Shown here: piece after piece, positions 1 through 9,758 of the stretch
How positions within the stretch are numbered: position 1 is the first letter of the stretch
Layout: the number at the start of each line of letters is the position of its first letter
Source of the DNA: a virus
Lineage: Duplodnaviria > Heunggongvirae > Uroviricota > Caudoviricetes
Length of the DNA stretch: 9,758 nucleotides
Direction: 5' to 3' (one strand)
IMG/VR virus record: IMGVR_UViG_2663762948_000006
Span: 1 to 9,758 of that record
Notes under the pieces: generated by a model
The model's database searches: none
Told to the model about the DNA's origin: nothing
Seen by the model: only the letters and a program-made list of their open reading frames with translations
Program-made: the position numbers and the translations under genes

Positions 1-219
1 TTACATCCACATAATTTGCTGCCCTGATGGCAACGGGTGCGGCCTTACGGCGTGGACTTCTCCCGGCTTCACGATGTATCGCTGTACCGACTCATAAGTG
101 ATGAACGTGGCGCTGCAATTCACGTTCTGGCACTGATGATAACGCTCTTTTGTCGTGTCAGTGATATAGCGGCTTGTACGCGCATGTGCGGCATGCTGGC
201 ATAAAGGACAATGAAACAT
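1..219 (-). CDS. ogr: Ogr late-gene transcriptional activator (zinc-finger, P2 Ogr / P4 Delta family), 72 aa
   Basis: Translation from ATG at 217-219 gives MFHCPLCQHAAHARTSRYITDTTKERYHQCQNVNC..., with the CxxC...CxxxxC zinc-finger spacing and the 72-aa length of P2 Ogr. The 93-aa ORF in the track begins at an upstream TTG (280-282) and is probably an over-extension. SD-like GGAAGAGG lies about 8 nt upstream of the ATG on the minus strand. Confidence 0.9.
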   Translation of the reverse strand: MFHCPLCQHAAHARTSRYITDTTKERYHQCQNVNCSATFITYESVQRYIVKPGEVHAVRPHPLPSGQQIMWM

Positions 220-253
220 CGCGAGCACCTCTTCCGGTTTTGTTGATGGTGCC

Positions 254-282
254 ATTTTAGTTAATTTATCCTTACAAAACAA
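254..282 (-). promoter_or_regulatory. Putative sigma70 promoter for ogr (-35 TTGTTT, 17-bp spacer, -10 TAAAAT, read on minus strand)
   Basis: By eye: reverse complement of 277-282 is TTGTTT and of 254-259 is TAAAAT, 17 bp apart, about 35 nt upstream of the ogr ATG. No experimental support. Confidence 0.3.
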
Positions 283-300
283 ACAGATAAAACAAAAACA

Positions 301-1464
301 TCACTCATCATCTTCTGTTTCGTACTCCACATCAGAAAGCCTGACCTCAAGCTCTAAGGACGTCGTGAAGCCGCTATTATTCAGAAAATGTGTCACCTTA
401 GTGATTGTCCAGTCCTGCTCGTCTATGACGCGCTTAAAGCCAGACACTTTGACCGGTGTTTCCGTGTAAATATCTGCCCGACCGGTAGCCAGGCTGATGG
501 AGAACTCCGCAACGCCCCGTTGCAGTTTATCCCACTTCGCCTGAGCGGCGCGCATGGCCTGCGCTTTCGTGGCATATACCGTGGTCAGGGCAAAAACGTT
601 GTCAGCCTCACCGGCCATGTATTCACCTTCACGCGCTTCCGGTACTTTAGGCGCTTTCTTCTGCCTGACCGGTTTCGCTTTCGGGTGCTCCAGTGCGCGC
701 AGGTGTTTCTCTTTCTTTTTGCGTTTCAGTTTTACCTTCTGCTTTTGCGGCTTCGGGTCTTTAGTGTGTAGCCATTTTGCCGTTACACCGGTGTAGGCTC
801 CACGGTCAGCAATCGCAAAATGATGGCGGTCGCCGTCGCTGCGGGTTATGGTGACCTGCGGGATTTTTTTACCGCTGGCCGTCACTCCCTGCCCCGCTTT
901 GAGAAACAACAGTTTTCCCATTTTTACCGACACCTCACCGCCGTTGCGTTCTGCAAGACGGGTCAGGAATTTCGCATCAGACTCCTGCGACTGGTCGATG
1001 TGTGGAATTTTTATTCCGGCCAGTGACGGAGCGACACTGGCTTCCAGCCTGTTACGGGTGGCTATCGCCTTAACAATCGCACCGAGCGTGGTGTCATGCC
1101 AGGAGCCTTCCCGGCGGGAATTGAGCGTCCCGCGAAAATCTGCACTCCGGGCGCGGATGGTGACTACATCCGGTGCGCCCCGGTGTTCAACCTCATCAAC
1201 GGTAAATTTCCCTTTGCATACCAGGGCAAAACCTTTCCAGCCGATATACACCGTCAGGACAGCGCCACGAACCGGCAGCCCGACCTGCCCGTCGGCATCG
1301 TTCAGTTCAATATCAAGCTGGTCAGCCTCAAAGCCCCGGTTATCCGTCAGGGTCATGCTCATCAGACGGTCGCTGATATTGCCGGTAATATCCCTGCTGT
1401 CGAGCATCAGCATGTAATCCGGCGTCAGCGTACTGCCTGCATCAAATGTCAGCGCATCCAGCAT
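301..1464 (-). CDS. D: P2-type tail protein gpD (late control gene D), 387 aa
   Basis: 387-aa ORF, the length of P2 gpD, lying directly upstream of ogr as in P2 (T-U-D-ogr). The start ATG (1462-1464) overlaps the stop of the upstream gene as TAATG on the minus strand. Contains a Lys-rich basic segment. Confidence 0.88.
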   Translation of the reverse strand: MLDALTFDAGSTLTPDYMLMLDSRDITGNISDRLMSMTLTDNRGFEADQLDIELNDADGQVGLPVRGAVLTVYIGWKGFALVCKGKFTVDEVEHRGAPDVVTIRARSADFRGTLNSRREGSWHDTTLGAIVKAIATRNRLEASVAPSLAGIKIPHIDQSQESDAKFLTRLAERNGGEVSVKMGKLLFLKAGQGVTASGKKIPQVTITRSDGDRHHFAIADRGAYTGVTAKWLHTKDPKPQKQKVKLKRKKKEKHLRALEHPKAKPVRQKKAPKVPEAREGEYMAGEADNVFALTTVYATKAQAMRAAQAKWDKLQRGVAEFSISLATGRADIYTETPVKVSGFKRVIDEQDWTITKVTHFLNNSGFTTSLELEVRLSDVEYETEDDE

Positions 1465-1943
1465 TATCCCGCCCCCGTCATACCTGTGAATCTGGTCGCC
1501 ATACTGCCGGCCTTACCGATGAGCGATTCCGCCTGTTTACCGATATCGCCATAAAGCGCGGCCAGTGATTCATCAACGCGGGTGAGTGACAGCGTAAAAT
1601 CAATTTTCCGGGGTGTGCCGTCTGCAAAGAAAATACTCCCTGTTTCACTCACCCTGCTGATGACATACATGCCGTAAATCATGCCGGTGCCATCCAGCAA
1701 CGGCCACGCCCGCCCCTCCTCTGCCATCAGCCTGAGCGTGGTCATCGTCAGCTTGCCGCCGGTCAGTTCGGGATAAAGCACACCGGCCAGCGTGATGTTT
1801 TCCTCACCCACACCGAGAAACTGAAAGGCATCCCGTTTACCGATACGGGAATTTGACGGCCAGCGATAATCTGATTCACGCTGCATGGTCTGGTGTGGCA
1901 GCGTCTGGCGCATAAAAACAAACATACCTAACGCGAGCATCAT
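1464..1943 (-). CDS. U: P2-type tail protein gpU, 159 aa
   Basis: 159-aa ORF, the length of P2 gpU, between the T remnant and D on the same strand; its stop overlaps the D start. Confidence 0.85.
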   Translation of the reverse strand: MMLALGMFVFMRQTLPHQTMQRESDYRWPSNSRIGKRDAFQFLGVGEENITLAGVLYPELTGGKLTMTTLRLMAEEGRAWPLLDGTGMIYGMYVISRVSETGSIFFADGTPRKIDFTLSLTRVDESLAALYGDIGKQAESLIGKAGSMATRFTGMTGAG

Positions 1944-1957
1944 TTTTCGTCACCTCC

Positions 1958-2743
1958 TTAACCGTCATGCATCATGCTGGCACGGGCGCGCACACGTTTA
2001 TCCCGCTCGTATTTTTCGAGCGCATCCTGTAACTGGCGGTCAAGCTGTGTCCCCGGCGCAGTCCCCCCCGTCAGGCTGATGTGATATTCGTTTTTACTCT
2101 GGTCTACATAAGAGCGGCCAGCCGGTGCCGTGACCGGCTGATAAGCCTGATAGCCTGCATAAGAGCTGGTCGCCGGAATATAGTCACCGGTACCATACGT
2201 GGCGGTATGAGTTCTGGCGGCGGTCTGGTCAAGTGTGTCTGACTCTTTGTTGATAACACCGAGTTTTTCCAGTACCCAGTCAATACCACTGCGCAGTTTG
2301 TTGAACGCATTAAGCGGCAGCATCAACGCGTCAGCCAGTGCCTGCCCGAACATGACGCCCGTGTCACGGCAACGGTTCAGGGTGTCCTGGGTGGCTTTGA
2401 CCGGGGCAATCAGGTTTTTAAACCACTGCCACGCGGCCTGTAACTTTTCGCCCAGCCAGTCAAAAACCGGTTTAAGTGGCGTGAACAGTTCCCCCACCGG
2501 CGCAAATGCCGCTTTCAGCCCTTCAACCACACCACCAAAGAATGCGCTGACAGGCTCCCAGTATTTACGGATAAGCAACGCACCGGCGACAATGGCAGCC
2601 ACCACGGCCACAACCGGCCAGCTAATCGCCCCGATGGCCGTCATAACGGCACTGCCAACCGTCGTGAAGATTGCCCCCATTGCGCCTGCTGCCGCGATGA
2701 TGGCATTGATGCCGGTGATACCCATTCTGGTCGGGTGAACTGT
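1958..2743 (-). pseudogene. T: Tape-measure protein gpT, 3'-terminal remnant (about 255-261 codons of roughly 815); 5' part deleted
   Basis: The ORF ends 14 nt upstream of U as in P2 (T then U). The translation has a long Ala/Gly/Ile-rich hydrophobic segment and a C-terminal region typical of tape-measure proteins. The frame is closed by an in-frame stop at 2744-2746, so only the C-terminal third is present. First ATG is at 2723-2725. Confidence 0.8.
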
Positions 2744-3615
2744 TCAACCGGGGACGCGCCAGCGCCGCCGAACGCGTGGAAATCGACGTCAGTCATAACG
2801 CCCTTGCCGGAGGTCTTCTCTGTGCGGACGGCCAGTGGCGGCAGATTGTCACCATTGAGGACGCACTGAAAGGCGGCTGCACGCTGTTCGACATTGAGCA
2901 GCTCAAACGCGAAAACAGCGCCGACGATTTTAAAAACCTGTTCATGTGTGAATTTGTTGACGACAAGGCGTCGGTATTCCCGTTCGAGGAGCTGCAACGC
3001 TGCATGGTCGACACGCTGGAAGAATGGGAAGACTATGCGCCGTTTGCCGCCAATCCGTTCGGCTCCCGCCCGGTATGGATTGGTTACGACCCGTCACACC
3101 GTGGCGACAGCGCCGGATGCGTGGTGCTGGCACCGCCGGTGGTGGCCGGTGGCAAATTCAGAATACTTGAGCGTCACCAGTGGAAAGGCATGGACTTTGC
3201 CACCCAGGCGGAATCCATCCGCAAACTCACCAAAAAATATAACGTCGAATACATCGGTATTGATGCCACCGGCCTCGGTGTCGGCGTGTTCCAGCTCGTG
3301 CGCTCGTTCTATCCCGCCGCGCGCGACATCCGCTACACACCGGAAATGAAAACCGCAATGGTGCTCAAGGCAAAAGACGTTATCCGCCGTGGCTGTCTGG
3401 AATATGACGTCAGCGCCACCGACATCACCAGCTCGTTTATGGCTATCCGCAAGACCATGACCAGCAGCGGACGCAGCGCCACCTATGAGGCCAGCCGCAG
3501 CGAGGAAGCCAGCCACGCCGACCTCGCCTGGGCGACCATGCACGCTCTGTTAAATGAGCCACTCACCGCCGGTATCAGCACCCCGCTGACATCCACCATT
3601 CTGGAGTTTTACTGA
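2719..3615 (+). pseudogene. P: Terminase large subunit gpP, 3'-terminal remnant (nuclease-domain half); 5' half deleted
   Basis: The frame is open only from 2719 (in-frame stop at 2716-2718) and its first start codon is GTG at 2776. The translation carries terminase nuclease-domain-like motifs (WIGYDPSHRGDSAG, EYIGIDATGLGVG). Its stop overlaps the Q start (TGATG at 3613-3617), matching the P-Q order of P2. P2 gpP is about 590 aa; only about 280-300 codons remain. Confidence 0.8.
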
Positions 3616-4649
3616 TGAGCAAGAAAAAAGGGAAAACACCGCAACCTGCGGCAAAAAAAATGACCGCCAGCGCCCCGAAAATGGAGGCATTCACCTTTGG
3701 CGAACCGGTGCCGGTACTCGACCGCCGTGACATTCTGGATTACGTCGAATGCATCAGTAACGGCAGATGGTATGAGCCACCGGTCAGCTTTACCGGTCTG
3801 GCAAAAAGCCTGCGTGCTGCCGTGCATCACAGCTCCCCGATTTACGTCAAACGTAATATTCTGGCTTCAACGTTTATCCCGCATCCGTGGCTTTCCCAGC
3901 AGGATTTCAGCCGCTTTGTGCTGGATTTTCTGGTGTTCGGTAATGCGTTTCTGGAAAAGCGTTACAGCACCACCGGTAAGGTCATCAGACTGGAAACCTC
4001 ACCGGCAAAATATACCCGCCGTGGCGTGGAGGAGGATGTTTACTGGTGGGTGCCGTCCTTCAACGAGCCGACAGCCTTCGCGCCCGGCTCCGTGTTTCAC
4101 CTGCTGGAGCCGGATATTAATCAGGAGCTGTACGGCCTGCCGGAATATCTCAGCGCCCTTAACTCTGCCTGGCTGAATGAGTCGGCCACGCTGTTCCGCC
4201 GCAAGTATTACGAAAACGGCGCTCATGCCGGATATATCATGTACGTCACCGATGCCGTGCAGGATCGCAACGATATCGAAATGCTTCGCGAAAACATGGT
4301 CAAGTCGAAAGGCCGCAACAACTTTAAAAATCTGTTTCTCTATGCCCCACAGGGGAAAGCCGACGGTATTAAAATTATCCCCCTCAGTGAAGTGGCAACG
4401 AAGGACGATTTTTTTAATATCAAAAAAGCCAGCGCCGCTGACCTGCTGGACGCACACCGCATCCCCTTTCAGTTGATGGGCGGCAAGCCGGAGAACGTCG
4501 GATCGCTGGGTGATATTGAAAAAGTGGCAAAGGTCTTTGTCCGCAATGAGCTTATCCCGCTACAGGACAGAATTCGGGAAATAAACGGCTGGCTCGGCCA
4601 GGAGGTCATCCGCTTTAAAAACTATTCACTGGAGACTGACAACGGCTGA
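3615..4649 (+). CDS. Q: Portal (capsid vertex) protein gpQ, 344 aa
   Basis: 344-aa ORF, the length of P2 gpQ, immediately next to cos as in P2. GGAG lies 8 nt upstream of the ATG. Translationally coupled to the P remnant. Confidence 0.9.
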   Translation: MSKKKGKTPQPAAKKMTASAPKMEAFTFGEPVPVLDRRDILDYVECISNGRWYEPPVSFTGLAKSLRAAVHHSSPIYVKRNILASTFIPHPWLSQQDFSRFVLDFLVFGNAFLEKRYSTTGKVIRLETSPAKYTRRGVEEDVYWWVPSFNEPTAFAPGSVFHLLEPDINQELYGLPEYLSALNSAWLNESATLFRRKYYENGAHAGYIMYVTDAVQDRNDIEMLRENMVKSKGRNNFKNLFLYAPQGKADGIKIIPLSEVATKDDFFNIKKASAADLLDAHRIPFQLMGGKPENVGSLGDIEKVAKVFVRNELIPLQDRIREINGWLGQEVIRFKNYSLETDNG

Positions 4650-4654
4650 ACATC

Positions 4655-4676
4655 GCCGCCTGCGGGCGGCTTTTTT
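4655..4676 (+). terminator. Rho-independent terminator downstream of Q
   Basis: GCCGCC (4655-4660), loop TGCG, GGCGGC (4665-4670), followed by TTTTTT (4671-4676), starting 6 nt after the Q stop codon. Confidence 0.55.
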
Positions 4677-4818
4677 ACACCCCGCCATCACGCCCTCACA
4701 CGCTCATCACCGCACAAAAAATCCCGCAGACACACCAACGCCTCAACGGGCAGACTAAGCGCCGTCACGACGCGCTCAGACGCTGAAAAAATAAAATCAG
4801 CACCACCGCCAGCGCGCA

Positions 4819-4837
4819 GTGCTTTCCCCGCCTCGCC
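4819..4837. other. P2/P4-type cos site (19-nt cohesive-end sequence)
   Basis: Plus strand 4819-4837 is gtgctttccccgcctcgcc, whose reverse complement GGCGAGGCGGGGAAAGCAC is the 19-nt P2 cohesive end as I recall it. The flanking sequence toward Q also matches my recollection of the P2 left end. Confidence 0.72.
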
Positions 4838-5000
4838 CGCCCGCTTCATGGAGCGCTTTTAATGCAGTTGCAATAACACATCAAAACATCGTCAATACAG
4901 GCGATTATAAACAATAAAAAACGATCGCTGCCGCATGCAAAATCATGCACTAAATGCATGTATTGAAGGGAAATTAGGAACGTGCTCGTTTGGGTCTAAA

Positions 5001-5897
5001 CTATGATTTCGACACAACTATTTTCCCCAAATCAAAACTAAATTCGACATCCCCATTTACGATATTTTCATTTGTCACATGCTCATCAAAAAGGTCACTA
5101 ACATCATACCCCGACTGAAACACTGGGCTCATGATAGCCACGTCGGTGAATGGCTCTTTTTCATGTGTTATATAATATTGACCATAAACATTTGCAGATT
5201 CATCTGCATCATTAAGACTAAGGACTGTTTTTGCTTTGACTTCAGGCATCAGAGAAAAATCAATATTATTCAACAAACACAGTAAGATGCCTGCTATTGC
5301 TCTCCTGTTATTATCAAGCGGCATCAAGTCCACCCCTGGAATCTCCTTCCGAAGCAATATTTTCAGCTCATTAAATAAAGAGTCGAACTTAATTGCGTCA
5401 GAACAATTGAGTAACGACAAAGCTTCATTAATCATTCGCCCTTCATTGGAACCAATTTCTGATGTTAACTTACAAACACCATCATTAACAATATACGATT
5501 TTTTGTTATTAAGCTTCTTCCTCGCTGTAATTACCTGCCCCCCCTTTAAGTTTAACTTCTCCTTTAAAAACTCATCACTGAACATTCTTAATTGCAGTCT
5601 GATTAATGTAGGTAAGTATTTCGGGTATTCATTTAACTCTGGTTTAACAGCATGCTTGTCGCGTCCAAATTTTAAACTTAATAACAAATGATTCCTCAGC
5701 ATGATATCCTTTATCTCGCCTTGATCTCTCCGATGATTATGGGCAACAAAACTCCCAATTTCAAAAATACACTTGGGCGCACTCGGCAACTCACGGGCCG
5801 TAACAAAAAGAACATCAATATCACTATCAGTGAAACTCCCATCCTTTAATCTTCTCAACACTCTCTCTATTCTTGAGATTGCTTTACTTTTATTCAT
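5001..5897 (-). CDS. Hypothetical protein, 298 aa; low-GC cargo gene in the P2 tin/old hotspot position; function unknown
   Basis: Long uninterrupted ORF with an ATG start (5895-5897) in a visibly AT-rich block that contrasts with the surrounding P2 backbone. Lys/Asn/Ile-rich composition. I see no Walker A, HNH, HExxH or other recognisable catalytic motif. It lies between cos and the replication gene, where P2 carries tin and old. Confidence 0.7.
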   Translation of the reverse strand: MNKSKAISRIERVLRRLKDGSFTDSDIDVLFVTARELPSAPKCIFEIGSFVAHNHRRDQGEIKDIMLRNHLLLSLKFGRDKHAVKPELNEYPKYLPTLIRLQLRMFSDEFLKEKLNLKGGQVITARKKLNNKKSYIVNDGVCKLTSEIGSNEGRMINEALSLLNCSDAIKFDSLFNELKILLRKEIPGVDLMPLDNNRRAIAGILLCLLNNIDFSLMPEVKAKTVLSLNDADESANVYGQYYITHEKEPFTDVAIMSPVFQSGYDVSDLFDEHVTNENIVNGDVEFSFDLGKIVVSKS

Positions 5898-6177
5898 GAC
5901 ATTCTTTCAACCTTAATCAATATTTAATTTAAACAAACCATTCTCATACGCCAACCATACCTGTGACACCTGACAAACCAAATAAAAACAAAGGTACAGC
6001 GGATATTGGTATGTACAGCTATATTACACATAAACTCATGTTAGTAACATAAGATCTTCTTGTGAATATTTGTAATTTATTAGTTCACCAACATTAATCT
6101 TTCCAACCGTTATAAATCCAATCATATGCTGATACTCAAATGACGGCCAACTACCACCTCGCGCTGTTCGTTGTTCC

Positions 6178-6220
6178 CTCCAGCAGCACTGGAAGCATGT
6201 TTCAGTACTGCTGGGGTTTT
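6178..6220. terminator. Stem-loop (about 12-14 bp stem, one mismatch) followed by a T-run on the plus strand; possible bidirectional terminator
   Basis: CCAGCAGCACTG (6180-6191) pairs with CAGTACTGCTGG (6203-6214) around an 11-nt loop, then GGTTTT (6215-6220). It sits immediately after the stop of orf67 (6224) on the minus strand, but the U-tract is on the plus-strand side. Confidence 0.3.
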
Positions 6221-6223
6221 CTA

Positions 6224-6427
6224 TCAACAACGTGGTAGCAGTGCAATTTTAGACTGTTCTATATCGTTAAACCGCACGTAATTATCCCGGACTATTTCGG
6301 CACACCCGACCAACTCGTCGGGCGTCAGATTTTCGTTGACCATAATCTGCTGTAGACGGTGAACAATAGCCATCAGCTTGATATTTTTAGTGTTATGTTG
6401 CGGTATCTCGCCTGGTATTCTGTGCAT
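6224..6427 (-). CDS. Hypothetical small protein, 67 aa (from ATG at 6425-6427)
   Basis: The ATG overlaps the TAA stop of the upstream DUF3850-like gene (TAATG on minus strand), suggesting translational coupling. No recognisable motif. The track ORF (6224..6439) starts at an upstream GTG. Confidence 0.35.
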   Translation of the reverse strand: MHRIPGEIPQHNTKNIKLMAIVHRLQQIMVNENLTPDELVGCAEIVRDNYVRFNDIEQSKIALLPRC

Positions 6428-6882
6428 TATCCAAGCCACCCGTTTTGCTTTGCACGCTCAATCTGTTCATCTGAATAGTTCCATGCTCCATCCGTGGCAA
6501 CCATTGCCCCGCCAGACATCCCCGTCTCTGGTTCATACATAACAGCAAGGCCGAGCTGATGCATAATTTCATGATTAATTCTGAATACCAGACCACGCTC
6601 ACTAAGTTCTTTCCAGTTCACAATCTCATATGCGCCTGTATTAAGCTGCTCAATACTTAGCAAGACATAATCTTCCAGCCAGTCTGACAGGTCAGTAACA
6701 TCTGTTATCCGGGCTTCAACCTTTCGCCCCGTATACACACCCTGCACCCATTCATGCAAAATCAACGTGTCCCCGCGCTCATAATTACGGTCATTTTTCC
6801 GAAACTCTGCGCGTTTCTTTCCTTCCAGCACAAGGTCGAAATATTTTGCGTGCAGCTTTACCTCGTGAATTTTTGCCATCAT
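6427..6882 (-). CDS. DUF3850/ASCH-like (PUA-fold) domain protein with a C-terminal HExxH motif, about 151 aa
   Basis: The N-terminal region (KIHEVKLHAKYFDLVLEGKKRAEFRKNDRNYERGDTLILHEW...YTGR) resembles the DUF3850/ASCH-like family as I recall it. The C-terminal part contains HEIMH (6559-6573), an HExxH zinc-binding-like motif. The likely start is the ATGATG at 6877-6882, which overlaps the TGA stop of A (6879-6881); the track ORF extends 11 codons further upstream into A. Confidence 0.65.
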   Translation of the reverse strand: MMAKIHEVKLHAKYFDLVLEGKKRAEFRKNDRNYERGDTLILHEWVQGVYTGRKVEARITDVTDLSDWLEDYVLLSIEQLNTGAYEIVNWKELSERGLVFRINHEIMHQLGLAVMYEPETGMSGGAMVATDGAWNYSDEQIERAKQNGWLG

Positions 6883-8729
6883 GTCCACTCCATTACTGTT
6901 GAGAATCCCGGCCACTCATCAGCGACCGGATACGTGAATTTTTTCCCGTCATAATTTACAGTCGCGCCACGCGCCAGCGCCTCAAGCTCCCATCGCTGCG
7001 GCCTGATACCGTTCTGAGCAAGGTCAACGCGGATACGGGTGATTTGCATTCGTTCCGACCGGGTCAGTCTGGCAGATGGTGCAATTTCATGCGGTTTTAA
7101 CGGGCTTCCGTTTCTTTGCTGACGGTTTGGCGTTCTCATGTCGTATTTTAATGCGCCCCTGAGCGCCCTCACGACCTCCGGTTCATTCCATTCAATAACA
7201 CCGTCATCAACCAGATTAAGCACTGCTGCGGCGTGCTCAGAAGGTGTGGGAGCCGGTAACGAAGTATCACCACCGGTGAGCTTTCCACAGTTATTGACAG
7301 GACTCCGAGGCGCGGCGATGCCGCTTTTTAAAGTCAAAGGCTCAACGACCGGAACTTTCGGCACAATGCGCCAGTCCGTCGTTCTGGTGATATGAATATG
7401 ACGCGCGCCGAGATGCGGCGCGTAAATGCCGACCACTCTCTCGACTTCTTCCTCGTACTCGTTAACGTCATCCGACGGGCTACGGGCAACCCTGACAGTC
7501 TGACAATCGCGCGGGACATTTGCCCCACCCTGCGCGCTGATATACAACGCAAAATCACCACTGTCTGCGGCAGCGCGAGCAGCCTCGACGCGTTCGTCAA
7601 ACTCATCAGCAATACTGACGCCGCGAGGCAATTTGCGTAGTTCACGGTAAGCCCCCATTGTCGGCAGTCCAACCGTTTTAAATTGCGGGATGCGCCACGT
7701 TGACGCCCATGCGGTAACAGCCGCGGCAGTATCTTTAAGCGGCTTACCGGTATCGTTATCGAGCTGACCATCCAGTGCATAGCCGTCGATATTTTTTGAA
7801 ATGTATTTCGCGATATATCCCGCAGCACCGCCCCGGTTAAGGTGCTTTGCCTGAAAACGGTTTCGCGCGGCTCCTCTTTCGTCACCATCCTCTTTGAGCG
7901 CATAGCGACGCATGATTTCGATAATCTGGTTACGCTGGCGTGGATTACAAAAAAGCATCATATGCCAGTGCGGCGTTCCGTCGTGGTGTGGCTCGACGAC
8001 ACGCAAACCGTAGACCTGTAAATCATTATCCTTGAATGCCGTGCGCATCAGGCTCCAGATGCGGCAGAGATAACGCTGCGCATCCTTTGGATTAAATGCC
8101 TCATCGTTCCAGCCGTGATTAAGCTGAACGGTTTTACTTTCGCCTTTTCTGACCTGACGAGTCGGGTGATACTTTGACGGCGCGGTCAGCGTGATAAACA
8201 TCCCCACATCACCCTCTGCGGCGGCGTAACGCTCAATACCGGCAATGGTGTTCATCAGCTCCATCCGGCGAATTTCAGGATTAGAAATACTGCCCATCAC
8301 CTTACTGATAAGGTCGATGCGCTCGCCGGTTTCCCTGTTTTCAAGGTCACACGATTTAAGAAATTCCAGATTTGCCTGGCGGCGCGCACGCACATCACGA
8401 ATGGCGTGTTTACTGGCATACATCATGAAAAGCTGCGATGAGATACGGGCGGCAAACTTTTTCAGCTCCTTGTCATTCATTCCCGGCAGGCGCGCATAGT
8501 GGTCACGCTCTGCCAGAAACAGCAACGACGCGTCGGTGTTCATTTCATGGCGCTGATTCACACGCTCAATGCGCGGCCATAAACGACGCTGAAAAGTGGA
8601 TGTGAGAAAATAAAACCCGTGCACCGGGCTTTTATTACGCCGGATGTAGTCATAGCGTGAAGTAAACAGCGAGCGCAAAAAGTAAGGCAGGCGATTTATC
8701 GTGGATAACTCTATATAAAAATTACATTT
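6879..8729 (-). pseudogene. A: Rolling-circle replication initiator gpA, 5'-truncated (about 600-616 C-terminal codons of 761 retained)
   Basis: The translation contains the paired-tyrosine motif GYIAKYISK (Y288 and Y292 of the track ORF). P2 gpA is 761 aa with active-site tyrosines that I recall as Y450 and Y454; the offset of 162 plus 599 equals 761, so the C-terminus aligns exactly. The frame is closed by a stop at 8730-8732, the first start in frame is TTG (8676-8678) with no SD, and no B, cox or C genes lie upstream. Confidence 0.8.
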
Positions 8730-8755
8730 TCACCATTTGCCACCAAGATGGTGAA
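8729..8755. promoter_or_regulatory. Nested inverted repeat immediately upstream of int (possible operator or protein-binding site)
   Basis: TTCACCA (8729-8735) and TGGTGAA (8749-8755) are 7-bp inverted arms 13 bp apart; nested inside is CACCA-AGA-TGGTG (8741-8753). It lies 23 nt upstream of the int ATG within the A'/int junction region. Function is inferred only. Confidence 0.25.
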
Positions 8756-8777
8756 TACAGCGCCGGAGGGCTTTCTT

Positions 8778-9758
8778 ATGGCAATTAAGAAGCTCGATGA
8801 TGGTCGCTATGAAGTGGACATTAGACCTCGCGGTCGCGACGGAAAACGCATCCGCAGGAAATTTGAAAGAAAAGCTGAAGCACTAGCATTTGAGCGATAC
8901 ACAATCGCCAATGCCAGTCAGAAAGAATGGGGAGGCCAGCGAGCAGACCGCCGAACTTTGACAGAATTGCTCGACATCTGGTGGAAATACCACGGGCAAA
9001 ACCACGAGCATGGGACAAAAGAGTTTAATCATCTGCTCAAAACCATCAGCGGCATAGGTGATATACCAGTGAGTCGGATGAACAAAAGGGCTTTGATGGA
9101 TTATCGCTCCATGCGACTACGTGATGGCATCAGTGCTGCAACGATAAACCGCGACATGTACCGATTATCCGGCATGTTCACAAAATTAATTCAATTGGAT
9201 GAATTTTCCGGGCAACACCCAATTCACGGACTGCCGCCACTGACGGAGGCTAACCCTGAAATGACGTTCCTGGAAAAAGCAGAAATCGAAAAACTGCTAA
9301 ATGTTTTGACTGGTGATGACTTACTTGTCGCGCTTTTATGTCTGAGCACTGGAGGAAGGTGGACGGAAGTTGCCACGCTAAAACCAGCACAGATTACAAG
9401 TTGCAGGGTTACCTTCCTGAAAACCAAAAACGGTAAAAAGCGAACAGTGCCGATTTCTGAGGAACTGGAGAAAAAAGTTAAAGAGGAGGCCAGCGCCAAA
9501 TTGTTCAAGGTAGATTATGAGAAGTTTTGCGGGATTTTACGCAGAGTGAAACCTGATATACCTCCCAATCAGGCAACCCACATTCTGCGGCATACATTCG
9601 CAAGCCATTTCATGATGAATGGGGGCAACATAATTGCACTGCAACAGATTCTGGGGCATGCGAGCATTCAGCAGACAATGACCTATGCGCACCTTGCGCC
9701 TGACTACCTGCAGAACGCCGTCGCTCTGAATCCACTAAAAGGCGGAGTGACGTTATAA
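8778..9758 (+). CDS. int: Tyrosine recombinase, P2-type integrase (326 aa from ATG 8778; alternative start ATG 8748 gives 336 aa)
   Basis: N-terminus MAIKKLDDGRYEVDIRP... matches my recollection of P2-family Int. The C-terminal catalytic region carries the tyrosine-recombinase signature (HILRHTFASHFMMNGG...LGHASIQQTMTYAHL). GGAGGG lies 8 nt upstream of ATG 8778; the upstream ATG at 8748 has no SD. Confidence 0.9.
   Translation: MAIKKLDDGRYEVDIRPRGRDGKRIRRKFERKAEALAFERYTIANASQKEWGGQRADRRTLTELLDIWWKYHGQNHEHGTKEFNHLLKTISGIGDIPVSRMNKRALMDYRSMRLRDGISAATINRDMYRLSGMFTKLIQLDEFSGQHPIHGLPPLTEANPEMTFLEKAEIEKLLNVLTGDDLLVALLCLSTGGRWTEVATLKPAQITSCRVTFLKTKNGKKRTVPISEELEKKVKEEASAKLFKVDYEKFCGILRRVKPDIPPNQATHILRHTFASHFMMNGGNIIALQQILGHASIQQTMTYAHLAPDYLQNAVALNPLKGGVTL

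Follow-up and report, generated by a model that had tools for sequence, protein, structure and literature searches.

The window, by which we mean the whole stretch of 9,758 bp of viral DNA that was analysed, is very probably a cryptic, immobile P2-like (Peduovirus) prophage remnant residing at the cpxP/fieF site of one E. coli strain. As such it belongs to a known and ordinary kind of element, the cryptic P2 remnants. The lesions that inactivate essential phage functions are three deletions and an IS150 element, and together with the truncated genes T, P and A they bear out the decaying prophage that the first-pass annotation had offered as its fallback. We determined the anatomy of the remnant, its junctions, its chromosomal site and its uniqueness, and weighed whether the element could instead be a satellite or a retained cargo island.

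Gene content and chromosomal site

All 9,758 bp of the window match the E. coli draft contig LIVB01000020.1 (GCA_001419895.1) with 100% identity; its neighbours there are cpxP-cpxR-cpxA, the site being the cpxP/fieF P2 attachment site. As had been annotated, its two ends are stop codons, that of ogr at base 1 (minus strand) and that of int at base 9758. Compared with P2-like phages, e.g. vB_EcoM-12474III, the retained segments form five collinear blocks of 94-98% identity, in agreement with the earlier description as a miniaturised P2 derivative. The gene content given there (int, cos, ogr, portal, gpA core and a cargo gene) is real, with Int, Ogr, Q and cos intact. Full-length products are Ogr (72 aa), gpD (387 aa), gpU (159 aa), the portal protein Q (344 aa) and Int (326 aa); the tape-measure protein T, the terminase P and the replication protein A are cut short. 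Of the late genes, D, U and Q alone have survived whole, whereas T and P are truncated and everything in between is deleted, so that every head, lysis and baseplate gene, most tail genes and the terminase ATPase domain are absent. Genes cox, C and B are not among the window genes either, leaving both the regulatory int-C-cox region and the A/B replication set incomplete. All non-truncated ORFs are intact across the window, which fits either recent decay or selection. An Rfam search and a tRNA scan of the window gave no match.

At the left end the late-gene activator gene ogr (positions 1-219, minus strand; Pfam Ogr_Delta, E 1e-21) is intact, its product being identical to OgrK of strain M217 in 72 of 72 residues. 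It is followed on the same strand by the genes for the tail proteins gpD (301-1464; Pfam Phage_GPD; 379/387 residues identical to the phage gpD), whose late promoter PF is deleted, and gpU (1464-1943; Pfam Phage_P2_GpU; 155/159 identical). Alignment to full-length gpT and BLAST mapping identified the adjoining fragment T' (1958-2723, minus strand) as the C-terminal 253 residues of the tape-measure protein (563-815 of 815). The end of an IS150 lies ~25 bp past the ogr stop codon and falls within the terminator hairpin of ogr; 102 bp beyond the window, still inside this element, the source contig terminates.

On the plus strand the fragment 'P of the large terminase subunit (2719-3615; Pfam Terminase_6C and the tail of Terminase_6N) aligns to residues 293-590 of 590; it keeps the nuclease domain but has neither the ATPase domain nor the PP promoter any more. 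The portal gene Q (3615-4649, plus strand; Pfam Phage_portal) is full length with 343 of 344 residues identical. D, U, T', 'P and Q are thus retained but have no late promoters, and we infer that such promoter-less leftover genes are not expressed. The cos cohesive-end 19-mer GGCGAGGCGGGGAAAGCAC (4819-4837, minus strand), read directly, is the exact P2 sequence, recurs unchanged at 9 further P2 loci of E. coli and has flanks that are collinear with those of full-length prophages.

Between cos and A, in the cos-proximal hotspot of P2, lies the cargo gene (5001-5897, minus strand), an ORF of 298 codons with a low GC content of 36-37%, confirming that the cargo is retained. This hotspot between Q/cos and A is documented (PMC9122126). 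The protein belongs to PHROG 29586, to which no function is assigned, and has no match in Pfam, PADLOC or NCBIfam. Full-length P2 prophages encoding the identical protein occupy three att sites, and its family is conserved in Enterobacterales. AF2 predicted its structure with a pLDDT of 91 (39 for single-sequence AlphaFold), and the predicted fold matched no PDB entry. The cargo probably has an anti-phage or other accessory function; as it lacks a PADLOC, Pfam, NCBIfam or fold match, a role in defence is a guess from its position. An uncharacterised, confidently folded family that has no solved structural relative and occupies an anti-phage hotspot can reasonably be put forward for defence screens. 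Two accessory genes follow on the minus strand, a small P2 orf of 67 aa (6224-6427; PHROG 11386), located at the same place in full-length prophages, and a gene call for a DUF3850/ASCH-domain protein of 150 aa (6427-6879; Pfam DUF3850, DUF7415 and ASCH).

The replication initiator remnant A' (6879-8714, minus strand) comprises residues 54-149 and 249-761 of 761 and is therefore 152 residues short (1-53 and 150-248). It retains the Phage_GPA domain, and PHWHMML and GYIAKYISK, which we take to be the HUH and twin-tyrosine active-site motifs of gpA, are readable in its translation. It has neither an ATG nor a GTG start, its frame is closed by a stop 8 codons upstream, and Pe, its promoter, has been deleted. 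Of the gpA core proposed earlier the domain is thus confirmed, whereas the start and the internal residues 150-248 are gone. At the right end the gene for the tyrosine integrase (8778-9758, plus strand; Pfam Int_N and Phage_integrase) is intact, and its product is identical in thousands of full-length prophages at the cpxP site. Among the matches listed, int follows a 97-aa C gene in all ten; in the window it is severed from C and Pc. No promoter-like site was found between A' and int (8700-8780). Promoter-like sites numbered 6 versus 9.2 expected from shuffled sequences, and because they are not enriched we set them aside as positive evidence.

The att sites had been expected just outside the window. 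This is half true. On the int side, towards cpxP, a 47-bp att core is located 114-161 bp outside the window; on the ogr side IS150 intervenes and the contig stops within it. A direct-repeat search for att in the source contig gave chance-level matches only, since attL lies beyond the contig end.

Deletion junctions and their distribution

Mapping of the window onto vB_EcoM-12474III, with truncations placed by residue-level alignment, revealed three deletions with 4-7 nt overlaps instead of the two annotated previously. J1 (2719-2723) joins T' to 'P with loss of ~18.7 kb at a TA(CC) microhomology, coupling residue 563 of T to residue 293 of P, its right endpoint being nucleotide 2704 of P in vB_EcoM-12474III coordinates. 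J2 (8417-8420) is an in-frame deletion of 297 bp inside A (residues 150-248) with CATA as microhomology. J3 (8702-8708) results from a 2.6-kb deletion reaching from codon 53 of A to a point 7 bp short of the stop codon of C, by which residues 1-53 of A, four small orfs, B, cox, C except for its last bases, Pe and Pc are lost. With these losses, which include both promoters of the switch, the element has neither an excisionase nor a functional replicon, and int and A' are left without a promoter. Positions 2719-8420 are collinear with full-length prophages that carry the identical cargo, such as that of GPEC1209 (about 98-98.5% identity), and relative to these about 21.6 kb, ~two thirds of the genes, are missing.

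None of the junctions was found in the collections searched. For J1 these were 5,426 complete E. coli genomes, the GTDB representatives and JGI metagenomes, none of which gave a contiguous match; J2 had none in the complete E. coli genomes, and J3 was absent from both the complete E. coli genomes and the GTDB representatives. In exact-protein look-ups the 611-aa A' product was recorded from a single contig only, and this look-up succeeded with the first residue replaced by M. Look-ups of T', and of A' starting from TTG or ATA, gave no match because gene callers skipped these ORFs or wrote M as first residue. Uniqueness thus refers to exact-pattern and exact-protein look-ups and to complete genomes, drafts being covered by the exact-protein index only. 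Conservation of the junctions across genomes, proposed as a check, was not observed; the configuration is confined to one assembly, and this points to an event of recent date and not to retention over a long time.

As a side observation, the same gene P nucleotide recurs as a deletion endpoint in independent P2 remnants. A 9-nt perfect inverted repeat flanks P site 2704, with the endpoint lying off its base. A pattern search of IMG/VR for non-canonical bases before this site returned nine loci, all with intact P and a synonymous change. Several explanations for the site were considered and either rejected or not adopted: a Chi site (sequence and orientation are wrong), a P2 cos-like or att-like sequence and a gix/cix-type invertase site (no similarity in either case), IS-mediated adjacent deletion (no IS is left at the junctions, unlike in strain EC2), and shared descent of the P junction, against which the comparison with full-length prophages argues.

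Origin of the remnant and alternative readings

The decayed-prophage explanation starts from a full-length P2 prophage with the same hotspot cargo that was later trimmed. Three illegitimate deletions, each at a microhomology of 4-7 nt, shrank it, and it also carries IS150 beside ogr. The first deletion cost it every head, lysis and baseplate gene, most of the tail genes and half of the terminase, and another took 99 codons inside A. With the third went the switch between lysis and lysogeny, including the repressor C and the excisionase Cox, as well as the replication gene B and the beginning of A. What is left of D, U, T, P, Q and A is promoter-less and has yet to accumulate point damage, and the parts likely to act still are the hotspot cargo, ogr (as ogrK does in K-12) and possibly int. 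Owing to the three deletions the remnant is unable to repress, excise, replicate or build particles alone. Its passive mobilisation is formally conceivable, as int and cos are intact and so is the att core next to int.

The first-pass annotation had called the retained set not random and compatible with a helper-dependent, satellite-like element. According to such a reading a P2-like helper would give Cox, replication and capsids and the remnant Int, att, cos and Ogr; after excision the remnant would enter particles, either as a multimer or in heads of P4 size, and be transduced. We consider this very improbable. It can draw on the intact Int, identical to that of active-looking prophages, the intact cos 19-mer with its flanks, the attR core and the absence of the C repressor, owing to which a helper would not be excluded, and plasmids bearing a P2 or P4 cos can be packaged by P2. 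However, excisionase, the int promoter and B are all missing, A lacks its start and 152 residues, and IS150 stands between ogr and any attL. Moreover, gpA acts in cis, so that the A protein of a helper would be no substitute. We also found no Cox-, AlpA- or Xis-type ORF in the window by Pfam and ORF survey, i.e. no excision factor of its own. An excision factor and a replicon, both missing here, are needed even by minimal satellites (PMC10803314). [quoted passage not shown] Flanking decay (IS150 in the ogr terminator) and junctions present in one strain only had both been named in the first-pass annotation as grounds for refutation, and on these criteria the satellite-like reading fails. The gene set itself is accounted for by position: ogr and int are retained because both are terminal prophage genes, and cos because it directly adjoins the cargo hotspot. 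While a prophage decays, gene position alone can hence leave behind a set as suggestive as int, cos and a trans-activator.

Two further readings take the cargo as their starting point. That the element is a domesticated defence island and recombination reservoir, sustained by a benefit of the cargo, which phages swap via the Q-cos and A arms, is possible but rather unlikely; this overlaps with the decayed-prophage explanation and adds a claim of selection. The location of the cargo in the P2 hotspot, its identical copies in many full-length P2 prophages, and a conserved family with a well-predicted fold are in line with it, and this very possibility has been raised for defective P2 elements (PMC13586616). 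Other E. coli strains carry P2 remnants of similar general shape that are deleted differently, with different endpoints and in one case without most of Q, which also weighs against a satellite. Every remnant examined kept hotspot cargo, each a different one, in a sample that is biased towards hotspot-keeping remnants as it was collected by similarity to the window. The positional basis of the defence role and the occurrence in one assembly count against long retention for defence. Finally, we regard as improbable a recurrent, site-preferring deletion with endpoints at two TA dinucleotides in P, at positions 2704 and 3316, that makes cos-bearing mini-P2 islands, the window among them, kept as cargo or defence islands that incoming P2 phages can rescue or mobilise. 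There is evidence for deletion hotspots in the terminase gene P, which repeatedly yield 'grounded' prophages with their cargo kept, and this may matter more than the remnant itself; as a decayed prophage, the element is one more cryptic P2 remnant and a finding of little weight in itself.

Comparison with known systems

With P4 and P4-like satellites (PMC8628076) the window shares an integrase, a P2-type cos beside a cargo hotspot and an activator of the Ogr/Delta family. In contrast to them it lacks psu, sid, alpA, epsilon, the alpha primase-helicase and a replicon of its own, its sequence is that of P2 and not of P4, and it is not conserved as an element. PICMI satellites resemble it in their small size, the lack of capsid-remodelling genes and possible packaging as multimers, but besides int they encode a primase and AlpA as excision factor, and many strains carry them, conserved, at one and the same site (PMC10803314), whereas of these three genes the window has int only.

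The cpxP site and the identical cargo are shared with the full-length prophages of GPEC1209 (CM142785.1) and M45 (CP080119.1), in which, unlike in the window, no late gene is missing, C, cox and B are present, and A and P have their full length. Further relatives are defective, among them the ogrK/yegZ remnant of E. coli K-12 and the defective P2 prophage of E. coli B. Defective P2 elements with intact defence genes have been described (PMC13586616), and the window has in common with this group, including the K-12 and E. coli B elements, partly lost or pseudogenised core genes, a damaged replication gene, intact hotspot cargo, a P2 att site and an ogr kept at the prophage end. It differs from the group in its set of three junctions and IS150, found nowhere else, and from the K-12 remnant in keeping more, namely D, U, Q, cos, the core of A and int.

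Deletions and gene content of the window

The window matched 139 phage records, the best being P2-like coliphages and Yersinia phages with ~96-97% identity. Mapping onto Escherichia phage vB_EcoM-12474III resulted in five collinear blocks, implying three deletions, not two as proposed in the first-pass annotation. At the first junction (J1, window 2719-2723, microhomology TA(CC)) T is joined to P with removal of ~18.7 kb; no head, lysis or baseplate gene is left, and most tail genes are lost along with the N-terminal half of P. J2 (8417-8420, microhomology CATA) marks the in-frame loss of 297 bp inside A, and J3 (8702-8708, 7 nt, imperfect) a 2.6-kb loss that runs from codon 53 of A, ends 7 bp short of the stop codon of C and takes with it four small orfs as well as B, cox, C and the region of the divergent promoters Pe and Pc. 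The overlap is just 4-7 nt at each junction, which is the signature of illegitimate recombination.

The gene order was derived from the ORF listing and domain scans. The minus strand carries ogr (1-219), gpD (301-1464), gpU (1464-1943) and a C-terminal fragment of tape-measure gene T (T', 1958-2723), and is followed on the plus strand by a C-terminal fragment of the large terminase gene P ('P, 2719-3615) and portal gene Q (3615-4649), and then by a Q terminator and the cos region. A 298-aa ORF with 36-37% GC (cargo, 5001-5897), a 67-aa orf plus a DUF3850/ASCH protein (6224-6879) and shortened replication gene A (A', 6879-8714) are located on the minus strand, int (8778-9758) on the plus strand. 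The listing confirmed that the window starts with the ogr stop codon and finishes with that of int; tRNA and Rfam scans gave no match in the window. GC content drops from ~55% to 36-37% across the cargo gene, and the surrounding region 4882-6260 has no counterpart in vB_EcoM-12474III and is collinear, at ~98%, with full-length prophages bearing the same cargo.

In residue-level comparisons Q, D, U, Ogr and Int are full length, whereas T' comprises residues 563-815 of 815, 'P residues 293-590 of 590, and A' residues 54-149 and 249-761 of 761. The cos 19-mer is matched exactly. A' has neither an ATG nor a GTG start, an in-frame stop lies 8 codons upstream, and its promoter is deleted. The Phage_GPA domain is kept and the stretches PHWHMML and GYIAKYISK, which we take to be the HUH and twin-tyrosine motifs, are readable in the translation, making "replication-initiator core" a fair wording.

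Chromosomal site and flanks

A look-up of the cargo protein in the public gene index led to LIVB01000020.1 of E. coli assembly GCA_001419895.1, to which the whole window is 100% identical and where cpxP, cpxR and cpxA are the neighbours on the int side. A 47-bp att core, GATAAAAAAAACCCCCACATCATGTGGGGGAAGACAGGGATGGTGTC, was defined by comparing phage attP with the two ends of the isolateD prophage, which is better preserved and occupies the same site; the core is found in LIVB01000020.1 114-161 bp past the int stop, one C shorter. The expectation that att sites lie just outside the window therefore holds on the int side. On the ogr side the phage sequence breaks off inside the ogr terminator hairpin, ~25 bp past the stop codon, and adjoins TGTACTGCACCC..., with the contig ending 102 bp out; a search with this junction identified the adjoining sequence as an IS150 end.

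The identical ogr-IS150 junction was found in 73 complete genomes of E. coli, among them M217, whose prophage is nearly full length and has IS150 between ogr and fieF. IS150 in the ogr hairpin was located at 15898-15999 of locus L014, just outside window base 1, and at 6242-7683 of locus L016. Despite the same IS150 position the prophage DNA from ogr to T differs by ~3% between window and M217, suggesting either that IS150 prefers this target or that an old insertion was followed by recombination.

Two further observations concern this site and P2 prophages in general. A subset of cpxP-site prophages carries a 642-bp hypothetical gene (WP_000416606.1) between fieF and ogr (loci L002 5219-5860, L004 2219-2860, L016 5456-6097 and L032 723-1364), with an exact att core on the int side only; it may be a further variable cargo position beside attL or reflect a rearranged attL. 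Many "complete" E. coli chromosomes start at base 1 of a P2 gpA gene, window base 8708 matching record position 160 (e.g. RefSeq NZ_OY754407.1, NZ_CP041628.1 and NZ_CP076527.1; loci L005, L028 and L030), as genome-rotation software apparently took the prophage replication gene as start point, splitting the prophage over the record ends.

Distribution of the junctions

Parts of the window are matched by 2,679 of 5,426 complete E. coli genomes, none of which covers 80% of it in a single place. A 241-bp probe across J1 was fully covered in only 7 of these genomes, by two pieces over 627 bp, and was rejected there as a different junction; a 561-bp probe across J2 and J3 was never contiguously covered. 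Exact 30-35-mers across J1 and J3 were absent from a set of one genome per GTDB species, and the J1 pattern from JGI metagenome contigs. The A' product of 611 aa begins at J3 and spans J2; it is recorded from a single contig, which is listed for two samples. Thus, the search of other genomes for these junctions argues against a conserved configuration, J1-J3 being matched nowhere else in the collections covered.

By contrast, Int is identical to thousands of index entries, and in 10 of 10 places shown a 97-aa C gene adjoins the identical Int within much fuller prophages. For the cargo protein there are 236 index blocks; most of them are full-length P2 prophages, located at cpxP, yegR/yegS and one further site. 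A P2 remnant that is smaller still, ~6.9 kb, and has the same 298-aa cargo was found at the same cpxP/fieF site in ENA ERZ18534206 NODE_528 (locus L011, 5024-11908). It shares 99.6% identity with window positions 4357-6747 and has other deletions (Q'/ogr and cox-to-orf; A of 719 aa), which suggests that a related prophage decayed a second time, independently.

The cargo protein itself is assigned to PHROG 29586 and gave no match in Pfam, PADLOC or NCBIfam. Its 34 homologue clusters, down to 42% identity, are all unnamed, and those with a source name are all from Enterobacterales. The structure is predicted with high confidence (pLDDT 91) and the predicted fold has no match in the PDB; we regard it as a candidate anti-phage protein.

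Shared breakpoints in terminase gene P

The search for the junction of the window elsewhere yielded, window included, eleven P2 remnants that lost the prophage middle. Nine were mapped on one reference (coordinates of vB_EcoM-12474III), the AST46 junction was placed separately and EC2 was taken from annotation. All left endpoints differ, and the right endpoint is the same P nucleotide, 2704, in four remnants: window (left T, 17775), 26561 (D, 16116), isolateD (T, 18158) and AST46 (V, ~27620). A second nucleotide, 3316, is shared by PE15 (T, 18714) and K_EC180 (U, 16898). The remaining junctions are those of E423 (FI 20846 to P 2155), L3452210II (FII 20200 to P 2844), F247 (FI 21083 to Q 3885), ERZ18534206 NODE_528 (ogr/D 15423 to Q 4342) and EC2 (left U, ISEc12 at the junction). 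Nucleotide 2704 corresponds to window 2719-2723, L002 7063, L003 6103 and L031 9001, and nucleotide 3316 to L028 6160 and L029 4341.

All six recurrent-endpoint junctions fall on a TA dinucleotide, with 2-5 nt of microhomology, at times imperfect and longer, and both P sites have the context C-TAC-(C/A)C-G. In the 2,148 bp that adjoin the junction on its right, 26561 has the same sequence as the full-length prophage of M217 and differs from window and isolateD at 61-63 positions; the nearest relatives of the window in this stretch are full-length prophages. This divergence speaks for independent events and makes shared descent unlikely. A 300-bp probe centred on 2704 had a truncated best match in 16 of 1,630 records, one centred on 3316 in 21 of 1,559 and one between them in 4 of 1,529 (complete genomes, with clonal relatives inflating the counts).

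The endpoints showed no resemblance to Chi, cos, att or invertase sites, and no IS was left behind. In intact P genes, nucleotide 2704 is bracketed by the arms of a perfect inverted repeat of 9 nt (CGCTGGCGC / GCGCCAGCG, separated by 45 nt; L016 30041-30049 and 30095-30103, equivalent to window ~2702-2764); the window keeps only its right arm, and the repeat has no obvious relation to the endpoint. The microhomologies of J2 (CATA) and J3 (GGATAA/GGTTAA) also contain TA, and one process may lie behind all three deletions of the window.

Discussion

The first-pass annotation was largely right in what it observed, and suggested a helper-dependent, satellite-like element, which would have to be capable of excision, amplification and packaging. 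P2 excision requires Int together with Cox, which sets directionality (PMC3448106). In the window cox is deleted, C and Pc have been lost next to int, and the 70 bp between A' and int contain no promoter-like site. Replication is not credible as B is gone and A has lost 152 residues, its start codon and its promoter. P2 gpA acts in cis, so that the A protein of a helper would not substitute. According to the map on vB_EcoM-12474III, Ogr would be without cis targets, since the P-Q and tail-operon late promoters lie in the deleted DNA. The retained genes had been read as a non-random set in favour of such an element; the cargo hotspot lies between Q and A with cos directly beside it (PMC9122126), and the prophage has ogr and int as its outermost genes, so position accounts for the retained set. 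IS150 beside ogr and junctions unique to one assembly are, in addition, observations of the kind that the annotation itself had named as speaking against its proposal; a satellite-like element is not supported and we consider it highly improbable.

We conclude that the window is very probably a recently decayed, immobile prophage, i.e. a cryptic P2 remnant. Its untruncated ORFs have all stayed intact, and this form is restricted to a single assembly. Expression may persist for the cargo gene, and perhaps for ogr and int. Selection on the cargo, a reading that overlaps with prophage decay, is possible but rather doubtful. Worth following are the deletion hotspots in P and the orphan-fold cargo protein.

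[quoted passage not shown] The window fits the class of defective P2 elements with damaged replication genes and near-identical defence genes, for which the question has been posed if they are domesticated or still exchanging cargo (PMC13586616), and is a fresh example of an already known type, the cryptic P2 remnant with hotspot cargo.

Follow-up and report, generated by a model that had tools for sequence, protein, structure and literature searches.

Overall structure of the prophage remnant

The window, by which we mean the whole 9,758-nucleotide stretch of DNA analyzed here, was found to be 100% identical to positions 6140-15897 of LIVB01000020.1 (L024) in the E. coli assembly GCA_001419895.1. 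The list of open reading frames (ORFs) and a Pfam scan revealed the gene order of an integrated P2-type prophage running from attR to attL, and all of the backbone genes were colinear with P2 (Table 1). The integrase gene adjoins cpxP in the source contig, and the cpxP-fieF interval is also the attachment site of related prophages. In the position that the old/tin genes occupy in P2, the window contained a cargo segment that was at least 99.4% identical in 25 complete E. coli genomes, where the examined cases were intact P2-like prophages. The single ORF noted in this segment gave no Pfam or PADLOC match. Additionally, the ori nick site was kept at about window position 7306.

We also observed that the remnant was a mosaic. 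The ogr-D-U-T' block was 99.7% identical to P2, whereas 'P-Q and A were only approximately 97% identical, a pattern that suggests recombination with a P2-like phage.

Table 1. Coordinates of the features identified in the window.
Feature	Position	Strand	Description
ogr	1-219	minus	72-aa C4 zinc-finger late-gene activator; PF04606 and identity to P2 Ogr
Shine-Dalgarno GAGG	228-231	minus	8 nt 5' of the ogr ATG; read from the sequence
ogr sigma-70 promoter	254-282	minus	-35 TTGTTT (282-277), 17-nt spacer, -10 TAAAAT (259-254)
D (tail)	301-1464	minus	ORF intact; PF05954; 99.7% identical to P2; promoterless distal F operon
Operator-like GTTGT-N12-CCA	598-617	plus	Antisense inside D; present in intact P2 at 23657
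U (tail)	1464-1943	minus	ORF intact, promoterless; L024 counterpart product of 159 aa with PF06995 Phage_P2_GpU
T' (3' 766 bp of tape-measure gene T)	1958-2723	minus	Colinear with P2 to 21532; 5' end lost
T'/'P junction of the 19.4-kb deletion	2719-2723		Sequence read directly: GGTGATA, joined to CCCATTCTGG
'P (3' 897 bp of terminase large-subunit gene)	2719-3615	plus	Pfam Terminase_6C; 5' end and pP lost
Q (portal)	3615-4649	plus	PF04860; ORF intact, promoterless
tQ terminator	4657-4678		Also recovered by the terminator scan
cos cohesive-end sequence	4819-4837		Identical to the P2 cos 19-mer
Cargo segment	4867-6260		37% GC; contains the 298-aa ORF
Cargo ORF, 298 aa	5001-5897	minus	PHROG 29586 (unknown function) is the only match
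Operator-like GTTGT-N12-CCA	6212-6231	minus	Edge of the cargo segment
DUF3850/ASCH gene			Present in the window (Pfam scan)
Replication gene A, truncated	6879-8678	minus	
Integrase (int)	8778-9758	plus	Diverged from P2 int

Deletion map of the remnant

The window was mapped against P2 (NC_001895, whose coordinates are used for P2 throughout), and the junction was also checked by blastn against phage 12474III. The P2 segments kept in the window were 21532-24254, 1-2117, cos, 28193-28484 and 28778-30539. The segment from 2118 to 21531 was absent; it measures 19,414 bp and comprises every gene from P' to T'. With T located at 19850-22297 and P at 1221-2993 in P2, the deletion joined the remaining part of T to P, which was kept only up to P2 2117.

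According to the P2 annotation, the absent segment contains the activator-binding site of pO/pP at 3057-3087 with starts at 3016 and 3127, that of pV at 10239-10266 with a start at 10308, and that of pF at 17555-17583 with a start at 17626-8. The initial annotation had placed the late promoters P, O, V and F in deleted DNA, and the map confirmed this point, as all of the annotated operators and the four starts fell within the missing interval. The ogr gene of the window is thus an orphan activator whose four late promoters are gone. Because pF was deleted, D, U and T' form the tail of an F operon without a promoter, and 'P and Q form a P operon tail that is promoterless owing to the deletion of pP. 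T' and 'P diverge from their junction, so no fusion transcript arises.

Two other deletions were found in the remaining part of the element. Gene A had an in-frame deletion of 99 codons (junction 8417-8420), and another deletion, with endpoints at A codon 54 and 76 bp upstream of int, covered orf83-orf80, B, orf78, cox and C and left A without its start codon and first 53 codons (junction 8702-8708). The three deletions have left the element without immunity, excision control or a functioning replication initiator and have removed nearly all morphogenesis genes. It is not a functional P2-type prophage; its late operons, immunity genes (C, cox) and replication genes (A, B) are incomplete. The alignments overlapped by 4-7 bp at all three deletion junctions, and the shared bases read directly at the T'/'P junction amounted to approximately 2 bp (TA).

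The exact T'/'P and A/int junctions of the window were absent from all complete E. coli genomes, and exact junction searches of genome_contigs and metagenome_contigs gave zero matches. Likewise, there were no existing records of the junction-specific products, namely the 255-aa T', 599-aa A' and 279-aa 'P proteins.

The ogr gene, its product and its promoter

The initial annotation, which had reported that ogr was retained, assigned the gene to positions 1-282. This interval proved to be the longest mechanical ORF; the true coding sequence covers 1-219, and the TTG at 282 belongs to the -35 element. The gene itself was intact. Its 72-residue product was identical to P2 Ogr (NP_046785) at 72 of 72 positions and matched the full PF04606 Ogr_Delta profile with a score of 76.9 bits (gathering score, 26.3; E value, 1.1e-21). 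A regular expression recovered the zinc motif C4-X2-C7-X22-C30-X4-C35, which corresponds to the C-X2-C-X22-C-X4-C zinc-binding motif described for Ogr/Delta activators (PMC3931495), and Tyr42 was present. The assembly collection lists the identical protein in 59,910 blocks. Judging from these sequence features, the protein would activate promoters with a dyad operator centered at about -55 through RNA polymerase alpha.

The 81 bp located 5' of the ogr ATG were identical to P2 23955-24035, and the P2 record annotates the ogr -35 (23973-5) and -10 (23996-24002) elements within this stretch. The suggestion in the initial annotation that ogr has its own plausible sigma-70 promoter was therefore well founded. 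A generic sigma-70 scan of the window did not list this promoter because it matches the consensus at only 8 of 12 positions; the -35 element contributes 3 matches of a possible 6. Upon comparison of 14 gap-free loci out of 15 P2-type ogr loci, both intact and remnant, all ogr substitutions were found to be synonymous except A57V in K-12. The -10 hexamer was invariant among these 14 loci, and the -35 hexamer differed at one position in a single locus, the metagenomic remnant L021 described below.

Search for Ogr operators in the element

The literature consensus for Ogr operators is TGT-N12-ACA (PMC3931495). The search for this dyad that had been proposed along with the initial annotation gave 0 matches in the window, but the pattern was also absent from the late promoters of intact 12474III and of P2 itself. 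Because the pattern fails on these positive controls, the null result in the window is meaningless. Inspection of the annotated P2 operators revealed the forms TGT-N12-CCA (pO/pP and pF) and TGT-N12-CAA (pV), none of which fits TGT-N12-ACA. We derived the pattern GTTGT-N12-CMA from the three annotated P2 sites; for searches, it is preferable to the widely quoted consensus. In P2, it recovered the three annotated operators and one extra site, which lies antisense inside D (23657).

In the window, GTTGT-N12-CMA had two matches compared with 0.78 expected, and two or more matches were present in 43 of 200 shuffled sequences. At pO, pV and pF, the operator center is located 55.5-57.5 nt upstream of the annotated start, and a -10-like element precedes the start. 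Neither match in the window reproduced this geometry. The sole -10-like element associated with the site inside D was TACTTT, which is approximately 8 nt too near the site, and the site at the edge of the cargo segment had no -10-like element at the spacing of pO, pV and pF. No further Ogr operators were found in the 6.1-kb host flank of L024. We judged both sites to be chance matches and concluded that the element has no credible Ogr-dependent promoter. The claim that ogr lacks a cognate target in cis was thus upheld by the revised pattern, which yielded matches at chance level only and with the wrong promoter geometry.

Distribution of orphan ogr genes

To compare the frequency of ogr with that of other P2 genes, we surveyed 5426 complete E. 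coli genomes with 300-bp probes. The ogr probe was found in 2071 genomes, compared with 1671 for pF/FI, 1635 for Q, 1575 for A and 1503 for N. From the numbers for ogr and pF/FI, it follows that at least approximately 400 genomes contain ogr without the late region. The K-12-type PR-X junction was present in 359 genomes. The excess of ogr is therefore mostly one inherited PR-X event, inflated by laboratory strains, and the remainder consists of scattered remnants. Because this one ancestral remnant dominates, the excess neither proves nor excludes selection.

In the annotation of K-12 MG1655, the cryptic prophage PR-X is a 629-bp element consisting of ogrK and a 219-bp D pseudogene. The ogrK gene is annotated as "prophage P2 late control protein OgrK", and the NCBI pipeline gives genes of this kind the name "prophage transcriptional regulator OgrK". 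Further remnants that kept ogr were of different kinds. One strain, isolateD, and six other complete genomes contained a remnant with a T'/'P junction at cpxP-fieF, and strain F247 contained a remnant with an FI'/'Q junction adjoining pflB. In the metagenome contig L021 (ENA ERZ18534206 NODE_528), ogr and 71 bp of D were fused to a Q stub at positions 11506-11908; this remnant is located at the cpxP-fieF site and carries the same cargo as the window, and ogr is the only gene of its late region that is left. The stepwise decay of a prophage is illustrated by the remnants that share one attachment site but arose through independent deletions. An orphan ogr is already a known state: it is the annotated condition of K-12, it is textbook knowledge for K-12 and B, and it occurs in several hundred other genomes.

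A side observation concerned gene A. Many RefSeq E. coli chromosomes start approximately 160 bp inside a P2-type gene A, for example NZ_CP064847.1, NZ_CP047461.1 and NZ_OY754407.1 (matches 160-865). These starts probably stem from automatic start-fixing tools that take a "replication" gene as an origin marker.

Expression of ogr and the effect of IS150

Slettan et al. reportedly showed in 1992 that K-12 and B transcribe their cryptic ogr genes constitutively and that these genes allow P2 phage with an ogr deletion to grow. The same work is said to have described the A57V change in K-12 Ogr, which we re-derived independently from the locus comparison. The constitutive RpoD promoters listed on the basis of genomic SELEX include the spacer between ogrK and yegZ in K-12 (PMC3946193). 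In uninduced BL21(DE3), ogr cDNA was amplified, and pF-GFP circuits in this strain showed basal fluorescence (bioRxiv 10.1101/2022.11.09.515794). P4 is trans-activated by Ogr, and the late genes of both P2 and P4 are driven by Delta and Ogr (PMC7552001, PMC8628076). By analogy with K-12 and B, the ogr copy of the window is probably expressed and active in trans.

In the source contig, the P2 homology breaks off within the stem of the terminator shared by ogr and the F operon, 25 nt past the ogr stop codon. The left end of IS150 follows at L024 15898-15999, directly beyond window position 1, and the contig ends there, before attR and fieF are reached. The insJ gene of IS150 (starting with MSKPKYPFEK) has the same orientation as ogr. 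The terminator hairpin of P2 (-21.3 kcal/mol, z -3.97) was gone in the source contig (z 0.42). With the terminator lost, transcription of ogr would continue into IS150, and the insertion could destabilize the ogr mRNA.

Interpretation of the retained ogr gene

We consider it likely that the window represents a decaying P2-type prophage in which ogr is a positional relic, probably still made and acting only in trans. The prophage would have entered decay at cpxP-fieF, with ogr as its last gene at the attR end. The 19.4-kb internal deletion that joined T' to 'P would have removed the three Ogr operators, the four late promoters and most of the structural genes, and the additional deletions would have taken C, cox, B and the 5' end of A. 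On this account, ogr would owe its survival to its position and not to a remaining role within the element, as it persists because a terminal gene is seldom reached by internal deletions. The native constitutive sigma-70 promoter, the ribosome-binding site and the wild-type zinc-finger protein have all been kept. Since promoter, ribosome-binding site and protein are intact, low-level production of Ogr probably continues, and since there is no operator in cis, Ogr could act only in trans. The protein is expected to bind a TGT-N12-(C/A)CA-type operator approximately 55 nt upstream of late promoters and to recruit RNA polymerase. Its candidate targets would be the late promoters of superinfecting or co-resident P2-like phages, or the sid and late-leftward promoters of P4-like satellites. 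Being a relic and acting in trans, which the initial annotation had offered as alternatives, are not exclusive, and the evidence fits a relic that is probably still trans-active; we infer that this copy is expressed, active in trans and neutral for the host.

Ogr might instead have a target within the element, with the site at 598-617 (plus strand) or the site at 6212-6231 (minus strand) driving a transcript, for example that of the 298-aa cargo gene. Both sites fit GTTGT-N12-CCA, as do the operators of pO/pP and pF, and the second lies upstream of the cargo ORF on the same strand. However, the cargo ATG is approximately 330 nt away from this site, the site in D is antisense and also occurs in intact P2, which has no annotated promoter there, 43 of 200 shuffled sequences contain at least as many matches, and the fixed distance to a -10-like element was found at neither site, so that a target in cis is extremely improbable. 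Alternatively, ogr could be a silent relic if IS150 in its terminator, or regional silencing, prevented the production of useful amounts of Ogr. The loss of the terminator hairpin in the source contig and the weak promoter, with its poorly matching -35 element, are in line with such silence, but the promoter, the Shine-Dalgarno sequence and the ORF were untouched and the same promoter is active in the K-12 and B remnants. In addition, a lost terminator usually gives read-through, here into the IS150 insJ gene of the same orientation, and not silence. We regard a silent gene as unlikely, and what weight it receives is mainly due to the IS150 insertion.

A further explanation is that selection keeps ogr for a benefit to the host. 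Constitutive Ogr might interfere with an incoming P2-like phage by mis-timing its late expression, or it might prime resident P4-like satellites, which carry defense systems, for a faster response. In favor of this explanation, ogr alone is intact in K-12 PR-X and in the D'/Q' remnant L021, the number of genomes matched by the ogr probe exceeds those of the other P2 probes by about 400-570, and the changes in remnant ogr genes are synonymous only. P4-like satellites are described as very common in Enterobacterales (PMC8628076). These points are met by others, in that 359 of the excess genomes derive from one ancestral PR-X junction, leaving few independent events, and the intact phages show equally synonymous-only changes, so that this pattern is perhaps inherited and not maintained. 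Geometry can also spare a terminal ogr, and int at the opposite end was spared as well in the window, in isolateD and in L021. Moreover, Slettan et al. are said to have found in 1992 that ogr-defective P2 was helped and not hindered by the cryptic ogr, which counts against this explanation. Selection for host benefit is accordingly quite unlikely in our view. A more specific form of this idea, in which orphan ogr is repeatedly retained because low constitutive Ogr serves the host as a sensor or decoy, priming resident P4-like satellites with their defense hotspots or upsetting the timing of late expression in incoming P2-like phages, is very doubtful. If it were true, the activator of a dead prophage would have joined the anti-phage wiring of the cell. 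The excess of ogr on which host benefit would be based is mostly one ancestral event, and the rest is explained by the terminal position of ogr.

Under the preferred reading of a decaying prophage with a positional relic, strains with an orphan ogr probably supply Ogr in trans. Such strains would complement ogr-defective P2, and the Ogr that they provide would increase the background signal of synthetic circuits built on pF and could also affect P4-like satellites.

Comparison with known systems

We compared the remnant with intact P2, the satellite P4, the cryptic ogr loci of K-12 and B and the isolateD-type remnant. The Ogr protein and promoter region of intact P2 are identical to those of the window, and the block from ogr to T' shows the near-identity noted above (99.7%). 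In intact P2, however, Ogr has four targets in cis (pP, pO, pV and pF), all of which are deleted in the window remnant, and ogr is additionally transcribed late by read-through from pF, which the remnant has lost as well.

The window resembles P4 Delta in that a late activator is encoded on an element without the structural genes that it activates; Delta accordingly acts in trans on a helper (PMC8628076). In contrast, Delta belongs to a dedicated satellite that has genes for replication (alpha), capsid size (sid, psu) and derepression (epsilon) as well as promoters of its own that depend on Ogr/Delta, and the window contains none of these. The P4-like core genes searched for (alpha primase-helicase, sid, psu, delta, epsilon/ash and alpA) were absent from the ORFs and Pfam matches of the window. 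We also considered the remnant, with its int, cos, ori and ogr, as a P4-like mobilizable satellite and rejected this assignment in view of the missing core genes, the crippled A gene and the IS150 on the attR side. The window element is a deletion product and not a satellite.

The situation of the window is that of the cryptic ogr of K-12 PR-X and E. coli B, where, as in the window, an intact ogr with its native promoter is found and all late promoters are lost. The promoter hexamers of K-12 ogrK are the same as those of the window, and the protein differs only by A57V. PR-X is a 629-bp element at trhP-yegR, whereas the window remnant is at least 9.8 kb long and located at cpxP-fieF. Unlike PR-X, the window remnant keeps D, U, T', 'P, Q, cos, the cargo, a crippled A and int, and it has IS150 in its ogr terminator.

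The isolateD-type remnant of seven complete genomes shares with the window the cpxP-fieF site, the kind of T'/'P deletion and the retained ogrK. At its junction (L002 9103-9107), the P-side endpoint (P2 about 2117) was within 2 bp of that of the window. The T endpoints were different, at P2 21149 compared with 21532 in the window, so the isolateD type contains 383 bp more of T. Its A-B-cox-C region is intact, its cargo is not that of the window, and the two are approximately 3% diverged. The shared P-side endpoint reflects either an old common deletion that was later trimmed and, through recombination, partly overwritten or a deletion hotspot in gene P.

Follow-up and report, generated by a model that had tools for sequence, protein, structure and literature searches.

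A T'/P' deletion scar in a defective P2-like prophage and a recurrent breakpoint in the terminase gene P

The closest described relatives of the locus analyzed here are the cryptic P2-like prophages of E. coli, such as the ogrK/D' remnant of K-12 and the remnants listed as pseudogenes in RefSeq. The decay of prophages is commonly regarded as random deletion on which selection acts as a filter. The DNA that we analyzed, a window of 9,758 nt, is a P2-like prophage in the orientation opposite to the P2 map. It has the gene order of the cryptic prophages and 97–99.7% identity to P2, and it has suffered the same internal loss of morphogenesis genes, after which ogr-D-U remains on one side and Q-cos-cargo-A-int on the other. 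It differs from them in having its own T/P junction and two further deletions. Equivalent fragments in isolateD, E423, F247 and AST46 are called by PGAP as incomplete tape-measure, sheath, terminase or portal genes.

Short-homology illegitimate recombination, or alternative end joining, occurs in E. coli. The junctions described below have its marks, as they are collinear, show 2–5 nt of microhomology and contain neither filler nor a mobile element; however, one of their ends is reused within 2 bases in many events that are apparently independent, which is unexpected from random breaks. In this respect the reused end in P is reminiscent of deletion hot spots where replication arrests or an enzyme cleaves. 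Deletions adjacent to insertion sequences or transposons likewise combine a fixed end with variable ends to one side of it, but here none of 12 junctions contains an element, partner and P sequence abut directly in the window and in the 11 other classes, and the fixed end lies inside phage coding sequence. A further comparison is bridge-RNA recombination by IS621 of the IS110 family, with which the locus shares a break at CT|A of GCCTAC and a REP-like flank in P; in contrast to it, only 8 of 11 target positions agree, and complete genomes contain no IS621 at the site. The feature is a defective P2-like prophage with an internal illegitimate deletion, which is neither IS-mediated nor integrase-mediated, and it is not a satellite.

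Gene map of the remnant

In BLAST comparisons with P2 (NC_001895), window positions 1–2723 correspond to P2 24254–21532 at 99.7% identity with 8 mismatches, and positions 2719–4837 to P2 2117–1 at 97.1%, followed by the cos overlap. Positions 6659–8420 match P2 30539–28778 at 97.3% and positions 8417–8708 match P2 28484–28193 at 98.6%. This nucleotide collinearity over late and early genes, together with cos and ogr, places the prophage in Peduovirus, i.e., among the P2-like phages. Features are collected in Table 1. In E. coli isolateD this same gene of 219 nt is annotated as ogrK.

The Q protein is identical to Q of intact prophages and is indexed in 249 blocks of the contig collection; the D protein, too, is identical to D in many intact prophages. 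The cargo slot of the intact prophages L006 and L012 also holds a 298-aa gene without Pfam match, and the window is collinear with both at 98.5% over the cargo-gene region. The integrase region is 99.8% identical to L008 16835–17891, and in L006, L008 and E423 the same integrase type adjoins cpxP/cpxR/cpxA. Judged by its integrase, the window prophage is of the fieF/cpxP integration-site type, like E. coli isolateD and E423.

Table 1. Features of the window, partner ends of junctions that retain P', and mirror junctions that retain the 5' half of P. Coordinates are window positions unless marked P2.
Feature	Position	Strand	Basis or remarks
ogr, late-gene activator, intact	1..219	-	99.7% identity to P2 24036-24254
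Gene D, tail protein, intact	301..1464	-	Pfam Phage_GPD
Gene U, tail protein, intact	1464..1943	-	Pfam Phage_P2_GpU, E 4e-44
T', last ~763 nt (31%) of tape-measure gene T	1958..2720	-	collinear with P2 22297-21534
Deletion junction, TA common to T (GGTGATA|ACC) and P (GCCTA|CCC)	2719..2720	.	parental sequences compared
P', last 897 nt (codons 293-590) of large terminase gene P	2719..3615	+	= P2 2117-1221
Gene Q, portal, intact	3615..4649	+	Pfam Phage_portal
tQ terminator-like hairpin	4655..4670	+	corresponds to P2 tQ annotation
cos cohesive-end sequence GTGCTTTCCCCGCCTCGCC, intact	4819..4837	.	P2 match and direct reading
298-aa cargo gene, old/tin slot	5001..5897	-	position; no Pfam or PADLOC match
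orf91-like DUF3850/ASCH gene	6427..6879	-	Pfam; collinear with L006 12813-13265
A', damaged replication initiator gene	6879..8708	-	P2 30539-28778 and 28484-28193
Second large junction, A'/C'	8702..8708	.	P2 and L008 alignments
Integrase, 326-aa type, appears intact	8778..9758	+	Pfam Int_N and Phage_integrase
Partner end in N	P2 4798		L028
Partner end in S	P2 9163		L030
Partner end in V	P2 10878		L206, complete genome E. coli AST46
Partner end in J	P2 11891		L029
Partner end in FII-E spacer	P2 19399		L022/L024
Partner end in T	P2 ~21146		L001 (isolateD and 6 genomes)
Partner end in T	P2 ~21296		L026
Partner end in T	P2 21535		window
Partner end in T	P2 21978		L025
Partner end in D	P2 23476		L027
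Partner end in D	P2 23727		L031, P' from CCC
Mirror junction L032			...GCCTAC joined to later part of P
Mirror junction L033			...GCCTAC joined to Q; 13/16 nt homeology ending CTAC
Mirror junction L034			...CCCGTTC joined to host DNA adjoining VgrG gene
Mirror junction P0143			...TTCTGG joined to right end of IS621 copy, 12 nt from site

The T'/P' junction

At the crossover the T and P parents have only TA (2719–2720) in common, with no inserted base and no IS. The T parent reads ...GCCGGTGATA|ACCGG, the P parent reads ...GACGCCTA|CCCGTTCTGG, and the window at the join reads ...GCCGGTGATA|CCCATTCTGG. Retained are about 763 of the 2448 nt of T (31%) and 897 of the 1773 nt of P (51%), while P2 2118 to about 21533, ~19.4 kb, is absent. 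A collinear join, a shared TA and the lack of filler characterize the junction as a microhomology-mediated illegitimate deletion. We hold with high confidence that it is the scar of one simple, collinear ~19.4 kb deletion of which the P-side end is a recurrent breakpoint.

A sequence-only reading had joined the 3' third of T to the 3' half of P, and the alignment with P2 bears this out: it places both remnants, lets them abut at 2719–2720 and sets the microhomology at 2 nt (TA). Also, the reading frames end as described there, with the P frame (plus) open from 2719 after an in-frame TGA at 2716–2718, and the T frame (minus) open only to 2743, where it is bounded by TGA at 2746–2744. The alternative that these ORFs are full-length genes of other families was rejected by the P2 alignment and by the Pfam profile coordinates. 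P' covers positions 143–215 of the Terminase_6N profile (the ATPase domain, 215 positions) and the complete Terminase_6C profile (the nuclease domain); as Terminase_6N is matched only from position 143, P' is a gene fragment rather than a full-length member of another family.

The T' ORF opens with an ATG at 2725–2723 that depends on the A at 2724. Window positions 2719–3020 are identical at 302 of 302 positions to intact P genes carrying CCCATTC in several genomes, and this A is therefore an ordinary synonymous P allele (CCA for CCG). From such allele comparisons, the ATG of the T' ORF is to be read as a by-product, neither a new mutation nor an adaptation. This origin of the ATG had escaped the sequence-only reading, as had the recurrence of the P-side breakpoint and the two further deletions (inside A, and A to C).

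The deletion removed the 5' half of P, O, N, M, L, X, Y, K, lysABC, R, S, orf30, V, W, J, I, H, G, fun(Z), FI, FII, E/E' and the 5' two-thirds of T. Since head, lysis, baseplate, fibre, sheath and tube genes are lost, the prophage is unable to make particles or to lyse the cell. According to the P2 annotation, the activator sites of PP/PO, PV and PF went with the deletion. The earlier claims that everything between P and T is missing, these promoters included, and that both remnants lack their native starts and promoters were thus correct: P2 2118–~21533 is absent, T' is without PF, and P' begins at codon 293. A consensus scan of positions 1900–5000 found no sigma-70-like promoter, compared with 1.9 expected by shuffling, and the same scan gave no promoter created at the junction. 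P'-Q and T'-U-D are hence without Ogr-dependent promoters, and a replacement that fits the sigma-70 consensus is absent, which leaves both gene groups without an evident promoter; we infer that they are silent. The scar has no function of its own. Taken alone, the junction is ordinary prophage decay, and it shows only that the prophage is dead, which is routine.

A recurrent breakpoint in P and its possible origins

Twelve junction classes, window included, have their P-side end within 2 bases of C|TA|CCC at Tyr293 of P, and their partner ends range from N to D (P2 4798–23727; Table 1). Classes were collected by a search for TACCC(G/A)TTCTGG... preceded by non-C, from truncated-terminase proteins and from the later-found AST46; part of this list required the P' start, so the class count overstates the site's share of all P2 deletions. 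P' starts at TACCC in all classes but one. In a less biased sample, i.e., close protein matches covering the C-terminal query in full, the rearranged N-terminus starts at Tyr293 or Pro294 in 5 of about 8 cases and breaks within 7 codons of it in two further cases. Moreover, mirror junctions, in which the 5' half of P is kept, cluster at the same spot as the P' ends. In the genomes compared, C|TA|CCC at Tyr293 of P is a recurrent breakpoint of P2-like prophages.

The partner ends have features of their own. Nine of the 11 usable partners carry TA at their crossover, compared with a TA frequency of 0.044 in P2 (binomial 3e-11). On the deleted side, five of 11 partners read TAnCC, like the TACCC of P, with TACCC in L025 and TACC in AST46. 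The nearest relatives of the window junction are found in seven genomes (isolateD and relatives), where a T'/P' junction again has a P' of exactly 897 nt and a T' that is 381 nt longer. The exact T/P junction of the window was absent from 5,426 complete E. coli genomes, and its pattern from species-representative genomes. Look-up of the exact T' and P' proteins gave no matches, and scans of metagenome and viral sequences yielded intact P alleles or junctions of other classes, in no case the window junction.

Among 1635 records of complete E. coli genomes, only 19 are without a near-full copy of a 601-nt test segment that surrounds the site. Remnants with unrelated ends exist as well, i.e., FI'/P' in E423 (1446 nt) and FI'/Q' in F247. 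From this rarity and from the unrelated ends elsewhere we conclude that the site is a strong local hot spot and not the sole route of decay. Literature searches for a P2 deletion hot spot returned nothing relevant, and as far as they show the recurrent breakpoint is undescribed. If many independent remnants, as it seems, share this breakpoint within 2 bases, part of the decay in one of the commonest E. coli prophage families would be site-directed. The cause (nuclease, topoisomerase, REP-directed enzyme or replication barrier) would then be testable, and annotators could recognize P2 remnants by a P' of exactly 897 nt.

Several agents and features were examined at the site and rejected. Folding was unexceptional (z -0.1 to -0.8), which speaks against an unusual single-stranded DNA structure. 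A conserved DNA element was dismissed, with synonymous diversity in windows at codons 286–299 at percentiles 10–89 (86 representative P alleles). P2 has no Chi in either orientation that could protect an end, and no likeness to P2 ori, att or cos was found at ≥13 of 18 positions. Resemblance to the gpA nick site (CGCCT) was too weak to count. TNNNCGGGNNA, which we take to be the Gabija GajA motif, matches TGGTCGGGTGA 10–20 nt to the right of the break and is off the breakpoint peak. Secondary-site deletion by the integrase would call for a likeness to the att core and a 6–8 bp overlap, compared with the 2 nt shared here and the lack of any other P2 site similar at ≥13 of 18 positions; also, the hot spot occurs at more than one chromosomal locus (fieF/cpxP classes, AST46). 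Insertion of IS621 was rejected as well, with neither LE nor RE junction at the site in complete genomes; the flank of the IS copy in P0143 is not P2.

The Tyr293 site looks like a break- or stall-prone position that is repaired by microhomology. A DNA end, left by a broken strand or being the 3' terminus of a nascent strand that has stalled, would form preferentially at C|TA|C and would be kept nearly intact, with 0–2 nt lost. It would then pair via TA, often TAnCC (2–5 nt), with a variable site of the late region, and the DNA between the paired sites would be lost. For the origin of such an end, a site-specific cut and a replication stall fit about equally well.

In the former case, a site-specific enzyme (nuclease, topoisomerase or recombinase) would cut or exchange strands at C|TA|C in P, a reading we advance tentatively. 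Candidates are a REP-directed activity, a homing-type nuclease of a rival phage, or DNA gyrase, and the deletions would be its products or by-products. The end is precise to 0–2 nt in 12 classes, either side can be retained, and the retained ends TACCC, CCC and ...GCCTA(C) are compatible with a cut staggered by 2 nt at TA, a dinucleotide that partners nearly always have too. Just left of the break, intact P shares ACGCTGGCGC and GCCTAC with the E. coli REP consensus (PMC11208160). The site also matches the natural IS621 target ATCAGGCCTAC at the above-mentioned 8 of 11 positions, with the break at the CT core of the target, and in IS621 insertion experiments rare genomic deletions and inversions reportedly arose between observed insertion sites (PMC11208160). 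However, the partner sites are unlike both target and donor of IS621, which argues against bridge recombination by IS621 or other IS110 elements, and no IS621 end abuts the site in any complete E. coli genome. Furthermore, no similar 18-mer occurs elsewhere in P2, including ori, att and cos, and no candidate nuclease gene was found.

A REP-directed activity may be considered in the form of RAYT (TnpA-REP). The E. coli enzyme cleaves at CT 5' or 3' of REP, on the bound strand that carries GTAG (PMC8266576). The P2 plus strand, which carries GTAG and a weak bulged hairpin at the P site, has no CT nearby, and the CT of the break belongs to the opposite strand; this does not agree with RAYT processing. 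That the P site, in its REP-like context, is cut or recombined by a cellular or rival-element activity and in this way repeatedly starts large deletions by which P2-like prophages are killed and locked in is somewhat more doubtful than enzymatic cutting in general. If true, site-specific cutting of P would be a way of inactivating and domesticating prophages that is directed by sequence and has not been described before.

Alternatively, and with a similarly modest probability, the polymerase might stall at the site, and the nascent 3' end ...GGGTA would re-anneal further along by 2–5 nt. The site lies in a 3-nt linker between the REP-like hairpin on its left and a small ACCCG-N7-CGGGT hairpin on its right, and such template switching may occur in the A-dependent rolling-circle replication that proceeds from ori via cos and Q to P. 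TAnCC on the deleted side, found in 5 of 11 partners, is what a realigned 3' end ...GG(G)TA would be expected to select. All 12 of the classes that retain P' delete in the travel direction of the P2 leading strand, their partners all lie inside the phage late region, and only collinear deletions and no inversions were seen. On the other hand, the hairpins are weak and the fold is unexceptional, the small ACCCG/CGGGT stem is disrupted in the alleles of the window and of L027, and jumps of 3–21 kb far exceed classical slippage. The mirror classes, and above all L034, which runs into host DNA, misfit a purely phage-replication model.

Both a cut and a stall would act repeatedly, whereas a single ancient deletion could also have been inherited, with its left side eroded later and its arms overwritten by recombination with incoming P2-like phages. 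We consider this improbable. Pairwise differences between the P' sequences of the classes amount to 13–26 nt per 850 nt, and each class is nearer to an intact allele (4–11 nt) than to another class. The exception, which favors common descent, is the pair L028 and L029 with identical P' alleles and different partners. At least four P alleles differ within 30 nt of the junction, with one allele difference only 4 nt from it, and a divergence of ~3% on both sides separates the arms in the window, isolateD and L026. Moreover, the later erosions must all have stopped at the old junction, so that a hot spot would be needed anyway. By these distances the junction classes are apparently not one lineage. 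For the window, isolateD and L026 only, shared ancestry followed by recombination may apply; it is conceivable because isolateD and L026 flank the fieF/cpxP locus and the window has the integrase type of that site.

Further defects and state of the prophage

The T'/P' junction is one of three deletions in the window prophage; the others lie inside A and at A'/C'. Inside A, 297 nt were lost in frame at 8417–8420. A' is without its first ~53 codons, and the Phage_GPA profile is matched only from position 107. The same breaks in A are seen when the window is aligned with five other prophages. A' is cut at P2 28193 and joined at 8702–8708 to the last 7 nt of the repressor gene C; window 8702 corresponds to L008 16835, and C of L008 spans 16548–16841. 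With this join orf80-83, B, cox and C were lost.

The genes O–E, half of P, two-thirds of T, B, cox and C are gone and A is truncated, as in a defective or cryptic prophage. Replication or excision by P2's own functions is not possible because A is damaged and B, cox and C are absent. It is thus very improbable that the remnant is a working, satellite-like mini-P2 mobilized by helper P2-like phages. In favor of it are the intact cos, Q, int and ogr and the identity of D and Q to their counterparts in functional phages; against it stand the truncation and internal deletion of A, the loss of B, cox and C, and the absence of the exact junction from all other records searched. In a comparison with P4-like, helper-dependent phage satellites, cos is present while A is truncated and cox and B are absent, and we do not class the remnant with them. 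The identity of the Q and D proteins to those of intact prophages indicates that the damage is evolutionarily recent or that the arms were refreshed by recombination.

Sequence surroundings of the hot spot in P

The P-side deletion end at Tyr293 of the terminase gene P lies directly to the right of a REP-like sequence. In the intact P gene of prophage L006, this is the stretch coding for STLAHDAY (L006 9076–9112), which is deleted in the window. Its segments ACGCTGGCGC and GCCTAC agree with an E. coli REP consensus, and the strand opposite the coding sequence carries GTAG together with a weak, bulged hairpin. The same stretch agrees with the natural target of IS621 at 8 of 11 positions, with the break located at the CT core of the target.

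An IS621 copy was located at positions 1326–2604 of locus L205. In P0143, a truncated P protein from an NCBI genome (5.7 Mb contig), the sequence reads ...AYPFW and continues without a gap in the right end of IS621 (its terminal ~110 nt). The N-terminus of P0143 is fused to non-P sequence, presumably a fragment of an ISAs1-type transposase. From the fusion of P with IS621 we conclude that, in one or more genomes, an IS110-family element took part in rearranging the DNA at a distance of 12 nt from the hot spot.

Two more distant P homologues depart from P at exactly Ala292/Tyr293. The frame of P0157 (71% identical) continues from there into foreign sequence, and that of P0187 from Halomonas (59%) shows a 1-nt frameshift. 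These departures may reflect coincidence, sequencing error, or a fragility that reaches beyond the E. coli alleles.

Two further motifs were considered. Chi (GCTGGTGG) is absent from the whole phage P2 genome in both orientations. Window positions 2729–2739 (TGGTCGGGTGA) fit TNNNCGGGNNA, a putative recognition motif of GajA, the Gabija nuclease; this match begins 10 nt and ends 20 nt rightward of the break and is off the peak.

Further deletions in P2-like prophages

The window prophage carries two further deletion junctions, both involving the replication gene A (see table). Several additional short-overlap deletions were found in other P2-like remnants as well, i.e., in the P'-retaining remnants L024 (1452–1455), L025 (1808–1811) and L031 (1282–1284), and in the mirror-junction loci L032 (1864–1868) and L033 (several). 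Examples of such extra joins, in P2 coordinates, are Q 892/A 28205, U 22674/D 23070, P 1501/Q 496 and O 4130/H 12711. The A end at 28205 is only 12 nt away from the A end of the window at 28193.

Additional features of the window prophage
Feature	Window position	Strand	Remark
Gene for a 298-aa product	5001–5897	minus	in the old/tin cargo hot spot
Deletion junction inside replication gene A	8417–8420		in-frame loss of 297 nt
Junction of A' (P2 28193) with the final 7 nt of C, the repressor gene	8702–8708		orf80-83, B, cox and C gone

Parentage, T' start codon and cargo gene

The ogr-D-U-T' arm (window 1–2723) is 99.7% identical to reference phage P2, whereas the right arm (2719–8708) reaches 98.5% identity with other prophages but only ~97% with P2; the window integrase is not of the P2 type. 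It follows that the parent phage was mosaic or that the two arms have separate histories.

The ATG that opens the T' ORF (2723–2725, minus strand) spans the junction region and exists only because the P allele of the window reads CCA, not CCG, at Pro294. This allele is also present in intact P genes; the T' start codon is a chance by-product.

For the 298-aa cargo product, Pfam and PADLOC gave zero matches. The intact prophages L006 and L012 hold a 298-aa gene at the same position, likewise without a Pfam match, and the E. coli genome F247, with its P2-like remnant, has an 897-nt hypothetical gene at the old/tin cargo position. The window gene may represent a defence gene or a moron that has yet to be characterised.

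Follow-up and report, generated by a model that had tools for sequence, protein, structure and literature searches.

The cos site of phage P2 has been defined since the 1970s to 1990s, and its functional region reportedly spans about 125 bp. The terminase of a complete phage, which consists of gpM and gpP and works together with proheads, is expected to recognize cos and to make two nicks 19 nt apart, giving the 5' overhang GGCGAGGCGGGGAAAGCAC; in a complete relative of the element described here, the enzyme would bind elements on the right-hand side and nick on either side of the 19 bp. Passages in PMC3931495, PMC5694545, and PMC9594776, which cite Ziermann and Calendar 1990, describe a 55-bp core that is conserved among P2-type phages and P4 and is needed for packaging. 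The P2 hotspot that lies adjacent to cos has been described in PMC9122126.

We analyzed a window of 9,758 nt, which is the whole stretch of viral DNA considered here (IMG/VR record IMGVR_UViG_2663762948_000006, positions 1 to 9,758). The element is a Peduovirus (P2-like) prophage remnant in which about two-thirds of the genes are gone: blastn against P2 (AF063097/NC_001895) revealed a reverse-complemented, heavily deleted P2-like prophage that runs from ogr to int (Table 1). The window opens with the stop codon of ogr and closes with that of int, which places the att sites beyond its borders. All ORFs of at least 150 aa outside other genes, together with ogr, are P2 homologues or encode the 298-aa cargo protein.

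Table 1. Features of the 9,758-nt window, numbered from its first base.
Feature	Position	Strand	Description
Segment ogr to T	1-2723		P2 24254-21532, 99.7% identity (blastn); ogr, D, U, last 255 T codons
ogr	1-219	-	Pfam match
D	301-1464	-	Pfam match
U	1464-1943	-	Pfam match
T, C-terminal 255 codons	1958-2725	-	Pfam match
Junction of 17.1-kb deletion	2719-2723		T codons joined to P codons head to head; 5-bp microhomology TACCC
Segment P to left cohesive end	2719-4837		P2 2117-1, 97.1% identity; P C-terminal half, Q, tQ, left cohesive end
P remnant (large terminase)	2719-3615	+	gpP ~293-590; nuclease half kept, ATPase N-terminus lost
Portal gene Q	3615-4649	+	Full length, 344 residues; 340 of 343 aligned residues identical to P2 gpQ; Pfam Phage_portal
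tQ, intrinsic terminator of the P-Q operon	4655-4676	+	P2 tQ at 160-181
Spacer between tQ and core	4677-4811		Conserved within the P2 lineage only; lacking in P4
A/T-rich tract AAAAAATAAAAT	4786-4797		-33 to -22, i.e., 22-33 bp left of the cohesive end
55-bp core	4812-4866		7 bp left, 19 nt, 29 bp right; P2/P4/186 alignments and profile over 118 unique cos regions
19-nt cohesive end GGCGAGGCGGGGAAAGCAC (cosN equivalent)	4819-4837	-	One exact match in the window
Right cohesive end plus 29 bp	4819-4866		P2 33593-33546 (48 bp)
Variable cargo of the cos-adjacent P2 hotspot	4867-6658	-	A+T-rich; 298-aa protein and small ORFs; no P2 match or counterpart
Distal repeats	4935-4949; 4954-4958		ATGCA-N5-ATGCA, then third ATGCA; begins +116 from first cos base
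298-aa protein	5001-5897	-	phrog_29586 only, function unknown
71-aa ORF	6224-6439	-	
DUF3850/ASCH protein	6427-6915	-	
orf91 and A	6659-8708		Gap inside
Replication gene A	6879-8708	-	Crippled; residues 1-63 and 151-248 missing
Junction of 297-bp deletion	8417-8420		
Junction of 2,607-bp deletion	8702-8708		
Integrase	8748-9758	+	Full length; 98% identical to the GPEC1035 prophage integrase

The first-pass annotation of this DNA had described most structural genes as deleted, and we could confirm this. P2 coordinates 2117 to 21532, from the tape-measure gene T to the terminase gene P, are absent from the window, a loss of 17,141 bp when measured against a closer relative, the prophage of E. 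coli GPEC1035. The window no longer has gene M or the genes for capsid, scaffold, lysis, baseplate, fibre, sheath, and tube, and what is left of P contains a 279-aa ORF that corresponds to gpP 312-590 at 99% identity and matches Pfam Terminase_6C along with only the tail of Terminase_6N. The Q promoter pP was deleted as well (P2 3016-3087 falls inside the deletion), and, judging from the P2 annotation, Q, U, and D would be without their late promoters. Two smaller deletions bring the sequence missing relative to GPEC1035 to 20,045 bp: one of 297 bp, which is in frame and lies inside A, and one of 2,607 bp, which begins at the A start, takes in orf80-83, B, and cox, and spares no more than the final few bases of C. 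The window is left without the excisionase gene cox and without B, and with a full-length int whose upstream C is deleted. At the DNA level, this int is just 72-80% identical to that of P2. In P2, Pc lies upstream of C (P2 annotation), and the int promoter Pc was probably lost along with C. An equivalent of the ori nick, its position computed from the P2 annotation, appears to be retained near 7306. The gene set of a viable P2-like prophage, with head, terminase, lysis, tail, immunity, and replication all complete, is not present, and P, T, and A are truncated. The prophage around cos has thus decayed by three deletions and is left without terminase function, repressor, Cox, and B, without its capsid and lysis genes and most of its tail genes, and with an incomplete A.

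The first-pass annotation had also recognized a P2-type cos site with an unbroken 19-nt cohesive end, and this reading stands. The 19-mer is an exact match, and it is identical to both annotated P2 ends (cosL/cosR, AF063097) and to the P4 end. The predicted nicks fall at 4818/4819 on the plus strand and 4837/4838 on the minus strand and would leave 5' overhangs. As expected of a P2-type cos, the site lies downstream of the portal gene and its terminator and adjoins the variable hotspot and gpA. A 53-aa ORF (4688-4849, minus strand) spans the cohesive end, matches phrog_17350 (E = 1e-32), and is annotated as a hypothetical protein in some phage records; since the reading frame would be interrupted in linear virion DNA, we regard it as a probable artefact that gene callers produce repeatedly. 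In the record of phage vB_EcoM-12474III (NC_049457.1), a 1-nt gap near position 4730 interrupts the 19-nt cohesive end (GTGCTTT-CCCGCC...), which is probably a homopolymer sequencing error in that record.

To the left of the cohesive end, the Q terminator is retained, as had been reported: its stem, GCCGCC-TGCG-GGCGGC (4655-4670), is followed by T6 (4671-4676) with a fold energy of -14.4 kcal/mol, and gene Q itself is intact too. The accompanying claim that the Q-proximal flank matches the P2 left end is correct for P2, where we found 94% identity to P2 1-236, but P4 shares with this flank no more than 7 bp and the A/T-rich tract, and outside the tract the tQ-core spacer bears no similarity to P4. 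An RNA gene as the reason for the conserved spacer was considered and rejected, as Rfam and tRNA scans of the window returned no match and no tRNA gene.

We profiled, without gaps, 120 IMG/VR loci that carry the exact 19-mer and grouped them according to the homologue that they encode, Q or Psu. The core was placed (7 + 19 + 29 bp) from the alignment of P2 with P4, and in Q-bearing and Psu-bearing elements alike, conservation begins at -7 and reaches about +54, counted from the first cos base. The A/T-rich tract is the sole left-flank feature common to P2-like and P4-like cos regions, with a mean A/T fraction of 0.92 in Q-bearing and 0.84 in Psu-bearing elements, compared to 0.37 and 0.57, respectively, further left. 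On the other side of the cohesive end, ATGCA-N5-ATGCA starts at exactly +115 in P2, P4, and 186 and one base further out in the window, where it occurs a single time. At +114 to +125, the repeat is found in all 18 unique cos regions that bear Psu and in 65 of the 92 that bear Q, and in none of 116 shuffled flanks, while the sequence between core and repeat shows no conservation across cos regions. The tract, the core, and the repeat are all conserved across at least 110 unique cos regions from Q-bearing and Psu-bearing elements that are otherwise unrelated. Both the repeat and the tract, which as marks of a cos site were derived in the present analysis and are no established standard, are present in the window.

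Since its spacing is fixed and it is found in helpers and satellites alike, we infer that the distal repeat belongs to the packaging signal, where it would probably serve as a second terminase recognition element. Such a role agrees with the report that cosmid transduction rises more than 10,000-fold with longer cos flanks (PMC9594776). Alternatively, the repeat could be a terminator-like hairpin or an insulator at the hotspot border, and a hairpin is indeed predicted on the minus strand (4960-4944). In P2, the distal ATGCA repeat lies just upstream of the annotated old-tin transcript starts. We considered whether the repeat is simply the cargo promoter and rejected this, as the cargo gene in the window is on the opposite strand and runs towards cos, and old is absent from P4 and 186. 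Together, the comparisons suggest that the packaging signal spans approximately 4786-4958 and comprises the A/T tract, the core, and the distal repeat, all three of which are in the window. The span of 4655-4837 originally assigned to the site holds tQ, the spacer, the A/T tract, and the 19-mer, but it omits the core bases 4838-4866 and the repeats at 4935-4958.

Alignment with the P2 ends had been put forward as a check on whether the site is intact, and its outcome was mixed: the 19 nt are without mutation and the recognition flank is present, but the right half of the 55-bp core carries three substitutions. The core is there, with 52 of 55 positions matching P2 and differences at 4849 (T; C in P2), 4852 (A; G in P2), and 4856 (C; G in P2), and two of these three positions rarely vary. 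While T at 4849 is the majority state (95 of 120 loci), G occupies 4852 in 115 (96%) and 4856 in 108 (90%) of the 120 other cos regions, and both positions are G in P2, P4, and 186. The exact core of the window is identical to none of the 120 IMG/VR cos regions and is absent from 50,697 phage records, where no isolated phage carries it and the best match reaches 97%. The changes at 4852 and 4856 break the P2 dyad CCGCCC/GGGCGG beside the cut site, but 186 and many natural variants break this dyad too, and natural variation within the core is greatest at its positions 36-46.

We found that the 371 bp that connect the Q end with the cargo gene (4640-5010) are 100% identical to the GPEC1035 prophage (NZ_CM142796.1), which by annotation has a full, unflagged P2 gene set and is apparently complete, and whose gpP and gpM are 100% and 98% identical to those of P2. 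We found the exact 111-bp segment around the site (4790-4900) in 21 complete E. coli genomes, whose sources are varied (human, chicken, pig, cattle, and river water). Carriers of this cos module sit at three chromosomal sites (cpxP/fieF, yegR, and pflB), and those at cpxP/fieF and yegR have different integrases, the int of the window being unmatched in the yegR carrier. The site can therefore be called intact because it is identical to that of a full-length prophage, GPEC1035, and not because it is identical to that of P2. Since the 371-bp interval is unchanged and the GPEC1035 terminase is 98-100% identical to that of P2, cleavage in trans is probable. From these sequence comparisons, we consider it likely that cos has kept the sequence of its parental phage type and that a P2-type terminase could still use it as a substrate. 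With the exact core missing from isolated phage records, this competence rests on prophages, whose viability is putative.

Our main reading is that an ordinary P2-type cos has been retained in a decaying prophage as a passive relic, to which we assign a probability of about 0.85. The site most likely survived because it lies in a 5.7-kb block between two deletions, beside Q and the cargo, and not through use. That the 19-mer is instead a chance or non-functional resemblance and marks no cos site at all can be given almost no credence, as none of 200 window shuffles matched it even with 3 mismatches allowed, co-linearity with P2 extends over 2.1 kb at the left end and over 48 bp at the right end, and the position between Q and the hotspot is conserved. 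A less extreme view is that the site is complete in sequence but impaired, such that the substitutions at 4852 and 4856 weaken the dyad, the terminase cuts poorly, and the carriers were all inherited vertically or spread by recombination and not in virions. The predominance of G at both positions points this way, as do the absence of the exact variant from the phage records and the visible defects of several carriers (F247; 730V1, with IS5 in its early region; and the window itself). However, every P2 gene is annotated as intact in the GPEC1035 carrier, the module has been found in 21 complete genomes of diverse host origin and at three attachment sites, and the affected part of the core is naturally variable, with 186 breaking the same dyad. 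We therefore regard impairment as unlikely.

The first-pass annotation had further suggested that a P2-type terminase supplied in trans could cut and package the element, as occurs for P4. The first half of this suggestion is reasonable, since the recognition sequences are present and cleavage is plausible, but the likeness to P4 overreaches: cox, B, and Sid/Psu are missing, A is crippled, and the C region upstream of int is lost. In the remnant, cos could be acted on in trans only, and such cutting, like the role of the distal repeat and the passive retention of the site, is something that we infer. For transfer as in P4, the element would need to be excised by a helper's Int and Cox with the matching specificity, to be amplified, for which its own copy of A is crippled, and to reach a packageable length, namely that of P2- or P4-sized DNA; the remnant itself can provide none of the three. 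P2 A is usually described as cis-acting.

Put as a rival reading, this idea makes the remnant a helper-dependent mobile element, or proto-satellite, that keeps cos, int, ogr, and the cargo gene because a P2-like phage, whether resident in the same cell or superinfecting, excises, cuts, and packages it as happens with P4. All conserved parts of cos are present, int is full length, and ogr is intact; at about 10 kb, the element is near the 11.6 kb of P4, and three copies would come near the P2 genome length; and cosmids of 5-10 kb that carry cos are packaged if P2 as well as P4 functions are supplied (PMC2231350). Cos and the hotspot also persist in other defective P2-like prophages, whose deletions are different, but these remnants are a biased sample, having been found by their resemblance to the window, and therefore offer no evidence for selection. 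The missing cox and B, the gaps in A, and the deletion of the C region, which holds Pc for int in P2, all argue against mobilization. Efficient packaging requires P2- or P4-sized DNA, and small capsids require Sid (PMC9942202, PMC6893505), while neither Sid nor Psu families were detected in any scanned window ORF (Pfam, PHROGs). There is also no sign of spread: neither deletion junction is contiguous, and the whole arrangement is absent, in 5,426 complete E. coli genomes, a 34-mer across the T/P junction has no match in 185,579 GTDB representative genomes, and none of the IMG/VR loci retrieved spans this junction. We thus consider a proto-satellite very unlikely, and the narrower possibility of rare helper-mediated mobilization of this remnant is given similarly little weight. 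A related view holds that decaying P2-like prophages are selected to keep cos plus hotspot and that the remnants are helper-mobilized carriers of cargo; a P2-like phage, either resident or incoming and equipped with the same integrase and terminase, would then excise, cut, and occasionally package them, as multimers or, if P4 is also present, in small capsids made with Sid. If this were true, we would be looking at an early stage in the birth of a satellite, but we find it highly improbable. Returning to the passive relic, a P4-like lifestyle is not supported, and the sequence would at best fit a rare passive passenger.

The cargo that adjoins cos has a G+C content of 35-40%. Its 298-aa protein has no Pfam, PADLOC, or NCBIfam match, and the same trio, a DUF3850/ASCH protein with two hypothetical proteins, appears in the hotspot table of PMC9122126 (Rousset et al. 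2022) with no function given. This cargo (the 298-aa protein, the 71-aa ORF, and the DUF3850 protein) is a candidate anti-phage gene.

Several prophages resemble the window in other respects. The GPEC1035 prophage (cpxP/fieF) is 98.5% identical over window positions 2719-8420 and has the same cargo and the same integrase type. In F247 (pflB), PE15 (pflB), and isolateD (cpxP/fieF), a tail gene is likewise joined to P or Q, with FI joined to Q in F247 and T joined to P in PE15 and isolateD; the head, lysis, and baseplate genes are removed, and cos, the hotspot, A, D, U, and ogr are kept. These three differ from the window in their T-side or FI-side endpoints, the cargo of PE15 and isolateD is different, and isolateD keeps C, cox, and B. 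However, the P-side endpoint of isolateD, TACCC, is that of the window to the nucleotide, and isolateD retains 386 bp more of T, which suggests nested, stepwise deletions in one lineage. The comparison also suggests that the cos-hotspot block was later exchanged by recombination in the lineage of the window and isolateD. Several complete E. coli chromosomes (NZ_OY754407.1, NZ_CP041628.1, and others whose hits begin at record position 160), including those with the F247 and PE15 prophages, are rotated such that position 1 is the start codon of prophage A, so that the prophage is split across the record ends; presumably, the assembly-rotation tool took gpA for the chromosomal replication initiator.

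A P2 cos in a degraded prophage is an already known and expected feature. A chromosomal cos that a P2-type terminase can cut would be a possible substrate for rare mobilization of the neighboring cargo gene, and it may act as a recombination partner through which incoming phages exchange hotspot cargo, as PMC9122126 suggests. Our comparison may also be of modest use for the design of P2/P4 cosmids, since the signal shared by helper and satellite appears to lie mostly to the right of the cohesive end and to include the ATGCA repeat at its fixed distance; from practical experience, those who design such cosmids are already aware that packaging is far better with longer flanks (PMC9594776).

Compared to phage-inducible islands of the SaPIbov5 type that are packaged through cos (PMC6893505), whose transfer is proven, the remnant lacks dedicated modules for excision, replication, and helper exploitation; like them, it is chromosomal, carries a helper-type cos, and is without a terminase of its own. 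P4 (NC_001609) has the identical 19-mer, the shared core, the A/T tract, and the repeat, and it needs the terminase of its helper. On the other hand, P4 carries alpha, ori/crr, epsilon, delta, sid, psu, and an integrase, while the window has just int and ogr, a relative of Delta, and a left flank of the P2 type. We found no alpha primase-helicase and no ori/crr, the sole replication gene being the truncated gpA, and no epsilon-like gene in the window; the intact ogr encodes a zinc finger of the Ogr/Delta family and is an ordinary P2 gene. Since the replication and size-control features that we looked for are absent, the element is not a P4-like satellite. The cos of P2 itself differs in the three right-half core positions, in its other cargo (the window has no old/tin), and in belonging to a phage that has not lost its terminase and capsid genes. 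In all other respects it is the closest match, with an identical 19-mer in the same place after Q and tQ, 52 of 55 core positions, 94% identity in the left flank, and a repeat distance that agrees to within 1 bp.

Follow-up and report, generated by a model that had tools for sequence, protein, structure and literature searches.

The stretch of DNA analysed here (the window, 9,758 nucleotides) holds a P2-like (Peduovirus) prophage in inverted orientation. From its left end it carries ogr (1-282), gpD (301-1464), gpU (1464-1943), a fragment of the tape-measure gene (1958-2725), the C-terminal half of the gene for the terminase gpP (2776-3615) and the portal gene gpQ (3615-4649, plus strand; Pfam Phage_portal, E = 3e-14, and 'phage portal protein' in the matching E. 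coli records). The right-hand part comprises a small gp92-like backbone gene of 71 residues (6224-6439, minus strand; phrog_11386, E = 4e-39), the counterpart of gp92 of Wphi and of WP_021517479 in E. coli; an orf91-like DUF3850/ASCH backbone gene (6427-6915, minus strand; Pfam DUF3850, E = 8e-18, with ASCH and DUF7415), the counterpart of Orf91 of P2; the replication gene gpA (6879-8678, minus strand; Pfam Phage_GPA, E = 3e-89), truncated and matching profile positions 107-321 only; and an integrase gene from 8748 to the window end. Comparison with L001 (strain 13P477T), an intact relative that also bears ORF298, shows that only a decayed remnant is left in the window: the whole part between mid-T and mid-P has been lost, gpA lacks about 294 bp internally at 8417-8420, homology stops at 8708, and B, cox and C are absent. 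Between the two backbone blocks lies an AT-rich island with an intact, AT-rich gene of 298 amino acids (ORF298; 5001-5897, minus strand), which we identified from the list of open reading frames, its homologs and its substitution pattern.

A first-pass annotation had judged by eye that the sequence from about 4870 to 6180 is markedly more AT-rich than the P2 backbone on both sides, and the calculated values bear this out. GC content is 0.366 over that interval, compared with 0.552 to its left (1-4869) and 0.499 to its right (6181-9758), and in sliding windows of 300 bp it dips to 0.31-0.39 over approximately 4900-6200, with 0.50-0.62 in the left-hand flank and 0.45-0.58 in the right-hand one. 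An unconstrained two-state segmentation placed its best fit at 4856-6140 (GC 0.358 inside, 0.530 outside) with a log-likelihood ratio of 66.2 nats, a value matched by none of 600 block-shuffled sequences (200 each with blocks of 10, 100 and 300 bp, for which the maxima were 11.6, 27.1 and 50.1 nats, respectively). Both edges are sharp in 50-bp windows: GC content falls from 0.74 (4801-4850) to 0.38 (4851-4900) on the left, and rises from 0.38 (6101-6150) to 0.58 (6151-6200) on the right. Codon usage deviates in the same region. ORF298 (overall GC 0.369) has a third-position GC content of 0.368, compared with 0.48-0.71 for ten other genes; its codon likelihood under backbone usage is the lowest (-1.254, the others ranging from -0.97 to -1.19); and the codons TTA, AGA and ATA are three to seven times commoner in it than in the backbone. 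GC content and codon usage resembling those of the flanking genes, which the annotation had named as the outcome that would count against an island, are thus not what we found.

To the left of the island lies the cos site. A P2-type cohesive-end 19-mer, the reverse complement of GGCGAGGCGGGGAAAGCAC, is read directly from the sequence at 4819-4837; linear P2-like phage records begin or end at this 19-mer, and positions 4819-4866 align with what is annotated in P2 (NC_001895) as 'cosR; right cohesive end'. The flank of cos on the cargo side (4838-4878) belongs to the backbone, being conserved in five of five aligned loci irrespective of cargo; the BLAST alignments with other P2-like phages break off at 4872-4878. 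Beyond this point, an AT-rich spacer (4879-4933) is variable, with no conservation in alignments of loci that differ in cargo, and it separates the cos flank from a second conserved cos-side element at 4934-4968 (GCATGCAAAATCATGCACTAAATGCATG), which we refer to as the ATGCA-box. The motif of this element, ATGCAANNNNATGCA, occurs once in the window (chance expectation 0.01). Ten P2-like loci that differ in cargo each hold a single copy, and P2 has it too, a short distance upstream of where old-tin starts; we therefore assign the element to the backbone, outside the cassette, and restrict the strictly cassette-specific DNA to approximately 4969-6149. A hairpin at 4960-4944 was considered as a terminator for ORF298 and rejected, given that the element is conserved whatever the cargo and that the hairpin is not significantly stable (z about 0).

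On the right, homology to other P2-like phages resumes at 6149/6150, and the backbone junction (6150-6223, minus strand) includes a conserved stem-loop at 6180-6214, downstream of the gp92-like gene, with a minimum free energy of -24.3 kcal/mol (z = -5.7). The window, APEC O78, vB_YpM_50 and Wphi, each with a different cargo, can be aligned as far as '...GCGAGGYGKTAGTT' and diverge from there, just past this stem-loop. (The sole Rfam match in a scan of 4600-6500 was a sub-threshold hit to mir-15 on the same hairpin, which we regard as spurious.) Of the interval that the first-pass annotation had given for the island, the AT-rich character and most of the length therefore stand, whereas the right edge moves inward from 6180 to 6149/6150 and the first part, 4870-4968, proves to be partly conserved cos-flank backbone.

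Between the right junction and the start of ORF298 lies a cassette-specific AT-rich region of about 250 bp (5898-6149, minus strand; GC about 0.3) with promoter-like sites; its sigma-70-like matches (6150-6121 and 6066-6038, both on the minus strand) do not exceed the number expected by chance. In E. coli, ORF298 is never found without this region (25 genomes at 80% coverage or more); at homologous loci in Klebsiella, homology stops at 5898 and the upstream region is not conserved. One sub-segment (6035-6116, minus strand) has a wider distribution: it occurs at about 79% identity in 16 further E. coli genomes (for example, APEC O78), directly upstream of an unrelated two-gene cargo encoding proteins of 243 and 260 residues. 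Because this segment is common to a different cargo, we regard recombination within the locus as nested and mosaic. An open reading frame of 64 codons at 6036-6230 straddles the junction between backbone and cassette, is without family support and was rejected as a gene.

Comparison with related phages locates the island in an exchangeable slot. The flanks of the window are 92-94% identical to those of Yersinia phage vB_YpM_50 and of Wphi, up to 4878 and from 6149/6150, and between these breakpoints the window has no similarity to either phage; neither breakpoint is more than about 15 bp away from a GC change point, and approximately 1.18 kb of the island is missing from related phages that share its flanks. 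In the same slot vB_YpM_50 carries a gene for a 197-residue hypothetical protein, Wphi a cytosine methylase gene and two further open reading frames, P2 the genes tin and old, STYP1 and vB_YpM_22 a gene for a Fic protein, and APEC O78 two genes, so that at least five alternative cargoes have been seen there. These too are AT-rich (GC 0.39 in Wphi and 0.37 in vB_YpM_50). Of 5,426 complete E. coli genomes, 2,158 contain the flanks but only 25 the whole island. The cassette thus extends from about 4879 (strictly, about 4969) to 6149 and consists of ORF298 and its 250 bp of AT-rich upstream DNA. With gpQ and cos on one side and the orf91-like gene and gpA on the other, its position is that of the P2-like cos-proximal accessory hotspot, and we conclude with good confidence that the island is the variable cargo of this hotspot. 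The suggestion that it was acquired as a discrete cassette is upheld by this comparison of P2-like loci, in which phages with near-identical flanks do not all carry the sequence, and no finding speaks against it.

The hotspot is well documented. Rousset et al. (2022; PMC9122126) described 1,650 arrangements between gpA and gpQ in P2-like phages and found old-tin plus three of eight cloned systems from the hotspot to be active against phages; Moura de Sousa et al. (2026; PMC13586616) confirmed the hotspot in 1,511 P2 elements. The E. coli form of the ORF298 protein, WP_001043197, is 99% identical to that encoded in the window and is listed in Table S5 of the earlier study as 'DUF3850/ASCH + hypothetical + hypothetical' (PMC9122126). 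The variable cargo of this hotspot is already published, and the present arrangement already stands in a published supplementary table. The protein is absent from the full table of evaluated systems (Table S2; PMC9122126), and none of the papers searched for the accession WP_001043197 names it.

Among the closest known systems is the old-tin ('TO') region of P2, in the same slot. The ORF298 cassette resembles it in lying between cos and orf91/gpA, in being AT-rich relative to the backbone and in varying between otherwise near-identical phages. The two differ in orientation, ORF298 being transcribed towards cos, and old and tin away from it, and in their products. The ORF298 protein has no relationship to Tin (probability 0.2% and E = 0.33 when its family profile was compared with P2 Tin by hhalign), has neither the ATPase nor the TOPRIM domain of Old, and is 298 residues long rather than 586.

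ORF298 is the sole open reading frame within the cassette that is backed as a gene. Compared with a 73%-identical homolog from Klebsiella, it has a dN/dS of 0.106, a value that indicates a real gene under purifying selection. In E. coli, the identity of the 25 copies is 99.4% or more and every one is annotated as protein-coding, with the product 'hypothetical protein', and the length of about 297 residues is kept across 34 clusters from Escherichia, Citrobacter, Klebsiella, Salmonella, Cronobacter, Serratia and Dickeya. Since dN/dS and the homologs back the minus-strand frame, we dismissed two antisense open reading frames on the plus strand within it (5236-5691 and 5079-5285) as artefacts of AT-rich sequence.

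The protein matches phrog_29586 ('unknown function', E = 5e-210) and has no match in Pfam or NCBIfam. Searches against PADLOC v2 (5,027 models) gave no match at E ≤ 1, and no match was consistent among 38 relatives; relaxing the Pfam threshold to E ≤ 10 for six family members gave only scattered, weak and inconsistent matches (for example, EAD10 at E = 0.016 in one of them). Signal peptide-like and secretion-related domain matches were also lacking. The AlphaFold model is confident (pLDDT 91.3); it has no fold neighbour in the PDB or BFVD, and the family profile found nothing among PDB sequences. Conservation within the family is centred on the N-terminal 60-100 residues, where R35, A52, H53 and G60 are invariant; F22, E46, R57, P92 and L208 are at least 90% conserved. 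We considered an abortive-infection protein of the HEPN type (AbiD/AbiF-like) and rejected it: the conserved polar columns are R35, E46, H53 and R57, with R35 and H53 18 residues apart, which gives no conserved R-x(4-6)-H pair and an H-x3-R arrangement instead, and there are neither Pfam Abi/HEPN matches in the family nor a helical-bundle nuclease among the fold matches.

A profile search of 1.84 billion representative sequences recovered approximately 430 relatives (clusters at 50% identity), nearly all of 290-340 residues. In prophages of both the P2 and the 186 type, from Klebsiella, Dickeya and others, homologs with 45-75% identity occupy the same slot in the same orientation; the order in those loci is gpA, ORF, cos, with the ORF facing the portal gene. 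ORF298 itself is intact in three independently deleted prophage remnants (that in the window, L002 and L007). The distant members that we sampled (about 20% identity) likewise stand alone as accessory genes. One follows the tail-fibre genes in a siphovirus prophage of Klebsiella and another the lysis genes in a Pseudomonas prophage; a third lies counter-oriented within the early region of a prophage that is common in P. aeruginosa, and a fourth beside the integrase gene of a podovirus-like element. Others are on 5.3-kb and 11-kb plasmids of Psychrobacter and Acinetobacter; on a metagenomic contig, adjoining genes for a type I methylase (HsdM) and YaaC; on another such contig, 2.6 kb from a DUF4238 gene; and, in one case, among housekeeping genes. 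All of these sampled members are AT-rich relative to their surroundings. No family member that was tried matches any of 50,697 sequenced phage isolates. A further profile search, of the database clustered at 90%, returned a Psychrobacter clade on short contigs only.

Independently transcribed, AT-rich accessory genes at the ends of prophages or at the borders of their modules are known as 'morons'. ORF298 resembles them in standing alone with its own upstream region, in its deviating composition, in its family's place at module borders of several phage types and in being kept in defective prophages. The class is descriptive and silent on function, and for ORF298 the independent transcription is a prediction.

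Our best guess, offered tentatively, is that ORF298 may encode a single-protein anti-phage factor acting by exclusion or abortive infection. This reading follows from the published record of the slot, from the recurrence of the gene as solo cargo of prophages and plasmids, and from its retention in defective prophages; the support is positional, and homology contributes nothing to it. Close parallels are the validated single-gene systems from the same hotspot, for example the DUF4238 protein, which protects against T7 (PMC9122126). Both are solo genes of the same slot that encode proteins of about 300-350 residues with no recognisable catalytic domain; they differ in that ORF298 has no sequence similarity to DUF4238 and that its own activity is putative. 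If the anti-phage reading holds, the conserved N-terminal module (R35, E46, H53, R57 and G60) would form the functional core, and the divergent, beta-rich C-terminal part (about 213-298) would set specificity. It might further be supposed, with somewhat greater reserve, that ORF298 founds a candidate new family of single-protein anti-phage factors, which across Gammaproteobacteria is the solo cargo of small plasmids and of prophages of the P2/186-like, lambdoid and podovirus-like kinds and escapes the present defence-finding tools. Against the anti-phage reading stand the lack of any match to a defence model, of any enzymatic or sensor domain and of any fold neighbour, the non-defence cargo that the hotspot is known to carry, and the one member that lies among housekeeping genes. 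The sampled neighbourhoods are, moreover, not clearly defence-enriched: about ten contexts were sampled, the majority of them accessory slots of prophages, and when ten neighbours of distant relatives were compared with PADLOC, most were unmatched, and only a weak match to DUF4238 and generic matches to ATPase N-terminal regions were found, for which reason we claim no enrichment in defence islands.

A rather more doubtful possibility, but one to be taken seriously, is that ORF298 is cargo of another kind, serving either lysogenic conversion (regulation, stress or virulence) or the phage itself (anti-defence, or help with replication or packaging). The hotspot has a record of such cargo, with partition systems in about one-quarter of P2-like phages and a cytolethal distending toxin in about 2% (PMC9122126), and about half of P2 elements are without a recognisable defence system (PMC13586616); the failure of ORF298 and its relatives to match any defence model, and the mostly non-defence neighbours of the distant relatives (housekeeping genes in one case), fit this alternative. 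Set against it are the occurrence of the gene as a solo accessory in at least four unrelated types of temperate phage and in small plasmids, and the absence of every member tried from the sequenced phage isolates; and the lack of signal peptide-like and secretion-related matches argues in the same direction. The retention of ORF298 in remnants that are unable to make virions counts against a role in the lytic cycle.

The island itself adds nothing new: the P2 cos-proximal hotspot is published, and this is a classic example of it. What is added here is a concrete candidate: an intact cargo gene under purifying selection, whose product has a confident model that is an orphan in fold space, and which belongs to a family carried solo by many unrelated temperate phages and small plasmids and recognised by no annotation or defence library. 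Should the anti-phage reading prove true, ORF298 would represent a new single-gene system; if not, the family still counts among the more widely distributed kinds of uncharacterised prophage cargo in Enterobacterales and Pseudomonas.

As to how the cassette came to occupy the slot, we propose that related phages swap their cargo through recombination in the conserved DNA on either side and not by transposition. ORF298 would be transcribed from a putative promoter of its own in the upstream region (where, as noted above, candidate sites do not exceed chance), the stem-loop at 6180-6214 may insulate the replication operon from it, and the gene would be expressed in the lysogen. We favour flank recombination over insertion because there are no direct repeats at the boundaries. 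Such repeats were sought, following a suggestion in the first-pass annotation, with a 7-nucleotide seed over 4600-6500, and none of significance was found; nor do inverted repeats flank the island, and there is no target-site duplication. It is accordingly very improbable that a mobile element or site-specific cassette integration (an insertion sequence, a transposon or an integron-like system) brought the island in. The cassette is without a transposase or recombinase, and the segment at 6035-6116 that it has in common with another cargo marks breakpoints of the nested, mosaic kind that is typical of recombination. That four loci with different cargoes share the right junction to the nucleotide might seem to speak for site-specific insertion; an identical junction is the end of the shared backbone, however, and is therefore expected under flank recombination too. 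A copy of IS903B has inserted in the island region in two E. coli genomes, which is the other observation that could be read in favour of a mobile element.

Finally, that the low GC content reflects not a foreign origin but a local functional constraint on the DNA beside cos or the mutational decay of a dead prophage, with ORF298 itself decaying or spurious, is scarcely credible: the leftmost 100 bp or so (4870-4968) are indeed cos-side backbone with a conserved AT-rich motif, and the prophage in the window is a remnant, but for most of the island this explanation is refuted by the absence of about 1.18 kb from related phages with the same flanks and by the low dN/dS (about 0.1) of ORF298. The constant length and confident predicted fold of the ORF298 protein also tell against it, as does the finding that intact prophages and other genera carry the gene with no higher GC content.

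The prophage in the window is a remnant (positions 1958-3615 and 8417-8748). At approximately positions 2719-2776 a fragment of T, the tape-measure gene, runs into terminase gpP, of which the C-terminal half is left, and this join removes nearly all of the morphogenesis genes. The gpA gene carries an internal deletion of approximately 294 bp, with a 4-nt microhomology at 8417-8420, and position 8708 marks the end of its homology to intact relatives. The window lacks B, cox, and C, and an integrase gene comes directly afterwards (from 8748). The exact arrangement of the window was found, in one piece, in none of the 5,426 complete E. coli genomes of our collection.

Intact relatives contain a second accessory locus among their tail genes, seen at 2101-5445 of L001 (the related prophage of E. 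coli 13P477T) and at 15569-16885 of L007 (another of the loci compared here). In L001 a SIR2-family gene and a DUF6602 gene occupy this locus, flanked by the genes for the tail sheath and for tail-fibre assembly; L007 likewise has a DUF6602 gene. The locus matches the second of the published P2 hotspots, and the part of the phage that holds it is deleted in the window.

Conserved elements were found toward both borders of the cassette that carries the 298-aa cargo gene (ORF298). On the cos side, approximately 100-130 bp from cos, lies a conserved ATGCA-box (GCATGCAAAATCATGCACTAAATGCATG, positions 4934-4968), which occurs as a single copy in ten P2-like loci independently of the type of cargo and is also found in P2 itself, where the mapped transcription starts of old-tin lie just downstream of it. 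The ATGCA-box does not form a stable hairpin; it could be a protein-binding site associated with cos or a promoter element directed into the cargo. On the opposite side, the gp92-like gene is closely followed by a conserved and strong stem-loop (6180-6214; -24.3 kcal/mol, z = -5.7), which sits immediately ahead of the cargo start and has no U-run behind it; it may act on the replication operon as an insulator or terminator, or be a landmark of recombination. The sole Rfam match at the stem-loop, to mir-15, falls below threshold and was rejected as spurious.

Between the stem-loop and ORF298 lies an 80-bp piece of the gene's upstream region (6035-6116) that a further 16 E. coli genomes, APEC O78 and IHE3034 among them, also carry, at approximately 79% identity. 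In these genomes the copy immediately precedes an unrelated cargo of two genes (243 and 260 aa) in the same slot. A promoter-like match (TTCACA-17-TAACAT) overlaps this segment, which could be either a regulatory module common to both cargoes or a relic of recombination. A 64-aa ORF on the minus strand (6036-6230), with a TTG start, spans both the cassette junction (6149/6150) and the conserved hairpin; no family support was found for it, and it is probably not a gene.

Prophages commonly carry members of the ORF298 family, and PHROG includes a family (29586) for ORF298; neither the window's own protein nor the two distant members tried (P0051 and P0063) occur in any of 50,697 sequenced phage isolates. 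Either the carrier phages are rarely isolated, or many copies reside in defective prophages. In the Pantoea homolog P0210, residues 7-36, within the conserved N-terminal helix, weakly match the Pfam model EAD10 (effector-associated domain 10) at a sub-threshold E = 0.016; the match is confined to this one member and was not reproduced in others.

Some Klebsiella loci have a 183-aa ORF with no Pfam match immediately upstream of their ORF298 homolog (1258-1809 in L004 and 341-892 in L005, both metagenome contigs); the corresponding gap of approximately 950 bp in L003, a further homolog-bearing locus, contains no called gene. This ORF could be an occasional partner gene of the homolog or a separate cargo. 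Two E. coli genomes (NZ_AP045796.1 and NZ_CP104595.1; matches H8 and H12) carry an IS903B copy inserted next to ORF298, within the region corresponding to positions 4600-6500.

Follow-up and report, generated by a model that had tools for sequence, protein, structure and literature searches.

The gpA-gpQ interval of P2-like prophages is a cargo hotspot, and at this locus P2 itself carries orf91, tin, and old. P2 Tin (NP_046797.1) is a T-even exclusion protein, and Old belongs to the OLD family, which combines an ABC ATPase with a TOPRIM domain. The stand-alone defense genes of this hotspot include the PD-T4 and PD-Lambda single-gene systems, which Vassallo and colleagues reportedly validated by cloning in 2022. 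Besides tin and old, the hotspot holds validated defense systems such as a DUF4238 protein, and its cargo also includes partition systems, cytolethal distending toxin, and methylases; three of the eight P2-hotspot candidates that were cloned gave a phenotype (Rousset et al. 2022). DefenseFinder matches ~21% of the 427 cargo protein groups in the hotspot. A 2026 survey of 1,511 P2 elements used DefenseFinder and PADLOC annotation, and only P4 loci were tested in it. The hotspot has hundreds of cargo genes without annotation. ORF298, the gene analyzed here, is among them, and its location alone is weak evidence for an anti-phage role. The first-pass annotation called it undescribed. Its family indeed has no annotation, but Table S5A of Rousset et al. 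2022 already contains a near-identical variant, WP_001043197, under the label "hypothetical" and gives the arrangement as "DUF3850/ASCH + hypothetical + hypothetical"; the main text of that paper does not name the gene when it reports which systems were tested. Within the library searched, no paper names WP_057696066, WP_001043197, phrog_29586, or pA21BP1.

The window, i.e., the whole stretch of 9,758 nucleotides that was analyzed, is a defective P2-like prophage remnant of ~9.8 kb. Positions 1-9758 are 100% identical to positions 2140-11897 of the Escherichia coli draft contig LIVB01000020.1 (GCA_001419895.1; L032), in which the remnant adjoins cpxA, cpxR, and cpxP (cpxP side of the chromosome). 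On the minus strand, the window begins with ogr (1-282), gpD (301-1464), gpU (1464-1943), and the C-terminal 255 aa of the tape-measure protein gpT (1958-2725), followed on the plus strand by the C-terminal 279 aa of the terminase gpP (2776-3615) and the portal gene gpQ (3615-4649). The cos site, recognized by the 19-nt P2 cohesive end GGCGAGGCGGGGAAAGCAC at 4819-4837 (minus strand; aligned to P2 cosR, L012 7576-7594), lies 163 nt 3' of ORF298 (5001-5897, minus strand; ATG start, 298 aa, stop included), the cargo gene. The conserved flank on its other side, outside the cargo, consists of a 71-aa ORF of phrog_11386, whose function is unassigned in PHROGs (orf71; 6224-6439, minus strand), and the ASCH/DUF3850 plus DUF7415 counterpart of P2 orf91 (6427-6915, minus strand). 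Beyond them are an N-terminally truncated gpA of 599 aa instead of 761 (6879-8678, minus strand) and a P2-type integrase (8748-9758, plus strand). Everything between the C-terminal parts of gpT and gpP has been lost, as has the region from the gpA N terminus through the repressor gene C; int, cos, ogr, D, U, Q, and the cargo gene are retained. The junctions lie near 2725-2776, 8417-8420, and 8702-8708, and the deletion within gpA amounts to ~293 bp with a 4-nt overlap at the junction. The surroundings are thus P2-like as first described, but the defective state of the prophage had been missed. As to the ASCH/DUF3850-DUF7415 gene, when the ORF is read from the GTG at 6915, its first 37 nt coincide with the end of gpA (6879-6915). 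Its true start is probably downstream of 6915 because the RefSeq starts in intact relatives (150-151 aa) are later, at the gpA stop codon.

The limits of the cargo emerged when the locus was aligned by BLASTN to L014, a hotspot without cargo, and L013, which holds different cargo. Flank homology ends at 4878/4879 and restarts at 6147/6150, and because it breaks off there, the low-GC cassette is placed at ~4879-6149, comprising 1.27 kb with the gene, ~250 bp upstream, and 122 bp downstream. The GC content is 0.369 in the gene and 0.361 in the cassette, as compared with 0.53 in the rest of the window. These values, together with the boundaries, bear out the first-pass view of AT-rich hotspot cargo that was acquired separately. 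ORF298 lies in the gpA-portal interval, beside cos, in DNA that is variable among similar prophages, and by these properties it is P2 gpA-gpQ hotspot cargo. Its assignment to the P2 tin/old locus also stands, but its orientation is unlike that of tin and old: ORF298 is codirectional with gpA, whereas the two P2 genes are antisense to it.

ORF298 is a real gene under purifying selection. The probability of a 298-codon open frame arising by chance at the base composition of the cassette is ~3e-11. Comparison with the Klebsiella orthologue, which is 73% identical in nucleotide sequence, gives a dN/dS of 0.11, with values of 0.06 for the first 110 codons and 0.23 for the last 88 codons, which encode the C-terminal domain. 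Protein-identical copies, labeled "hypothetical protein" in RefSeq (e.g., WP_057696066.1), occur on at least 119 contigs and the near-identical variant on at least 986; the cassette is present in 25 of 5,426 complete E. coli genomes. In the inspected E. coli loci, its position is constant, with the gpA-side genes on one side and the portal gene on the other. An IS903B copy lies between the cargo gene and cos in E. coli 23CRST029 (L035 1402-2370) and EC9952. Disruption of the gene by this element was considered and rejected at the inspected 23CRST029 locus, where the insertion is downstream and the 298-aa ORF is intact. Broken copies do exist elsewhere, namely a split gene in a gammaproteobacterial MAG (L022 404-1125) and a truncated form, P0192 (121 aa, 8 contigs), and inactivation of the family gene is therefore tolerated. 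Separately, ~10 complete E. coli chromosome records start exactly at the prophage gpA start codon (e.g., NZ_CP190333.1, NZ_CP116976.1, and NZ_OY754407.1). They match at positions 2715-4515, and gpA occupies 1-2286 in SCU-316 and 23CRST029. The pattern looks like a rotation artefact of the assembler, with a phage "replication" gene mistaken for the gene that starts the chromosome.

The first-pass annotation regarded the protein as an orphan, a view refuted by the size of its family. ORF298 matches phrog_29586 (PHROGs v4) over its full length (residues 1-298 to profile 1-298, E 4.8e-210), and this is the only PHROG matched by the 50 members of alignment A2, all of which match it. The PHROG carries no annotation, so that membership gives no functional information. 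The word-indexed search returned 34 clusters from Enterobacterales (E. coli, Citrobacter, Klebsiella, Salmonella, Cronobacter, Serratia, and Dickeya), its profile version contributed few extra members, and a GTDB scan with close-family patterns (A1) gave no match. A profile search over 1.84 billion representatives, i.e., clusters at 50% identity, found 434 proteins at E <= 1e-3, 128 of them at E <= 1e-10. Most are about 290-340 aa long, and those with an identified source are from Proteobacteria. Distant members are also connected to ORF298 by direct BLASTP (E 1e-9 to 1e-14). The family signature is [FL]xE[IV]xxF[VI]AHxxxR[DN]xG plus an invariant Arg35. Over 50 diverse members, Arg35, Ala52, His53, and Gly60 are invariant, and Glu46, Arg57, and Pro92 are nearly so; of 197 collected sequences, 164 contain the core AH-x3-[RK][DNE]xG, invariably near residue 50. 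Conservation peaks at residues 21-60 and is lowest in the C-terminal β-rich domain. The pI values of the N-terminal, middle, and C-terminal parts are 9.8, 9.2, and 4.1, respectively, and neither a transmembrane segment nor a signal peptide was predicted.

The AlphaFold2 model of ORF298, based on 25 homologues, has a pLDDT of 91.2 and a pTM of 0.85. The model of P0073, a homologue of 16-20% identity, has a pLDDT of 92.5 and repeats the same order of helices and strands, and because of this repetition the predicted fold is taken as a property of the family. Neither model has a structural neighbor in the PDB or BFVD, and "no known fold" refers to those two sets. A PDB sequence search with the single protein and the family profile gave nothing under E 0.2. 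ORF298 has no match in Pfam, NCBIfam, or PADLOC, with no family at E <= 1 among the 5027 models of PADLOC-DB v2.0.0. No family recurs when distant members or the 50 members are searched against the same three collections; PADLOC gave five unrelated single matches for the 50, all at E >= 0.009. The first-pass statement that no NTPase, nuclease, HEPN, TIR, or Sir2 signature is visible agrees with these searches and with the lack of a Walker A or Rx4-6H motif in ORF298. The ORF298 model contains a helix-helix-helix-hairpin unit (H95-103, H108-115, H119-129, E135-138, and E141-144), which has the same order in P0073 and looks like a winged helix. This tentative assignment is based on the order of secondary structures and on sub-threshold matches: MarR-type chains with a Foldseek probability of ~0.1, the Rex N-terminal domain at E 0.28, and scattered helix-turn-helix Pfam matches of single members.

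The genomic contexts of the family fall into a close clade and a scattered remainder. In the examined loci of the close clade (Enterobacterales), the gene invariably points the same way as gpA, and no other gene separates it from cos and the portal gene. The carriers are P2-like prophages in E. coli and 186-like prophages in Klebsiella, Dickeya, and Salmonella. The upstream neighbors vary (ASCH plus orf71, DinI, DinI plus a 243-aa membrane-anchored protein, or gpA itself), and no partner gene is therefore required; an all-against-all ORF comparison over 13 loci found no conserved neighbor. The GC content of the gene was below that of its flanks in 11 of 11 other loci tested. The 243-aa protein, which has an N-terminal membrane anchor, is encoded upstream of the boundary element described below in Salmonella (L039 4142-4873) and Klebsiella (L003 5345-5896). 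The two copies are 79% identical, the Klebsiella call (183 aa) looks 5'-truncated, and no Pfam match is on record. A two-gene system with this 183/243-aa protein was rejected: its gene is on the far side of the boundary element, and the loci of E. coli and Dickeya, L037, and L038 all lack it, which marks it as separate cargo and not a partner.

Outside the close clade, a second phage hotspot was found in a Pseudomonas-type, P2-like myovirus tail cluster, where the gene is inserted on the opposite strand, with baseplate W/J-like genes on one side and V-spike/gpD/U/T-like genes on the other. It was seen in seven independent contigs, i.e., Pseudomonas sp. ANT_H12B (L018 7944-8960), whose gene labels were confirmed by Pfam, and six IMG/VR contigs (L040-L045), whose labels follow from gpD/U/T homology and ORF sizes. 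On the 5.3-kb Psychrobacter plasmid pA21BP1 (L050 2081-2992), no gene apart from the MobA/MobL relaxase is larger than the member, and on an 11-kb plasmid of Acinetobacter pittii (L051 3908-4792), the member adjoins the BrnT/BrnA toxin-antitoxin pair and a DUF4747 gene. Other neighbors are Fic, HNH_2 with a trypsin-like protease (Trypsin_2), Schlafen/AlbA_2, and an IS30-like transposase. In one locus (L007), a DUF4238 gene is 2.6 kb from a distant member. The family is thus stand-alone and mobile, carried by phages, plasmids, and genomic islands.

The regulatory surroundings of the cassette bear on whether ORF298 serves the lysogen or the phage. The AT-rich region upstream of the gene (5898-6149, minus strand) is cassette-specific, has a purine-rich stretch 5' of the ATG, and presumably contains the promoter of the gene. 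Promoter-consensus-like sites are found at 6150-6121 and 6066-6038 on the minus strand; the scan gave five sites against 5.2 expected, which is no excess over chance and not evidence on its own. Downstream, 41 nt past the stop codon, a hairpin with a T-rich tail (4944-4960, minus strand) resembles a terminator as a consensus match only. The upstream edge of the hotspot is formed by a conserved structured noncoding element (6140-6215, minus strand; minimum free energy -32.2 kcal/mol, z = -3.8). It directly follows the orf71 stop codon, and the cargo starts just past it. The empty hotspot, the one with other cargo, and the Klebsiella and Salmonella loci all have this element, the changes in its stem look compensatory, and its core pattern was found in 18 of 39 fetched loci; the exact pattern is missing from P2 itself and from the Dickeya locus. 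An Rfam scan of the window found no RNA. The element may be an early-operon terminator or a recombination boundary.

With such surroundings, ORF298 could be a phage-side early or replication accessory gene, i.e., a counter-defense, replication, or host-takeover helper expressed by lytic read-through from the gpA operon. Read-through expression in the lytic cycle is possible because the gene is codirectional with the early operon and, in Dickeya, Klebsiella, and Salmonella, is separated by only ~60-120 nt from what lies upstream; in Dickeya, it comes only 122 nt after gpA. The constant position before cos in every Enterobacterales locus examined and the unconvincing promoter scan fit this explanation, and tin and old, by contrast, are antisense with their own mapped transcript starts in P2. 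However, the family also has members inserted on the opposite strand of late tail operons, members carried by small plasmids, and chromosomal singletons with no phage replication gene anywhere near, and the strong conserved hairpin stands between the early genes and the cargo. A tblastn search of 50,697 phage records (P2 included, 1e-5) gave no match for ORF298 or the distant member P0073, and known anti-defense genes are rare in P2 (28 of the 1,511 elements of the 2026 survey). We consider a phage-side function improbable but a serious rival.

Some members are carried by plasmids of very small size, and in Acinetobacter the gene has BrnTA and other toxin-antitoxin-like genes as neighbors. This raises a different explanation, in which ORF298 is a selfish maintenance or addiction function (toxin-like, a post-segregational module, or a regulator) that stabilizes its carrier without phage defense. 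The basic N-terminal region with its winged-helix-like unit, as modeled, could suit such a function, and the gene persists in prophage remnants. It is intact in several decayed prophages, i.e., the window, L030 (the same site, more eroded), L037, and L038 (truncated portal gene). Retention in the E. coli remnants says little on selection because these remnants are recent, with flanks 96-99% identical to intact prophages; real weight is given only by L037. In this extreme remnant (GCA_964063365.1, L037 3916-6855), all that is left between chromosomal genes on the panC/panD side and the hpt side is a gpA fragment of 276 aa, an intact member of 295 aa, and a portal fragment of 131 aa. The strongest argument that the host has kept the cargo gene comes from this locus. 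Against addiction, neither a conserved antitoxin-like partner nor a small neighboring ORF was found, the Rfam scan of the window was null, and the split (L022) and truncated (P0192) copies indicate that loss is tolerated. An addiction function is therefore quite improbable.

A broader alternative is that ORF298 is some other host-directed or neutral cargo, for example a virulence or metabolic regulator, or that it has no selectable function in E. coli. The partition systems, toxin, and methylases of the hotspot set a precedent for such cargo, and some distant members lie among housekeeping genes (L016, L017, and L019). The strong purifying selection and the sharply conserved motif across Proteobacteria speak against it, as do the consistent association with mobile elements and conflict-type neighbors and the lack of a signal peptide or membrane segment that would hint at export. 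This alternative appears rather unlikely, though less so than the two preceding ones.

Here, we propose that the cassette is a self-contained lysogenic-conversion unit whose product is most likely a stand-alone phage-exclusion protein and thus an anti-phage candidate; we give this explanation a little less than an even chance. It is favored because a single low-GC gene, mobile carriers, a conserved core joined to a fast-evolving domain, and a hotspot with validated defense systems come together; the persistence of an intact gene in decayed prophages, chiefly L037, adds to this. It is weakened because in Enterobacterales the gene is codirectional with the early operon and has no convincing promoter, and because the base rate is low, as seen in the ~21% of 427 groups matched by DefenseFinder and the three of eight clones with a phenotype. 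We infer the anti-phage role, the division of labor between the domains, and the expression pattern as follows. Transcription would start in the AT-rich upstream region of the cassette itself, and the conserved hairpin element would insulate the cassette from the early operon of the prophage. The product would be a soluble cytoplasmic protein. Its basic helical N-terminal two-thirds would carry the Arg35 / Glu46 / Ala-His53-x3-Arg57-[D/N]-x-Gly60 site and include the winged-helix-looking unit, and this Arg/Glu/His/Arg site may be a catalytic pocket or one that binds phosphate or nucleic acid, the role of the motif being a guess. The acidic, faster-evolving C-terminal β domain would recognize a component of the infecting phage, and this recognition would switch on the N-terminal activity so that the invader or the infected cell is blocked. 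A bolder extension, which we regard as somewhat unlikely, is that ORF298 is the founder of a new superfamily of single-protein immune effectors with a fold outside the PDB and the signature R...E-x5-AH-x3-R[D/N]xG, spread Proteobacteria-wide by temperate phages, small plasmids, and islands, with the acidic β domain as the phage sensor.

If ORF298 is protective, it adds a defense family without sequence or structural relatives, and it offers a ready mutational target (E46, H53, and R57) together with a natural series of sensor-domain variants. It would also mean that the unannotated majority of P2-hotspot cargo still conceals new immune biochemistry. If it is not protective, it becomes a defined non-defense cargo in a hotspot that is often read as defense-only and calibrates predictions based on guilt by location. 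The occurrence of the family in two phage hotspots, on plasmids down to 5.3 kb, and in prophage remnants gives a comparative handle beyond that of single-locus candidates.

Judged by residues, the known proteins nearest to ORF298 are the HEPN RNases (AbiD/F, RnlA, and Cas13 HEPN), with which it shares a helical N-terminal region where a loop carrying invariant Arg and His leads into a long helix, and one distant member has a marginal Cas13b match (E 0.009). HEPN membership was rejected on the motif, on the fold, and on the 49 of 50 members without a Cas13b match. The invariant residues of the family are ordered His53-x3-Arg57, unlike the HEPN Rx4-6H, which is absent from ORF298 and occurs by chance, at non-equivalent positions, in 15 of the 50 members; the model does not show the four-helix fold of solved HEPN structures. 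Old is, like ORF298, cargo of P2-like prophages in the same hotspot. ORF298 is half its size, lacks a Walker A motif, and shows neither an ATPase nor a TOPRIM domain in Pfam, NCBIfam, or PADLOC, so that the OLD family was rejected as well, in agreement with the first-pass annotation. The single-gene systems, i.e., DUF4238 of Rousset et al. 2022 and PD-T4/PD-Lambda, resemble the candidate in being stand-alone, partnerless cargo of this hotspot; they differ in that PADLOC v2 includes them and has no model matching ORF298.

By position, these systems and Tin come closest to ORF298, and Tin has the gpA-cos locus in common with it. Kinship with Tin, which the first-pass annotation had left as a possibility, was rejected: direct BLASTP gave only E = 0.37 over 21 residues, and the tblastn search found no match to P2. 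Tin is also opposite to ORF298 in orientation relative to gpA, and it is co-transcribed with old, whereas ORF298 stands alone. Nevertheless, both are single soluble proteins of similar size (253 versus 298 aa) without a recognizable domain, and both are lysogenic-conversion cargo. ORF298 is thus plausibly a strong candidate among many, whose family and fold are without known relatives and whose kind is a known one, that of hotspot cargo with a probable role in conflict.

Follow-up and report, generated by a model that had tools for sequence, protein, structure and literature searches.

Intact orf91 in a decayed P2 prophage: a conserved DUF3850-DUF7415 protein whose HExxH string is not a protease site

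Introduction

Directly after the replication gene A' in a decayed P2 prophage lies a small gene whose product ends in a segment bearing the string HEIMH, and the locus raises the question of whether this gene encodes a minimal zinc metallopeptidase, is a recent acquisition, or belongs to the established gene set of the P2 family. An earlier note, made from the sequence alone, had described an ASCH-like N-terminal domain followed by a peptidase-like motif and had suggested a conserved accessory gene. The analysis reported here covers the stretch of 9,758 nucleotides in which the gene lies (hereafter the window), and places its product among phage records, bacterial genomes, domain families, and structural models. 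The features on which the argument depends are collected in Table 1.

Table 1. Coordinates of the gene, its signals, its domains, and its neighbors in the window.
Feature	Position	Strand	Basis
CDS of the 151-aa protein (stop codon 6427-6429 counted)	6427..6882	-	ORF list and sequence; full-length P2 orf91 orthologue
ATGA overlap of the gene's start (6882-6880) with the TGA stop of A (6881-6879)	6879..6882	-	sequence
GGAG Shine-Dalgarno, lying within the 3' end of A	6888..6891	-	read from sequence
DUF3850/ASCH domain (PUA-like beta-barrel), residues 5-77	6652..6870	-	Pfam
DUF7415 domain, residues 87-137	6472..6624	-	Pfam PF24187, column conservation, AF2
HEIMH, residues 104-108	6559..6573	-	sequence CATGAAATTATGCAT
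A', defective replication initiator gene A, directly upstream in the operon	6879..8678	-	P2 A match; Pfam Phage_GPA 3.1e-89
orf67 (67 aa), downstream gene, TAATG overlap	6224..6427	-	PHROG 11386, 4.2e-39
298-aa ORF, 36.9% GC	5001-5897	-	PHROG 29586 full length, 4.8e-210
Comparison with reference P2 AF063097 (locus positions 3501-3830)	6427-6882		DNA alignment

A gene preserved in a dead prophage

The window (1-9758) is a multiply deleted P2 prophage remnant with junctions near 2725-2776 and 8680-8747. Its genes are, in order, ogr, D, U, the last 255 codons of T, the last 279 codons of terminase P, the portal gene Q, the 298-aa ORF, orf67, the gene under study, A', and int. The remaining part of the tape-measure gene T abuts that of terminase P, and cox, C, B, orf80-83, and the early promoter Pe are missing. 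A' itself corresponds to residues 64-150 and 249-761 of P2 A, the rolling-circle initiator, at 99% identity, having lost its first ~63 codons by 5' truncation and residues 151-248 in frame, and int starts about 70 bp from it. Other E. coli strains have, between fieF and cpxP, a related remnant that has lost less. Since the deletions have removed Pe, cox, B, and the 5' end of A, the gene is probably not normally expressed here, and it is probably best regarded as an intact but silent passenger in a dead prophage. Promoter-like sites were no more frequent in a promoter and terminator scan than in shuffled sequence, and neither the Rfam nor the tRNA scan of the window found anything.

The reading frame is tightly embedded between its neighbors. 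On the minus strand, the first ATG (6882-6880) and the TAA stop (6429-6427) delimit 151 amino acids, while a second ATG at 6879-6877, the A of which is also the last base of the TGA stop of gene A, would give 150. The stop of A (6881-6879) can be read within ATGA in GGAGTGGACATGATGG. The GGAG block stands 5 nt from the first ATG and 8 nt from the second and is conserved in P2, Wphi, and OU784549. Given that OU784549 has ATA in place of the first ATG, only the second is universal, and it is the second that is favored by RefSeq annotation, by PHROG 1812, and by more distant homologues. At the other end, the stop of the gene overlaps the ATG of the 67-codon orf67 as TAATG. The overlapping operon of A', this gene, and orf67 that had been proposed is thus what the sequence contains at both junctions.

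Orthology with P2 orf91 and constancy beside variable cargo

That the ORF is not a chance one follows from its end-to-end match to PHROG 1812 (150 residues) over 2-150 of 150 at an E value of 3.9e-82. In a tblastn survey of 50,697 phage records, full-length copies were found in 25, all of them P2-like (Peduovirus-type) and 86-98% identical, and in 25 of 25 the annotated feature adjoining the match was replication gene A; in each of the three loci inspected (reference P2, Wphi, and OU784549) the gene starts at or within the stop of A. Bacterial genomes tell the same story: the gene and orf67 occur together in 345 of 5,426 complete E. coli genomes at no less than 80% query coverage, the block being annotated there as 'replication endonuclease | DUF3850 domain-containing protein | hypothetical protein'. 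Strain 730V1 has a layout identical to that of the window, the 298-aa ORF included. The exact 150- and 151-residue sequences are present on 42-45 contigs each in public databases, again as 'DUF3850 domain-containing protein'. Homologues downstream of A in other P2-like phages, which the earlier note had proposed to look for, are therefore plentiful, and its suggestion of a conserved P2-family accessory gene holds.

P2 orf91 (AAD03307.1) also lies directly after A with an overlapping start and is 97% identical over residues 1-75. In the DNA alignment with reference P2, homology then ends after codon ~75 (...DYVLL) and gives way to sequence leading into tin and old. Reference P2 lacks the DUF7415 half and orf67, with tin/old cargo in their place, and the gene studied here is intact. 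By this alignment, orf91 of reference P2 is a truncated relic of the tin/old insertion. OU784549, a resequenced P2 isolate, and Wphi carry the full gene and orf67, followed by a cytosine methylase. The Wphi record divides the gene into gp91 and gp92 because of several 1-bp indels relative to other phages; its 1-bp insertions (AY135739, locus positions 3501-4016) may be sequencing errors or real frameshifts. Among the E. coli prophage copies in databases, some (5 proteins) read out of frame in or after the DUF7415 half, e.g. ETGCLAGQWLPRMEHGTIQ; such copies suggest that the C-terminal domain has repeatedly decayed by frameshift in prophages.

What follows orf67 varies: a methylase in Wphi and OU784549, the 298-aa ORF in the window, and, in P2, tin/old. 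Given that the gene and orf67 are conserved after A while this cargo changes, the gene counts as conserved backbone, at the edge of the gpA-gpQ locus nearest to A; in P2-like phages that locus is known as a hotspot of anti-phage systems (Rousset et al., PMC9122126). The idea that the gene is itself recent cargo was considered and is ruled out by its constancy beside changing neighbors. Base composition calls for one qualification. The GC content of the gene (46.3%) is close to that of int (47.4%) and intermediate between A' (53.3%) and the adjacent cargo (36.9%), so the backbone-like composition claimed for it is to be taken less strictly. In P2-like phages and prophages alike, orf67 goes with the full-length gene, and its exact sequence is present on about 999 contigs. 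Beyond a low-GC spacer (5898-6223), the 298-aa ORF occupies the gpA-gpQ locus; it had no Pfam, NCBIfam, or PADLOC match, and E. coli 730V1 likewise carries it after the DUF3850 gene and orf67. This uncharacterised ORF is a candidate defence gene.

Two domains and their predicted structure

Membership of a Pfam family was taken as a score above the curated gathering cutoff. By that measure the N-terminal half belongs to DUF3850 (PF12961; 6.7e-18, 65.1 bits against a cutoff of 22.9, model positions 1-77 of 77) and, over the same region, to ASCH (PF04266; 2.4e-11, 44.7 bits against 21.2), so that the assignment to a DUF3850/ASCH PUA-like fold, first made from the sequence alone, was correct. The motif GxKxxExR, which defines the ASCH cavity (PMC6803910), is present in the translation as G21-K22-K23-R24-A25-E26-F27-R28, and R28 is nearly invariant among two-domain homologues. 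The domain as a whole is slightly acidic, with a net charge of -2. A sequence search also matched it to the residues of PDB 3iuw at 4e-13.

The C-terminal half belongs to an uncharacterised Pfam family. DUF7415 (PF24187) matches residues 87-129 at 1.9e-14, with 54 bits against a cutoff of 27, and the residues invariant in the family (G97, L98, I102, N103, E105, H108, G111, L112, A113, G121, S123, D131, W134, and Y136) are all present; the single exception among such positions is P109, which is Gln in this protein. A search of NCBIfam gave no matches.

An AlphaFold2 (AF2) model built from a 124-sequence alignment has a mean pLDDT of 90; an earlier run on a 14-sequence alignment, in which the C-terminal half fell below a pLDDT of 50, was discarded. 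Residues 5-79 are modeled as a beta-barrel with a helix, followed by a linker (80-89). The DUF7415 part is modeled at pLDDT 91-97 as helices 90-95 and 98-110 and a hairpin (112-117/122-128), with a conserved DGxWxY turn in addition, and a clade-specific C-terminal helix spans residues 138-146. At a pTM of 0.53, the model does not fix how the two domains are oriented relative to each other.

The HExxH string

The peptidase reading holds that the C-terminal segment is a minimal zinc metallopeptidase, with H104 and H108 binding zinc, E105 as the base, and a downstream acidic residue as third ligand. Its appeal is evident from the local sequence. As the earlier note had seen, HEIMH is followed by Gly and acidic residues: Q-L-G comes next and E117 and E119 come after, G111 falls in the HExxHxxG register, the string lies in the predicted helix 98-110 with both His residues on the same face, and HEIxH is kept in two-domain homologues of ~50% identity.

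The wider family speaks otherwise. A phmmer search of residues 78-151 against 1.84 billion cluster representatives gave 195 matches at E<=1e-3, and columns were counted over the 146 representatives beyond close E. coli relatives. Position 108 is His in 141 of 146 and position 105 is Glu in 121 of 145, whereas position 104, His here, is Arg in 56, Lys in 23, Thr in 18, His in 14, and Asn in 12 (n=144); Arg and Lys together, at 79, far outnumber His. On these counts E105 and H108 are conserved in the family and H104 is specific to a lineage. The family signature reads W-N-x-[LM]-S-x-x-G-L-[ILV]-x-R-I-N-x-E-I-L-H-P-L-G-L-A ... T-G-x-S-x-G-A-[LI]-V-[AS]-x-D-G-x-W-x-Y and leaves out the His that opens HExxH; the complete string is kept in the enterobacterial P2-type clade only. 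That 55% of the family have a cationic residue at position 104 speaks against an ancestral metal site in which this position took part. Position 114, which would be the third His of metzincins, is Val, leaving no third ligand in the metzincin register, and E117 and E119 sit in the beta-hairpin and are variable across the family.

Searches for a peptidase relationship point the same way. The protein matched no peptidase family in Pfam at E<=1, and the DUF7415 profile, run against PDB sequences, matched nothing but a de novo design at E 1.8, which is spurious. A fold search with the whole two-domain model returned no peptidase fold; its matches were dominated by the ASCH domain because the complete model was used as query. 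Conservation of HExxH among homologues, named beforehand as a deciding observation, does not extend to the first His, and the peptidase suggestion is accordingly not supported: the segment is DUF7415, and the motif is a lineage-specific coincidence, not a protease site. Taken with the phage and genome comparisons, the protein is almost certainly an orthologue of orf91, composed of DUF3850 and DUF7415, and not a zincin. The gene is an already catalogued, uncharacterised phage gene, here in the intact ancestral form of P2 orf91.

DUF7415 as a phage module

Of the 146 representatives, 143 match PF24187. Stand-alone proteins of 110 aa or less account for 59, and the remainder carry the domain N-terminally, C-terminally, or in mid-protein. 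Its combination with DUF3850 is rare (2 of 146 cluster representatives); other fusion partners are a dATP/dGTP pyrophosphohydrolase (PF04447, 3 clusters), a thymidylate kinase, and an Rv2179c-like 3'-5' exonuclease. The domain is acidic, with a median net charge of -4 and a median pI of 4.6, and 96% of copies lie below pI 6 (143 domains). It occurs in about 900 of the 50,697 phage records, T4-, T5-, and P2-like phages among them, and was found in phage and prophage contexts only.

Gene neighborhoods add to this picture. In the T4-like Klebsiella phage JD18 (Jiaodavirus), a 72-aa DUF7415 gene lies between nrdD and nrdG and overlaps both (locus positions 2992-3210); in KP27 the gene is near a Nudix gene, and in Aeh1 it directly follows rnlA, close to denA, nrdA.1, and td. 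The T5-like phage TrudiRoth has two adjacent genes (bas30_0049 and 0050), each with two DUF7415 repeats, just upstream of primase (locus positions 2389-3222), and in the Aeromonas P2-like phage phiO18P, orf15 is a separate 81-aa DUF7415 gene two genes after rep. The DUF7415 genes of these five phages are all in early replication or nucleotide-metabolism regions. The neighborhoods of two metagenomic representatives held only small unannotated phage genes. Judged by distribution, fusion partners, and surroundings, DUF7415 appears to be a widespread phage module repeatedly associated with nucleotide-handling functions, and its tandem repeats in T5-like phages hint at self-association. A literature search returned no paper mentioning DUF7415. 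Mentions of DUF3850 were passing ones, apart from a study of prophage proteins in which DUF3850, described as PUA-like, is fused to ParB-CTPase domains (the ParB-DUF3850 fusion study).

Possible functions

The reading tentatively preferred is that of an early replication-operon accessory protein, in which an ASCH domain binds nucleic acid and DUF7415 serves as an adaptor. In a live P2-like phage, the early Pe operon would supply both the protein and gpA. By analogy with other ASCH domains and with YTH and EVE proteins, the basic GxKxxExR cavity of the barrel would accommodate single-stranded nucleic acid or a nucleotide, perhaps a modified one, and DUF7415, probably self-associating, would dock its partner domain onto the machinery of replication or nucleotide supply. 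The adaptor role is proposed because of the charge of DUF7415, its fusion partners, its neighborhoods, and its tandem repeats. Several points temper it. Because small ORFs abound in the early regions of T4- and T5-like phages, neighborhoods there are weak evidence; the polar residues N103, E105, H108, S123, and D131 could instead form a catalytic or metal site; a net charge of -2 is atypical of a strong nucleic-acid binder; and the AF2 model has no confident packing between the domains.

Such an accessory protein need not be indispensable. Because reference P2 has lost both the DUF7415 half and orf67, its orf91 being a relic truncated by tin/old, these two are dispensable for growth of P2 in the laboratory, and the best reading is that the gene is at least partly dispensable. 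Against this, a 2025 preprint terms P2 orf91 'an essential protein' in an aside in its methods, without data (PMC12407873), while a comparative-genomics paper gives its function as unknown (PMC3091744). The literature searched held no apparent test of essentiality for the DUF3850 half that remains in P2.

An enzymatic function is the first alternative. Here the ASCH barrel would be a small hydrolase, either a nuclease or a nucleoside/nucleotide amidohydrolase of the ZmASCH/YqfB kind, and DUF7415 a nucleotide-linked regulatory or co-catalytic module acting through the same five polar residues. Identity to YqfB is just 11-14%, however, and the closest structure, 3iuw, is without known activity. 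Of the conserved positions in DUF7415, the majority are Gly, Pro, Asn, Ser, or Asp at helix ends and turns, fitting a structural role in so small a fold, and the stand-alone representatives are too small for most enzymes. This possibility is unlikely, though not negligible.

A further alternative sees the protein as a host-takeover or counter-defence factor, or as a defence gene of the gpA-gpQ hotspot, with DUF7415 blocking a host protein and the ASCH domain recognising a modified base or a signalling nucleotide. The gene does stand at the A-proximal edge of that hotspot (PMC9122126), its product is small, acidic, and presumably expressed early, like many anti-defence proteins, PUA-superfamily domains serve as modified-base sensors in defence systems (PMC7641849), and anti-defence roles were likewise suspected in the study of ParB-DUF3850 fusions. 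Yet the gene is constant beside variable cargo, and the tin/old insertion destroyed rather than exchanged it. Being co-oriented with and overlapping the lytic-cycle gene A, it is expected, in contrast to defence cargo, to stay silent in lysogens, and a PADLOC search gave nothing significant (best match 12.7 bits, E 0.023). Taken together these points leave a defence-related role quite unlikely.

The polar residues of DUF7415 admit one more interpretation, in which the domain is a miniature functional site and not a passive adaptor, N103, E105, H108, S123, and D131 binding a metal or nucleotide, possibly across a dimer. This is improbable. A module found on ASCH, on a dNTP pyrophosphohydrolase, on thymidylate kinase, and on an exonuclease, and between nrdD and nrdG, would then sense or control the nucleotide pool in replication, and the extra His104 of the P2 clade would modify that site. 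As for a zinc peptidase, with its first His unconserved in the family, it is exceedingly improbable.

Implications

The consequences are mainly those of bookkeeping, and current understanding is not overturned. The appropriate annotation is full-length orf91 orthologue (DUF3850 and DUF7415), not putative metalloprotease. The gpA-gpQ defence hotspot has its true left boundary after orf67, not directly after A, and in P2 this boundary lies inside the orf91 gene. DUF7415 is a reasonable but modest target for work on phage replication accessory factors.

Comparison with known systems

The closest known counterparts are the full-length orthologues of the Yersinia phages vB_YpM_50 and L-413C and of the P2 isolate OU784549, which are 91-98% identical. 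Wphi matches at 86%, with its gene split into gp91 and gp92 where the gene studied here is unsplit. For the N-terminal domain alone, PDB 3iuw is an Enterococcus faecalis 'activating signal cointegrator' of the DUF3850 family, a structural-genomics target; it is a single domain of 80 residues without DUF7415, unlike the two-domain protein described here. More remote are members of the ASCH/PUA-like superfamily such as YqfB (the E. coli ac4C amidohydrolase), ZmASCH (a Zymomonas ribonuclease), human TRIP4/EOLA1, and the YTH and EVE readers of modified bases; these share just 6-21% identity with the protein, and none has DUF7415.

With the zincins, both the metzincins (HExxHxxGxxH) and the gluzincins (HExxH...E), the protein shares the literal string HExxHxxG on a helix. 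Unlike them, it has a first His that its family does not conserve, no third ligand in register, a non-zincin fold, and no match by profile or structure. Its real kinship on the C-terminal side is with the DUF7415 proteins of JD18, KP27, Aeh1, TrudiRoth, and phiO18P, which share the same domain of ~50 residues at 35-52% identity, with the signature GL..RIN.EILHPLGLA...TG.S.GA.V..DG.W.Y. Those proteins have Arg, Lys, Thr, or Asn at the position of His104 and Pro at that of Gln109, and they carry no ASCH domain.

Follow-up and report, generated by a model that had tools for sequence, protein, structure and literature searches.

A disrupted P2-type gene A, probably an inert pseudogene, retains its catalytic motifs and origin in a prophage remnant

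Replication of phage P2 provides the closest described system for the locus reported here. Residues Y450 and Y454 have been named as the P2 A protein's active site (PMC3986222, citing Odegrip and Haggard-Ljungquist 2001), and the P2 origin of replication (ori) is established as intragenic (PMC3986222, citing Liu and Haggard-Ljungquist 1994). Gene B is needed in lagging-strand synthesis (PMC3986222). The Phage_GPA family and its two-tyrosine mechanism have been covered previously, as have the family assignment and the two tyrosines of phiX174 protein A (PMC5714925).

We analysed a stretch of viral DNA of 9,758 nucleotides (positions 1 to 9,758 of IMG/VR record IMGVR_UViG_2663762948_000006), hereafter the window, the minus strand of which carries a remnant of gene A that we call A'. 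In common with P2 gpA and its ori, A' shows 97-98% nucleotide identity to P2 over the retained parts, the same FITLT, H399-W-H401 and Y450/Y454 residues, and an identical ori nick-site sequence in the same place (codon 620). Unlike P2 gene A, it is devoid of codons 1-53 and 151-249, of the Pe promoter, of the start codon and of the partner gene B. P2 A, its two active-site tyrosines and the intragenic ori are already known, and the present locus is a damaged copy of them. We consider A' to be, with high probability, an inert pseudogene of a P2-type rolling-circle initiator, located in a decaying remnant of a P2-like prophage.

Two further systems invite comparison. The A* protein of phiX174 is an in-frame, N-terminally shortened gene A protein made from a dedicated internal translation start. 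At a conceptual level A' is similar, as a Phage_GPA-type sequence that has lost N-terminal residues and kept the centre formed by the HUH motif and Y-x-x-x-Y; unlike A*, it has also lost an internal conserved block and has no start with a ribosome-binding site. The remnant as a whole resembles P4-like satellites and hitchers in its size of ~10 kb, its P2-type cos, its integrase and its chromosomal location (PMC9122126). It differs from P4-like satellites in that genes for its own replication or for manipulating a helper are missing, and in that its ori needs a cis-acting initiator that is no longer encoded; of their combination of own replication, helper genes and cos, it has cos.

A P2-like prophage reduced by three deletions

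The left part of the window holds, on the minus strand, ogr (1-282), D (301-1464), U (1464-1943) and the 3' end of the tape-measure gene T (T', to ~2723), which abuts the 3' half of the terminase gene P (P', plus strand, from 2719). The portal gene Q follows (3615-4649, plus strand), and the P2 cos 19-mer GGCGAGGCGGGGAAAGCAC is intact at 4819-4837 (minus strand), as identified from the sequence itself, from blastn to the right end of P2 and from the cosL and cosR features of the P2 record. A low-GC cargo segment and a DUF3850/ASCH gene (6427-6882, minus strand) come next. Beyond the latter lie A' (6879-8708, minus strand; blastn to P2, translation), a leftover of the intergenic DNA that separates repressor and integrase genes, reaching from the A' junction to where the integrase begins (8709-8777; blastn to prophages L002 and L013), and an intact P2-type integrase of 326 aa (8778-9758, plus strand; Pfam Int_N and Phage_integrase) of the type that adjoins cpxP. 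Besides A' and the integrase, the open reading frames are ogr, D, U, T', P' and Q, all P2 structural or regulatory genes, together with the DUF3850 gene and the cargo. A 298-aa cargo ORF found no match in PADLOC or Pfam, and an Rfam scan of the window returned no match.

The 298-aa cargo protein leads to full P2-like prophages with the order A - DUF3850 - 67-aa ORF - 298-aa ORF - Q. Some of these (L013 and L014) adjoin cpxP with the same 326-aa integrase type, the window integrase having 6 amino acid differences from that of L013. Window positions 2719-8420 are collinear with the full prophages carrying the 298-aa cargo, at about 98%. The window is therefore a prophage of the same kind that has undergone three deletions, designated D1, D2 and D3.

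The D1 junction, at 8702-8708 on the minus strand, was read out from blastn alignments to isolateD and to the full prophages L010-L014, together with the P2 map. D1 is a deletion of 2,607 bp that brought codon 54 of A up against the C-like repressor gene's stop codon, across a microhomology consisting of TTA, one mismatch and then CCA. According to the P2 gene map, C, Pe/Pc, cox, orf78, B, orf80-83 and A codons 1-53 were lost with it. D2 is an in-frame deletion of 297 bp (A codons 151-249) between two TATG tetramers; this 4-bp microhomology marks the junction at 8417-8420 (minus strand), as seen in overlapping blastn pieces, in parent and window placed side by side, and in the alignment. Across D2, the A' sequence runs from QLFMMY directly into ASKHAIRD. 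D3 extends from the 5' half of P through the 5' part of T. All three are microhomology-mediated deletions of the illegitimate-recombination type, and they have brought the prophage down to about 9.8 kb.

This anatomy revises the preliminary description of the locus, in which length arithmetic had led to a frame comprising the last ~600 codons of A and to a loss of the N-terminal ~150 residues. Blastn, translation and alignment reveal two deletions instead, one of codons 1-53 and an internal one of the 99 codons 151-249. The whole of 6879-8729 had also been assigned to A, which holds for 6879-8708; A-derived sequence stops there, and 8709-8729 is of repressor-integrase intergenic origin.

Retained catalytic motifs, origin and cos

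The stop-to-stop frame at 8729-6879 (minus strand) is P2 gene A sequence as far as 8708. In blastn against the P2 reference (AF063097, locus L001 in our set; gene A at 28034-30319, 761 aa), window 6659-8420 corresponds to P2 30539-28778 with 97.3% identity and window 8417-8708 to P2 28484-28193 with 98.6% identity, both without gaps. A megablast against phage records matched 6700-8708 to P2 and relatives at 96-98%, one of the features under this match being 'nick site at ori'. A' is composed of two segments, both on the minus strand. Segment 1 holds gpA codons 54-150 (8418-8708; translation LSTINRLPYF...QLFMMY), and segment 2 holds codons 250-761 and the stop (6879-8417; translation and alignment with eight intact alleles). 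Of the 761 codons, 609 are thus kept, in a frame that is open over 617 codons.

Segment 2 contains motif 1, the HUH motif, Y450/Y454, ori and the C-terminal domain. Rep motif 1, FITLT (F323-T327), lies at 8184-8198 and the HUH motif, H399-W-H401, at 7962-7970, both on the minus strand and both unchanged, as judged from the translation and the gap-free mapping onto P2. The same mapping places the tyrosine pair Y450-I-A-K-Y454 at 7803-7817 (minus strand). An intact YxxxY motif, GYIAKYISK, had been noted earlier, and the P2 alignment bears this out, with both Y450 (TAT, 7817-7815) and Y454 (TAC, 7805-7803) unmutated.

The alignment to P2 A, which had been proposed as a means of placing ori and the two tyrosines, also confirms that ori falls in the retained 3' part of A and outside the deletions. 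The P2 nick site (29892, A codon 620; a position taken from the feature in GenBank AF063097 and from secondary citations) maps to window position 7306, and 180 of the 181 bases flanking it are the same as in P2. The ori core of 35 nt, GCGGCATCGCCGCGCCTCGGAGTCCTGTCAATAAC, located through the P2 rep_origin feature and the mapping, lies at 7290-7324 (minus strand) and occurs a single time in the window. The 20-mer GCGCCTCGGAGTCCTGTCAA at 7294-7313 (minus strand) likewise has one occurrence in the window, where 0 would be expected by chance. By the identity of its nick site to the P2 ori within gene A, the window carries a P2-type ori. As single-stranded DNA, the ori region folds no more stably than shuffled sequence (z = -0.8), and so we make no structural claim for it.

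Besides its ori, a functional P2-type replicon requires a cis-acting A as well as B for the lagging strand (PMC3986222), and the window has a broken A and no B. Since the A' fragment is doubtful and gene B is gone, the element is therefore unable to replicate alone.

The retained ori and cos could instead be used in trans by a superinfecting or co-resident P2-like phage, whose protein would nick the chromosomal ori. Rolling-circle synthesis would then begin in situ towards cos and Q, or the ~10-kb remnant, once excised, would be replicated and packaged as a helper-dependent hitcher; ori might otherwise titrate A as a decoy. Each of the 15 A-bearing P2-like loci that were fetched has the same ori core, the cos 19-mer is intact and lies, on the minus strand, downstream of ori by 2.5 kb, and the integrase ORF is intact. 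Moreover, a remnant of ~9.8 kb is smaller than the ~12 kb capacity of the small P4-satellite capsid (PMC9122126), and plasmids carrying oop-ori-lambda inhibit phages with lambda-type replication (PMC3349717), although this lambda precedent depended on a multicopy plasmid. We nonetheless regard use in trans as very unlikely. D1 has taken away cox, whose product prophage excision requires according to the P2 record, and has deprived the integrase, despite its intact ORF, of the upstream repressor gene and promoter region. P2 mutants in A show poor complementation, and superinfecting P2 is not known to replicate a resident prophage. Liu et al. 1993, in addition, call gene A cis-acting in their title. 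Inspection of the window ORFs showed no genes of P4 type that would control capsid size or manipulate a helper, and the allele was not found elsewhere in the collections searched, which gives no sign of horizontal spread. A helper-dependent remnant, in which the protein of an incoming phage nicks ori and drives rolling-circle replication toward cos, so that the remnant or adjacent chromosome is packaged, or in which ori serves as a decoy, appears exceedingly improbable to us.

Absent expression signals and a depleted conserved core

We turn back to A' as an inert pseudogene, a reading that concerns both its expression and its product. The native Pe promoter and the native ATG of A were removed by D1, in agreement with the preliminary description, which had found the native promoter and translation start to be gone. 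A simple consensus scan of the minus strand between 6300 and 9000 detected no sigma-70-like promoter, and a promoter scan of 8709-8777 turned up nothing promoter-like on the two strands. We also considered whether A' might be fused to what lies upstream. Walking and translating the frame reveals an in-frame TGA at 8730-8732 (minus strand), and therefore no upstream fusion is possible.

Internal starts fare no better. Within the first ~115 codons of A' there are nine in-frame ATG, GTG or TTG codons, and a simple consensus test found a suitably spaced Shine-Dalgarno match before none of them (0/9), including the TTG at 8678 that begins the 599-aa A' ORF. With 0/9 starts, A' has no A*-like internal start with a ribosome-binding site, nor does it combine the promoter, ribosome-binding site and start of an expressible gene. 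In related genomes, cpxP lies on the far side of the integrase and shares its direction of transcription with A'. We conjecture that read-through from cpxP into A' is conceivable if the element sits there, a presumed placement. From these observations we infer that A' most probably has no dedicated promoter driving its transcription and is not translated.

The consequences of the two deletions for the protein were assessed by comparison with its family. Searching 1.84 billion representative proteins yielded 2,783 gpA relatives, and most of the distant ones align just to P2 residues ~205-630. Across 123 diverse aligned members, which have 28-57% identity to the reference sequence, residues G386, R388, E391, D395, H399, H401, Y450 and R507 are invariant, and W220, E233, V242, Y249, F323, T325, T327, K453 and Y454 are at least 90% conserved. 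We then scored the occupancy of individual segments in 122 relatives, counting a relative as positive when at least 70% of the segment was occupied. P2 residues 1-53 are present in 12 of the 122 and residues 151-204 in 64, as compared with 119 for residues 205-249 and 120-122 for residues 250-310, 311-470 and 471-600.

Judged by this occupancy, the 5' truncation (residues 1-53) falls in a variable part of gpA. D2, on the other hand, takes out 45 residues of the universal core, including the nearly invariant W220, E233, V242 and Y249. A' consequently keeps the catalytic motifs but not the complete core (~205-630). The Pfam profile Phage_GPA (PF05840) reflects the same loss: A' scores 299.6 bits against a gathering cutoff of 31.4, but it is matched only over profile positions 107-321 of 321, compared with 1-321 for P2 gpA, because D2 removes part of the core.

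Structure prediction gives a view of what D2 removes. The AlphaFold2 model calculated for a full-length allele with the 123 diverse representatives reached a pLDDT of 87.5 and a pTM of 0.78 (an earlier run with 39 close homologues gave a pLDDT of 48 and was set aside). Nearly every residue from 41 to 610 scores above 90, residues 611-640 are predicted to be disordered, and a small C-terminal domain follows. In this model of the intact protein, the D2 region forms about six confident helices, with a pLDDT of 96-98 for residues 205-249. Extrapolating from the intact protein, an A' product without the D2 helices may well misfold, and conservation and model together make a nicking-competent A' product seem unlikely. 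The nicking-competent fragment envisaged in the preliminary description is accordingly a weak prospect, given that D2 removes conserved core, that promoter and ribosome-binding site are missing and that gene B is deleted.

The alternative that A' is produced in small amounts, by read-through or from a non-canonical or internal start, and acts as a relaxed, truncated nickase like phiX174 A* could appeal to the open frame, to the intact motif 1, HUH motif and tyrosines, to a 5' truncation that on its own costs just the rarely present residues 1-53 (12/122 relatives) and to cpxP read-through if the element is at the presumed cpxP site, but it strikes us as highly improbable in view of the absence of any promoter-like site and of a Shine-Dalgarno match before any in-frame start checked, the loss of W220, E233, V242 and Y249 along with about six well-ordered helices, and the absence of the exact product from an index of 153 billion genes.

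Recent decay of a private or rare allele

Other reduced prophages provide a context for A' as a pseudogene. Remnants at the E. coli cpxP/fieF site are like the window in their integrase type and in the order ogr-D-U-T'/P'-Q-cos-cargo-A; unlike the window, those that have A keep it at full length or carry other deletions. In isolateD (NZ_CP135488), the end point of P' is the same as in the window and the early region is intact. In ECCWS199 (NZ_CP032237), just int, a C fragment and ogr are left, and in EC2 (NZ_CP041955) an IS21-like element lies between U and P'. Several differently decayed remnants are thus present at cpxP/fieF, and so decay is commonplace at this site. A further, different set of deletions is found in the ENA contig ERZ18534206 NODE_528.

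The particular junctions of the window have a much narrower occurrence. The D1 and D2 junctions are absent from 5,426 complete E. coli genomes, from GTDB species representatives and from metagenome contigs, and the D2 junction is absent from the viral contigs searched. The exact A' products (599 aa, or 554 aa from the first ATG) are likewise not in the 153-billion-gene index. The A' allele is private or rare, and the absence of its junctions elsewhere argues against a maintained, spreading allele.

Compared with eight intact 761-codon alleles, A' shows 23-63 differences over about 1,830 positions, and each retained A' residue is matched in some intact allele. Only three substitutions are private to A', at codons 57, 77 and 735, and all are synonymous, so the deletions are recent relative to decay by point mutation. 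Selection was also considered, and the inference was dropped because three private changes are too few; the substitutions are uninformative about selection on A', in either direction.

We note that the frame of A' remains open over its entire length, that its retained residues all occur in intact alleles and that D2 is in frame, observations that run counter to an inert A'. All of these features, like the synonymous nature of the three private substitutions, fit very recent decay, and loss of function is what we infer rather than what they show.

In the course of events that we propose for an inert A', D1 stripped the prophage of its repressor and its two early promoters, of cox, B and orf80-83, and of the first 53 codons of A, D2 stripped a further 99 A codons in frame, and D3 the 5' half of P, the 5' part of T and all that lay between them. 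The A' product, even if made, would be missing a portion of the enzyme body that is both conserved and structured. The catalytic motifs, ori and cos would persist passively in the remnant, surviving because their DNA has so far not been hit by any deletion.

In sum, the locus documents how three deletions mediated by microhomology, including an in-frame one within the replication gene, have worn down a P2-like prophage, and it illustrates that an intragenic origin can outlast the gene around it. If ori and cos were to respond to a helper phage, the remnant would be en route to a satellite-like or decoy element.

Origin DNA and the neighbourhood of the gene A remnant

Codons 611-640 of gpA span the replication origin (window 7246-7335), and the stretch of protein encoded by this DNA is disordered in the AlphaFold2 prediction, with pLDDT below 50 at residues 611-616 and 620-639. 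Even so, of 122 distant relatives 99 have residues 601-630 occupied, and most positions from 610 to 627 are invariant across 39 close homologues (alignment A2). What keeps this stretch conserved may be a constraint on the origin DNA rather than on the protein. Along the direction of A transcription, the P2 cohesive-end 19-mer GGCGAGGCGGGGAAAGCAC lies intact 2.5 kb downstream of ori (4819-4837, minus strand).

The gene after A differs from that of P2: the window carries a 151-aa DUF3850/ASCH plus DUF7415 protein (6427-6882, minus strand), whereas P2 has the 109-aa Orf91. The A stop codon and the start of the DUF3850 gene still overlap as ATGA at 6879-6882, and P2 homology ends within this gene, at 6659.

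At the other side of A, mechanical calling starts the integrase ORF at 8748; homology with the integrases of P2 and L013 (a full P2-like prophage with the same integrase type) begins only at the ATG at 8778 (MAIKKLDDGRY...). The 2,607-bp deletion running from the repressor gene C to A codon 53 took the repressor gene and, upstream of int, the promoter region, leaving 8709-8777, and the integrase is therefore probably silent too. ogr, D, U, Q and int are all kept as full-length ORFs, although the element is unable to form particles.

Cargo in the gpA-gpQ interval

The P2 region between gpA and gpQ has been described as a "defence hotspot" (PMC9122126), and it is this region that the window's cargo segment occupies (4873-6650, between cos and the DUF3850 gene), at a low GC content of about 36%. 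Its 298-aa ORF (5001-5897, minus strand) has no match in Pfam or PADLOC, and its sole match is PHROG 29586 (unknown function). In the gene index, 236 blocks list the identical protein; of the six places shown, five are full P2-like prophages. We regard this ORF as a candidate anti-phage gene.

Deletion history and the remnants at cpxP|fieF

The leftover 3' end of tape-measure gene T and 3' half of terminase gene P meet at 2719-2723, a junction whose counterpart positions in the E. coli isolateD remnant (L002) are 5717-5721 and 6103-6107. The P end point of this large deletion is exactly the same in both elements, while a further 381 bp of T beside the junction is missing from the window relative to isolateD, with a 5-bp overlap. 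Together, the common end point and the additional loss suggest nested deletions that started from one old junction. In strain EC2, which carries another remnant at cpxP|fieF, the corresponding position between U and the remaining P is occupied by the IS21-like ISEc12, a hint that deletion was IS-mediated in some lineages.

The E. coli cpxP|fieF site holds many P2-like remnants that decayed independently (L002, L003, L015, L017), ranging from a nearly complete early region down to only int, a C fragment and ogr. Cargo segments vary among remnants that have a deletion end point in common, which suggests that incoming phages later recombined with the remnants at this site.

Follow-up and report, generated by a model that had tools for sequence, protein, structure and literature searches.

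How does an integrase gene of the P2 type come to lie directly beside a gene A that lacks its 5′ end, and does the short stretch between the two genes carry a regulatory function of its own? The question is raised by a DNA stretch of 9,758 nt (the window; all positions refer to it unless another record is named). The original prediction, made from the letters alone, placed a deletion junction at 8679-8777, with the immunity region (C, cox) and B missing, and proposed that the remaining ~100 nt may act as a new divergent promoter region. In P2 the gene order is int-C-cox-B-A, as assumed in that prediction and as annotated in NC_001895. In P2, C and the integrase are both expressed from the Pc operon, and excision depends on Cox (PMC3936717).

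The ORF map together with similarity searches identifies the window as a heavily deleted P2-like prophage that extends from the ogr stop codon (position 1) to the int stop codon (9758; Table 1). The colinear P2 genes ogr, D, U, T, P, Q, A and int place it among the P2-like prophages (Peduovirus) with a WPhi-type integration module. These genes are 96-99.9% identical to P2-like phages and prophages (blastn) and give Pfam matches to GPA, portal, terminase and integrase. All 9,758 nt are 100% identical to contig LIVB01000020.1 of the Escherichia coli draft assembly GCA_001419895.1. On this contig, cpxP (185 nt past int), cpxR and cpxA come after int, the cpx-side flank shares 99.8% identity with E. 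coli chromosomes, and an att core repeat (GATAAAAAAAACCCCCACATCATGTGGGGGAAGACAGGGATGGTGTC), as in the remnant L001 (see below), adjoins int. The element is thus integrated at cpxP-fieF with the att core beside int; cpxP-fieF is the known integration site of the WPhi-type prophage Wphi1 (PMC3032704). On its ogr side the contig breaks off in IS150, immediately past ogr, and att is seen at the int side. The element is also a mosaic: ogr and D (window 1-1255) are 99.84% identical to canonical P2, and the cargo is 99.87% identical to L004, the prophage used below as main reference. Rfam and tRNA scans of the window gave no matches.

Table 1. Features of the 9,758-nt window, with strand and the basis of each assignment
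Feature	Position	Strand	Basis or remark
ogr, D, U	1-1943	-	ORF map and similarity
T, C-terminal piece	1958-2725	-	ORF map and similarity
Terminase P, C-terminal piece	2776-3615	+	ORF map and similarity
Portal Q	3615-4649	+	ORF map and similarity
AT-rich cargo segment	4650-6430		Includes 298-aa ORF at 5001-5897 (-)
cos	4819-4866		Retained in the element
orf67	6224-6439	-	ORF map
DUF3850	6427-6915	-	ORF map
A′	6879-8708	-	BLASTP against full-length A of L004; Pfam Phage_GPA
Putative position homologous to the P2 ori nick site	7306	-	Coordinate transfer from NC_001895 via blastn
Joint of in-frame 297-nt deletion within A	8417-8420		blastn against L001-L004 and P2
Joint of 2.6-kb deletion	8702-8708		Alignment of 15 relatives; blastn
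Ancestral C-int spacer, 69 nt	8709-8777	+	Alignment of relatives
Inverted repeat/hairpin, TTCACCAT N11 ATGGTGAA	8729-8755	+	Repeat search; RNA fold; kept in relatives
Shine-Dalgarno GGAGG of int	8765-8769	+	Read from sequence
int, 326 aa	8778-9758	+	Pfam Int_N and Phage_integrase

The breakpoint was mapped with L004, an intact prophage of E. coli GPEC1035 at the same site and with the same cargo genes, as the main reference. The flanks were aligned at base level for 15 loci overall (A flank in 14 relatives, C-int flank in 14). By blastn, window 2719-8420 corresponds to L004 3001-8702, window 8417-8708 to L004 8996-9287 inside A, and window 8702-9758 to L004 11888-12944, which comprises the last 7 nt of C, the spacer and int. 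Missing relative to L004 are positions 9288-11894, that is 2,607 nt. With a slash marking the joint, the A side reads ...CGTGGATAA/AACACC, the C side ...ATTGGCTAA/CTCTATATAAA and the window ...CGTGGATAA/CTCTATATAAA. Alignment to the P2 reference places the A-side break at nt 28193 of NC_001895, which is nucleotide 160 of A. The deletion removed A codons 1-53, four small ORFs (two of them DUF5405, the others a TraR-type zinc-finger and DUF2732), B, cox, the switch with its face-to-face promoters Pe and Pc, and the entire C. Consistent with this, the window yielded no homologue (best E-value 0.055) in tblastn searches with C, Cox, Orf78, B and Orf80-83 taken from L004 and from canonical P2. The proposed junction between int and a 5′-truncated A, and the absence of C, cox and B, are therefore borne out. 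As regards the extent of the damage, the loss of the switch was rightly called, but the prediction left uncounted the four small ORFs and a 99-codon deletion inside A.

The joint itself is a short direct repeat, TGGATAA in A (codons 52-54) versus TGGCTAA at the end of C, with perfect microhomology over TAA at 8706-8708; this triplet serves as the stop of C and reads, on the opposite strand, as codon Leu54 of A. At a random joint the chance of at least 3 nt of perfect microhomology is ~0.05. The overlaps at the other two joints of the element are 4 nt (internal A) and 2 nt (T/P). Taken alone, the 3-nt overlap is marginally above chance; together with the 4-nt and 2-nt overlaps, the pattern is typical of short-homology deletion. 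At the level of sequence comparison, 8702-8708 is a homology-mapped breakpoint, a real deletion scar rather than a chance pattern.

Two specific agents were considered for this joint and rejected. An Int-mediated event would involve the att core GATAAAAAAAACCCCCACATCATGTGGGGGAAGACAGGGATGGTGTC, which is unlike TGGATAA/CTCTATATAAA. As for an insertion sequence, ISEc12 interrupts A in M217-type prophages near window ~7880, neither at 8417 nor at 8702.

What is left of A has been hit twice. BLASTP against the A protein of L004 shows that A′ keeps residues 54-150 and 249-761 of a 761-aa protein, with 98-99% identity in the two blocks. The second lesion is an in-frame deletion of 297 nt (99 codons, residues ~150-248) with a 4-nt microhomology, CATA, at 8417-8420. 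The 297 nt skipped in the window are present in every relative compared, and a 31-mer across this joint occurs, among the fetched loci, in the window and its source contig only. In full-length A the Pfam domain Phage_GPA spans residues 133-462 (profile positions 1-321), while A′ matches profile positions 107-321 only; positions 1-106, a third of the domain, are gone. On the other side of the 8702-8708 joint the A frame continues for seven spacer-derived codons, without an ATG, up to the minus-strand TGA at 8732-8730, where the frame had been predicted to close. The first candidate starts of A′ (TTG 8678, GTG 8624 and ATG 8543) have no ribosome-binding site, and A′ has neither its native start codon nor its promoter. 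In the source genome a 611-aa "replication endonuclease" has nevertheless been annotated; it starts at an ATA codon (8714-8712) in the spacer beside the joint. A′ is a pseudogene on three counts, and this annotation accordingly denotes a pseudogene. A terminator-like hairpin followed by a T-run (AAAGCCCGGTGCACGGGTTTTATTTT) is found at 8612-8632 on the minus strand, within the A coding sequence toward its 5′ end.

The A frame could be short by nature, and we considered whether a truncated-looking A is simply the full-length form in this lineage. The relatives encode A proteins of 755-765 aa, and a short A is thus not natural to this lineage. By the same logic, the element could be a native mini-P2 or satellite-like architecture in which int naturally lies beside a short A; its retention of int, cos, the ori position, the portal gene and ogr is what such an element might be expected to show. 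This reading is scarcely credible given the lack of a start codon and the partly missing catalytic domain of A′, and given that the A′ product is recorded on the source contig alone. Moreover, the identical int has C, cox and B upstream, with C and cox between int and A, and cpxP downstream in 10/10 places among the matches listed. The same holds for C and cox between int and A in all listed loci with the same cargo, the source contig excepted. The Pfam search of the eight larger ORFs likewise gave no primase, sid, psu or delta-type domain of a P4-like phage satellite, and the satellite-type features present are cos and ogr only.

We next turn to the short stretch between the genes. The features that prompted the promoter proposal are there: GC content is 40% for 8679-8777 and 22% for 8709-8735, compared with 51% for the whole window, the 22%-GC tract contains the TATA-like TATATAAAAAT, and a perfect 8-nt inverted repeat is present at 8729-8736 / 8748-8755, which would form a 10-bp stem as RNA. 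Their origin is a different matter. The spacer 8709-8777 is identical in 9 of the 14 relatives that carry the C-int flank and differs by one or two bases in the other five. Since it matches intact relatives, the TATA-like tract and the inverted repeat are older than the deletion. In those relatives the spacer sits within the Pc operon, downstream of C, and the A side of the joint is plain A coding sequence. The regulatory-looking features in the raw sequence are thus those of an inherited spacer. The hairpin at 8729-8755, which includes the alternative int ATG at 8748, lacks a U-run and is in this respect unlike a terminator. For 8709-8800 the RNA fold z-score is -2.3. A second predicted RNA stem (8764-8799), native to all relatives, pairs the Shine-Dalgarno/AUG region of int (GGGCUUUCUU...AAGAAGCUC); judged from this fold, it may exert translational control of int.

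Could the joint nevertheless have created a promoter region that drives int and, divergently, the A′-DUF3850-orf67 unit? Apart from the low GC content and TATATAAAAAT of the tract, the antisense strand of A upstream could by chance supply a -35-like element. However, a sigma-70 consensus scan of both strands of 8300-9000, whose reach ends short of weak and non-sigma-70 promoters, found 0 sites with 0.8 expected, and 8679-8777 contains no -35/-10 hexamer pair with 16-18 nt spacing; the best plus-strand combination found by eye has ~7/12 matches. Further arguments against it are that the AT-rich tract, like the inverted repeat, is ancestral sequence from inside the operon, left unchanged, and that no start codon with a ribosome-binding site lies near the 5′ end of A′. 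Farther away, the only plus-strand promoter candidates in 4600-9758 are at 5896-5924 and 6539-6567, and terminator-like hairpins (7099-7112 and 7312-7324) stand between them and int. The new divergent promoter is without support, and we regard it as quite unlikely; weak activity is possible as far as the sequence goes.

The int gene, in contrast to A′, is undamaged. Both start codons that had been suggested, 8748 and 8778, are in-frame ATGs. Only 8778 is preceded by a Shine-Dalgarno sequence (GGAGG, 8 nt upstream), and the RefSeq annotation of relatives uses this start. The product is an intact tyrosine integrase of the WPhi/P37 type, and the gene keeps its ribosome-binding site and its native 69-nt leader. 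At the DNA level int is 94.5% identical to that of WPhi and 99.7-99.9% identical to P37 and the prophages L006-L012, and 7,343 blocks of the collection list the identical protein. Compared with P2 int, identity is just 72-81% over short stretches.

The junction is known from one short-read draft assembly, and this has to be weighed. Reads from a P2-like prophage, or from several, could have been joined into a chimeric contig: the contig ends in IS150 after ogr, and E. coli strains often harbour a pair of similar P2-like prophages, which makes assembly difficult (PMC3032704). However, the joints share 2-7 nt, far less than any assembler k-mer, so that a graph mis-join cannot make them. In addition, three joints lie in one colinear contig with the correct host flank genes, and the A frame is open across two of them. 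An assembly artefact is therefore very improbable.

The scar appears to be private to one strain. A 39-mer and a 24-mer (ATTTATCGTGGATAACTCTATATA) across the joint gave 0 matches in species-representative genomes and metagenome contigs, and among 5,426 complete E. coli genomes none matches a 211-nt query over the joint without a break. Among L001-L026, all three junction k-mers are confined to the window and its source. Exact-protein look-ups with A′ from the TTG 8678, ATG 8543 and ATG 8480 starts and with the T′ fusion ORF found none. A near-identical intact parent, sought in order to date the deletion, was not found, the best relatives being 97-99.9% identical depending on the segment.

The site cpxP-fieF nonetheless holds other remnants, each with its own lesions. 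L001 has a T/P deletion with the int-C-cox-B-A region intact; the L005 type (NZ_CP032237.1 and 7 other complete genomes) retains ogrK, at least ~100 nt of 5′ A, the 3′ half of C and an intact int; in L015 A is deleted; L021 carries several different deletions; and the M217 type is a prophage riddled with IS150, ISEc12 and ISEc22. These remnants are independent and match the picture expected from stepwise prophage decay, a framework set out earlier (PMC6379469; PMC3448106). The L005 type is another case in which int survived extreme erosion.

Several details of these loci deserve mention in their own right. The P-side end of the T/P joint (TACCC/GTTCTGG; window 2719-2720, L001 6041-6107) is identical to the base in the L001-type remnant, which keeps an additional 384 nt of T and differs from the window by ~3%. 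The same P-side end lies at most 7 nt from the end of an IS21-family element that abuts a truncated P in APEC E956 (L030 ~7001). This coincidence of ends may reflect a shared origin or an IS-related hot spot. At the opposite edge, the source contig (L023 13921-13999) stops 77 nt into IS150. This IS sits in the ogr terminator, at the point where the M217-type prophages L027 and L028 also carry it, yet from window base 28 onward the phage DNA beside IS150 is ~2.6% divergent. Finally, the chromosome records of L003 and L030 begin at the first base of prophage A ("replication endonuclease"), and in NZ_CP076305.1 and NZ_CP076527.1 the A match stops at 160 in record coordinates, just where it does in L003. 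Apparently, an assembly-rotation tool mistook prophage A for the chromosomal start gene.

The 2.6-kb deletion is not the only lesion. T is joined directly to P at 2719-2720, with the entire P-to-T structural block gone, and together with the internal A deletion, the 2.6-kb deletion and the IS150 next to ogr, the element bears at least four lesions. A complete P2-like prophage, according to Nilsson et al. 2011, has the structural genes, a transcriptional switch that is complete, the integrase, and attL and attR (PMC3448106). Here, the switch region (C, Pc/Pe, cox) lies within the 2.6-kb deletion, and capsid, lysis, baseplate and fibre genes are absent. By its lack of cox, the element belongs with the cryptic or "grounded" prophages, those that have lost their excision function while in the chromosome. 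Coordinate transfer (P2 nt 29892) suggests that the homologue of the ori nick site, at ~7306, remains inside A′.

Between cos and A, the cargo segment has a GC content of 41%. DUF3850, which like orf67 comes after A in the early operon, is represented in P2 by Orf91, which has a stop/start overlap with the preceding A in the NC_001895 annotation. For the 298-aa cargo protein, neither Pfam nor PADLOC gave a match; 236 blocks of the collection list the identical protein, with P2-like prophages at three att sites among the matches listed. P2 carries old and tin at the locus that matches the cargo segment. From this analogy of position one might guess at an anti-phage role for the 298-aa protein.

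Does the survival of cargo and int mean that the element has been kept for a purpose? In an adaptive "grounding" or domestication, loss of the lytic and replication switch would have been selected while the cargo (the 298-aa protein, DUF3850 and orf67) and int were kept. The reading frames of 4651-6878 are indeed open and this DNA is 99.87% identical to intact prophages, int does not differ from a very common functional allele and is kept in several independent remnants at cpxP-fieF, and the concept has been described for E. coli prophages (PMC6379469). However, neutral decay, too, would be expected to leave genes at the edges in place, no function is recognised for the cargo proteins, and P2 prophages are non-inducible by UV (PMC1904263), so that any benefit of losing the switch would be small. 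The junction, moreover, is found on one contig only, with no sign of spread or recurrence. Adaptive grounding is conceivable, but a single occurrence lends it no support, and we consider it unlikely.

Collectively, the locus very probably records a strain-private illegitimate deletion in a cryptic P2-like prophage, one of several lesions that amount to ordinary erosion. We envisage a spontaneous short-homology deletion in an integrated P2-like prophage with a WPhi-type integration module, in which the TGGATAA of A and the TGGCTAA at the end of C, ~2.6 kb apart, would have been joined and everything between them removed. The short direct repeat would fit RecA-independent illegitimate recombination, whether by replication slippage or by microhomology end-joining. 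That int has lost its native upstream context, as had been proposed, agrees with the expression of C and integrase from the P2 Pc operon (PMC3936717): because Pc drives both genes and was removed with the deletion, int is stripped of its promoter. Going by P2 biology, int, cut off from Pc, would be at most weakly transcribed, and loss of Pe would leave A′, DUF3850 and orf67 unexpressed unless internal promoters serve them. Without C the element would confer no immunity. Without Cox, the directionality factor, it would not excise and would be locked in place as a "grounded" cryptic prophage, with cos and the ori position remaining and the replication initiator gone.

A more far-reaching idea is that the orphan but intact int is under fortuitous constitutive transcription from the A-antisense/joint sequence and that, from within a locked cargo island, its product acts in trans on incoming WPhi-type phages or on cpxP-fieF. 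If true, the orphan Int could alter the lysogenisation or excision of a superinfecting relative, and selection for it would explain the intact int in several independent cpxP-fieF remnants. We give this idea little chance. On the erosion reading preferred here, the locus provides a nucleotide-level record of a P2-like prophage losing its genetic switch in one step and, together with the other cpxP-fieF remnants, a small but clean example of how short-homology deletion erodes prophages; beyond annotation it matters little.

How does the element compare with known systems? Its closest counterparts are the WPhi/Wphi1-type prophages at cpxP-fieF (E. coli W; L004, L006-L014), with which it shares the attachment site, the integrase type, the C-int spacer and, outside the deletions, the gene order. 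These prophages are complete, with C, cox, B, an A of 755-765 aa and the structural genes, whereas the window is without ~2.6 kb, 297 nt in A and the P-to-T block. Cryptic P2 remnants have been described before, namely the "ogr-D′" of K-12 at cyaR and P2*B in strain B (PMC3032704). These, and the L001, L005 and L021 types, are likewise internal-deletion leftovers in an attachment site with int and/or ogr at the edges. They differ in their breakpoints: L001 keeps int-C-cox-B-A intact and L005 half of C. In "grounded" prophages a function needed for excision is lost, and deletions and IS insertions then accumulate step by step (Ramisetty and Sudhakari 2019, PMC6379469). There, grounding is mainly a matter of att or recombinase mutations, whereas in the window the recombinase is intact, and Cox and the int promoter have been lost. 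The joint between int and A is a new instance of a well-known kind, a strain-private deletion scar.

Follow-up and report, generated by a model that had tools for sequence, protein, structure and literature searches.

An inverted repeat upstream of int in a deleted P2-like prophage corresponds to a predicted RNA stem-loop conserved in the C-int spacer

Introduction

What is the short inverted repeat that stands directly in front of the integrase gene in a heavily deleted P2-like prophage: a protein-binding site in DNA, a hairpin in RNA, a product of the deletion, or a palindrome with no function of its own? P2-type prophages show great stability and are not inducible, and their weak, non-inducible int expression has long been noted. 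To our knowledge, it has never been fully worked out how integrase stays low in these prophages despite the co-transcription of int with the repressor gene. The stretch of DNA analysed here (9,758 nucleotides, called the window below) is a P2-like prophage with heavy deletions and spans from just inside attR to the int stop codon. An earlier sequence-only reading had noticed a nested inverted repeat upstream of int, placed it at the deletion junction and proposed that it might be a binding site for a dimeric regulator or for Int/IHF, or an RNA hairpin affecting int translation. Here we describe the origin of the repeat, its conservation among relatives and the functions that it may have.

Results

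The layout of the window was obtained by piecewise alignment to phage vB_EcoM-12474III plus Pfam matches. The ogr-D-U-T' genes occupy positions 3-2720 on the minus strand and P'-Q occupies 2719-4878. A cargo segment lies between P'-Q and a truncated gpA gene (6879-8678, minus strand). The gpA gene of vB_EcoM-12474III (L002 8614-8905) aligns with window positions 8417-8708, and the C end and int of the same phage (L002 11522-12578) align with 8702-9758. The two alignments overlap in TGGATAA (8702-8708, no strand assigned), which belongs both to the gpA gene and to the last 7 nt of C, where the end of C reads TGGnTAA with the stop codon. Since the two alignments share this sequence, the deletion took out everything between them by way of a 7-bp microhomology, which joined the truncated gpA to the last bases of C. 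The first ~53 codons of gpA, the early genes, cox, Pe/Pc and C are missing as a result. The same junction was absent from the 5,426 complete E. coli genomes searched and was not found in IMG/VR. It was also absent at 10 places among the matches listed for the exact Int protein. All 10 are intact prophages next to cpxP in which a C gene of 97 aa lies 69 nt upstream of int, and the exact Int protein is widespread in such intact prophages.

The repeat does not belong to the junction. It lies 21 nt downstream of 8702-8708, in native spacer sequence. Over 8702-9758, which covers the C end, the spacer and int, identity between the window and P2-like phages is 94-99.7%, and positions 8709-8777 are the normal 69-nt C-int spacer of the Wphi/L-413C type. 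The int gene starts 69 nt past the C stop in L-413C, Wphi, SEN4, phiT5282H and the O157:H43 'P2'. The sequence-only reading had allowed that the repeat could be simply part of the C coding sequence in P2; the alignments point elsewhere, with C ending at the equivalent of 8706-8708. Because the C stop falls there and int begins 69 nt later, the repeat sits in the C-int spacer, outside C. By alignment, the hairpin that it encodes belongs to the native C-int spacer of one branch of P2-like phages and was not made by the deletion. The comparison with P2 that had been suggested gave a divided answer: the repeat is native in the Wphi/L-413C-type spacer, and the spacer of canonical P2 differs (see Discussion). 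The same hairpin precedes int genes of 326 aa and of 340-341 aa, which have different att regions.

The 7-bp inverted repeat is present as described, with TTCACCA at 8729-8735, TGGTGAA at 8749-8755 and a spacer of 13 nt, and its end at 8755 is indeed 23 nt from the int ATG (8778-8780). The perfect repeat is longer than had been noted, 8 bp (TTCACCAT/ATGGTGAA) with a spacer of 11. Its RNA form is a 10-bp stem (8729-8738/8746-8755) made of eight perfect pairs, one T·G and one T-A, which closes a 7-nt loop. On the plus strand, fold and alignment give the 5' arm UUCACCAUUU at 8729-8738, the loop GCCACCA at 8739-8745 (family consensus G-Y-Y-A-C-C-A) and the 3' arm AGAUGGUGAA at 8746-8755. The predicted energy of the stem-loop is -11.8 kcal/mol. 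The MFE and centroid folds agree on the 10-bp stem, which persists in a 132-nt context, and the stem is AU-rich with only four G-C pairs.

Taken alone, the repeat is not above chance. Perfect 7-bp inverted repeats spaced by 3-20 nt number 12 in the whole window, and dinucleotide shuffles give 14.2 +/- 5.5. In 30-nt windows, 25 plus-strand places have folds as good or better. In the 56-nt core of the spacer the fold reaches a z of -3.6, with 2 of 200 shuffles equally good. The real support for the hairpin is the comparison with relatives rather than the repeat alone.

Relatives were collected from IMG/VR with a pattern whose anchors were the 5' conserved box and the Shine-Dalgarno sequence (SD), with a second pattern anchored upstream only, and from metagenomes with a third pattern anchored on SD and ATG only. 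GTDB genome loci found with the Int protein were added. In a first set of 54 distinct sequences 93.7% of outer-stem cells were paired. Changes on both sides were seen in 21 cells against 7.4 +/- 2.1 after shuffling, and none of 500 shuffles reached 21, a statistic that overstates the significance as the sequences are closely related and recombining. Slid registers paired in only 39-57% of cells of the same set. For four of the ten pairs (8729-8732) the 5' side was prescribed by the first search pattern; in the right-anchored subset (n = 27), where the hairpin was unconstrained, pairing was 90%.

Across 69 distinct sequences the paired share of outer-stem cells was 92.6%. At 8734/8750 there are 39 sequences with U-A, 17 with C-G, 11 with U·G and 2 with A·A. 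At 8737/8747 the counts are 55 for U·G, 12 for C-G and 2 for U-A, and at 8738/8746 they are 49 for U-A and 20 for U·G. The terminal pair 8729/8755 is often open. Full compensatory change was seen at one pair only, 8734/8750. This pair has at least nine state changes on a neighbour-joining tree built from flanking columns only, and its C-G state is spread over at least four distinct clades of the flanks. The stem has 99 G·U cells and 7 A·C cells, and 92.6% of cells pair on the plus strand versus 79.3% if the alignment is read on the minus strand. With G·U in such excess over A·C, the int-sense strand is the only one on which the pairing makes sense. In the phiT5282H lineage an A·G mismatch at 8732/8752 interrupts the stem, and there a bulge of A8732 restores a stem, now of 12 bp. 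A purely structural role would not require as much sequence conservation as the 5' arm and loop show, and in L019, L031 and L421 the 5' segment persists without the 3' arm. It was concluded from these alignments that pairing of the predicted stem is maintained by selection on the int-sense strand. Pairing maintenance and strand specificity, two of the marks of a conserved cis-acting RNA secondary structure, were thus both found for this putative element.

These data bear on the possibility that the element has no function of its own and is a palindrome inside the conserved junction of the immunity and integration modules, with incidental pairing. The chance level of the repeat and the three relatives without a 3' arm would agree with this, as would the lack of a stable hairpin in some spacer types and the unusual conservation of the whole spacer across differing C and int alleles, as at a recombination junction. 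Incidental pairing does not readily account for the repeated switching of 8734/8750 among C-G, U·G and U-A across flank backgrounds with almost no disruptive states, for the strong excess of 99 G·U over 7 A·C cells, or for the register-shifted stem that survives in the phiT5282H lineage. The linker beside the hairpin varies freely, which means that conservation here is not uniform hitch-hiking. We consider an element without function unlikely.

The inner 5-3-5 palindrome (CACCA at 8741-8745, AGA, TGGTG at 8749-8753; 8741-8753 on the plus strand) is present in the window, as the sequence-only reading had it, and as a feature it is not conserved, being broken in most relatives. The inner pair 8744/8750 is a C·A mismatch in 41 of the 69 relatives, and the inner helix has no both-side changes among them. 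The G-to-A change at 8750 is compensated at its outer partner 8734 and left uncompensated at its inner partner 8744, which argues that the nested palindrome is a by-product of the C-G variant of the predicted outer stem that the window happens to carry.

The int gene (8778-9758, plus strand) encodes a tyrosine integrase of 326 aa with the Wphi/L-413C (cpxP-site) specificity. Integration of this type next to cpxP is consistent with PMC3448106. The ORF list starts int earlier, at an in-frame ATG (8748) that falls within the 3' arm of the stem. This ATG is not conserved (it reads ATA in 41 of the 69 relatives), and 8764, directly ahead of the SD (GGAGGG, 8765-8770, plus strand, upstream of the ATG at 8778-8780), is where homology to more distant int genes sets in. 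The start of int is therefore 8778 and not 8748.

The hairpin is flanked by other leader elements on the plus strand. Directly 5' of it lies an AU-rich leader segment (CTnTATAAAnATTACATTT, 8709-8728), nearly invariant and predicted to be single-stranded, which is retained in the distant relatives L019 and L031 whose 3' arm differs. On the 3' side a variable 9-nt linker (8756-8764) holds the least conserved alignment columns of the region. In a second stem-loop at 8768-8795, identified by its fold, by pairing in relatives and in canonical P2, int codons 3-6 are the partners of three SD G's and of the A of the AUG (8778). Pairing holds in 97% of its cells, with a C-G to U-A change at 8771/8792. 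RNAalifold pairs 8725-8731 with int codons 7-9, enclosing both hairpins, in preference to the outer 4 bp of the first stem; both sides of this long-range pair are invariant, so that no covariation signal is possible.

The first hairpin is single-copy per genome, always ~10 nt upstream of the int SD. A repeated element elsewhere in the phage was considered and rejected, the extra motif matches in 3.1 Mb of loci being the same site read on the opposite strand. Rfam covariance models gave no family for the hairpin, only chance snoRNA matches with E > 1 on the opposite strand. We also asked about the same position in other phages. Among 24 unrelated spacer types before the same kind of int SD, folding was on average better than in shuffled versions (mean z -0.86, with 5 types below -2), and several types have a 5-9 bp hairpin 8-20 nt before the SD. 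This survey was cleaner than one of 80 GTDB loci, in which the inclusion of C coding sequence brought too much noise. Stem-loops are frequent at this position and not universal; the idea of a universal hairpin before every P2-family int was dropped, the spacer types showing enrichment and not universality.

The position of the first hairpin, which ends 10 nt before the SD (8765-8770), raises the possibility that integrase binds the stem-loop in its own mRNA and represses its own synthesis. Such an operator would fit the closeness to the SD and the sequence conservation of the loop (G-Y-Y-A-C-C-A) and 5' arm, which resembles that of protein-recognised RNA operators, and P2 Int is cited in a passage of PMC11789052 as autoregulating through binding of its own mRNA. 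Int's N-terminal domains are near-identical across P2-like phages, yet the hairpin of canonical P2 is unrelated in sequence. The occurrence of one hairpin before int genes of 326 and 340-341 aa with different specificity also speaks against an Int operator, as does its lack of resemblance to the arm-type site tgTGGaCa. The stem of a translational operator takes in the SD or start codon; by the model folds, the first hairpin does not do so and the one at 8768-8795 does. Because canonical P2 lacks the sequence of the first hairpin and has nearly the same Int N-terminus, the universally conserved SD/AUG hairpin would be the better candidate for an Int target. An Int operator at the first hairpin is thus held to be doubtful.

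A dimeric protein (the Int core-binding domain, IHF or another regulator) might also bind the repeat as DNA and either block transcription into int or modulate it. The geometry would suit such a site: arms of 8-10 bp surround a 7-bp centre (10-7-10), as in a core att site, and GATGGTG, a 7-mer in the right arm, is also present beside cpxP, where the cpxP-type attP/attL core has its right edge. In phages whose hairpin has the GATAGTG or GATGGGG variant, the att regions contain no matching 7-mer, and GATGGTG is likewise missing from the att of a phage that has the GATGGTG hairpin together with a different int and att. A mimic of the Int core site was rejected on this failure to co-vary across hairpin variants and int types, and from the sequences compared we take the GATGGTG match to be a coincidence. 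The IHF consensus WATCAANNNNTTR has no match with up to one mismatch within 8700-8780 (5 matches in the whole window versus 9.0 expected). The arm-binding site of P2-type Int is tgTGGaCa, usually in direct repeats (PMC3448106). It has no match with up to one mismatch in 8700-8780 either, and the true arm sites of relatives (TGTCCACA, two copies) are located 3' of int. The commonest state of 8737/8747, T:G, is a mismatch in DNA and a wobble pair in RNA. Binding of a dimeric regulator, Int or IHF, as originally proposed, found no support in these searches, and we regard a DNA-level site as quite improbable.

A scan of both strands found no sigma-70-like promoter at the hairpin, and there is no promoter-like site within 8400-8900. 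The position between a highly and a weakly expressed gene would fit an intrinsic terminator or attenuator that reduces read-through from C into int. The stem is followed by UACAGCGCC, without a U-tract, and scanning of both strands found no terminator-like site at 8729-8765. With its four G-C pairs the element lacks the G+C-rich stem followed by a U-tract that defines a Rho-independent terminator, and the analogous hairpin of canonical P2 is followed by an A-rich tract. A terminator is the least probable of the alternatives, and we give it hardly any weight.

Discussion

The repeat upstream of int is best read as the DNA image of a conserved RNA stem-loop of 9-10 bp with a 7-nt loop, which would help to set int expression in cis. 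We put the probability of this reading at roughly 0.6, on the strength of the comparison among relatives. The proposal of an RNA hairpin affecting int translation is upheld in its first part by the C-G/U-A exchange at 8734/8750, the G·U pairs and the register shift. A direct effect on translation is not evident, because the hairpin leaves the SD and AUG of int uncovered.

In intact phages the region lies by annotation inside the Pc-C-int operon, where the hairpin would be transcribed from Pc within the C-int mRNA and would act in cis after transcription. The role that we favour is an intercistronic stability or insulator element between C and int. Such an element may uncouple two cistrons, the abundant C and the weakly expressed int, either by blocking exonucleolytic decay or by blocking ribosome run-on from C. 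It might also free the SD/AUG hairpin (8768-8795) to form independently and set translation. The AU-rich stem, at -11.8 kcal/mol, is weak as an exonuclease barrier.

A further, speculative and rather unlikely reading joins the AU-rich box, the first hairpin and the SD/AUG hairpin into an int leader riboregulator that sets the dosage of integrase. Its effector could be the tyrosine recombinase or a host RNase, for example RNase E, which might cut at the conserved ACA|UUUU just 5' of the stem. If true, a riboregulator would explain the weak, non-inducible int expression of P2-type prophages.

Returning to the cis-acting stem-loop, a conserved and unannotated leader structure is a concrete target for mutation. 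In the window itself the element is probably silent, a vestigial relic: with the loss of Pc and C and no promoter-like site upstream, it is most likely unexpressed here. The practical consequence in the window is small, since the promoter of the element is lost. For annotation, the in-frame ATG at 8748 should not be used as the int start, and the repeat should be read as inherited phage sequence and not as a signature of the deletion.

The closest system for comparison is the spacer of canonical P2 (NC_001895, 25476-25590). It has at the same position a stem-loop with a 7-nt loop (GGUGGCU-AAAUUUC-AGCCACC, 8-bp stem), followed by the SD/AUG hairpin that it shares with the window. It differs in length (115 nt versus 69 nt) and can be aligned with the window only at the SD and around the C stop. 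Yu, Barreiro and Haggard-Ljungquist (1994, J Virol 68:4220) reportedly described autoregulation of P2 int at the mRNA level. In the passage that refers to this work, int expression of P2 is autoregulated by the protein binding its own mRNA (Yu et al. 1994, cited in PMC11789052). As far as that passage goes, post-transcriptional control of the int gene does exist. The P2 case and the window hairpin would share the gene family, the Pc-C-int transcript and a post-transcriptional mode of action; they differ in that canonical P2 is without the hairpin sequence of the window.

Two other kinds of element offer looser parallels. In the sib retroregulation of lambda, a hairpin 3' of int is an RNase III substrate and acts in a manner that depends on the integration state. 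The likeness to the window is an RNA hairpin in a temperate phage with a presumed post-transcriptional role in integrase expression. Unlike sib, the window hairpin lies on the 5' side of int and is not long enough for RNase III. Intercistronic stem-loops that tune differential expression within operons are known from the REP hairpins of malE-malF and the hairpins of the puf operon. Compared with these classic decay barriers the stem in the window is much shorter and more AU-rich, and its 5' arm and loop are conserved in sequence as well. The likeness is a moderately stable hairpin in an untranslated spacer between a gene needed abundantly (C) and a gene needed sparingly (int), conserved in structure with compensatory change and without a terminator U-tract. 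Within a phage family that has been studied in depth, the hairpin is an unannotated example of a familiar kind of element, the conserved leader or intercistronic RNA hairpin.

Translation start of int

A second stem-loop is found on the int-sense strand at 8768-8795, together with 8764-8765/8798-8799. In it, int codons 3-6 pair with part of the SD sequence GGAGGG (8765-8770) and with the A of the AUG. Across 69 relatives, 97% of cells (base-pair positions × sequences) are paired, and pair 8771/8792 shows a C-G to U-A change. This stem-loop is likely a translational brake on int. An in-frame ATG at 8748-8750, within the 3' arm of hairpin 1 (the RNA stem-loop at 8729-8755 in the C-int spacer), would add 10 codons to the int ORF. 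It has no SD sequence and is not conserved, being ATA in 41 of the 69 relatives. Some database records place the int start 5' of the true ATG, e.g., that of phage SI7, annotated from GTG.

AU-rich box and Int-related sequences

A near-invariant AU-rich box, CTnTATAAAnATTACATTT (8709-8728), lies 5' of the hairpin and is kept in two distant relatives (L019 and L031) in which another sequence replaces the hairpin 3' arm. RNase E prefers to cleave at RN|WUU, which the ACA|UUUU in the box resembles in sequence. Matches of 7/8 to the Int arm-site consensus tgTGGaCa occur at chance level in the window (5 found vs 7.75 expected). One of them, AGTGGACA at 8813-8820, lies in int codons 12-14 (E-V-D), where the conserved coding sequence for YEVDI keeps it fixed. 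In relatives, attP/attL identity with the host stops directly after ...GACAGGGATGGTGTC, beside the terminator of the host gene cpxP (phage vB_EcoM-12474III, 12700-12760; L215, 2690-2720). The 7-mer GATGGTG at this edge is identical in sequence to the right arm of the hairpin. Among the relatives compared, the att-edge GATGGTG did not co-vary with the hairpin variants.

Deletions and cargo

Three deletion junctions render the prophage defective: T'/P' (2719-2720; all head and most tail genes are gone), a site inside gpA (8417-8420; internal loss of about 294 bp) and gpA'/end of C (8702-8708). The last junction had no match in any other genome searched (5,426 complete E. coli) or viral contig (IMG/VR). 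The P2 'tin/old' cargo hotspot, flanked by Q and a DUF3850/ASCH gene, carries a 298-aa ORF (5001-5897, minus strand) with no match in Pfam or PADLOC. It lies within a segment (4879-6260) that has no counterpart in vB_EcoM-12474III, and may represent a cargo or defence gene not yet characterised.

Comparison with canonical P2

The C-int spacer of canonical P2 (NC_001895) is 115 nt and unrelated to that of the window. At 1030-1060 of the NC_001895 locus L015 (minus strand) it has a hairpin of 8 bp, GGUGGCU-AAAUUUC-AGCCACC (spacer z -3.4), and a small GCGAU/GUCGC hairpin comes next; the RefSeq record annotates neither. Canonical P2 also carries an SD/AUG stem-loop equivalent to that at 8768-8795.
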